Source: Lingula anatina (lineage: Eukaryota > Animalia > Brachiopoda). Taken from it: DNA of 64,000 nucleotides. Below are positions 1 through 64,000 of this stretch, piece after piece (position 1 is the first letter of the stretch; every line of letters begins with the position of its first letter). The position numbers and the translations under genes were made by a program. The stretch spans positions 9,176,001 to 9,240,000 of the forward strand of contig CM120649.1 of assembly GCA_051362555.1 (NCBI GenBank). Direction: 5' to 3'. The notes below the pieces were generated by a model. The model saw nothing but the letters and a program-made list of their open reading frames with translations. It had not been told where the DNA came from and searched no databases.

Positions 1-3000
1 AATGTGTGTTAATTATAATTAAAGACATTAATGTTTCTGTCAAATCTTGATCCCCATTCCATGTTTCCAGTGTGGAACACTCATTCACATTCAGATGTAA
101 AAAGTAGACAATGTCGTCAATTTTGAGGCTATATGCAAAGAGACCTGCACAAGTTTCGATTTTATTTTCATGGTGTAAGCGTTTGACCTTATCAACTTGT
201 CGCGAGATGTTAACAGTTAAGGTTAACGCTTACATTTCGCCACTGTCCAGAATAGTAATGACTTATCAGAACCCCTGGAATATCTTATTTTGTAACATTA
301 CACAGAAACACTCAAAGTTTTCATTTGTGCACACAATGAATTTCGAATTAAGATTCCAGAACCATAAAACAGTACTTGTGGTGTACAGCGCTGAGTTCTT
401 TACATTAACAACGCTTTGTCAATCCGCAACTGTTACTTAACATCCAAATACTTATTTAACTGGGACGTCACAAACTATAAGGTGTCGTGTTCAGTTGTGA
501 GGCCCTCAGTTGCCAAAGGTGTCAGTGGAATAATAAAACCAACGCGTATCAGTGTTAATTGTCGCCGTGAAGCTCTCCCGTCCCAGCGCTAGTTACAGGG
601 GGTAGGAAGCCCTCACCGATAGAAAGAGTAAATTGTAAACTCTTTCACAATTCTGCTGTGAATTATCCAATTTTTCAGTCAGCTGATGTGACATTGATGA
701 TAAGACGGCGGACAACATGTCTGCCCATATTGAGGTGTAACATGTTTGCAACATGGCAAATGAATGTTTGAAATGCAACTAACCTGCCGATGGTAGACCC
801 GGACTGCCTCTATTCCCTCTTTTCTTTCGAGTCCCACGAAGGCGAGAGAGCGTGTGGCAGTAACTTTACCCCCATAGTATATACATGTACATACACATAT
901 GCATGCATAGATATATGTTTATCTGTCTATAGGTCCCTGGGCCTCCGTGAGACAAGTCATTTAAAGTAGGGAGATAGCGAACGAGCAAATTATAAATAAT
1001 GCCTTCTTCACTGGTTAAGCGGCAAACGCCGTGCGTTGTAGAGTGTCATTAACATAGGATCACGATATGCACAGAGGGCGGTTTTATGGAAGATTTGGTG
1101 ACAAACGCTAAGGCTGCAATTATACAATTAAACAAAGAGACGCTCTTTTATCACTTACGATCAAAACACTTTAAATGATGGGATCGGGAATTATTTAGTC
1201 TGGATTGTCTGGGTAAATATTGGCACCACAAACGGTTGGCCCTAGTTTGGTATGACTTTCGGCCTAACAACGGCAAAATCATCTGCCAACATCTCTTTCT
1301 ACGTACCTGTAGAACTACTGTGTGTAATTTGTTCGATTATATAGTAACACTTGGGTAGAATGTCATTCCATTGTCAAAATGCGTTAAATAAGCCCTTCGT
1401 ATGAAAATATTTGTAGAGTTTACAAGAATCCTAATTGGATTAATTTTGTTCTTAAAATAAACAACCGGCATAGTGCAAATGTGTCAAAACTGAAAGCACT
1501 AGCAGAGCAATAAAAATACGGGTTTTATGTCACACGGTGTTTTCATATGATACATATCATGCATATATAAAGTGAATTTTATTTCAAATACTTTTTTCGC
1601 TTGCAGCAAGTGATGGTAGGTCGTCGCTTGCGGTCAAACGTCAGGGAACGTGATCAATATGAAACATAGGGCATAGCAAACGAATGAGTCGACAATTAAA
1701 CCCATCGCTTAAAGTTGATAAATTAAATGAACGTTAAATACATTATTATTAAAGATCCAAAAATCAGAGAAACGATCTGCCTGAGCTCAGAGTCATAGGT
1801 GCGCAACAAAACGCATTTTGTCATCAAACTCGGCGCTGTACATAGCGTCCACGTAGCACATCACGGCGGTGGGCATAGAAACGGTTTGATTAATATTTCT
1901 GTTGCGTTTCTTTAAATTTACAAAGTATGTGACAGATACCTTATGATGTTCACTTATCTTACCTTACACTTCCTCCTTCTTTTAAAGTGAAAACAAGTGC
2001 CACCAGTCCTTCTGTGGATCTCCCCTTCTCAGTTAGCCTTTCTGGTATTTCCCTCAGTCTTCTATGTTGTGTTAAGCAAGGGGAGAGGTTCATTAAAGAA
2101 GCATCTACCCAGCAAAGGTAATGCCAACTAAGTTATCGTCTTTATCTCATTATAACAAAGCTACTTACCTGTTTTCATGTGGCAGTGTAAACCTCGAGTA
2201 GCAAGGAGAAGCAGACGCCAAGTTCACGATATGATCAGCTCGCACGACGAACTTTGGCCTCGCTACAGGTTTATGATCAACTAATGACAAATGCAAAATC
2301 GTGTACCTGAAACCGAGGTCTTTTTAAGGAGGCCGCACAGTAAGTTTGCCCGCATGATCTAGCCTCAATATTCATTGTACTATGTTAAACGCCGCATATG
2401 CTTCGGCTTACATCAAATGTAAGAGATGCATGAAATCAAATATTTATAATTGTAAAACGATATGAAGCGTAGAGTAGTGTATATGAAGTCATATTACAAC
2501 TCCTTGGTCATATTCTCTGCACTGCCGACTTCAGTGTAAGAGGAAACTGTTGCTTTTTGTTGTATTATATCTTTCTTATTTCTGCTCACTGCTCCAGTGA
2601 TATGGCCTTAAAGAACGTGAGAAGTTATGGCGAAGATGAGTGTCCAATAGCTAAAATTTATGTTCCATGTCTATCCAAGTAGAAAAAAATGGTTTGAGTC
2701 AATCCCGTAAAAATATTTATCTCTAAAAAGAAATTCAATCCGCTAGATTTGAACGTTGGCGTTGATCGCAAATGTCAATCTGAGAATTCACCCCCTCCCC
2801 CGGTCTCTCTGCTTGTAACCCCCCCTCTCTCTGCTTGTTTCATCCACACCCACCCTTCCAGTCTCACCACTTGTGCCATGCAGCCCCCACCCCACCCCAG
2901 CACCTTATATTATAACAGTTAGCATTGATAAATATATGGTTCTTTTAGTCCTGTAGATTGCCGTATGAAAACTAATAAATTTCTTGCCGCTGGTTATACT

Positions 3001-4768
3001 CAGTGGATTTTTATTTTTAACATCGTATTTTGTATATTATTGCGAGTGCATTTAATGTACTACTAGGTACTGCAGACCTACGCTAGCATATACACAAGAC
3101 AAATCTGAATCTACGTATTTACCGGTATCTACGGTGAACAGATCTTTTATTTACCAAAAGTAAAAAACAAAACCATTATAGTCAATTTTGATCATACATG
3201 TTAATAAATGTATATTTCCTAATGATGCTGATCACAAGAAAGGACACATAACAAAAAAAGAGAAAATGATAAATAAATAAATAAAAATACGTGAGTATCT
3301 GTTTTTATTGAATTGTGAGGAAAATGAAGTTGTATAATTTTTCAACTATGTGTACAGTAATCTCAAATCAAAAGGACATCTTATTTATGCACCCAAGTCC
3401 GTTGTGTGACAGAGAAACGTCGCTGACCCATACTGATTTGGCAACGCGGATACAGGGAATGGGGAGATGGCTGTCCCTACTTTTGGGGCCTCTGGGTTTT
3501 ATACGTTGACATTTTCAATATAAGACGTGAAAACTACGTATTCTTAATCCCGTGTCCCCTCCTTGTCGACACCGTAGTTCTATCCATAGCCCCCCTAATA
3601 TTAAACCCTTTTCCTTGAGGGATTTAATGTCTTCTGCGCCTCAAAATGTCGGGGAAACACCGGCATGATCGCAATGGTCAAACTTGGCACTGTAGACGTG
3701 GGCTTGACCAAGTGGAAGTTTTCTTTCACTTAACATCATGCTTTATGCCTTTGTGACGTGACTTCTTCAAATGATTTTCATTGAAGCAATACCAGATATT
3801 TTATTCTTTATTTTATCCCTTATTTATATTTTTTGATGTAAGCACAATAGAGTAGTTTCTGCAGTAGCCTAGGCAGCGAACAATGTTAAATTGTAACATT
3901 TAAAGCTGAATAAATTATTATTAATAAGAGAATGGAGTGTACACAGCTCGATAAACAACAATAATAACTGTTAACCACGCACATGAAATCAATTCCATAC
4001 TGGCAGAAATCAAGAAGGTGGCAGCATTAGACCCTGGTCTCAGTTTGTTATTGAATTATACACATTTTGAACAGAAACTTGCTGGCATTGATCCTTAAAG
4101 CTTTATAGGAATGAAAGTGCCACAACGACGTTATGTGTGGTTCTTTCTTCTCTTTTTACTTACCTGTTATTTATATTATTTGTTAGGGAGGGAGAAGGGA
4201 GGGTGAGTTTATCAGCCATCACAACTGACCAGCTGTTTGTAGTCCTGATAAACACGTATCTGACATGGTTTTTACGATAATAATTATGTTAAGATACCTC
4301 TACCGACATCATTAGTACTAGCTATCATGATCATCATTTTGATCAATTAGCAAGCATAATGCGACAGTAAAGATACCAGCCACCAAGGGCTGAGATCGCC
4401 AAAGTCGTCGTGTACGCTGTACTCCGCAAGAGAAATTTTATAGATTATTTAAGAGATATATTTATAGTGTCGGTAGATGCACATTTGGCTTGGATGTGAT
4501 TTTATCTGCCTGTGTTTTTACTCTTTTCCTACTGACGTGCGACATGTAATATCGTACCTTTATGTCACCATTTATCAGTGGCGATCAGTACGCTGTGTCT
4601 CGTCAAGGATTTGTATCTCATTAGAAGCTCAATAATATTAATATAGGTATCTGAAGAAAGATATCTCATTATCTTGGAGTATCAGTTTTTCAGAGCTGCC
4701 CAGTCATCTTTGCTTTGTTAGTGCTGAAGACACTAAGACCCCATCAGACAAACGGGCCGAAAGTTTGT

Positions 4769-4860
4769 GATATCTTAATTTTTCTCACGATATCTTGATT
4801 ATTATCATGATACCTTGCTTTTTCTCATAAATCTTAATTTTCCTTATGATATCTTGATTT
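4769..4860. repeat. Degenerate ~20-bp tandem repeat (GATATCTTRATTTTTCTCAY-like, ~4.5 copies)
   Basis: Repeated gatatctt(a/g)att... units at about 20-nt spacing. Confidence 0.65.
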
Positions 4861-7800
4861 GTCTTAGTCTATTTCTTATTATACGGAGCAGTAAGAAAAG
4901 AAAGCGGATTACGTATCAAGTGCAATGACGGCGAAAATCGTTATATTATTCCACAATGAACTCCAAACATCAGGATTCCCCCAATCATCAAATGCACGAT
5001 TGCCATGGAACAGTGTTTTCTCCGTCACTGAGGCCTTGCGTTCCAACCCTGGGTTTGGGGTATTAGTCGATAATGCGTCTTTCAATATCGTTTCAAACCA
5101 TGTTCATAATTGCGAGTGTAATTAATGTTTAAAAATTTTGTTTAAAAGAGACCACAATGATAAATATTGAAGACCGTAAACCACACTAAATGTGGTAATT
5201 TTTCGTACATGTAATTAAGCCATCAGTAAAAAGAATAACTCTTTATCCTTTTGGAACAATTTATACCTTCTAACTAATACAAAGGCCTATATTGCGGTAA
5301 TAAGGAACATTTGACCTTGACGTTTTTGAAGGGATTGGCTTGGTTGCTGAACAGACCTCCTAGCTTTCCTATGATAGCAACAGCCAAGGTCACAAGAGAG
5401 AAGGTGTCAATTTGACTGCTCCTGTTGAATTCCAACTCACCACATTGATAGGAAAAAAGGTCCTAGTCTAAGTATTCAAATCATGACATAGTGGCAAGGT
5501 ATATGAAAGGAGCGGACCCAAAGGTAATAATATTGGGACATTTGGGATTTACAACACTCCAAAATTTTACTCTCGCAATAATGGAATAGTATGTTCCTTT
5601 CTAAGCGTATTTTCTGGCCAGACCTTATGGGGTAAATTGACAATCTTCTCGTGAATATGACTTGACTGTGACTTGATCACGTCTGCACACCCGTTGCATA
5701 GCACCGAAAATTTGAATACTTATCTGGAACAAACGCTACTCGCAAACATAGGGGTCTGTGTTATTAAGAGGAGACTGGATGCATTTTAATAAAGTGTTTT
5801 TACTTGTCAATCCGCTATGCCTGTATGTGCTATCAATATTCATCTGCCACATATTAATATATTAACGTATTTGCTATCAGTAACGACCTTGTTTATAGAG
5901 AGGTTTGTTTTAAACAGTTCGATACATAACTGTGAATAATCGTATCAATCTCTATCGCTGAGGGAAGTTTTAATTGTGGTCTGTGTCTTTAAAACACAAA
6001 AATATCACGTAACTGCTTTATATACGCTCAGGAGCTGATCACAAGAGAGCTCTACCAAAATGACATCGGGGGAGTGGGGGGGGGGGGGGGACTCACATTA
6101 CCGCTTAGAGGAAATGATGCCTAGAAATCATATAGATATTTAAAATTAAACTTGACAATGGTCTAGTGGTTTTTCGTGAGTGATTGTTTTAAATTAATTA
6201 ATTAAAAATGTCATTATTTAAGATTAGGCAATGTTTTGACAGTGACTCGTGTTAAATTCATGTGCCAAAATGATAACAATAGTTCTAAGAATAATAAGAG
6301 TTTGACTGAAGGGAGTGTGTTAGAAGAGACACCATGTCACATCCGGTACAATGTAATGCTCTATGATATGAAGGGGCAACCGAGATACTTGTTTGTCAGT
6401 TATATTTTCGTTTCTGATCAAATCGGAATGTTGGGCACTTTTAAGTTATATCGTGTAGTTCAGAAATATAAAACAATATTCCACGGCTTTGACAGTGCCC
6501 CTTTTTGATACAACCAATGCAACAATATTGAAATCAAGGCATTGATGCTAGTGTACATGTAGTGGTTCTATATGGAGTTCGATAGAAATATGAGGTTTAA
6601 ATAATTTTGTCACGACGACAGTCTATTGTTTAACATGTATGTGATATTTACCGGAAGATTCATCACTTAATCATGAAGACTGCTGGTCACTGTGATCATG
6701 AACGAATTTGCATAAATACTGCAACTGAGAAGCCAGACCCTGTGTTTGCAGCACCAGATCTGATAGAGATGACGGGGTGCACGTCTATAACACGTCTATA
6801 ACAGTGGAAATACCCGGAGTTTAATGAAAACACGTAGAGCTAAATGAAAAGATGTACTTTTCAAAATACACGGTAAGTTTATTGAAGTATTCTTGTCTGA
6901 CAACCATGCGCCTTGCAACATATATGACAATATAGATTCTTTAGCTCTTGCAGAGATAAATGTCTTGTCAATGCTATATGTCTGTCCCTTTCAGGGCCAC
7001 TTAATATAATACTGGTTACTAGTAGCCATGAGAATGAAATTAGTCACTGTTAACTTTATATGACAAGGAATGTTACATCTTCTATAACCGTTTTACAATA
7101 AAAAAAATTGTGAAAAGAAAGATGTTGTCCTAAAATTCTAGAACAGAAGGCCGCTGCAAATCATGTATAAACACCTTATTATATTAAAATTACCAATTAC
7201 ACCCCACGTCAACTTACGGACTGTTTAAAATAAACCGTTTACAAGTATCGTAAGTACGGGTGTGTGGGTGTGTGTGTAGGGGGGGGGGGGGGGGGTCATG
7301 GGGGAGGGGAGGGGGGTCGTCCTTGGGAAGTATCCCCGACTCGGTCTCCACGTATGATGTATCCACACAGTAACGTTATCGTTCACTACAATGGCGGTGA
7401 AACATATTGGCGCAAAACACTCCTTGCACTGGCCCCTGCATATTCTACCCTAGTTTCAACTTACAAAATCATACAAATTATTGCGTCCACTAAATAAAAG
7501 CTATTCGCTTATAAAGTAGCTTTTTTTTTTGCAAAGATGAAAAATGAATCGTATGTAAATCATATCATCATGAATTATTACACGACATTCCATTATCTAT
7601 TTAGTAAAAATATATATAAAGATGTTAATAAGTAAATCTCAATTCGTATTTATAAAGCCTTATACTTCGGATGACTAGCTTAGTTGCTTCAAATGTATAC
7701 AAGTCACTAAGATTACATTTTTATAACGATACAATTGAAGTAATAAACTTCGTGCAAATCAGCTTTCAAAAAGTCAACAATTAAATAATCCATCGAAAAT

Positions 7801-8593
7801 AGCAATTTCTTACTACATTAACCATAATATTGACCTGTTCTGAAGTATCTAACAATTATTCACTGAAGTTTTTATTGTACATGGATATTGAATGATGTAA
7901 ATAAAATACCCGAAACATTCATTCTAAGGTTATTGTATCCTTAGGTGAAAGGCTGTTCTAACATTTGCAGATGTGATTGGTATTTGATGACATTTATGGC
8001 GACGACGACACTACAATATCCGCAAATAATACAGAATAACAATGACGTTTGTAAAAATGAACCTGCACTGTTAGTTTTCTATACTACTAATAATGGTATA
8101 ACATCACATTACCTAATGCACAAAATGTCACTGCCTTGATATGTTTCGCTACATCCCTGTGACTCTCAATACAGAAACCCCCGTCCAAAATAGTTGTGTT
8201 TCACCTGTACATTGGTAGAAAAGTGATTATTCAGGCTTTTGAAATACATCGGTTATTTTCTATTCATTTCACTTGATCAGTTATGCTCATATTCTTGACC
8301 TGTAGGCGTATTTCTATCACTGAAAAATACTAGAAAATTAGAAGGTAAGAAAAACATGGTTTGTAAGTATTTGAGCAAAGAGCGTGTATCAAAACACAAT
8401 GTCGACAGTGACGATATGGACGCAGATGAAAATATTATGTAGAAAATGTCTAAGAGAATACACCACTACAAAGGTCCATTTGTCTCATAGACTACGGTGA
8501 ACTGTACTGGAGGTTGCCTCAGCATTTCCAATTACCCCATGAGAAATTTTGTCTGAAAATTCCAGTAAACCTTAGGATCAGTGTTTATGCCAA

Positions 8594-9829
8594 CTATTTC
8601 TTTGGAATTTTTATGGAAGGTACATGCTCACGAGAGAGTAACCGGTTAAAGATAGTCCACATAAAATGAACGCCCGGGCTCTGCAAATGTGCGAAATAAT
8701 ATCCACGTTTGAGAAAAGTTTTATCAATGTCTCCCATAAACCATAGTGCCATTTTCCCGTTAATTCTGCGGAAGTTCACACCTCCAACTTTGGCGGCTAA
8801 TATCCCAACATATACGTCATCAATCCAATAAAACGGCGTTGTTAGGGACGCTCTAAACATTCGGTTAACTGCACGAGTTGTTGTGACGTATGCCAATCCC
8901 ATTGGATACGTCTGATAAGTGTTGTCTCTGTATTCTTCTGTTGTAACATACCACTGTGTGTTTTTCTTTCTGTAAACTGATGGAGTTGTAATGGCGCCCA
9001 TTATAAAATCTTTCTCTTTCTCGGCTTGAGGCAAATGCTGTAAGAGGCGGACGACAGTAAAAATGTCTGCCATGACATCATCATCCGCCTTAAGTACGTA
9101 CTTTGAATTGTTGCAATTTTGAGAAATCCACTTAAAAGATGCCATATGTTTGTAAGTCATGTTCCGATAATGGTCCCTATAGTCCTCCTGAATGAGATCG
9201 TGATACAAAGCATTTTCTTGGTCAAGTCTGGCGTCTATTGTATTATTTAGTGACAACCCCAAGACAAAGACGGTTTTTACTAACGAATCCCGCGACCCGT
9301 TGACAAGAAAATATTCCGGGCTACCCCACGTTTTACGGATAATATTCCGATTTTTAAAATTCTCCGGTCTGGAGTGAATGATAATGAGCAAGAAAACTTC
9401 TCTTTGAATATCACAGATTCCTCTTGGTTTCATGTAATAATTAAACTCGTGTAAATTCGCTCCTTCAACTTCAAGTTTATGGGCACTAATTTGATATTTC
9501 ACTGAGTGTTTTCCATAATACTGATTAGGTCCTTCGTAAGGTCCCAATGGCTGGGACCGCTCGACCCGCTTTTGTCCTGGTGCTAGACTTACTAGCTTTC
9601 CTCTTCCTTGAGTCAAGTTAACCGATAGCCTTCCTCCGCCTGAGAGCATCAAACCAGGCGATAAAGACTCGTAAGTGACCTCTGTTCCTCCTTGTTCCAG
9701 GCGAGGTCCAGCTTTTAACAAGCGCGGTTTGTCCAAGAAAAAGAAATAAACCATTCCTTGCACAGCTAAGATGAGAACGCTGATTTGGCAGACGCAATAA
9801 AGCTTTGTGCGTGTATGTTTTCGAACCAT
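8594..9829 (-). CDS. GT31 family beta-1,3-galactosyltransferase/GlcNAc-transferase-like protein, 411 aa, single coding exon
   Basis: N-terminal type II TM segment (ISVLILAVQGMVYFFFL). GT31 motifs RNIIRKTWG, DLIQEDYRDHYRNMTYK, KADDD (DxD) and IDDVYVG. Confidence 0.93.
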   Translation of the reverse strand: MVRKHTRTKLYCVCQISVLILAVQGMVYFFFLDKPRLLKAGPRLEQGGTEVTYESLSPGLMLSGGGRLSVNLTQGRGKLVSLAPGQKRVERSQPLGPYEGPNQYYGKHSVKYQISAHKLEVEGANLHEFNYYMKPRGICDIQREVFLLIIIHSRPENFKNRNIIRKTWGSPEYFLVNGSRDSLVKTVFVLGLSLNNTIDARLDQENALYHDLIQEDYRDHYRNMTYKHMASFKWISQNCNNSKYVLKADDDVMADIFTVVRLLQHLPQAEKEKDFIMGAITTPSVYRKKNTQWYVTTEEYRDNTYQTYPMGLAYVTTTRAVNRMFRASLTTPFYWIDDVYVGILAAKVGGVNFRRINGKMALWFMGDIDKTFLKRGYYFAHLQSPGVHFMWTIFNRLLSREHVPSIKIPKK

Positions 9830-10004
9830 GTTACGGCCGGCAGAATTGATAGGTTCTTTTGCCTATGAACCTGATGGCTGTATACAAAAATGCAAAAGTA
9901 TTTTTTTAATTTTTGTACGTAAAATGTGGCTTATTTCTTCACAGTCTACGCCGAGACTTCCTATGAGGTGGTGACCTGACTAGGTTTGTAGCTCAGAAGC
10001 GCTG

Positions 10005-10034
10005 TGACGTCATACACATCTCTACCTGACGTCA
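10005..10034. promoter_or_regulatory. Two perfect CRE palindromes (TGACGTCA) upstream of the GT31 gene
   Basis: TGACGTCA at 10005-10012 and 10027-10034, about 180-200 bp upstream of the ATG at 9829. Function is inferred. Confidence 0.4.
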
Positions 10035-12773
10035 GTTTTCCCCGTGCTGCAGGTAAATCCTGGTATTTGATGTATGTGCCTTGACATTTACATTATAAAA
10101 CTCTCTCAGAACGACACTGTTTGCCCCTTATGTCTGGTATATTGCTGTCCACTGCCGGTTGTCTAAAAAATAAATAAATAAAAATAAAGATAAACTGCGT
10201 TATAGAATGCAATGTGTATGATTTCGCGAATGTGAAACTCTATAGAAGAAAGTGAATAGACTACTGCTTACGTTCCTGTAGTCATAATCAGTCGGAAAAA
10301 TACAACTGATAATAATAATAATAATAAACAAGCCCGCACATACGCGGCTCACCTCTGTGTAAAGGGTAAACTCAATGCATATGCAAATAAATGTTACAGT
10401 AAGAATTCAGAAGGCCAAGTTGGTAACTAAAACCTACACTAGAAACTTAAATCAACATCGTAAAAACTAAAATATTCTATATTAATATTATTTCAAAATA
10501 TAATGAATGTAAATAGCGTTTAAAATATACATATAAAGAGTTGCTGAAATCAATTCAGATCTTGTGGAAATAAAAAATATTGATATTAAAATCATGAAGA
10601 AGTTTGGAGACTCTCCTGAGGATTCTTAAGTCTAAAAGCACTGCAAAGAGCAGGCTGAAAATGAATAGATATAAGACGCATAAACCACTAAATTACATGT
10701 CCATAGCAGTCTGGGGGACACAATGTGAAGTTTTTCTATATCACTTAACTGGCCACTCCCTTCCCATCTCGTCACGTTCATAGACTTCCAAGAAACTGTA
10801 GGTGTAGCACTGTAGCGAACCTGGCCATGGAGGGGTGAACAGTGTGAACGTGTCATATTTATACTCGACATTGACCATTCGAAAACCTAGTCTGGAAGAT
10901 GGTGTTCACATTACTCACATGTATAGGCCTACCTCAAGGTGTGAACTCACCTGTTAAGGGGAGCCCCACATTGTTAACAGCTTACATACAGTGTACTAGT
11001 AGTGCAGGGAAATGAGTAAATGTACATAGGCGTCCGAAAACATAGTTCCATGTCTCTGCATCGTTATTTTTCTTGTTATCTTAAGTGCTTAACGCTGCCT
11101 TAACACCTGGATGCATGTCGCCATGTTTTCACGCACACTGTCTGGCAGTTGCTGTTTATCCACCTGAGGTACTGCATTGAACCACAGTGATAGAAAACAC
11201 AGCGCCTAGCAGATACATGTGGTCGCCACAGGCCGAGGCCCAGACAAAGATGGATACAGCGTACCAGTACGATCAATGGCGAAATGAAAGGACTCGCCAG
11301 GTGCCTTAACATGACCTACTTTTACCTGTCACCATCAGGTGTGCTCCGCAGCAAATGCAGGACATCGTTCCCTGGGGTACAATGACTGCTTAAACGACTG
11401 GAGACCGATCGGCTACTGCTGTGACTTTAACCCCTTAGTATAAAGAGTCTGTAATTAATCCGATTGATCGGGACTTCACCGTTCGCCCGTTCTGGGTGCG
11501 TTCAGGACGCTTCCTAATATACCAGTATTAAAATGGTCAAACTGAAAAATTACTCTAGTAGATATACTTGTTGTCCAGTATAGGTTTCCGGGAATGCACC
11601 AGTTTACATATACCTAAATATACCCACATACCATTAGCTATGATGTATATTGGTTTGTAAGTACTGTAGATAGATAGTATCTATCTACTTACAAACCAAT
11701 ATACATGTGATTACTTGTCAATATATATATATATATAGGTATATATATAAACGTACCAGTTTAACAGTACATATACTTACATCCATATGTACCACTATAC
11801 ATAGGCCTATATTTACATTACATATATATACATACAAATACATATAGCTCTTTGCGGTCACAGAAAATTAAAGTGCAAAGTTTTTCATATTTAAACGATT
11901 AACTAAGAAAACAAATTCAGTAATGCTTGCATTAAAAATGATGAGCAAAGCGAAGATGCCCAAAAAAAGTCCCCAAAACCTACCTGAATGTGATATTTGG
12001 TGAGCAACAGTTCAAGTACGCTTATGAATTGGAAAGAGTACACGTACGATGTGGCCGCTATTCAAGATGTTTAGCTGAGATACATGCAAGGACCGGGGTT
12101 GATACGAATCATTGTAATTATCCAGCGGAGTACGAGGAAGTTCCGATATGCATCACTCGTGTAATTACAAGCACTACTACAAGCTAGGCGGAGGCGTCTA
12201 CGGACCAATGTTGCCGAAATCACAGCACAGTGCCTCGTTCTCGATGTCTGATTATATTCCTAAGTCTCGCTGTGCTACTGACCGAGGAGATGTCATAGAC
12301 CGGTAGCTTTACGTGACTAGCAGTTAATGTTGTCCTGTTTTTCTTCTTTGGGATAAAAAGATTTTGTGAGCAAAGTGTCTTCAGAGTTGTTTGTTGTATT
12401 TAGACACATTTGTTTTAGGCCGTCTTCCCACGACTTTGAAAAGACCGTTGATTACGTGTATGCATTGTCTACAAAGGAAACTAAGATAGTTTTACTGATT
12501 TTCATGAGCTACGACAACGTCCAATGCCTTCGCCCGGCGGGAAAAAAGGGAGCGTGAATCTATTTCAACCAAAACTGTCTAACGGAATAAGACAGATGCT
12601 TATTACGCAAAAAAAAAAAAAAAAAAAAAAACTGAATTTGCAATTTAGCCGTTTACCATGAAGTTAAAATCTGCTTAATGTAATGCAATCGAAATCCACT
12701 GTCAAAGCTCGAGCAGACAACTCTGTGGAGATTTGAAAACCCTTGTCAAGTCTCCGTAAAGGACGTAGATAAA

Positions 12774-12778
<5 letters not shown>

Positions 12779-12817
<39 letters not shown>
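12779..12817. repeat. (GA)n microsatellite
   Basis: Seen directly. Confidence 0.95.
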
Positions 12818-12819
<2 letters not shown>

Positions 12820-13207
12820 GTTAACTCACGAGCAGCATCCTTAATATGATTAAAAATCAATATAAAATAATATATGCCTGTGCCAGGTATACTGACTCTC
12901 TTTTCTTGTCAACTCCATAAGTCAATACTTGGTGGCCATGTTATATAATATACTGCGGAGAACACAGTTATACGTGAATAGCAATATAGGCAATTGTAAT
13001 ATATATATGGATGATTAGTAGAAAGTGAAATACAAACTATGTTTGAAAGCAAAGCAATATAGCCTACGTACAGAGTAGACTTAATATAATATGTTCCGGG
13101 ATGAGCTGACAGCGCGGTGTGCAGTCGTATTTAAGTCGTGGCTGTACAAATCTTATTTAATTTTTCTGGATAATCTTGTCTTTTAGAACTACCCCAGCGT
13201 CATAGAC

Positions 13208-13295
13208 CAGATCCCAATTTACTCCCGTTAATAACTGGACTAGGGCAGATCCTAATCTACTCCCGTTACTAACTGGACTAGGCCAGATCCCAATT
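13208..13295. repeat. ~38-bp tandem duplication (~2.3 copies)
   Basis: Unit cagatcccaatttactcccgttaataactggactaggg repeated with few changes. Confidence 0.8.
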
Positions 13296-13923
13296 GGGCC
13301 TTTGTCATTATTGACAGCATAGTGAGCGTTTTTATATTGGCCAAGTAATTTACACGTGACCTGCCAGTGTAGTCGTATAGCATACGTAATTGAATTGTGG
13401 GTGTTATAGATCAAGGTCTATCATATTAAATTTACATGTCTGGCAAATGAAATTTAGCTTAAAAAATCATCTGTTGATGATGGACTATTGAATTAATATT
13501 TAAAGAAAAATCATTTTATATCGATAAAAAGGAAAGGAATCTTTTATTTTAATCTTTTATTTTAAAAAGCAACAGATTTTAGGAAAAAGCCTGCCCATTA
13601 ATATTTTGTACAGCTTTTTAGATAATCTCTTCATTTTCTTAAGAATATATGATATGTACAAAGAAAAGTGTGAGTCGTTTGCCACCCAACAGTTATAAAC
13701 TTTGTAATACTTGCAGGAACATCTATTTAGTATTCAGGTACCTTGAAGGGGAAGTTATATAGATCAGCTAAAAAAACTAATTGAACCCAGTAATAACTAC
13801 TGTGAAATGACCAACATCAATTGTGAAGGTTTGAAGGTATTATATCTTTAAATCTTCATTGCCCAATCAATGCCTTTGGTGACTCGCACTCCCAGTGTAC
13901 TGCCATGGAGTCTGGTTCACATT

Positions 13924-14085
13924 CAGGGCCGTAGCCTGAGCAAAATGCCAGGGGGGGGGGGGGGGGGGGGCAGTTAGCGGACACGAGGGGGCGAAGCTAC
14001 CGAGGGGGGTGGGTGTGGTGTGTAAAATTCCAAATTCCAGGGGGGGGCAGCTGCCCCCCCTGCCCCCCCGGAGGCTACGGCCCTG
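13924..14085. mobile_element. MITE with CAG termini (hAT-like), 5-bp TSD
   Basis: TIR CAGGGCCGTAGCCT...AGGCTACGGCCCTG. ACATT duplicated at 13919-13923 and 14086-14090. Confidence 0.85.
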
Positions 14086-14226
14086 ACATTGACGAATCTT
14101 AAAACTCATTGAAATACATGCATGATGACTGTAAAAAACGGCTCCTATTAATTAGTGATTCACTGGACACAATCCATGTACAAAATTCATGTACCGGAAA
14201 AAACACGTGCAAATTTGCCTATCACC

Positions 14227-14430
14227 CAGTGGCGGATTTTTGAAAAAACTCACACCGATGGTCCAGTCTTGAAGTTACAATTTTGACTGGCTTAATCATA
14301 TAGTTCTAAATTGTATCAAATGGCGCCGTTCGCCAAAATATATTGAAGGGCCACGTCAAGGGGGAGGGAGCGGCTTCGCATCCGTGGACCCCGCCCCCCA
14401 CCCCTTCAAATAATCCTGGATCCGCCCCTG
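14227..14430. mobile_element. MITE with CAG termini (hAT-like), 5-bp TSD
   Basis: TIR CAGTGGCGGAT...ATCCGCCCCTG. TCACC duplicated at 14222-14226 and 14431-14435. Confidence 0.8.
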
Positions 14431-15068
14431 TCACCCACAAGCCGAGTAGCCTAATTCAGTGTGTTAGCGGGCATGACCAATAATAACATTGCTATAGCTG
14501 TGTATAGCGGAAGCCCATAAAGAAAACATCTTAGAAACGACCTTGACCTAGTAACAGACCAAGTCGCACTTAACTTCATCGGAATCGTGACCTTAGGAAA
14601 GTCGATCACAATTACAAGTGTAGTAGTAGGCTAAAAGGTGGGTGATCTCTTGTAAAAAATCAAATGCACAATTAGATTAGCATTAGCACGATTGAACAGG
14701 TTCTACCCCCGTGTTAAACGGATATGTCTTTTTGGGGCTTTTAATTTCTTATGCTGATGCCTTCTGTACACAAAACACAATTATGCCACAAATAAATACA
14801 CGGCCTATAAATTAGCTCTCACGTTGCCAGCATATCGATCCTTCTGTTGAAGAGCTCAAGCTCTATATGAGTGCCTCTAAATAACGGCAATCCGTTTGAT
14901 GCTGAGGCGGTTAAATCCTGATACATCCTGATACATTGTACACTAGTGCATATCTACTGTATTATACATGTGTACTGCATGTATACATGCCGAGAAAGGT
15001 ACCAGTAGGGCCTATACCGATAATTGGGGAAGAGACGGAGACACAGACAAGCAGGTTATTTGTACATG

Positions 15069-15720
15069 TGTAACCCGGATGGTTACTTAATTGTGAGCGG
15101 GTAGCAAACTTGAAAACACCGAAGACATCAATGGTATCTCATGAAGATCTTTATTTGCTGACGGGCTACAATCTGGCACGCAGGCAGGGACAGTCACGAC
15201 GATCTCCCGGGGTCTCTCTCCCACTAACTGAGAAGCCCTCATTTTATAGGGAATCGCTCTAAGTCCTGCGTGTCCAATCACTATCACTAAATGTGTGTAA
15301 TTTATAGGAATAATAAGGGAACTAAAGGTAACATACGTGATTAATAGGAAGTATCAGAAAACTAAATACAGGGACTATATTACATTTCATAGTAGCCCTG
15401 AACACGGATATGTTCTCCGGGTAGGAAGGTTACATAACGCTCGGACCTGGGAATGGCCTCAACTGAAATTTCCCCAGGTGTAGTGACTGTTTTTGGTGGA
15501 AGAGATCAAAAGAGCGAAATGACTATAATGAGGCCAAAGTATTTCTACAATTTTAGAGTCGGCACCGGGTTTCCATTTTCTGTCATCTGGAAGGGGTGTA
15601 TCTTCAATTACTTAAATAAATTACTCTACTGAGATATTTGTTTCTAATTTTGGTTTCTCTTCCGTGATTGAAAATGTGATTTAAAGGCAGAGACAAATTG
15701 TATAACACTACCGTGTTATA
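15069..15720 (-). mobile_element. Solo LTR (652 bp) of the Gypsy family at 23268-31265
   Basis: Reverse complement matches the 23268-23919 LTR with 6 substitutions counted by eye. 4-bp TSD CATG at 15065-15068 and 15721-15724. No internal sequence. Confidence 0.96.
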
Positions 15721-16802
15721 CATGTACCGCCTGTGGTACTCATCTAGACGTTTAAGATACTTCTTAAGGATTGAAAAAAATTGATTAATTAAGGCTGACA
15801 TTCTTTAAAGATAAAGCCGTCTTAAAATTTTCTAATATCCCGGGGCTGGGGATAGCACTCATGTGCGAAGTTATGTGCCGCTATATTTCCTTGTTTGCGG
15901 GTAGAGTTCTCTTTAATTTTTCTTTGGGTATATAAAGACCTGGCAAACCTACCAGAGGGTCTGAAAGCCGATGGGTGACTTTACACAAGCTTTGCTCACT
16001 TTGGTTTCGTTTTTCCAGCAGGTTCCTGAGATTATCATAGAACCATCATCAGTTGGGAATCAATCGTGCGATCTCTCTCTCTCTTCGACTGTCTCTTCTT
16101 GCCTTAATTGTTTTCTATAAGTTACGCAATAGCTTCAGTTTTGCCATAAAACCAACAAGTGTTGGCCCAGGAAGTTATAAAGAGATCTTTATAACTTCTT
16201 GGTTTGCCGAACATCGAATTGTAAGCTGACTGATGAATTACTATATAGCACTTGCCGTAAGCAAACATCGAGTCCAGGAGTAGCTACATTTGTTGTAAGG
16301 TCATAATGATGTAAAGTAAAATGCGATAAAGACTGTAACTGTGCTTCTGTGCAGCAAATTCCTGTATACCTCTTTGTATGTATTACCAGTGCTCTGATTT
16401 AACTAAATTGTTGATAGAAAATAGCAGCATGCTTTTATTGCACCTGCTTATTGAACCTTACTTAGTTACATGTAAAACGATGGGCAGATAGGCTATGTAT
16501 TATGTCAAAGTTGGTGCACTCACATTATGCCTATTATTTAGATAGCGTTTCTAATATAGTATCTTAACAATAGAAAGGCTGTGGAAGGTGCGTCGAATAG
16601 GCGATAAAGAATGGGATAAGAATTCAATTGGTATTGATATGTATTGATATGTGCCAATGCGTTAAACTGTGAGTGGTAATGCTATTGGCCGCAAATGACC
16701 ATTGGATCTCAGTGACCTGTCCGTAATAATATTCAAAACCTCATAGATCGTTGAAGCATTTGTTGTTTTTAGGTATACTGTTTTGATGTGCGTTTTGTTT
16801 GT

Positions 16803-16833
<31 letters not shown>

Positions 16834-17117
16834 GAGGGGGGTTGAAGTGGCAAAAGGGAGATTTAAAAAAATCATCACAGCATAGCGTCGGAGCAATTTA
16901 TAAAACATCATCCCCGGAGATAATTTTGCACAAACAGAACGGTCACTGCACAACTGAGACCAAAAGACTTTGACGTCTAGTTTGCTGGTCATCGTAGATA
17001 ACTGATCCAACAACTTCGATATTCTTATTTTATTTCATCCTTAAATTTGTTGCAGAAGAATGTTAATTTTATTACCTGTTTCCTATTCCAGATTGACGAC
17101 GTCCCCTCATCAACAGT

Positions 17118-18876
17118 ATGTCGGAGCAGCAGCGTACGGTGAGTAACGAGGCACCAGCAGCCGCTGAACACAGCACAGTATTGTTATTTCTTTGCGTCAA
17201 TTCAGTAAAATATGAAAGTTTTTCTTTAACAGAAAGCGTTTTTTTTTTAGATATAATACCTTCAAATGATCAAGATACACGTACAATGTTTCACGTCAGG
17301 TTGCATGATCTGTTTAACAAGATTATTGGTTGGGTTTTAATATGTATATAGACCGTGCAGAGACTTTAAAATATGATGTATGGTTTTTTGATAATTTGGG
17401 TGCTGATTAATCCTCTTCAACTCTCCTTTCTCACCTGGAAAGGTTTCATTCCAGGACGAGGCTCCACAGTTGGGCGTCTATCTCATCATACGGTATGAGT
17501 CGTCATTATATCAGAGGTTCCTCAACGATATCATAGCCGGCAGATCTGTGCTCGAGAACTACGGAGGGCGACTGACCTGTGTCGCGAGTGAGGTAAATAT
17601 TGCCATCAAGAATAATCTATCGGTATTGGTAGTTTGAATAGCAGTCTGGCAGTGCAATGAATGCGATGTTTTAGTATCTATGGCCTCTGTTTCAAACACA
17701 CACATACAAAACGAAAAAAAAAACTTAAGTAAATTTCCCTGCCTAAGAACTTGGTTACCAACGTTACGTGATCACATGCACACATCTTTCCCTATCAGGA
17801 ACAGTATTACAGCAGTCAAAAGGAAATCCTAGTAAACTAAGCCAGGGAACTGACTTCATTTATTTATTTATTTTATTTTATTTATTTATTTTTCTTTGTG
17901 AAACCAGGGCCTGGTATCTGAAACCCGGCTCGCATTGTTTGTTTAATACTGTGTGATTAATTACTGAGGTATTTACAGCAAAACGGTGGTGGATGTTTCG
18001 AGCCTGTCTGGCCGCGTAATGATTGGTGCTTTGCATTTGTGTTTAAGTTATGACTCTTCATGACTCCTACACTGGAATTTTAACAGAAATTACAAAAAGC
18101 ACTCAGAGAGTGCAGACTCCCGCTAAGGCCACTCAGTTTTTCTTGTCATTGATTATTTATTTTAAATGAACTAATTTATTAGCTAAACTCTCATTATTGG
18201 TATGAAAAAATCTACATAATTAAAAAGTAAGCAAAAATTACCAAACTCGCCCTATCTCCCAATGGTGAAAAATCCTTTAAAAATCCCTGAGTCCAGATGG
18301 TTATTCGGATCATCTCTAAAATATGATCATTTTAAATTATCTCATTTCTGACTTGTCATGAAATTTTTCATCAAATTCCATCCATTTTTTTAATAAGGCT
18401 GGTAACGAACAGTCAAACAGGCAAACCCTAAGACAAATACAGTATAACCTCTTTTTCGGAGGTATGGTTTTTCTGTGTCCCGTAATCTCTGACTTCAGAG
18501 TGCCGTCATAGAAGTGTTATACTATTATGTATGTATATATATATGTTTTGGTAACAGGTTGATTTGAGAGAATATTTCAGAGCAGTGTTTTAGCATTTCC
18601 AAACCTTTGATAGTCTGCTATCATTTCTGTTTTAGGTAGAGCTGGTTGAGAATTTCTGGCCCGGTCAGAAACTGCCGGCCATGTTGTGGTTCCCAGCAGA
18701 GGACTTGGCAGAACGCTGGCTGGCCAGTGACAAAGTGATCAAGCAGCCTGACTGGCTCAATGGTGTGGATATCATCATGGTGCCCGCCACCAGGAGAGCC
18801 GCCAGCGGTGGGTCTATTCTCTTTTTATTGTACTTTGTTTTATTACCTCCGCCAAGGAGGTTATGTTTTCACCCGT

Positions 18877-18909
<33 letters not shown>

Positions 18910-20299
18910 ATCAACATAACTCAAAAAGTTATAGATGAATTTCGATGGAATTTTCAGGGTAGGTCAGAAATGGGTTAACTTAGAAATGATTAGTTTTTGG
19001 TGGTGATCTGGATCAATAATCAATCAATAATCAAAAATCATAAAACTAAGTTATGGACCGATCTTGATGAAATTTTCGGGAACTGTAAGAAGTGGTCCAA
19101 GGAACAGATGATTAGTTTTTGGTGGTGATCCGGATCAATAATCAATCAATGATCAATAATCAAAAATAAAAAACTAAATCATTATAGAATGAAAATTTAG
19201 GGATGAAACGGCATTGGATGGAGACTTTGCTGCCTTGGCGGAGGTCTGCGCTCTCTGACTGCTTTTCTAGTTCTGGATTTATTTTCTCTGGTCGGTGACT
19301 AAATCGTCATTGGTATGGTATTGGTGCTTTATTGTTGCTATATATATATAAATAAGTAAAAAGAAACCTTACATTTGCATCAACTGATACCTTTCATAGA
19401 TGGAACTTGTGATCCATACATTCATTTTCATTTATTGATCAATAATTAATAAGATAAGCCGCGTGTTTTATAACCATGCCTATTAACCATTGCAGATAAG
19501 AATGTTTTCTCCTTCATGGACGTCCAAGTCCGCGACGGCAAGTCATTTAAAGAGTATGTGGAGGGGTCTCTCCCCGGGGCGGAGAAGGCGAACTGCACCC
19601 CTGCTATCGCTCTGTCGCCGGAGCCGGCCAAATTGCGAGGCCCGTGGAATCCGGGGCTGGTAGTGATAAACCAGTGGAACAGCAAGGACCAGTTTTACCA
19701 GTGGTTTGAATCAGGTCAGTTTGCAAATAAAAAATGTACTTTTTTGCTTTTCCGTATTTTTGTGTGATAGACGCGTAAGGCAAACACTCGGGTCAGTTAG
19801 GTGTATGGAATTGTGCACCTGGATATTCTTTTTGAAGTTTTTTTTAAAGAACCTTTTAAAGTTATAACATTTTCATTTAAAATAAGATGGGGTCTGTTTT
19901 TAAGATTTGATTTAATAAAAAATGTTTTAACTTTAAATGATTCTTTAAAAAAACTTCATTTTGAAATTAGTTGAAAATTGTTGGAGAAAATAGCAGATAA
20001 AATTGCGTTGTCAAAATAATCGAAGATGTTGAAACCTTTTGTCCTATGTCATATTACAACATATGACGCATTGCCTTCTTTTTTTACTGTTGTTAGATAT
20101 TTGCTAGATCTATGTCATATAACCAATGATTTGTAAGATCTATCTCATATGACCCCGTTTTGTTAGATCCATGTCATACAACCCTGTTTTATTTGTTTTT
20201 CGGTTAGCTGAGTACCAGCCGTGGAAAGAGAAACGCCATAGCTGTTCTGAGAGCAATTTCGTCGTATTTGAGGGGACGCCCACCTCTCCTCGGAAGTAA
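17118..20299 (+). CDS. Tandem DUF1330-like (dimeric alpha/beta barrel) domain protein, copy 1; 5 coding exons, 213 aa
   Basis: Exons 17118-17138, 17455-17592, 18636-18807, 19496-19714, 20208-20299. All GT-AG with compatible phases, 642 nt. DUF1330-like motifs YGGRLT, MDVQVRDGKSFKEY, VVINQWNSKDQFYQWFES-AEYQPWKEKR. Domain name from motif recognition only. Confidence 0.8.
18094..18464 (-). mobile_element. Degenerate HINE/DINE-like non-autonomous Helentron element
   Basis: Both ends are reverse-complement matches to the ends of the 18843-19272 element (aaagcactcagagagtgcagactcccgctaaggc ... ataacctctttttcggaggta). Confidence 0.65.
18843..19272 (+). mobile_element. HINE/DINE-like non-autonomous Helentron element
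   Basis: Subterminal IR ACCTCCGCCAAGG / CCTTGGCGGAGGT, (CTGT)n microsatellite near the 5' end, internal tandem duplication, 3' stem-loop then TTTTCTAGTT, T-rich flanks. Confidence 0.8.
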
Positions 20300-22188
20300 G
20301 CCTGAAGAAGTGTGCCTTTCATTCCACACCCGGTTTAAAGATACAATATGATAAATTGAGTAGTTTTTTATACCTGGTATTTAGGAAATGAGTCTTACCA
20401 TATTCTAAAGTATCACACGGAAGCAAACGGGACTATAAGAATGACTTAGTTGACAAATTTAGGACAGCTCCAACCGAAGGGAAATAATATACACTTTAAA
20501 TTTCAAAAATCAATATGGCATATCTGAAATAGCGTAACTGGAATAGCAGCTTTGAGCGAATATCTATTTGAATTAAACATCGCTCATAAATTGTGATGTT
20601 TGGATTATCAGATTAATCCGTCCATCGGCCTTCAAAATGGAAAAAAAAATGCGAAACCTAAAACCCACCGGTATATATTTTTTCTAGACTTTACTTCGGA
20701 TCAGTTCTAGTTAGGTCTAAATTTCTGATTATGTAGGAGACAACTTGTGCTGATGTGAAATAGTCGGCTAACAGAGTGGTAGTATTGTACCCCCACTGCA
20801 CTCAGTGCAAGATTGTGACAACATATGGTTTCATCTCGTTTACCGCTTCACTTTCGAATCTCTCTCACATCTCCGTCGTGTCGTTCCTCAACTCAGCCAC
20901 TGCACTAGACTTCCAACGCATCTGATTGAAATGACAGCATTGTAAAGATATTACAACATTGCGTTTTACACAAAATATGGTATACGTTTTTTCGCTTTTG
21001 ATTCAAAGGTTGAAATTGTAACTTAATTATAGATTCATTCTGAGTACCAACCGTAAAGCCCTAATGAAATAATGTGTGTATATCATGAAATCAATTTCAA
21101 GACCAGTAGATGAGTTTATCCCTCCAAATAAAACTCTTATTGTTGTTTGTCTGTTATTGTCCATGTAGAAAGATGTTATAAACATTTGATGTAATCTTAT
21201 ATTATGGTTGTAATGTCAAGGTTGACAATTAATGCATGCATGTGTTCACAATAGTTTGTTGAATGTGCACTCATACAATGTATTTTCTGGCTCATGCTCT
21301 TCCTTTCATGCTCTACTTTGATATGACAATAAATAATTTTGATATATAAATGGGCTGGTCAATGTGTTCATTCATTCATAAAACAACATTAAAAGGTTTT
21401 AAAAAAGACATCGGTTATCATATTCTGAAAAGATATTATCCAACTTGACCTTTGATTTTCGTCCCTGAGTTAATATAACCGACAATAGCTATTTTCAGAA
21501 GTGTTTCAGAATATCGCAAGAACGTTACCTATGCGGTGACAAAGCAAAACAAAAACATTTGCTTAAATGTAAACAATGACGCCTGCAGGAGTTTTTTTTA
21601 TACAGTATATACCATAAATTTGTCATCGCTTACTCTATAAAAACTTGGACCTAAATATAAAAATAATGAATATTGGAATAATTAATAAATAAGAAATAAA
21701 ATGAATAAATAAATGAATTTTTATTTCGTATTTAAAAAAAGAACTAACTAGATTAAGACGGAGGAGTCACTTCCAATATTGCTGTACATGAATCAGTACT
21801 TGGTGAGTGGAGAAATACGGTTGTGACATGCTGAAGCAGCTTCAGTAATTTCATAAACCACAGAGTATTACAGTAGAGTGGTAACGAATTAATGCTCCTA
21901 GAACTGGGTCTGTGAGTGCTATGATGATCAGAATAAATTGCTTTTGTGGGGCTCTGTAATCGATTTCCCATTCGTGTGACGTGCTGTGAAGATAGTGCCT
22001 ATATAAGTTCTATTGCATCTGCCTGGAGGTCGAGTAGAGGCGGTCTATGTATTGAGAGATACAAGAACATGGTACGATAGAGATAACCGCATATTTGATC
22101 CACGTACATCGAACTAGTTATAAGGTTCAACTGATCCATCACGTATACTGTTAGATAATGGCAGCGGTAAGTGGTGGTAGCTAGTTTT

Positions 22189-22189
<1 letters not shown>

Positions 22190-22224
<35 letters not shown>
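22190..22224. repeat. (CA)n microsatellite
   Basis: Seen directly. Confidence 0.95.
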
Positions 22225-22226
<2 letters not shown>

Positions 22227-23267
22227 TACATTACTATTTAGTACGGTCATTTCCGCTCTTGAATGTATATCAACCATGTAAAAGCTTAGTGCTTCCTTTT
22301 ATCGTAACTATTGATTTTTTAACCTAACAGTAGGCTTTGGTTATTTAACTACATACATGAAGTTTCTCGCGATGATTACTGGGGTAAAACGGATGGTAAA
22401 ATTATGCTATTTAAGTGTTAGATGCTGCTGTTTCACCTTGCTGACATCGTCCGCTCTGTGTGTATAGTCCTTGCAGTCCTTGTATGGAGTCCCACGCTCT
22501 CGTGTCGTGGGTCAAAACAGCAAATAACAATCTCCCCAAGACGGGGAGTAGTACCACAAATCAGTGTCGGGATTCGATCCTTACCTAGGGAATTATAGCA
22601 ATAGAATATAGAAACAGACTGTAGCATTAATATTAACATATTCGTTTTGCGCAACATATTCGTTTTGCGCGGAAAGCAAGTGCATATTTTACTGGTCGTG
22701 AGAAAATAATGGAAACTCATCAAACTAAAAAATAAAAAAACATTATGTTAAGGCTAGATCTCATCTTTGCCAAACTTCACACTTCCGCCCTCTCCCCTGT
22801 CCTTCCACTGCGTACATGGACATACTCAGACATAAAGGTCCATAAATTAGGACAGACGAATAAGGCTTATATTGTTTGTTCACCCCTGAAACATTTCCCG
22901 GGTCGCTTGAATATATCAGTGGTTGTCTAAATTGCTTATCTGATTTCAGATTGGTATGTTGTTAACGTACATGATTGTTTTACTAATACATCTCCTTTGC
23001 TTATCTTACTAGGTCGTGCATTAAATGACATTTTATAATGTTTACATTATATACTTTGAAATGGAATATCTTATCGGACACTGGCCAAAAAACTCTATAC
23101 AATACAAACTGCAAGGCGTTGTTATTATATGAAATGTAGTGTTTACAACTTTGAAGTCATTGAATTGGGGTTTGAAAAATCGAAATCGTGGATAATGGCT
23201 GGAAATGATTAATTAATATGTTTACGTCATTTACACAACGCTTTCGGGTAGAGTTTTGGGATGTATG

Positions 23268-23919
23268 TATAACACGGTAGTGTTATACAATTTGTCTCTG
23301 CCTTTAAATCACATTTTCAATCACGGAAGAGAAACCAAAATTAGAAACAAATATCTCAGTAGAGTAATTTATTTAAGTAATTGAAGATACACCCCTTTCA
23401 GATGACAGAAAATGGAAACCCGGTGCCGACTCTAAAATTGTAGAAATACTTTGGCCTCATTATAGTCATTTCGCTCTTTTGATCTCTTCCACCAAAAACA
23501 GTCACTACACCTGGGGAAATTTCAGTTGAGGCCATTCCCAGGTCCGAGCGTTATGTAACCTTCCTACCCGGAGAACATATCCGTGTTCAGGGCTACTATG
23601 AAATGTAATATAGTCCCTGTATTTAGTTTTCTGATACTTCCTATTAATCACGTATGTTACCTTTAGTTCCCTTATTATTCCTATAAATTACACACATTTA
23701 GTGATAGTGATTGGACACGCAGGACTTAGAGCGATTCCCTATAAAATGAGGGCTTCTCAGTTAGTGGGAAAGAGACCCCGGGAGATCGTCGTGACTGTCC
23801 CTGCCTGCGTGCCAGATTGTAGCCCGTCAGCAAATAAAGATCTTCATGAGCTACCATTGATGTCTTCGGTGTTTTCAAGTTTGCTACCCGCTCAGGATTA
23901 AGTAACCAGCCGGGTTACA
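23268..23919 (+). repeat. 5' LTR
   Basis: TATAAC...GTTACA. Contains ATTGG (CCAAT box) near 23710, TATAAAA near 23740 and AATAAA near 23833. Confidence 0.96.
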
Positions 23920-23922
23920 AGG

Positions 23923-23932
23923 TGGTGGAGAA
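23923..23932 (+). promoter_or_regulatory. Primer binding site, probably tRNA-Ala
   Basis: TGGTGGAGAA begins 3 nt after the LTR and is complementary to a ...UUCUCCACCA tRNA 3' end, as in tRNA-Ala. Confidence 0.75.
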
Positions 23933-23980
23933 CACGGTTGATTCCTTCTCCCGCAGCTGAGCCAACAGCAACGTCCCCGC

Positions 23981-24280
23981 ATGTTTTCCAGGCCAGAAAA
24001 CTATTGGTCGACGCCGTTAGCAAATACCAGGCACAAAAAGGCAGGTGAGTCACGTACGTCGATTCCCGTTAAAGAGCCAACGTCTCCTCCGTCGGCACAC
24101 ACCTCACCGACTTCTTCCCGCTCCGCTTCACCAGCATTATCGCAACTCAACGATATCACCGACCCCACTGTTATTCAGCCTTTAGAGAGCAGCGTTTCCG
24201 ACACTGAGAGCTCCACGCCCGCAGATTCTGCCAGAAATTCACCAATTCCCCCCACGTCCCCCACCGCCTGCCCACGCTGA
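23981..24280 (+). CDS. Leader ORF (99 aa, Pro/Ser-rich); first 64 nt probably form the first exon of a spliced env message
   Basis: ATG 23981; consensus donor CAG|GTGAGT at 24044/24045; ends TGA TAA T ATG next to the gag start. Confidence 0.5.
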   Translation: MFSRPENYWSTPLANTRHKKAGESRTSIPVKEPTSPPSAHTSPTSSRSASPALSQLNDITDPTVIQPLESSVSDTESSTPADSARNSPIPPTSPTACPR

Positions 24281-24284
24281 TAAT

Positions 24285-25235
24285 ATGACGGCCGATTCGC
24301 ACTTGATGCCTGAGAAATTCACAGGTTCAACGCACGAAGATTACAATCGTTGGCTAGCCCATTTTAAAAATTACGCAGCATACAGAGGGTTGTCAGACGA
24401 ACAACAACGTTCGGCCTTCCCTCTACTGTTGCGTGGGGCCGCCCTTGATTGGTATGATACATTACCAGAAGAGCACCGCCGTGACATGACAACAATTGAA
24501 TTGGCCTTCACCCGTCGCTTTCGGCCAACTGAAAGCGCAAAATGGGTGGCAGTGTCCAATCTTTTCCACAAAACTCAATCTCCGTCCCAACCAGTCCAGG
24601 ACTATATTGCAGAAATGCGACGAGAGGCGGCTAGAGTTCAACTGCCAGAAGAACAAGCAATTCAAGCCATTTTACACGGTCTGCTACCTGAAGTACGACC
24701 GTTTGTAGCGCAACATGAGCCCCATACCTTCGAAGAACTCATCGCACGCGCACGCCAGGCGGAAACAGCCATTCAACCTTCATCGTCGCCATCTGCCACG
24801 TTAACGGCCCTAAGCACGCAATTGTCCGAAATCAAGGAAAAGATTTCACAACTGTCAACTTCTCCCCCGACACCGGCCACAGTAAATCCTGTGCAGCCTA
24901 CGGCGACATATCCCCAGAACCCCAATTTTCAGCGCCAACCCCCCTCTACTCATTTTCAGAATGCGTACCCTGAGTACATTCCACACGGGCAATTCCAGCA
25001 ACCACGCCGCTCTCACAATGGACCTCCACCCCCTCGATTCCAGGGACGTGCTGGAGCCAGACAGCTGAATCGCAGAGGAAACAGACAATTTGCCATGAAT
25101 CAAGAGACACCAAGCTGTAACGGCTGTGGTATGTCGCATTTACGTAAATTTTGCCCCGCTTCTCATTTAACGTGTAGAAATTGCGGTAGAATTGGTCATT
25201 TAGCTAGGGTCTGCCGTTCTGGTAGGCGCCAATGA
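24285..25235 (+). CDS. gag: Gag (316 aa)
   Basis: Retrotransposon capsid-like PEKFTG...W...F, LLRGAALDWY. Two C-terminal zinc knuckles (CNGCGMSHLRKFC and CRNCGRIGHLARVC). Confidence 0.93.
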   Translation: MTADSHLMPEKFTGSTHEDYNRWLAHFKNYAAYRGLSDEQQRSAFPLLLRGAALDWYDTLPEEHRRDMTTIELAFTRRFRPTESAKWVAVSNLFHKTQSPSQPVQDYIAEMRREAARVQLPEEQAIQAILHGLLPEVRPFVAQHEPHTFEELIARARQAETAIQPSSSPSATLTALSTQLSEIKEKISQLSTSPPTPATVNPVQPTATYPQNPNFQRQPPSTHFQNAYPEYIPHGQFQQPRRSHNGPPPPRFQGRAGARQLNRRGNRQFAMNQETPSCNGCGMSHLRKFCPASHLTCRNCGRIGHLARVCRSGRRQ

Positions 25236-28200
25236 CGGTTAAAAGCACGAAAAAACGAAAAGGCTGTCGGTACACTGTCAAATTCTGTTAAACAAAATTC
25301 TATTTTTATTTCGGCACAAAACTGTAGAATAGACACATTGGTAGATACAGGTGCTTCTGTTTCATGTATATCAAAAGACGTTTTGCATAAAATGGGTATT
25401 TCACTATCTCAGTTAGCTCCGCCTTCTCATTTGAAAACGATTATAGGCGTAGGTGGTGTATCCCAAAATATTTTAGGTGTGTTACGTGTCCAATTTTACA
25501 TTGGCAAAGCAAAATTTACTCACAATTTTCAAGTTATACCAAAACTCACTCGTCCTGCTATTTTGGGCCTTGATTTCCTCCATAATCATGGAGCCACTCT
25601 CAATTTGTCCACCCAGGAATTGATCTTGCGTAACCCCGACATTACAGTCCCCTTTACCGTTTCTGACCAATTGGGCCTCGCACGCAATACATCCACTGTC
25701 ACCATTGCGCCCCACACGGAACAATTAGTACGTGTGCATGTCTCTCGCGTTCACCTAAAATCCCAAGTGTCAACTCTTGTTTTATTGGAACCGACCAACA
25801 TTGTTTCTACGTTATTAGGCGCATCTTCAGTGAATGCTTTGTCAACGCGATATTGCTTTTACCGTATGGCAAATGTGACTCCTAATGCTATCACAATACG
25901 TCGCAATACTATTTTGGCCAAAGCGTCCCGTATTGATTCATCTATGGTAAATCAAATTGATTTCACTTCCAGCCCCGCCCCTCCAATCCCTCCTGCTTCC
26001 CCTCAAAACAAGCAAGCGGCTCTCTCTCTCGGCATTCCCTTTGATCTCACTCATCTTTCTCAAAATCAGCAGAATCAACTGTTATGTCTTATTGGTAGCA
26101 ACAAAGACATTTTTGCCTCAGATTTATCTGAAATTGGTCACGTTCCCCTCTACAAACATACTATTGAAACAGATGGGCATCCTCCGATTGCGCAACGATT
26201 TTATAGGGCCAGTCCTCAAGCCAAAGCAGAGATTGATCGTCAGATAGATAAGATGCTACGGCACGATATCATAGAACCATCTACTTCACCTTGGAGTAGC
26301 CCCGTGGTCCTAGTGAAAAAGAAACAGGGTGATTTTCGATTTGCTATTGATTATCGGAAATTGAATGCCGTTACCAAAACAATCAGCTTCCCCCTCCCTC
26401 GTTTAGAGGACATTTTTGACTCTGTTGCCGACTCCAAAGCTACCTACTTTTCCCTTATGGACATCAATACAGCTTTTTGGACGGTAGGTTTGTCTGACGA
26501 TTCAAAGGAAAAATCAGCTTTTGTTACGCATAGTGGTCAATATCAGTTCAAACGTATGGCGTTTGGTTTGAAAAATGCTCCTTCTTCGTATCAGTACCTT
26601 TTGAGCAACTTATTTCGGCACCTAAATTGGAAATCAGTCATCATTTACATCGATGACATCCTGTCATACTCAAAAACATTCGAGGAACACCTTTTGCACC
26701 TCCAAGAAGTCTTCCATATTCTTCGTCAGGCGAATCTCAAATTAAAACCATCCAAATGCACATTTGCCATGCCTAAAGTACTTTATCTCGGTCATTACGT
26801 TTCAAAACAAGGAATTGAAGTTGACCCCTCCAAAACGGAAGCTGTGAAAACTTTCCCACAACCCAAAAATGTCAAGCAAGTGCGTAGTTTTCTTGGTCTC
26901 TGTAATTGGTACAGACGATTTATCAAAGGCTTCAGCACTATTGCAAAACCTCTCAATGCATTGTTGCAAAAAGATGTGAAATTTCAATGGTCAGAGGAGT
27001 GTGAAACAGCATTCACCACACTCAAGCATAGGCTTATTAACCCGCCTATTCTGAAGTTCCCCGACATGTCCAAACCTTTCATCCTAACGACTGATGCGTC
27101 AGGTCACGCTCTTGGTTACATATTAGGGCAATTAGATGATTCAGGAAGGGAAACGGTCATATGCTATGGTGGCCGCTCATTAACTCCAGCTGAGAAACTG
27201 TACCCAATTACGCAACTTGAATGCTTAGCTGTGCTTGAAGGAGTGAGAACGTATCAAACGTATCTACTGAATCAGCCATTCGTCATTTACACAGATCATC
27301 AGGCTTTGAAATGGCTGAAACAAGTTAAGCATACTACCCCTCGTTTGATTAGATGGGCCTTAGCTTTACAAGAGTATGATTACACAATTCATCATCGCCC
27401 TGGTGACAAAAATCCCGCTGACGCTTTGTCCCGCCGAGATTATGATGCCCCAGTCCCCAAAGTCACCGATGATGATTCCCCGTTGCTAGGGAAAGCCAAA
27501 GATGAAAACGAGGCGCCCGTGCGCACCATAGTTGAGCAACCTCCAATTCCGTCATCTACTGTTCATATCCTTACTGAGATCATTAGTGAAACACAACCTG
27601 ATGTTTTCTCCGCTATTAGTCACTCAGACAAAGATAGTTTATCTCAATTAGCCCTTGCTCAAAGACAATGCGCTGATTTTCAACACATAATCAGTTACCT
27701 TGAGACAGACACGCTACCTAGCGATCCCAAATTGGCGAGGAAAACGGTCTATGAGTCTGACCAGTACATAATGGATGGTGATCTCCTGTTCCATATTTAT
27801 CAACCTCGATCAAAGAACGCTAGTTTGGCAGACAAGAAAATTATACGCCAATTAGCGGTGCCTACACCTTACAGGGATGATGTTTTACACGCATATCATG
27901 ATAGCTTAGCAGCAGGTGCTCATTTTGCCTTTGATAGGAGTTATGAGTTGATCAGGCACAGATTCTACTGGCCTCGCATGTACTCTGAAATTATGCAATA
28001 TGTCAAAACATGTGAACCCTGTCAAAAGGCGAAACGTCATCACGGTCAACGGCCTGCTCCGTTACAACCCCTTCCCATTGTAGGTGTGTGGGACAGACTA
28101 CATATGGACATACTGGGTCCCTTACCTAAATCGACAGAAGGTTACAAGTATATTCTTTTAGTGGTCTGTTCTTTCTCAGCTTGGCCAGAAGCGTTCCCTC

Positions 28201-29213
28201 TCAGAACTCAAACTGCTGAGGAAATAGCTCACGTTTTGTACTCTGAAATCTTTTGTCGTTTTGGAGCGCCCCGAGTGATTGTGTCCGATAGAGGTCGGAA
28301 TTTTACGTCCCTGTTGATCCAGACATTGAGTGACCTGTTTCATGTCAAACGTTCACTAACCTCAGCCTATCACCCGGCCTCAAACGCAGTCGTTGAAAGA
28401 AACAATCAATCCATTGCGCAATCCCTTAGAATTTATTGCAATGAAGCCCAGGATAACTGGCCTTCCATTCTTCCAGGAGTTATGATGGCTCTCAGAGCAA
28501 CGCCAGCTACAGAATCGACCGAGTTTTCCCCTTTTCATTTAATGTTTGGGAGAGAAATGAACACCCCCCTTGAGTCCATTCTGAAACCCCCGGATCACTT
28601 GCCTTCCTCCGTAGAAGATTACATTGACAATATTCAAAGAAATTTGGAAACAGCACGAAAGATAGCCCACGACAATAGATTACGCGCACAAGGAAAATAC
28701 ACGCGTAATTTTGACCGCACAGCAAATCCGCCCCCTTTCCATATAGGTGACAGAGTATTGTTGAAGTGGTCACGTGTCAAACCGGGAAAGAGCCCCAAAT
28801 TGACTTCAAAATTTGTTGGACCTTACTACATAACAGACAGAGTGTCTAGTTATACATTTTTGTTGCGTGACTGCAAAAATAACAAAGCGCACCCGTCACC
28901 CATTCATGCCAATCGGTTGAAATTGTACAAAGATCCACAAGATCGCCCCTTGAGACCACAGCAGCCGTTACCCATTCCCAATCAGGCTGACCCTGCCCCG
29001 GCACCACCGGCTGATGAGCCACCCCCAGTGCCCGATGAATGGTTCGATGTTGAAAAGCTACTGAAGTGTAAAAACATACGCGGCGTCAAACATTACTTAG
29101 TGAAGTGGAAAGGATATACCCCAACTTGGGAGCCCCACTTTAACGTTGCGCCTTCCTTGATCAGAGAATTCCATATCCATAAAACCCTCAGTGGGAAAAG
29201 TCGCAAAAGATAA
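25236..29213 (+). CDS. pol: Pol polyprotein: aspartic protease, RT, RNase H, integrase, chromodomain; open from the gag stop in the same frame
   Basis: LVDTGA protease; YIDD RT; TTDAS RNase H; HHCC zinc finger and D-D-E (HMDILGP, SDRGRNF, VERNN); GPY; C-terminal WFDVEKLL...YLVKWKGY..TWEP. No internal stops. Confidence 0.96.
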   Translation, partial: RLKARKNEKAVGTLSNSVKQNSIFISAQNCRIDTLVDTGASVSCISKDVLHKMGISLSQLAPPSHLKTIIGVGGVSQNILGVLRVQFYIGKAKFTHNFQVIPKLTRPAILGLDFLHNHGATLNLSTQELILRNPDITVPFTVSDQLGLARNTSTVTIAPHTEQLVRVHVSRVHLKSQVSTLVLLEPTNIVSTLLGASSVNALSTRYCFYRMANVTPNAITIRRNTILAKASRIDSSMVNQIDFTSSPAPPIPPASPQNKQAALSLGIPFDLTHLSQNQQNQLLCLIGSNKDIFASDLSEIGHVPLYKHTIETDGHPPIAQRFYRASPQAKAEIDRQIDKMLRHDIIEPSTSPWSSPVVLVKKKQGDFRFAIDYRKLNAVTKTISFPLPRLEDIFDSVADSKATYFSLMDINTAFWTVGLSDDSKEKSAFVTHSGQYQFKRMAFGLKNAPSSYQYLLSNLFRHLNWKSVIIYIDDILSYSKTFEEHLLHLQEVFHILRQANLKLKPSKCTFAMPKVLYLGHYVSKQGIEVDPSKTEAVKTFPQPKNVKQVRSFLGLCNWYRRFIKGFSTIAKPLNALLQKDVKFQWSEECETAFTTLKHRLINPPILKFPDMSKPFILTTDASGHALGYILGQLDDSGRETVICYGGRSLTPAEKLYPITQLECLAVLEGVRTYQTYLLNQPFVIYTDHQALKWLKQVKHTTPRLIRWALALQEYDYTIHHRPGDKNPADALSRRDYDAPVPKVTDDDSPLLGKAKDENEAPVRTIVEQPPIPSSTVHILTEIISETQPDVFSAISHSDKDSLSQLALAQRQCADFQHIISYLETDTLPSDPKLARKTVYESDQYIMDGDLLFHIYQPRSKNASLADKKIIRQLAVPTPYRDDVLHAYHDSLAAGAHFAFDRSYELIRHRFYWPRMYSEIMQYVKTCEPCQKAKRHHGQRPAPLQPLPIVGVWDRLHMDILGPLPKSTEGYKYILLVVCSFSAWPEAFPLRTQTAEEIAHVLYSEIFCRFGAPRVIVSDRGRNFTSLLIQTLSDLFHVKRSLTSAYHPASNAVVERNNQSIAQSLRIYCNEAQDNWPSILPGVMMALRATPATESTEFSPFHLMFGREMNTPLESILKPPDHLPSSVEDYIDNIQRNLETARKIAHDNRLRAQGKYTRNFDRTANPPPFHIGDRVLLKWSRVKPGKSPKLTSKFVGPYYITDRVSSYTFLLRDCKNNKAHPSPIHANRLKLYKDPQDRPLRPQQPLPIPNQADPAPAPPADEPPPVPDEWFDVEKLLKCKNIRGVKHYLVKWKGYTPTWEPHFNVAPSLIREFHIHKTLSGKSRKR

Positions 29214-29728
29214 GTCCCTTCATTAGGCATGGTTATTATTCTACGTAGACCTATTTCGAGTTTAACGGTCCCAGCTATTTCAATGTGATATTTTAAACCT
29301 GTTATATCATGGTTTATTCTACCCCTACTGATTTTCCTGGTCATACGGTAATCAGCGGTACGTCACGAACTTATTATAGCAGTGATTAAGAAACAATTGC
29401 CGTCCCTTTAGCATCTATTCCACATGCTATGTATTCTTATGAAAATTGCGATAAAGTTTGATTAGACAAGTACTTCAAAGATTAATGTTACAGTTTCGCG
29501 CTCATGCACCTTAAACACGTATTTGCGACATGAAGATAACAGTTCGGGCGCTCGAGATTCTCCGTGCGTTCGGTGACACGCACACATGTTCATAGTAATT
29601 ATCAGTACCAAATTCGAAATTAGATGATTTACATACTAGTGGGCCCACATGAGGGATTCCTAGCGTCATCCGTTTCATCTGAGCCGGCTACTCTACTTTC
29701 TACTAACACGCACTTATCTCTTCAAAAG

Positions 29729-30010
29729 ATGAAACTGATGCACGCATGAGAGTCACCTCACAGTATGTACCATCGAAACCTCTGTCTAGGTTTAAGTTAC
29801 TGCCGAAGATTTGCATAGTCAGCTTGTTGATGATGATGATACCCGTTACGAAAGCGTTATACCATGAAGATAAAGTTATCCACCGCGTTAATTACGGTAC
29901 CATATGTATTTACACCTATAGGGAAGATATTGCCTTCCGCTGAATTTTGGTCTCATACGTATGAATTAACCATGCCTGATTTTACCGTAAAGAGTCTCCC
30001 AACTTTCTTT
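29729..30010 (+). pseudogene. Frameshifted, truncated env-like ORF remnant
   Basis: Signal-peptide-like KICIVSLLMMMIPVTKA, then HRVNYGTI / frameshift / FTPIGKILPSAEFWSHTYEL. Preceded by TACTAAC, a pyrimidine tract and AG. Lies between pol and the 3' LTR. Confidence 0.6.
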
Positions 30011-30600
30011 GTCCCTTTTAAAGTCATTGGGTATAACTATTTCCTATATAAATTGCGGATTGAAGCACTTGATATTCTTGTTTAGGTAACTTCTTGCCTT
30101 CAGTCTTCACGTTTTTCGTGCTTTTTAATGATTAATAATTTAATAATTTAATGATTTAGTACTATATCAAAGACATATTTATTGTAGGGGCAAAGTTTAT
30201 TCTGCGACATATAACAACCTTATTTCATGCCTATTCCTTAACTCTTTGGATATAGTATTTTACCGGTTAAATGCATTTTTCGTTATGAACTTACTTGATG
30301 TTTATTTCTAGTGTTTATTGTGTCACTCTTTATTAATGCATATTAATGTATACTGGTTTAATGGACTTTACTTAGCTATAAATATGTATATGAGATGTCC
30401 TTATTTTTAATCACGTCTATTTTCCATTACTATCTTTTATGATGCCGCACTCCTGAACGTGATTCTTTATTTGATGGTCATTTGTCCACGCCAGGAATCT
30501 CCAACTGTTATCAACTTAACCACTTTTGTTGTGTTTCTTTACTTATAGTTTTTAAGTGTTTTCTAGTGTTTTTGTTTTGGCCGGAGGCCAAACTTCTCGC

Positions 30601-30610
30601 GGACGGAAGG
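30601..30610 (+). promoter_or_regulatory. Polypurine tract
   Basis: GGACGGAAGG, 3 nt before the 3' LTR. Confidence 0.65.
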
Positions 30611-30613
30611 TCA

Positions 30614-31265
30614 TATAACACGGTAGTGTTATACAATTTGTCTCTGCCTTTAAATCACATTTTCAATCACGGAAGAGAAACCAAAATTAGAAACAAATAT
30701 CTCAGTAGAGTAATTTATTTAAGTAATTGAAGATACACCCCTTTCAGATGACAGAAAATGGAAACCCGGTGCCGACTCTAAAATTGTAGAAATACTTTGG
30801 CCTCATTATAGTCATTTCGCTCTTTTGATCTCTTCCACCAAAAACAGTCACTACACCTGGGGAAATTTCAGTTGAGGCCATTCCCAGGTCCGAGCGTTAT
30901 GTAACCTTCCTACCCGGAGAACATATCCGTGTTCAGGGCTACTATGAAATGTAATATAGTCCCTGTATTTAGTTTTCTGATACTTCCTATTAATCACGTA
31001 TGTTACCTTTAGTTCCCTTATTATTCCTATAAATTACACACATTTAGTGATAGTGATTGGACACGCAGGACTTAGAGCGATTCCCTATAAAATGAGGGCT
31101 TCTCAGTTAGTGGGAAAGAGACCCCGGGAGATCGTCGTGACTGTCCCTGCCTGCGTGCCAGATTGTAGCCCGTCAGCAAATAAAGATCTTCATGAGCTAC
31201 CATTGATGTCTTCGGTGTTTTCAAGTTTGCTACCCGCTCAGGATTAAGTAACCAGCCGGGTTACA
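30614..31265 (+). repeat. 3' LTR
   Basis: 652 bp; no differences from the 5' LTR seen by eye. Confidence 0.96.
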
Positions 31266-33062
31266 TATGGATAAAGTGAAATAGGCAGCAACCAGTAAGA
31301 ACGTTTTGAACTTCATCACAGCGTCATGGGATATTTCGCGCCATTAATTGACCTCCTATATTTGCAAACATGAAACGTGCGTTTTATAACATATATCCCA
31401 CTGAGTCAGAGAGCCATTGAGGAGAGGAAGACTTAGTACAAGATGTTCTCGCTCCCGGACACCTGAGCTAATCTAAACACTATCTCGTTTAATGGTTCCT
31501 AGAGTTAATTGCTGTATGCTGACAAAACCTACGTGTGTTTAAACGAATGTACGTCGAATTTTAAATTTCTGTTTTAAATTACTCGAATATTCATCGTGAT
31601 TCCTATTGGAAATTCCCTGAAGTTCCAGTGCACTGAGAAGTGTTGCCAAGTATATTGTATCAGGTAAATCATGCGATTATGCACACAGGCAGCGAGGCCT
31701 CTTGGTGAAATTTCACGATGATTAGCAATCTTATTGACGATACTTTCGAATTCTGTCAATGCGTGATGGGATATTTGTGTAGGGCGGATATACATTCAAG
31801 CAGAACGGTTTACCAGCAAAAGGTCGCACATCAAAACCATCCTAGCAGCCGTCACTGCAGAGACAGATCCATAAAGAGAACGAGGATAAAATAACAAAAT
31901 CGAACACTTTCGATTTACATGGAATGAGCTTAGACAGCTGACTAAATTAAAAACGAGTGGACCCCGCTTCACATCTTTATCAACCAGTAATCAACAGATC
32001 CCTTGATAATCTCTTTACCCTCACTGACATGTTGTCCGGAACCGCGCAAATTTTAGATATGAATGTAATTTAGAAATGGGCTCGTTATACGGACACCGTT
32101 GGAAACTTTTAGTTCGGATAACGCGTTAATATTACATACCAGGTTCGTGGTCAAAATAGTTACGTGTAAATCGCTATGAGGAAATCCAACACTGACAACG
32201 ATAACCAGTTTCAATCATTTAATGTTCACTCGTTGCTTGCTCAGGTACATTCTGATGATATGTTGAATATTACACCCTATAGTATCTAACCAAGACAATG
32301 GCTTCATGAACTTCCTAATCAATAGCTTCTTAATCAGAATAGTAAACAAGCCTACTCTGCCTCTTTACACTTTACCTAACGTATTATGAGGAGTTAAGCC
32401 TACAGTAAAAAGTTATTACGGAAATTGCCTGTGAATTATTTGATGTCTCCGACAATGTGAATAAAAGCTGAAGACTTACCGGTATATCATAATATTTACA
32501 ACGCAACAGATATTGTGCAACCTCTACACAATCGTGCTGCCTTCATGTCATGTTGTATCACTTCAAGTTGACATTGGTCTGTCAGTAGTGATTACTTGTT
32601 AAACTGCCTTACCAAAGGACAGCTGAAAACGCACTGAAAGCTCAAATTAGAGTGCAGATGAATGTCGATCTAATCGCAAAGCAGGTCGTTATCTTGACTG
32701 AGATTTTTTAGTATATCCAATCATTTTTCAGAGTGATGTGTACTAGAAACGCCCAGTCATTTCTGGGTTAACTATGAGGCATGTTACATGCTACAGAGGC
32801 ATATGGGTTTTATTATCTAATATTCATTGTTGTTAAAAAATTGCTAGATGCCTTGATGCCATATTTCACAACAGAAGAAATTATTCCCCTGTGCAATCTT
32901 ACAGTAGAATCCAAATACTTAATATACGGCTATATACTCGTACAGCGTATGCATAGACGTTCCCTTTGAACGCAGGCTTGCTGTATGGTTTTACAATATT
33001 GATTTGCTTCCTTCCTTAATGCAAAATGAGAATATTTTACGTGTATTTTTTTCTTTCTTTAG

Positions 33063-35328
33063 AACCAAATTGGCCAGACACCGTGGGGAGTATATATGTT
33101 TATCTCCTACAAAGCATCCCTCGTGGATTACTTTATAAAGGATCTCGAGGAGGGAAAGCTGATGTTCCAGAAATGCGGTGGTGAAATCACGTGTATATCA
33201 CGAGAGGTATAACAAAGCACTCTCAAAATCAGCAGTTCTTACAGTCGCAGTATCGCATAATATGCTTTATAGAAATGAAAAAAAAAAAAGAAGACGGACC
33301 TTTAAAATCATCGTTTTGGATTCTATCAGTTGTCATGTTGATTTGCACCTCAGTGAATGATCTATATGTTTCATAAATTGTTACCAAAATTAAAAAACAT
33401 CAACATTGATTTCAAGCTGTTATTCACTGCTGTGATCCGGACCGCCACATATTTCAGGTTCTCAATACTTTCTTTCACTTGCTTTAATTGTCCACCGTAA
33501 AATTTAAGTCCCTAGGTCAAGAAGAAAAAAGATAAATTCTGACATTTATAACAGGGAAGGAGGAATCTCTTCATTTCAGCTCCATGAAATTGAAGGCAAG
33601 TGGAAACGTGACATGGTGATAGCCGTGCTATGGTTTCCGGACGTCGCACGTGCCCAGAAATGGCTGATAAATGACCCGATCGCGCAGAGTCCTGACTGGC
33701 TGGAAGGTGCAGAAATAGTAGTACTGCCGATTGCAAAGGAACCGCCCTCAGGTTTGTGCCACTATTTATGCAATGGTGCTTGGTTGCTGTGACCTATTTT
33801 CAGTGGTAATAGAATGTCTTTTTGTTCTCTTAAGTAAGCCTAAGTAGGCCTATGTAGTTGTTCCGTGGACAGTTATTTTCGTAAGAGCCGGTATTTACAA
33901 CTTTTACAACATGTAAAGATTGTCTTCATTGCTGAACTAAAAAATCACACAAAATTGTTCAAGAGCGTATTGACATATTTTCCTTGTGATTGTAAACAGA
34001 AACTACATATTGGCCGTTTCAACATTTTACAGAGAAAAAGATGTTCCTTTTCATCGACCTAGAGATTCATGACGCAGCAAAATTTCATCAGTATATGGAG
34101 ACGCTGCAGCCGAGTCTAGAGGACGTGGGCTGCACTCCCACCGTGGTGGTCACTCCTACCCCGGTCAACTCTCGTGGTGACCAATGGGTCCCGCGGTTTG
34201 TAGTGGTCCATCAGTGGGACAACATGGAAAACTTCAACAATTTCTACAATTCTGGTATGTTATACCGTAACAGTTGTTACACCACAGCTATGACCTTACG
34301 ACTGAATGATTTCTGCTAAACAAAATATTAATATGAAACTTCAAGTATGACGTTGTTATAGCAACATTTCTTTTTATAATAACAATCACGCGTGCTTTTA
34401 CGTTATCAACCTTAGTTACCATTCCGTGTCATAAAGATAATGCAGTAGGTATGAGGTTCACAACTTGATTTGTTTTTCATTGTTACTCGCAAAATGAAAA
34501 ATCAAGGTCTAATGAAACTAGCATCACTCATTTCGCACAATTACATCAACAAATAATAAAATTAGAAAAAAATAATGAAATAATAATAATAATAAGTTTA
34601 TAAAAACATAGCAAACAAAAGGTTAAAACTTTACAGATAAATGAAGGGTATACAATAAAATCAAAATGAGTTCCAAAGTAAAACACAGACCTCTAAAAAT
34701 TAGATAAAGAAAACGGATAAAGGTGTTTTTGAAACGTTCTGTCCTGATTTTTGGTACATTGAAATTAGACTGTTATGTCCTAGCTTTATGTAAGTTTTGG
34801 AGCATGGAGCATAAGAGGTAACTTTGCTTGTCCTTGTCGTTCTTTATTTCCTTGAAGAAAGATTTGCAGAGTTCCATGTGTGAGTTCTCTCGACTGAATA
34901 GAATCTATTATTTTGCATTGGGGTGTGCAATAAATATGAAATGATGATGATGATGATGATGACAAAAAGAAGAAGTATACATATTTATACACATCGTAGT
35001 TGTTATTATAGCTGTTTACCTTTTTTCAAATTGAAGATATTACTAAATTTTACAATTATTGATGAAAAAGGACAAGGCAATAACTCAGTTGGAAATTTAA
35101 ATAGCTAGTCTTTTATCATACATGACATGTTGTTTCTTTCCAACATCAATTATCCTAAGTTTCAAATGTACTGTTAGACGTTAAGGCTGTCTCTTCGTCT
35201 ACATAGAATATCTCACTTTTCCAGAAGAATATCGACCATTAAAAGACCTAAGACACAGCTGCGCACAGAGCAACATGGTTTTATTCTCCAACGACGTGTC
35301 CATAGCAACGCAGGCCTCGCCATCGTGA
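33063..35328 (+). CDS. Tandem DUF1330-like domain protein, copy 2 (first coding exon not located)
   Basis: Exons 33063-33206, 33580-33751, 34033-34254, 35225-35328. Same intron positions and phases as copy 1. Homologous peptides (GVYMFISY, LWFPD..A.KWL..D....PDWL, VVVHQWDNMENFNNFYNS-EEYRPLKDLRHSC). Confidence 0.8.
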
Positions 35329-35860
35329 CCTCTCTTCGAAATTCTAGCCGTATTTATCAGACGTATTTATCAGGTTGCGCGCTGAACGAAGATAATGTAA
35401 GAGACTTCTAATGGGCAGGAAGAAAGATAAATGTTAATACTTTATAAAGATATAAATATGAAAATCTTTTCTTAAAAAATCTATGGAGATTGTGGTTGTT
35501 CACCTGCAACCCCCCCAGGTTGCCGACACACACGCCATCGCGCAGGTGGCCTTTAACAAGCACATGCTGACGCTAATTGTGTTTGAATTTTGTGACATTT
35601 GGTGGAGTCTTTTTAATGTTATGGTCATTTTTACCCATGTGAAAATCACTGTGAAACGTCAGATTTCCGAAATTTGAGGGTGTGCATACTTTGAATTTAA
35701 ATAAATGGTATAAAATACGAATATCTTCATTGGTGTTTTAGCTTTTTCTGTAACATAAGTCACGTTAGAGATGGTATCTAAAATAAAGAAGTTTGTAAAA
35801 ACACATGAAATTAAAAGTGGGACATCCTTTTTGACCAAGTGTTTATTGAGGAAAGTACTG

Positions 35861-35864
<4 letters not shown>

Positions 35865-35902
<38 letters not shown>
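35865..35902. repeat. (TAA)n microsatellite
   Basis: Seen directly. Confidence 0.95.
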
Positions 35903-35904
<2 letters not shown>

Positions 35905-36261
35905 TTTATTTAAAAAGGGTAAAACATGTTAAATGTACGTACCTGTCTTCCACATGGACCTTTTAGAGGAGTTAGAATAAATTGTACTATAATAAATGTT
36001 TTTAAAAAGTAAAAATAAATAAATAAAACAATTATAATAATGAAGTTAATTTTAAATAAAAATAAATTTATTAAAAACATTGTGTTAGTAAAAAAAACTA
36101 AAAACTACATAACGTAATAAGTATATCCATGAAATCTACTTTTGAATTTTTAATATAATTCTTAAAGTATCCAAGTCTTCGTAGATTTTAACTTCAGAGG
36201 TAAGACAGTTTTATATATCAATCGAAGTCCAATGATGAACCTTTTGATAGTATGTCTTTTT

Positions 36262-36370
36262 GGGACCATTCCCTCAGATACTTGGATTGATCTTTCTCCC
36301 TGGAGAGTCTCACTAAATTGCTATCAACTTAACAGGCTTAAATGTCTGTCACACCTAGTAAAGCTGTAAT
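36262..36370. mobile_element. One-arm fragment of the palindromic MITE found at 48214-48476
   Basis: gaccattccc...tctcactaaattgctatcaacttaacaggcttaaatgtctgtcac resembles the left arm at 48219-48330. Confidence 0.6.
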
Positions 36371-37785
36371 TATATTTACCCTCTAGCTGATTCGCAAGCT
36401 GATATTCATGCAGAAAATGAACCAACCGTTCGGCTGGGGGGTTACAGAAGGTGATTTAACCGAAAACAGCAACCACAGCTAGCTTGTAAAGTTTGAATCG
36501 TGTTTTAGAGTTTAAGTATCGAAGTTCAGAAAATTCTCTTCCACTGTTGCATACGCTTGCATACAAGATTTTTCAAAATTTTGTGGCCGACTAGCATACT
36601 TGTAAATTCAATAACTTTTGATCGGCTGGCTTGATTTTCAAAAAGTAAAATGTTTTGGAAAGCTCATGAATTGTTCTATCAGATAATATCATTTTAATTA
36701 TACGGTCCCTTATGATATTATCACGAAATAATTGTTAATATTTCCGTAAAGGGCAACTTCAACTCGTGGAAAAGAACTAGCGTTTTATAAAACAATGTCA
36801 TGAAATGCAAGAGCCACCTACATGTAGTTTCAGGATTGGGGAAAATAACGCGATGACTCCTGTTTTTAATGTATCATGGCACCATTATGTAGGATATAAA
36901 TATTTGAATTAAGAGGTCGGAGTCTATTAAAATCAGACCCAAATTATACATTAGAATACAGCATACATTAGAATTTCAAAATACGATCCTGGGTTTATTA
37001 TTTATTCTTAAATTTATAATAAATAACCGTGGGCTCAAGGAAAGGTAAAGCGAAGAGACGATACAGTGATTTCCATAGATGTAAACAAAACATGAAATTA
37101 AAAGTTTGTTGCAGATTTCAAAACTTCTCAATTTTAGTTAAAATAATCAAGGTATATATATATATTAAAAAGGTTCAAACAATTCATAGAAAAAAGGGTT
37201 TGGCTGACGGCAGCTAAGAAGTTATTTTTCATGTCCATTTCCATACCGGAGCAGATAACTAATTTCTCCCTCCCGTAAGAGCGAATCATCTATCCTTCGC
37301 TGCACTTGGACTTGTACATTTATTAAAATTATGAAGGTTGATTTATATAGTTAACGCGTTTAAATGATTGACCAGTCAATATAACCAGTCACCATCTTCA
37401 CCAAGTTCCATTGGAGATAAGGTATGTTCCAGAAAAAAATTACTAAAGGGGTTTAATCGTTTTTACAACAACCTATGAATGGAAAAATGAGCATATGGGG
37501 CATTTTCAGACTCAAGGCGTGTACGTAGGCTACTACTTACCTTAAATTTTCCCTGCCATCAACCCAGATGTTTTGAACAGAAACAAACCACCCTGACCAC
37601 AAAACGACAAAATTATCACATCCGTTTACTACATCGAAAAGTATAAAATATTTAAAGAAATAAACTTGTTTTCCTCTTTTTTACGACAAAGCACGGGAGA
37701 CGAACTAGAAACTATTTCCCTTAGACATATGCTGCAGGTCTTGACGCAGAAGTGAGGCATTGTGACAGTTGAGAACATATGGGAA

Positions 37786-37801
37786 TTCCGGATGACGTCA
37801 C
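37786..37801. promoter_or_regulatory. ETS/CRE-like composite motif upstream of cullin-3
   Basis: TTCCGGATGACGTCAC about 490 bp upstream of the cullin-3 ATG. Confidence 0.4.
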
Positions 37802-38289
37802 GACTCACCATTTGCATTCTGGGAATATGGCTACCTTTAAGCAATTACTACGCAGCAGAGAACTATATTGATTTTTTTTAATGTTACAAATTCCGAGACT
37901 ATAAAATGCTTCTATTCATTTTCAACTTTATGCAATGAATATTCTGACTCTCTATTATGTTTGACTTCGTCATACTATTTGATATTTGAAACTCGATATT
38001 TCGCGCAAGCACAAGGGAGAAGGTATGTGACACGGTGTAAGGCGAAAGAAGAAGATGAGGAGAAATACGACTAAATAACTTAACCATTTTGTTACTCTGA
38101 AGAGGATCGGGTCATCCTTTGGAGATCATTGTTTAGCGTTCATATCTGCTTCTTGCATGAGATTTGATTATAGACAAAATCTCACGTGGAACCCTAGGGA
38201 AATCGTGCGGGGTGGCCAAACGTTATCCTCTCCGAGTCGGACAAAATCGACTCAAATTTTTTAGGGATTGAATATAAACGTACCTCAAG

Positions 38290-50003
<11,714 letters not shown>

Positions 50004-52794
50004 GGAAATGCCGTAGCTTACAGACTATGGAATTGTAATGTGACAGTGTCACAGACAGACTTCAGTGCTCATAAGACACTTCTCATCAAAGAAGAGGAGC
50101 AACAGCAAGAGATAATTTTGTTTTATTCTGGGTCATCCCCCAGCATTTGGACATAAAGTCTGGAACTGGTGGATACATTCTGTTTGTTGGTGTTGACATC
50201 ATTACATCACTGACTGACAAGTGGATTAATGCGGTTTCCATTTAGAAATTCGTCTTTGGTGGAACTGAAGTTATATGGACTGTTATTGTGAAGGGGTCAT
50301 TGTTTCCAGTGTTAGAGAGAGTTCTTAATTTATTTCCTTACAAACCTCTCTTGTTGCCAGAGAGCAGCTAGCAAATGGCGGCTCTGCCTCCAGGTGAATT
50401 TGTTTGGGGAGTTGCAGACATGGTGATGATGTTCCACATGTGCAGCCCTTTAAAATGATATGGCGAATTGTGCCGCCCAACCTGTCAATCATATACAGAG
50501 TAATTTAGCTGCCAGTTGCCATCTTTGCTGTCGTTATTTCTTTTTGCATGCTGCAAATCAGACCAGGCCGGCCTAGGAAATCTTACTTAAAGTGTCTACA
50601 CTTAAAGTCTGTTAAATCTTGCCTCCTCACTTGTTAATGAATGCAAGGCCAATGGTTGTTTGACCAAAGGAAGTGTTACATATGCTTATCTTCATGAACA
50701 CTGGGTTGAGATTGGCTTCCTATGCCTGAACTTCAGCAATTGCTTGTGCTTTGCTCCGTAAGGATGTTGACAGTGCCATTTGATTCTGAAGCAGTGAAGA
50801 CAATTTTCTCATGGCAGGGTGCCATGTGGGATTTGAAAAAAAGAGCCCCATATAAATATATATAAATGTGTATATTTTTTGGGGGAAATTTACATGTGCA
50901 TTTTATTTCATGTGTAGATCATTAAAATATGTTGAACCTGATAATGTGTTGTGTTGAAATCCTTGTACTGACATACTTTTAGTAACATATATGTAAGTTA
51001 AGAAATTGATGAAGAATACACAAATTAGTAAAGTGCCCTGATGTTGTATTTGAAGATGATGATGTGACCACATTGCTGCTAAGACTGAGTTTGGGGTCAT
51101 TAGCACCATTGTCCCTGAGCTATGTCCGCTGCTCACTACCAGTGCCCATTTCTGTAGAAGTGCAGCAGCTGCACAAATATGACAAAGATTTAGAAGAAGT
51201 AATGACAGATTTACATCTTTCATAACAAATAAATGTGTGTTCCTAGATACACAGCATCTAAGACATTTCAGTACCCCGGACATGTGTTATCACCTTGCCT
51301 TGGTCAACTACTGAAGGTCAAAATGTGCAGACACAAGCCCCAAAATTATAAACAAAACATTGATGTATTATTAACAAAGTTATTACTACCACTAAAAACA
51401 AACCATTTCCTACATAAATGCAATTAATTATCTTTATTGCAGTTTTATGTAGCCAAATGTTCACAAGCACAACGAAGATCTTTTTTTGCTCCAATGTAAA
51501 TAAGATAAGTCCATATGACTGAAAATTGTCATTTATTAATGACAAAAACTAATAAGATATAAAGTTACAAAACTGGGGAGATAATATGACATCCCCCAAA
51601 CTATATAACTACCATAATATAAATATAATAAAGTAGGTTAATGAGTGTAACCAAGATTGGTTAAGAAAAATATGAGGAATCACAACAGCTATAGGAGCAA
51701 AAAGATGGCACAAATGAAAATAAAAGGCCATAAGATGTGAGAGAAGCTGGCTACATAAATCATATTTTTAGCTTTCTTCCAACTTAAAATCATGATCAAG
51801 TAAAAGAGCCAGAGAAATTTGTATTCCATTTAATCTGGAACTGCCCTACACACAGAGCCAAAAAGTGTACTAAATAAAGATTAATCTTATGGTGGTCTGA
51901 ACTGACAAATATACAAGCTTTTACCTAATCTTTAACAAATATATGGTCAAGAAGATTAATAAGAGAAGATAAAACATAGCAACAATTTAACCCAAATAGA
52001 CAGATCAATTTCAGTGTTGTGGTTCTGATTATATCAATAAAAATGCATTGGTAGAGTTTTAAAAAAATATAATCTATAACAATGAAAAGGATCTCTTAAC
52101 ACCACCACTTTTCATGTTTAAAATATAAAAAAAGAAAATAAAATTATTTTAATTTATAAACATTGGTTGAAGGCAGGTATCTGCTGGTATGTCAATGGTT
52201 TACTAACTAGTGTCCGATCATTCGTTATTTTGACAAATAGTGTCTTTTTAAAAGACCACTGTTCCTGAAACAAATTTCATTGTATTTTAAGGTTTGCTGT
52301 GATTAGTGAAAAGAACTAGAGCTTTAAATATGGGACACAATTGTTTACAATTGTCAAACTATTCATTCCATGCAATTTTGATATTAAAGCACAATAAAGA
52401 AACAAAGGACATATATAATATTCTGAGCAAACAAAGTGAAATGAGAGAAATAAATAGAAGAAAACAATAAGCAACGGAAATATAGATGAAAAATAGAGGA
52501 AAATATACATACAAAGGAAAATTTGCACAAAAGTCCACCATACAATGCCCGTACAATACCTATGCAATTCCCGTGCGGGGATTGCGCAATGCCATCTCGG
52601 TATGGTTACAGTCTACGGGCTTTCAATTTCAAAAACTTGTCAAAAGTCACAGCTTGAAAAAAATCGTAGACACTGCGGCGGCCTTAAATCCGTACGATCC
52701 CATCTACCTCCACTCAGACGCTGAACGAAAGGGAATTACCGACAGTATGCAACATTGGTCAAAAAGGTTGTCCTACCCGAAATTCCATGTGCTT

Positions 52795-54357
52795 TTATTT
52801 TCAGATGATCACAGCTGTATGCTGTGTCTGTACATACTGTATAGCCATCACCTGCGTCTGTCGTCGCCATCGTCGTCGCCGTGCACTTTCACCGATAACA
52901 CGATAAGTGAAAAACTGTTTTACCTTTTGGCTTGAAACTTACAGAACTGATGAATATTCATAATACGCAGGTCAAGTTCAAAAATCAGCATGATCGGGCC
53001 ATTTTTATCAAAGTTATGCTGTTTTTTCACTTTTTTCAGCTTATATGCAACACTGATAACACATTTCAAGGAAAATCGATTGGTCAATTGTCTTGAAATT
53101 CAAAGGAGTTATCAGTATTACTGAAATACAGATTAAGTTCGAAAATAAGCTTGATCGGTTAAGTTTTGGTGAAGTTATACCTTTTTTGTAAATAAGTGTT
53201 TTTTCCTCGGATTTAATTCTTAGGCATGTTAACAGTCTCATTTTTTAACTTATTAGATATGTAAAGGTGTTCTTTTGACATTTTCTGCATCTTAACAATA
53301 TTGTTAGTTGATCACATAAATGATGGTAAACCTGTTATTGTGTAATGAAGTGTCAAAAATGGAAATAAACTCATACCTTTATAGTTTGTCAGATTCAATC
53401 ATTCACTATGTTCAGAATCTCAGAATGGAGCAAATTGGACATTTAAAATTGTTCTATTGATATTTTTTCCTATGTCAACAATTTACTTAGTTGATCGTTT
53501 AAAAATAACAGGAAATCGATTATTTTGTGTTATGTAAAAAAGGTGTTGAAAATGGAAATAAATCCATTTCAATACAGTTCTCTTGTTTACATTTTGGCAT
53601 TTCAAGGTTTGACTCTGAACTTCCATGGACTTGAAAACTTTAGCTTGTCACATTTTCTGAATATCTGTGATACATTTATTTTATTATTAAAAATTGATGG
53701 TCATTATACTGTTAAGCATTATGTAATATTGCATCACAATTGAAGTTAACCCTGTTTTGGGCACTGCCGCCATAGTGACCATTAAAGCAAAACCATGCCA
53801 CTTACTCTTCTCACACTTACAGAAAAGAAACATGGAACTTGATTAATTTTTCTGGAAGTTATACATTTTTTCGCGAAAACTTAAGGTGTAACTTTAACTT
53901 CCATGGGCTATGAAAACCTGTGCTAGTCATAATTGATGGTCATTATGCTGTTATGCATTATGTAATATTGCATCAAATTTGAAGAAACCCCAATTTGGGC
54001 ACTGCCTTCATAGTGACCATTAAAGAAAAATCATGTCACTTACTCTTCTTGACATACAGATCAAATAAGAAAACCAGTTCAATTGGATTATCATTTTTAT
54101 TGGATTAATGCAATTTTCATGTGAAATTTTCATTTTTCTCGGTCTGGCACTTTCTAAGTGTGTACTTTAACTCTCATGGCCCTGAAACCTTATCCTTTTA
54201 CTTTCATCGGTATCACCTGTTGTGCATAATTAAAATTTGAAGTTGACTTTGCAGTTTAGTATAATGTATTATTGCATCAGAATTAACAATATTCTATTTT
54301 GTGAATTATTATTTTCTTCTTTTTGTCTGTACATTTGACAGCTTTGCTGCCTTGTTT
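52795..54357 (+). mobile_element. HINE/DINE-like element with internal ~240-bp tandem duplications
   Basis: 5' part shared with 46075-46193; internal repeats at about 53690-53810 and 53930-54050; 3' end tgtctgtaca plus hairpin cagctttgctg plus cttgtt. Confidence 0.65.
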
Positions 54358-54965
54358 TTTATTTCAGATACCATATCTTACGTGAATAATCGTTCAGAAA
54401 ATACCAAATAGCGGTAAAAATATTTATATTTTGTAATATTAATTCAAATTTAGAATATGCACCTCCTGTACTCTAGTGTTTGTCTGTGAGTTCAGAGGTA
54501 AAGAAATGTCTTTTAAGTTAAAAAGACACCGCCAAAGGCAAATATCACCAAATTTACACAAAATTAGCATTAGCATGTGCTCGTTAAGGGTCACGTATCT
54601 AACAGCGTGTGTGCAATTATTGTTATTATATACGTGTACAGTACGGGCATCGCATTTCAAATGTAATCTATGCTTAACCTAGGAATACGAGTAAATAATG
54701 TAAACTTGAAACTTTAGTCTACTTTTATATCCTGTCAATCATACTCATATAGGGAGCTTTTTGATAAAATCAGCCCAAAATACGCAAACACACATAAATC
54801 GTAATCCAACAAATGAACTTTTTTCTACTTTAATTGATGACTGTCAATCAAATTCGTCAAATGTAACTATCAGAATACTTACTTAAATCACTCAAACACT
54901 ATTACTAGGTTTATCTGATCTGACAAAAAATTAATATTAATCGAGTAAATTTCAAACCTTCGTTA

Positions 54966-56106
54966 GGGCCCCTTTACACTAGTCGGCGTCCTTTCTGCGT
55001 CCCTTCTGCGTTCAAAAATGTGGTCAGGACGCTCAACGGTCGCCAAAGCAATTAAATCGTGTCTCAGTGTAAAGTCGTCTGCGTCCCTTGTGCGTCCTTT
55101 GAACGACCGAATCTTGATTTTACCTGTAAAACTGCGAGCAACCTGCCTGCCTCCACTGTACGTCCCCTGTGCAACCCAATGCGTCCATTGCGATTTTTGA
55201 GCGACCATTGAACATTCTTGCTGTGTTCTCTGTACCTTCATCGGCGATCAGTGGCGTCTATTCTACGATCATTCTGCATCCTGCTTGACCGATGAGCGTT
55301 GTTTGGGCGTCCTTCTCTATATTCTAACTCATATTCTTTCATCGGTCCTAACCAGGTCATCCGATAAAGAACATTTCCAGCACACAAAACAAATTAATGG
55401 GAATAAACGCTTTAAACTATAGTGATGCAAGGTCTACATGGACTGATAAACAGTCAGACGTTCATTGTTATCCTTATAAGAAGGATGGACAGGCGCCGAA
55501 AACGAGAAAGTGTGACTGACACAACATAGAATATTTGAATCCATTTTCAAATGACGCATTCTGCAAAATGTTCTGACAATTAATTCATCTTGTAAAAAAG
55601 GGCAAAATATTCGTTTTATAATAACCTAAAAAAATGGATCGTTTCATGAATTTTAGGGTAAAAACAGAATACTGTTGCCCTTAGAATTCCTGTCTGGTGA
55701 AAAATACTTCATCACGGCCCCGTTTGAGAGTGAAAAAAATGGACGATCTTTGAGTTTTCATTCTGCAACCGAAGCGATGCTTGTGCCTCCTTTCTACGAC
55801 CGCGGCGATGCTTGTGCGTCCTCTCTGCGACCGCATCGTTGCTTGTGCGTCCTCTCTGCGACCACGGCGATGCTTGTGCGTCCTTTCTGCGTCCATTGAG
55901 CGACCATCCTCCATCGCGTTCTCTCTGCGATTGTTTTGAACATGCTCAAAACATCGCGGCGTCCATGGCGTCCTCGGCGATGCTTGAACGTTCTCTGTGC
56001 GACCTTGACGATCACTGTGCGTTCTTTGAGCGTCCGACGGCGTCCTGGCTAGTTTCATGGACGCACAAAGGACGCAGAAAGGACGCCGTCCAGTGTAAAG
56101 GGGGTT
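54966..56106. mobile_element. Non-autonomous PIF/Harbinger-type DNA transposon
   Basis: TIR (GGG)CCCCTTTACACTAGTCGGCGTCCTTTCTGCGTCC / GGACGCAGAAAGGACGCCGTCCAGTGTAAAGGGG(GTT). TTA at 54963-54965 and 56107-56109. GC-rich subterminal repeats; no transposase. Confidence 0.82.
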
Positions 56107-56409
56107 TTACTGTCGCTCGCAGCAACATCTCAAATTCTTCAATCGATATTAATTCCCTAATTTCCGTTCCGATAACACATTTTCTTTCTTTCTTCCCCCC
56201 CCCTTTTTTTCTGTTCTCTTTTTTACCTTGTCTTCTGCGTAATCATCGTTTCACTTGTTAGGCCCGTAAGCCAACTAATAAATTCACGTGCCCAAAAGAC
56301 AATTTTCTATTAAATTAGGCCTATATCGGAAATATGTAAATTGCAATCTAACGATTTAGGAAGGCCACGATACGGGGGAGTATTAGTGTACATAATACAA
56401 TAATATGAA

Positions 56410-57420
56410 TATATATGTATCGGTCCAGTCCTATGGGCTTACAAAGTCACCAGCTTTAACATTATTTATATAGCAACTTCTGTCTGACCGGAAAGCAGTT
56501 TTAACTTTAAAAAGAGAAACCTTGCTGCGCTTCTATGAAAGTTTGTAAAAAGCACTTGAGGTCTCTCTTTAACCTCATCTAGGTCATGAAAGATACGATA
56601 GCCCATTTCTACTTTTTCAAACCATTTTTTCTGATATTTTATTATAAATTGGGCAATCAAATAAAAATAATACTCATCTTCTACTTTTTTATAGAGAAAA
56701 CAGAGTCTATCTTTTAATTTTTTGTTAACAAATCGGCCTGTTTCCACATATAATGGAAGAACTCCTGATCTGAACTGGGCCATGATTGATCTTTCTGCCG
56801 GTTTTAAATTATACTTAACATAATTTTCCACTTCTAACTTTCCTTTAGACCCTTAATATGGGTTTTTTAACATGGCTTCCTTCCATACTTTCTCTTGCGC
56901 CTTGAATAATGTATCCTTTATAAAACCAACATCACAAGAAACTAATTCATTAAACAAATGCTCCAGTTCACGAACAGCTAAAACTTGAGAGACCTGGGCA
57001 CACCAATTAATGTTACCCTCTTTTGCCAAGTCATAATCTCTAAGGAAATTTTGTTTTGCGATCCTGTCGTCACTCATGTTCACAAGCCTGTTCCACAATC
57101 TTATAAGGTGCAACCATCTTTTGTACTTAGTATTCATCCACCCTATATCTCCTTCTATGGCCAGAAGAGGAGTAAATCTGTGCACCCCAAGAAATACCCT
57201 GGCGGCTCTAAACTGGATTTTATCCAGCTGCTTATAATCATTATATCCCCAAACACCTGCTGCATATTCTAGAATGGGACTAACACAAGAATCAAAAAGC
57301 TTTGTGTATGTGGAATACCCCATATACCCTTGATGTTTATACTTAGCTATTGTGGAACCCAGTGCCCTACCTGCAGCATGAGACATCACATCCGCATTTG
57401 CACAAAAATTAAGTGTATCT
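56410..57420 (-). mobile_element. 5'-truncated, frameshifted non-LTR retrotransposon (CR1/L2-group LINE ORF2 C-terminus)
   Basis: ORFs 56853-57389 (KLFDSCVSPILEYAAGVWG, IQFRAARVFLGV, RLWNRL) and 56466-56831 (AQFRSGVLPLYVETGRF, RLC, VEDEYYF) match the post-RT region and C-terminal cysteine motif of LINE ORF2. Boundaries approximate. Confidence 0.85.
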
Positions 57421-58259
57421 GTTACAATTCGCGTATAACGAGTATTTCACAGGGGATGTATCAATGCGGGGTCATGTTGATGCAACTGATCATGCAAAAC
57501 ATTACAGTGGATTGGGTGAGTGTAGACATGAACTCTTTATCAATCCCCAGTGCTAACTTATCTCACGGTTGTGGTGCTTCAAATGTTCACATTGAAGTGA
57601 AGGGAAAACGACTCACTGGTTCATCAAAAACATTGTAAAATTAGTAAGAGTGCGCTGAAATATTTCTCTATGAATTTGGTTAATTACATTTCAATATTTT
57701 CACAGAGATAATTAAGTTACAGAAGTACTGAGGCTACAATATTTAGTTTTAGATTCTGTCTCAACATGATTGTGACGGTGTCCACAAATTTCCTCACATT
57801 GTGCTAGAGAAGATAGCGAGAGGCAGCGACAAGTGATGACCCCGATTTGCTCATTTTCCTTGTAATTTCCTAGGAGTATAAAAACATGCAATCTTAAACT
57901 TACCACAAAACATTTTTATAATGAATCAAACTATTTCCAACGAATCCAACAGAAAACGTGACTTTGACAGAGAATAAGGAACTACACTCAAATTACTATT
58001 TTAGTATCGGCTCGCAACGGTTATTTTATATTCAACAATGGGCACCTACTGAATGTGCACTTAGAAAAAATCAAACGACTTGATAAATAATGTGCTAATT
58101 GAGACAAAGCAATTTGAGGATGATGCTGTTAATGCTATATATCAAACCACAGCTTAGCTAATAAACATGTCTAAAATAAATCAAATTAAGGATATTTTCA
58201 ATTAAATACATAATCAAATAATGAAACGATATGACTATAAGTTTGCCTTTACCACTTTG

Positions 58260-58308
<49 letters not shown>

Positions 58309-58315
58309 TAATAAT
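58260..58315. repeat. (TAA)n microsatellite
   Basis: Seen directly. Confidence 0.95.
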
Positions 58316-60864
58316 AGAACATTCAGCTTATTATGTTACATACATTTGTTGGGTGTCTATGCTACTTCTATTGCCACTGATTGTTTGCATAAGATAAGAG
58401 AGAGAATAAATTAATGATATACAGATGGTAATATTAATAATTGATATTAACAATTTTATATGCAGACTTGATATTTAATATGGAATATTTTATTTCTAAA
58501 GGTATGTCCAGGTAAAAATGTATTATTTATTTCTAAAACGTGTACTTCATGTGAATTGTGAGAGAAGATAAATGTGTGGACAGGTGTTTCAGTAACAATC
58601 AACTGATTGTATAGTCCGAAGCTTAAGCATTGCTGTAATACGTTATGTGTTGTGATTTCTTTGGGTAGCACTCTTTGGGCCGGTCTAAGTATGTCTTAAT
58701 ATATAGTTCGCCTGCACAGAAGATGTTGAATTTTTGCATACAAGAAGCAGATGAAACGGTACGTAAACTGAGCAGTGCAGTGTGTTACAGCATTGTTACT
58801 CTGCACCAGAATGGCATAAAAACATGCCAGACAGATTATTGTGTCGCAAGGAATGCTCCGCACAGTCTTACAGAGGTATGCCTAGACTGGTAATCTGACA
58901 CAGTGGCCACGCCCACGGCATTCAGAACTTATCACCGGTAAACAGGACCCAAATGCTCTTATGGTTTTTGCTGCTACTAATAAACAAGACCAACCAGTTC
59001 CCTTCAGATTAAGGGGCGAATTGCCCCCCCCCCCAAAAAAAAAATCCCCTTTTTAAGGCCCTTTGTTGTTACCAGACATGTTTACGCATGTAACTATACC
59101 AGAGAACCTCTGAGGAACCCACCGTGAGCAGCGAAACACCGTCTTTTGCTGCAATGATTTGGGAGCCATAAACATTTTTGGACAAAACACTGGAAGCGTG
59201 GGCTTTTCACTTATAAGGTCAGATTTAATCTGTATCTCAAACGTGGTCAAATTAGAGTTCACAGAAATTCATAAACAACGAAGTATGTGTCTCTCCCAGA
59301 GCGACATGGGGCTGTGGGAGCATCGGTATTTAGGTCGGAATTCACGTTGGTGGTAAAACCTTTTTGGTGACTATCGATAGAAACCTGAACTAAATCAAAT
59401 ACAGGAACAAAAGCCACCCGCCACCCCCATTTGCTAGAGGGCACCTGAGGAACAATTTCACTTTACGAGATGAAATTGTCCGTCACCGCAAAGCACCTGT
59501 ATTTGCAGACGACTTGCAGAACGAATGGTCTGAGCAGTTACTTTACTCAACAAGATCGCCGATTTAAAGCTAAGGCAACCTGTGGGTAGCCAGTATTCGC
59601 CGAATCAACGGCCTACTGGTCCTGCAAGTACAATAAATCTGAATCAAACTGGACGCGCTCCGACCGATACCTGGAAATAATACCATTCCATCCTCAAAAA
59701 TAAAAAAAACGGTCAGAAGGAATACCTTGCCGCTTTAAAGCCCTAGTAGCAGCCAGACGAGGCCAGATGCACCAATGACCGTTGCTGTGACTAGACACTG
59801 ATATAAGTGTCCTTTGTGAAGCGTATATATCCTTTACAGATGATAATTTGGAAAATGTGAAGATTGAAATAGCGATTTAATGATTGTTATAGGACTTAGA
59901 ATCAGCCACGTATTTTTGTTTGCTTAAAGATATAACAGCTATTCGTGATATCTATAGTTCACGATAAATACATTGTTATCAACTCATAGAAATATAATAA
60001 ATTCAATTATACCCCAAAACGGTGATTAAGGCAATTATTCTGGAATTTGTGCTTGTTATCACATCACGTGACCTCTATAGGTAGCTACACTCTGTAATAA
60101 ACTTTTTAGAAAAGAACAGGGACTAATTTTAAATGTCGGAATGGTCTCATTAACCATTGGCAATTATGGGGAAATTGTCCTTACCCCAGGAAAATTTATT
60201 TATTGGCCAAAATGAACAAATTTTATCCCTTTAATCTGGTGAATTCAATTAAAAAACGGATGTCCCTATTACAGTGAATAGATTATTTAAAGTTATTAAA
60301 ACAACACTTATATCCTATTTAAAAATAGAAAAAGTAAGTCATATTAAATGTCATGTCTGTAGTACGAAGATAACTGTAGGTTGGGGTAAAAATTACTTTT
60401 TTGGAAATCTCTCAAGGAACAGGTGATTTTAGAGGCAAAATAGGTCAAAAAGTTCATTTCTGATGAGAAATTAGAGTTAGAAGCATTCTTTAGGTCGGTA
60501 ATTTTGAAATTTTTGGAAATGTATACAAAGCATGCGTACTACATTTACAGTAGCTGTAGTAACTACAGACTTGACATTTAATATGGAATGTTTCAGTTTC
60601 AAAGGTATGCTTAGGTAAAAATGCATTCTTTTTTTAACTCCGAAAGATTCTGGCATTGAAGATTTCCATGGCAACTTCTTTGCTCTGTTGCTGGCCTCAT
60701 ACATGTAAAACAAAGGTGTATCATCCATCCTATTGTAATTATTTTCAAATATCCACTTTGTGTTAAGAAAAATTTATCTTCATTATAATTCGGATTATTC
60801 CTATCCAACCGATGTTGGGAAATCTTATGACTCCTCATTTTGATTGATCAAGACGACTGAGGTG

Positions 60865-61332
60865 TGTTGCGGATCCCACATCAAAACAAACAAACGACGG
60901 GAAATGTTCACACTTTATTTCACGCACACTGACATGGATATGGTGAAACTAAAAATAACAAAATAATGAAAGTCAAATACCAAACTAATTATACAAAATA
61001 CACAAATATAACATAAATTGAATACAAATATAAAAAGAAATAATAAATTAATTATAAAAAAAAAAGAAAACGGAAATGTTGTGCAAATGATTAACAATAG
61101 AATTGAATACAATACGTACAGAGAAATGTGGCTTTCCCGTCCAGTGTTGATCCACAAATTTTGCCTACTAAAACTTCAGACTCGACGACCTGAGCCTTCG
61201 CTCGTCAAATACAACGTGGCCGCGCCCAGAACTACTGCATACAGTATTTATACAGAGCAAATGATTTGCATAATAATAAAAGCTGACCAGTGATACGATT
61301 GTAAACGCAAATTGTTGTCATAAGCGACAACA
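60865..61332 (-). repeat. Putative 3' LTR of the BEL/Pao element (468 bp)
   Basis: Minus strand TGTTG...CAACA, directly after the purine tract AAAGTGGGAG (61333-61342). The partner LTR is outside the window. Confidence 0.72.
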
Positions 61333-61480
61333 CTCCCACTTTAACAAAAAAAAAAAAAAAAAAAATTATTTGTACAAACACACACACAAAAAATGCATTT
61401 ATCTACCTCACTATATACTCAAACAAACACATTTTCCTCATATTGTCTGTCACAAACAAACAAACAAAAATAAACAATAT

Positions 61481-61664
61481 TACTTATTCTTATTCAAATT
61501 TACTTACAATTTATTGTTTAAACAATGCCACTTAAACAATATTGTAACAATATAATACATATCTTAATAGTCTACTTATTCTTATTCAAATTTACTTACA
61601 ATTTATTGTTTAAATAATGTCACTTAAACAATATTGTAACAATATAACACATATCTTAACAGTC
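61481..61664. repeat. 92-bp direct tandem duplication covering the BEL stop codon and 3' UTR
   Basis: 61481-61572 matches 61573-61664 with a few substitutions. Confidence 0.9.
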
Positions 61665-64000
61665 TCCCTCTAAAAATACTAATTTTGTGATGGGTCTATT
61701 ATAGCGAGACGATTTAGTACGAACCGTCGCGCTACGCACTAAGCTATCTCTCCCAATCTTAACATTTTCTACTACAGCAAGAGGCCATGAACCACGGGGC
61801 ATAGAAGCATCAACAATAAGGACAAGGTCCCCCCTCTTTAAATTTCGCTTGATCTCCCGCCACTTGGGTCTAGACTGAAGCAAAGACAAATATTCCCTAG
61901 TCCATCGCTTCCAGAACTGGGAAACAAGAAATTGACAATGTCTCCACAACCGTCTATACGCATCTGCTATTTCAAAATCACCCCAAGGAAGAGAGGGATT
62001 GTTACGGAGTAGTAACAGATGGTTAGGAGTAAGAGCGTCACAGTCATTTGAGTCAGTGCTGACTTTTGTCATGGGTCTTCCATTTATAATGCTTTCGCAC
62101 TCACATAAAATTGTTTGTAATACCCAATCAGATAATGACTTGGTAGACACATTTGACAACAGTGCTGTCAGTATTTTTCTGACAGTTCTTATCATGCGTT
62201 CCCAGATCCCTCCATGATGGGATGCATGTGGGGGGTTAAAATTCCACTCGACGCCTCTGCGTCTTGTTTCCCTAAGTATTTTACTCTTGTCGAGCTGACG
62301 TAAGCTTCGCGCCAGCTCACTTTGAGCACCAATAAAATTCGTGGCATTGTCACTATAAAGTTTGGAAGGACATCCTTTTCTCGCGACAAAACGGAAAAAC
62401 CCATTGAGAAACGCGTCGGTACTCAAATTTTCCAACACCTCAATATGCAACGCCCGTGTTTTGAAGCAAGTAAAAATGCATCCAAAACGCTTTACGTCAG
62501 AACGTCCTACTTTCACAACAAGTGGCCCGAAAATATCGATGCCGACAATATCAAAAGGAGGCCCCCCTGCGCTGCACCTGTCCTCGGGCAAATCCGCCAT
62601 TTTCTGCGACATAGGTAACGCGTAGAGCTTTTTGCAGATTACGCAGTTTTTGACGATTTTCTTCACCAAATTTCTTCCATCGACTATCCAGTACTTCCGA
62701 CGGACAATACTATGGGTCCACTCAGTTCCCATATGTGCTCCACCGTGAAAGTCGCGAATGATTGAAGAGCAAATTTTGTGAGATCTGGGCAAAATGGGGG
62801 GCTGTTTACATGCTAATGATGAATGAATAAGCCGACCGCCAACAACTAAAATCCCGTCCTTCACAATAGGAGATAACTTGTAGATTGCACTCGATCGCGA
62901 AATAACGCCGGACTCACTCAAAGATTGAATTTCACGACCGAATACTTCGCTTTGGACTGCTCTGAAAATGGAATCTTCAGCTTCTTTCAACTCGGATGCC
63001 GTTACGTTCGTTTTTATGATGTCTTTTCCACGAAGATGTCTTTTGAATCGTAAAAGCCATGCCACAGCTTTGCAAAGCTTGTAAAAACTGGAATAATGAT
63101 TCCATAACTTTTGTAAAGGTGAGACATCTCTTTCAGATACGGCTTTCTCAAGTTGTTCACTGACAATGCATGTGTGGATTTCAAGATCATTAGAAATGTC
63201 CCGAGAGGACTTTGGGCAGGACCATTTTGATCTGAATTCCGATAAAAATGCAGGACCCTTCATCCAATTTTCAGGCATTTCATCAACATTGCTTCCTCGC
63301 GATAAAATATCGGCTGGATTGGATTTGCCGGGAATCCGTCGCCATTGTTGCACACTGGTATTTTGTCTTATGTAAGACACCCTATTTGCCACGAACGTTT
63401 TGAAACGCGTAGTTTCATTTGCAATATAGGCCAACGCGACCTCACTATCACTCCAAAATGTAGTAGGCAACAAAGGTACATCCATTTCTTCGCGGATTAA
63501 CCGATCAAGGTCAACAGCGACAACACATGCAGTAAGTTCCAGTCTCGGTATAGTGACTTGCTTTTTAAAGGCGCTAATCTGCTTTTAGCTACCAATAACG
63601 CAATACGGATTTTGCCATCACTACAGACTGATCGAAGGTATGCACAAGCTCCGTAAGCCTTTTCACTAGCATCACAAAAAATGTGCACCTCGGCAGCATA
63701 ACTCGTCTCCGAAATAACACACCTTGGAAAATGAAGAGTGTGTAAATCTTTCAAAGATTCAATCCAACGTTGCCATTCAAGACTCAAGTCACCAGGCACC
63801 GGTGTGTCCCATCCTTCGCGCAACCGCGTTACCTTTTGAAATATCATTTTACCGCGTGTGATGACAGGAGATATCAATCCAAGAGGATCATACATCGAGG
63901 CAACCGTACTGAGAATGATACGCTTGGTAACAATCGCGCTTTCTTTGAGTCTGAAGATGTAATAGAAATAATCAGGCATGACTTCCCATTTAATCCCGAG
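61656..64000 (-). pseudogene. pol: BEL/Pao pol (RT end, RNase H, integrase) with one frameshift near 63564
   Basis: YDPLGLISP, HIFCDASEKAYGA, AKSRLAP, shifted TIPRLEL, WSDS, NPADILSRG, QKMADLP, GIDIFGP, SDNATNF, GGIWERMIR, FWKRWTREYL, RPITKL. Confidence 0.92.

Follow-up and report, generated by a model that had tools for sequence, protein, structure and literature searches.

The retrotransposon and its age

In a 64,000-nt stretch of Lingula anatina DNA (the window), we analysed a Ty3/gypsy retrotransposon with open gag and pol and a chromodomain. gag lies upstream of pol, whose domains follow the order PR-RT-RH-IN. The features flanking and making up the gag-pol part of the element, and a solo LTR of the same family, are as follows.

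23264-23267 and 31266-31269: target-site duplication TATG, 4 nt, before the 5′ LTR and after the 3′ LTR
23268-23919, plus strand: 5′ LTR, 652 nt, termini TATAAC...GTTACA, identical to the 3′ LTR across the repeat
23923-23940, plus strand: primer-binding-site-like stretch TGGTGGAG..., beginning three bases 3′ of the LTR
23981-24280, plus strand: leader ORF, 99 aa, Ser/Pro/Thr 48%, in a different frame from gag
24285-25235, plus strand: gag, Retrotrans_gag/Ty3 capsid and two zinc knuckles, terminating in TGA
25236-29213, plus strand: pol, 1,325 open codons, with protease, RT, RNase H, integrase, SH3-like domain and chromodomain
30614-31265, plus strand: 3′ LTR, with TATG directly after it
15069-15720, minus strand: solo LTR, 6 differences in 652 nt, target-site duplication CATG

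Because the two LTRs are identical and the insertion is bounded by a 4-nt target duplication, we consider the element young. The primer-binding-site-like stretch putatively corresponds to tRNA-Ala. Past the gag TGA, pol continues in the same frame, a readthrough layout likewise seen in all 11 relatives tabulated, and the chromodomain (PF00385, E 5.4e-06) is C-terminal to the integrase. The pol matched one Ty3-type RNase H region only, in contrast to the dual RNase H (tether plus acquired) described for Lokiretrovirus (PMC7947760). In length, the leader ORF is close to the extension found at the N terminus of related Gags (median 91 aa); it had no significant sequence match among 150 related Gags and no Pfam match. 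A small intron fusing this ORF in frame to gag was ruled out, as no phase-1 acceptor there scores above −1.0.

An F-type env remnant

Downstream of pol, the first-pass annotation had proposed an env-like ORF, broken by a frameshift, in an otherwise mobile copy. Two adjacent pieces were found there.

29731-29905, plus strand: env remnant piece 1, with its own ATG (29746), a signal-like hydrophobic stretch and an R.NYG motif (R codon at 29884; hereafter the motif)
29906-29980, plus strand: env remnant piece 2, in another frame

Piece 1, with its hydrophobic stretch and HRVNYGTI, runs to a stop at 29941-29943. Beyond the break, FTPIG...HTYEL is read in the next frame, which is open from 29840 to 30082. 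Against a profile built from 51 env relatives, the two remnant frames ranked 1 and 2 of 2,884 segments and were collinear, piece 1 matching profile positions 8-35 (E 0.048) and piece 2 positions 35-59 (E 0.001). Coverage is therefore limited to positions 8-59 of 725, split over two frames, and no later part was detectable by the profile downstream of 29980. In agreement, the motif lies 730 nt from the LTR, compared with about 770 codons in most relatives. The signal region survives, along with roughly 35 residues beyond it, with a frame break; the furin site, fusion peptide and membrane anchors are gone. The proposal that this copy has lost most of env is thus borne out, and the copy is young.

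The identity of the protein was established through relatives. A Pinctada pol relative carries Baculo_F (E 2.2e-12), and its tblastn match to 29906-29977 (E 1.9e-4) was the best of 34 hits from 120 proteins. The structural comparison with class I fusion proteins suggested by the first-pass annotation was positive, since the predicted model of P0152, an intact env relative, gave matches to RSV F (E 7e-10) and hPIV3 F. With the remnant translated across its break, neither a word-index search nor a Pfam scan gave a hit, and the natural env frame had no Pfam match. We conclude that the ORF downstream of pol is what genuinely remains of an env encoding an F-type class I fusion protein.

The named pol and env relatives of the element are molluscan, and scans of IMG/VR with pol returned no relatives. 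In a quick tree whose deep nodes are open, the element falls among env-bearing loci and mollusc-named proteins. These relatives support the claim of an env-bearing invertebrate lineage, which in its broad form is already published: F-type 'ancient errantiviruses' with a chromodomain are known from Cnidaria, Mollusca and Annelida (Chary and Hayashi, PMC13524379). The Lingula element shares with them the Ty3/gypsy gag-pol-env order, the F-type env and the chromodomain after the integrase, but its env is truncated and broken. It has the LTRs and primer binding site, the Ty3/gypsy gag-pol and the third ORF homologous to F-type env of an errantivirus; however, its env is interrupted, and it is an env-degenerate derivative rather than an intact errantivirus. 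The element combines open gag and pol, an env remnant and a young insertion, features that it shares with env-less retroelement revertants. Such env loss has been published for Drosophila iERVs, with accord, McClintock, burdock and rover variants as examples (Senti et al., PMC12992720), from which the present element differs in its non-insect lineage, stop-readthrough gag-pol and chromodomain.

Splice signals in the element and its relatives

The first-pass annotation had also predicted that env is expressed by splicing from the leader ORF. All of the signals on which it relied are present, and we identified a second candidate donor within gag.

24042-24050, plus strand: candidate leader donor CAG/GTGAGT, cut 24044/24045, phase 1
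25126-25134, plus strand: candidate knuckle donor GTG/GTATGT, cut 25128/25129, phase 1, at the Cys-Gly of the first gag zinc knuckle
29701-29728, plus strand: acceptor region, phase 1, with TACTAAC (29701-29707), a pyrimidine-rich stretch and AG (29727-29728, as AAG)

The leader donor lies 125 nt after the LTR and 64 nt after the ATG at 23981, the first ATG 3′ of the LTR. Scored with approximate generic matrices, it ranks 1 of the 77 GTs between the 5′ region and the gag end (8.0) and the knuckle donor ranks 2 (2.6). Joining 24044 to 29729 does lead in phase 1 into the frame of piece 1, and the knuckle donor is compatible with the same acceptor. The phase match of the leader donor is weak evidence, because an in-frame join has a 1 in 3 chance and an ATG is already present in the env frame. 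The acceptor has a modest tract and scores 1.5, which places it 43rd among the 352 AGs of the internal region and second among the 34 lying after pol and before env. TACTAAC is scarce, with 7 copies in 128 kb (both strands of the window) and 0.016 expected per 300 nt, so its position before the acceptor exceeds chance.

Relatives were surveyed for an env acceptor after 25 of 65 loci were dropped because they had no env N-terminal anchor, and L063 (at a contig end) and L065 (without a true motif) were excluded. In 19 of 25 env clusters, the best-scoring AG 60-200 nt upstream of the motif was in phase 1, an excess over all AGs (78/189; P = 4.5e-4), with control windows inside env also leaning to phase 1 (129/223). 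These best acceptors had a median score of 5.7, compared with 1.5 inside env and 1.5 for the acceptor of the element. In 10 of the 19 clusters with a phase-1 acceptor, there was no Met at least 18 residues before the motif. The best acceptor of L061 is in phase 0, and in L015, L019 and L023, which lack a phase-1 acceptor, a Met precedes the signal. Judged from these sequences, splicing of env at a phase-1 acceptor is very likely in this family. The prediction of a spliced env is thus supported in its acceptor half. The leader donor, by contrast, is not conserved among the relatives examined, and the evidence from DNA and from gene models favours a donor within the first zinc knuckle of gag.

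At the DNA level, glycine codons followed by A were GGT in 10 of 12 first knuckles, compared with 74 of 249 (30%) elsewhere in gag and pol, with a P value (1.9e-4) that is overstated because six of the counted loci form one clade and L046 resembles them. The clade was taken from a quick tree in which L064 stands for L027, and the codon count excluded L064 (a duplicate of L027) and L004 (no knuckles). GGT was used in 1 of 5 second knuckles. The knuckle donor CAG/GTAAGG of L062 ranks 1 of 82; in several other relatives it is weak (scores −0.8 to 1.3, ranks 4 to 16 among 68-135 GTs), L023 and L014 have none, and that of L015 is in phase 0. The top donor of L004, AAG/GTAGGA, is in phase 1 and near the gag end.

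Mollusc gene models, which are predictions, place the junction at the same glycine. Immediately after CxxCG is where the join falls in 12 of 27 env proteins with at least 55 residues before the motif, and in all 12 named oyster models holding the motif. Models with this junction come from Saccostrea, Magallana/Crassostrea, Pinctada, Pecten, Argopecten, Mizuhopecten, Mytilus, Mercenaria and Haliotis. In Gags of those clusters that remain unspliced, the site reads CG-KS or CG-ES, and it is these two that GTRAGT would encode. At a single oyster locus, two isoforms (P0442 and P0443) depart from the same glycine to different downstream sequence. A Gag-Env fusion was found in 0 of 51 Logan or ENA assembly-derived cluster members with the motif, and in none of 15 further Logan proteins. 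Host RNA amounted to 101 reads over 7,346 nt (four of nine raw runs, 6-25% of each sampled), which is too shallow to test either junction; depth was zero in the leader-donor bin in all four runs and about 0.5-1.5 at the knuckle donor and acceptor in one, and at that low depth no junction reads were seen for either donor.

Possible routes to Env and their meaning

This is a young chromodomain Ty3/gypsy element with a broken, truncated env 5′ end, and we regard it as reasonably probable that env in its lineage is spliced from the first-knuckle donor to give a Gag(capsid)-Env fusion without nucleocapsid. By analogy with relatives, genomic RNA would yield Gag, plus Gag-Pol by stop readthrough. A splice joining the knuckle glycine to the acceptor would remove nucleocapsid and pol, so that the capsid domain would be followed by the signal sequence of env. 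This internal signal would putatively be cleaved, releasing mature Env and a membrane-anchored capsid. Any spliced RNA of the present copy would reach a stop about 70 codons past the acceptor, so that no fusogen would be made, and the copy likely moves inside cells, resembling the env-less Drosophila revertants.

Partial precedents exist for this route. In idefix, quasimodo and rover (the idefix subclade), env is spliced from within gag, and the exon preceding Env exon 2 codes for Gag and measures 340, 355 or 394 nt, all phase 1, in annotations that bear a 'Q' mark (PMC12992720, Dataset EV2). There about a third of Gag is retained, whereas here the whole capsid up to the first knuckle would stay and the nucleocapsid alone would be lost. 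CERV of C. elegans Cer1 likewise arises from a spliced RNA that links Gag-shared exons to an ORF in the env position, but it is a nuclear RNA-export protein with five exons and no env homology (PMC10309623). The term 'splic' is absent from the main text of PMC13524379, where env expression is not treated, and the available parts of PMC12440569 and PMC5408684 have no bearing on a Gag-Env splice. We did not find such a splice reported for this errantivirus group in a literature search that covered the text of openly accessible articles.

The route originally proposed, from a short leader exon (24044 to 29729) with the knuckle GT unused in this lineage, is in our judgement unlikely. It would resemble ZAM, gypsy5, tirant and Beagle2, which have short peptide exons upstream of gag, in the first three just 3′ of the 5′ LTR (PMC12992720), and the element carries such a donor in phase 1 with the top score. 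The longer spacer between acceptor and motif (155 nt, compared with 62-127 nt in relatives) also suggests that the element may have diverged in splicing. However, in the relatives whose 5′ end was examined, no phase-1 donor recurs consistently around the start of gag, no gene model examined places a short leader exon on env, and the leader ORF looks like an out-of-frame Gag N-terminal extension. Phase agreement by chance, and an ATG that follows the acceptor regardless, further weaken this reading. The leader donor may nevertheless still be used in this lineage. That both donors feed one acceptor, producing a conventional leader-Env alongside the Gag-Env form, would fit their shared phase and top two ranks, but we consider it rather improbable, as only the knuckle donor is consistent in relatives.

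Least probable of all, and by our estimate very much so, is that env has no functional splice, being translated from its own ATG (29746) on a subgenomic RNA, with the knuckle junctions as gene-prediction artefacts. The weak acceptor of this element, the three loci with a Met in place of a phase-1 acceptor and the lack of the fused protein among the assembly-derived proteins examined would agree with this. Against it stand the strong phase-1 acceptors of most clusters, half of them without a usable Met, the synonymous-site bias at the donor glycine, the recurrence of one knuckle junction in models from the mollusc genera listed above, and a TACTAAC that is improbable by chance.

Both the element and its env belong to a kind already described, and decay of env in copies that remain mobile is known from Drosophila. 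What is new is the probable mode of env expression outside insects, as a predicted capsid-Env fusion. Ty3/gypsy Gag is not known to have a matrix domain. More tentatively, as a possibility that we think has the odds against it, Env of mollusc- and annelid-type errantiviruses may be born as a capsid-signal-Env polyprotein through the first-knuckle splice. After signal cleavage, the membrane-anchored, nucleocapsid-less capsid would co-assemble with normal Gag and tie particles to Env-bearing membranes, replacing a matrix domain. If true, a first-knuckle donor would generate capsid-Env fusions across many mollusc elements, and this would offer a testable answer to how matrix-less capsids locate envelope-bearing membranes.

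The element and its env remnant

The Ty3/gypsy element and other features of the window are as follows.

23268–31265, Ty3/gypsy element with identical 652-nt LTRs and a TATG target duplication
7.5 kb upstream of the element, solo LTR differing at 6 positions
24285–25235, gag, open, in the same frame as pol across a single stop
25236–29213, pol, open, with a chromodomain at its end
8594–9862, minus strand, single long ORF, galactosyltransferase (PF01762)
61656–63584, minus strand, ORF with an integrase, resembling a BEL/Pao fragment

The gag/pol layout, one frame across a single stop, was shared by all 11 tabulated relatives, and we infer that the stop is read through. DNA sequencing runs from three studies of a single organism contained 73–84% of the sampled words. 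In the integrase region, pol relatives were 38–51% identical, and the named eukaryotic ones were molluscan. One of them, a Pinctada gene model that continues into a Baculo_F domain (E 2.2e-12), was also the best tblastn match to the post-pol region. Searching with this domain gave 62 proteins, of which 51 had the R.NYG motif preceded by a signal-like stretch. When a profile of these 51 env proteins was run against 2,884 window segments, the two natural frames of the post-pol ORF ranked first (E 0.001, positions 35–59) and second (E 0.048, positions 8–35), and later env parts gave nothing better than E 1. The env alignment matched two sequences named ‘fusion protein’ in the PDB (E 1.2e-13), and the predicted model of P0152, an intact related env protein (pLDDT 73, pTM 0.49), matched RSV, hPIV3 and hMPV F structures (best E 7e-10, with low TM-scores). 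Based on these profile ranks and matches, the third ORF, described as env-like in the first-pass annotation, is an F-type env remnant. Most of env has indeed been lost from this copy: 730 nt separate motif and LTR, compared with about 770 residues past the motif in intact relatives (which have two membrane segments and, in most cases, a furin site), and the frame is broken. The identity of the LTRs, set against a truncated and broken env, makes it probable that the element moved once env had been lost.

In the intact env relatives P0152, P0151, L020, L024, L060 and L062, two membrane-like segments precede a C-terminal part of ∼130 aa, predicted in the model to be a mostly β-strand domain; F proteins are usually short-tailed, unlike these. 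L060–L063 are env-bearing animal retroelements that lie in genome bins labelled as the bacterium Sedimenticola, evidently through contamination by host DNA.

All three LTRs start with TA instead of TG (23268–23273, 30614–30619 and 15715–15720; termini TATAAC...GTTACA), and their first bases form the hairpin TATAACAC-GGTA-GTGTTATA; the target duplications of the LTR copies are TATG and CATG. At 23554–23919, an internal TGTAACC matches the LTR end GGTTACA exactly in inverted orientation, giving the impression of an older 366-nt LTR inside the 652-nt one. The leader ORF ends 4 nt short of the gag ATG and is read in another frame than gag, unlike the in-frame N-terminal extension of at least 50 aa in 101 of 150 related Gags; either this copy has suffered a break here, or translation stops and restarts.

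Candidate splice sites in the element and its relatives

The first-pass annotation had proposed a hidden env spliced from the leader ORF (24044^29729), and its donor, TACTAAC and AG acceptor are all present at the coordinates it gave. The donor (24044/24045) is in phase 1 from the ATG at 23981, and the AG at 29727–29728 leads into the frame of the hydrophobic stretch and HRVNYGTI. This frame, which has its own ATG at 29746, stops at 29941–29943, and the env-like stretch that follows is read in the next frame. Chance would give TACTAAC 0.016 times per 300 nt; the acceptor (AAG) scores 1.5 by an approximate generic matrix and ranks 43rd among the 352 internal-region AGs. Four RNA runs gave only 101 reads in total; the leader-donor bin was not covered, and no read spanned a joint. 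Reads on the LTR (23300–23830; runs X15, X17 and X18) were mostly 90–99% alike and loose-ended, which suggests that they stem from diverged, related pieces of LTR within other transcripts.

Among 65 related loci, an env start was found in 40, of which 38 were scored and grouped into 25 clusters. The best AG 60–200 nt upstream of the motif was phase 1 in 19 of 25 clusters (p 4.5e-4 versus 78/189 for all AGs), with a median score of 5.7 versus 1.5 in control windows inside env. As these controls were also biased to phase 1 (129/223), the score contrast is weightier than the phase count. A Met at least 18 residues before the motif was absent in 10 of the 19 phase-1 clusters, which therefore need an upstream exon. 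The loci L015, L019 and L023 each supply a Met of their own and lack a phase-1 acceptor of this kind. That env is expressed without any splice is very improbable.

In the element, the leader donor, in phase 1, ranks first of 77 GTs between the 5′ region and the gag end, and GTG|GTATGT at 25128/25129, at the Cys-Gly of the first gag zinc knuckle and also phase 1, ranks second. Near the gag start, the relatives examined did not share a consistent donor; instead, a phase-1 GT occurs at the glycine after CxxC of the first knuckle (L020, L021, L024, L026, L027, L046, L061 and L062), at an earlier glycine of that knuckle (L032) or near the gag end in the knuckle-less L004. The knuckle GT of L015 is phase 0, and L023 and L014 have no knuckle donor. 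Among Gly codons preceding A, GGT accounted for 10 of 12 cases in the first knuckle (window counted), compared with 1 of 5 in the second and 30% over the remainder of gag and pol; Gag identities were mostly 20–50%, but the p of 1.9e-4 is too generous because six of the loci form one clade.

Gene models provide an independent line. Of 27 env proteins with a long N-terminal part, 12 pass from Gag to Env directly after CxxCG; the remaining 15 comprise genomic read-ins, joins to pol or to a chromodomain, a single near miss (CGCG) and unclassified cases. All 12 motif-holding named oyster models join there, none of 13 fused models checked retained a CCHC knuckle, and unspliced Gags from the same clusters read CG-KS or CG-ES, each encodable as G|GTRAGT. 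At one oyster locus, two isoforms depart from the same glycine; RefSeq isoforms are based on transcript alignments. Counting against a knuckle splice, none of 51 unnamed assembly-derived members showed a Gag-Env fusion.

Expression model and family context

We consider it probable that genomic RNA yields Gag and Gag-Pol, and that RNA spliced from the knuckle donor would yield capsid-signal-Env without nucleocapsid. In this copy, the spliced coding sequence would end about 70 codons beyond the acceptor, so no fusogen would be made. Splicing of env from the leader donor is favoured by its top rank and in-frame join, and short leader exons are used for env in Drosophila ZAM and Beagle (Senti et al., PMC12992720), but as the relatives examined show no consistent gag-start donor, this route is unlikely. 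Use of both donors, the two best-ranked of the 77 GTs, is less likely still. The first-pass reading was right in part: the env remnant is confirmed and splicing in the lineage is very likely, while the leader donor has no consistent counterpart in the relatives examined. Tentatively, the fused capsid might have a role, for example as a membrane-anchored stand-in for matrix.

F-type errantiviruses with chromodomains are described in cnidarians, molluscs and annelids (Chary and Hayashi, PMC13524379), and the main text of that paper does not mention splicing. In Senti et al. (PMC12992720), springer env is spliced from an AU dinucleotide, idefix env from within gag (about a third of Gag, per their annotations), and env-less revertants carry env remnants. 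In the Cer1 CERV, Gag-shared exons are joined to a non-env ORF (PMC10309623). No description of a Gag-Env splice from a knuckle donor in the F-type chromodomain errantivirus group was found in the literature searched. A lokiretrovirus was ruled out because the pol of the element has a single RNase H. Since its env is not intact, this copy is an env-degenerate derivative of the chromodomain F-type errantivirus lineage, and the significance lies with the probable family-level splice rather than with this decayed copy.
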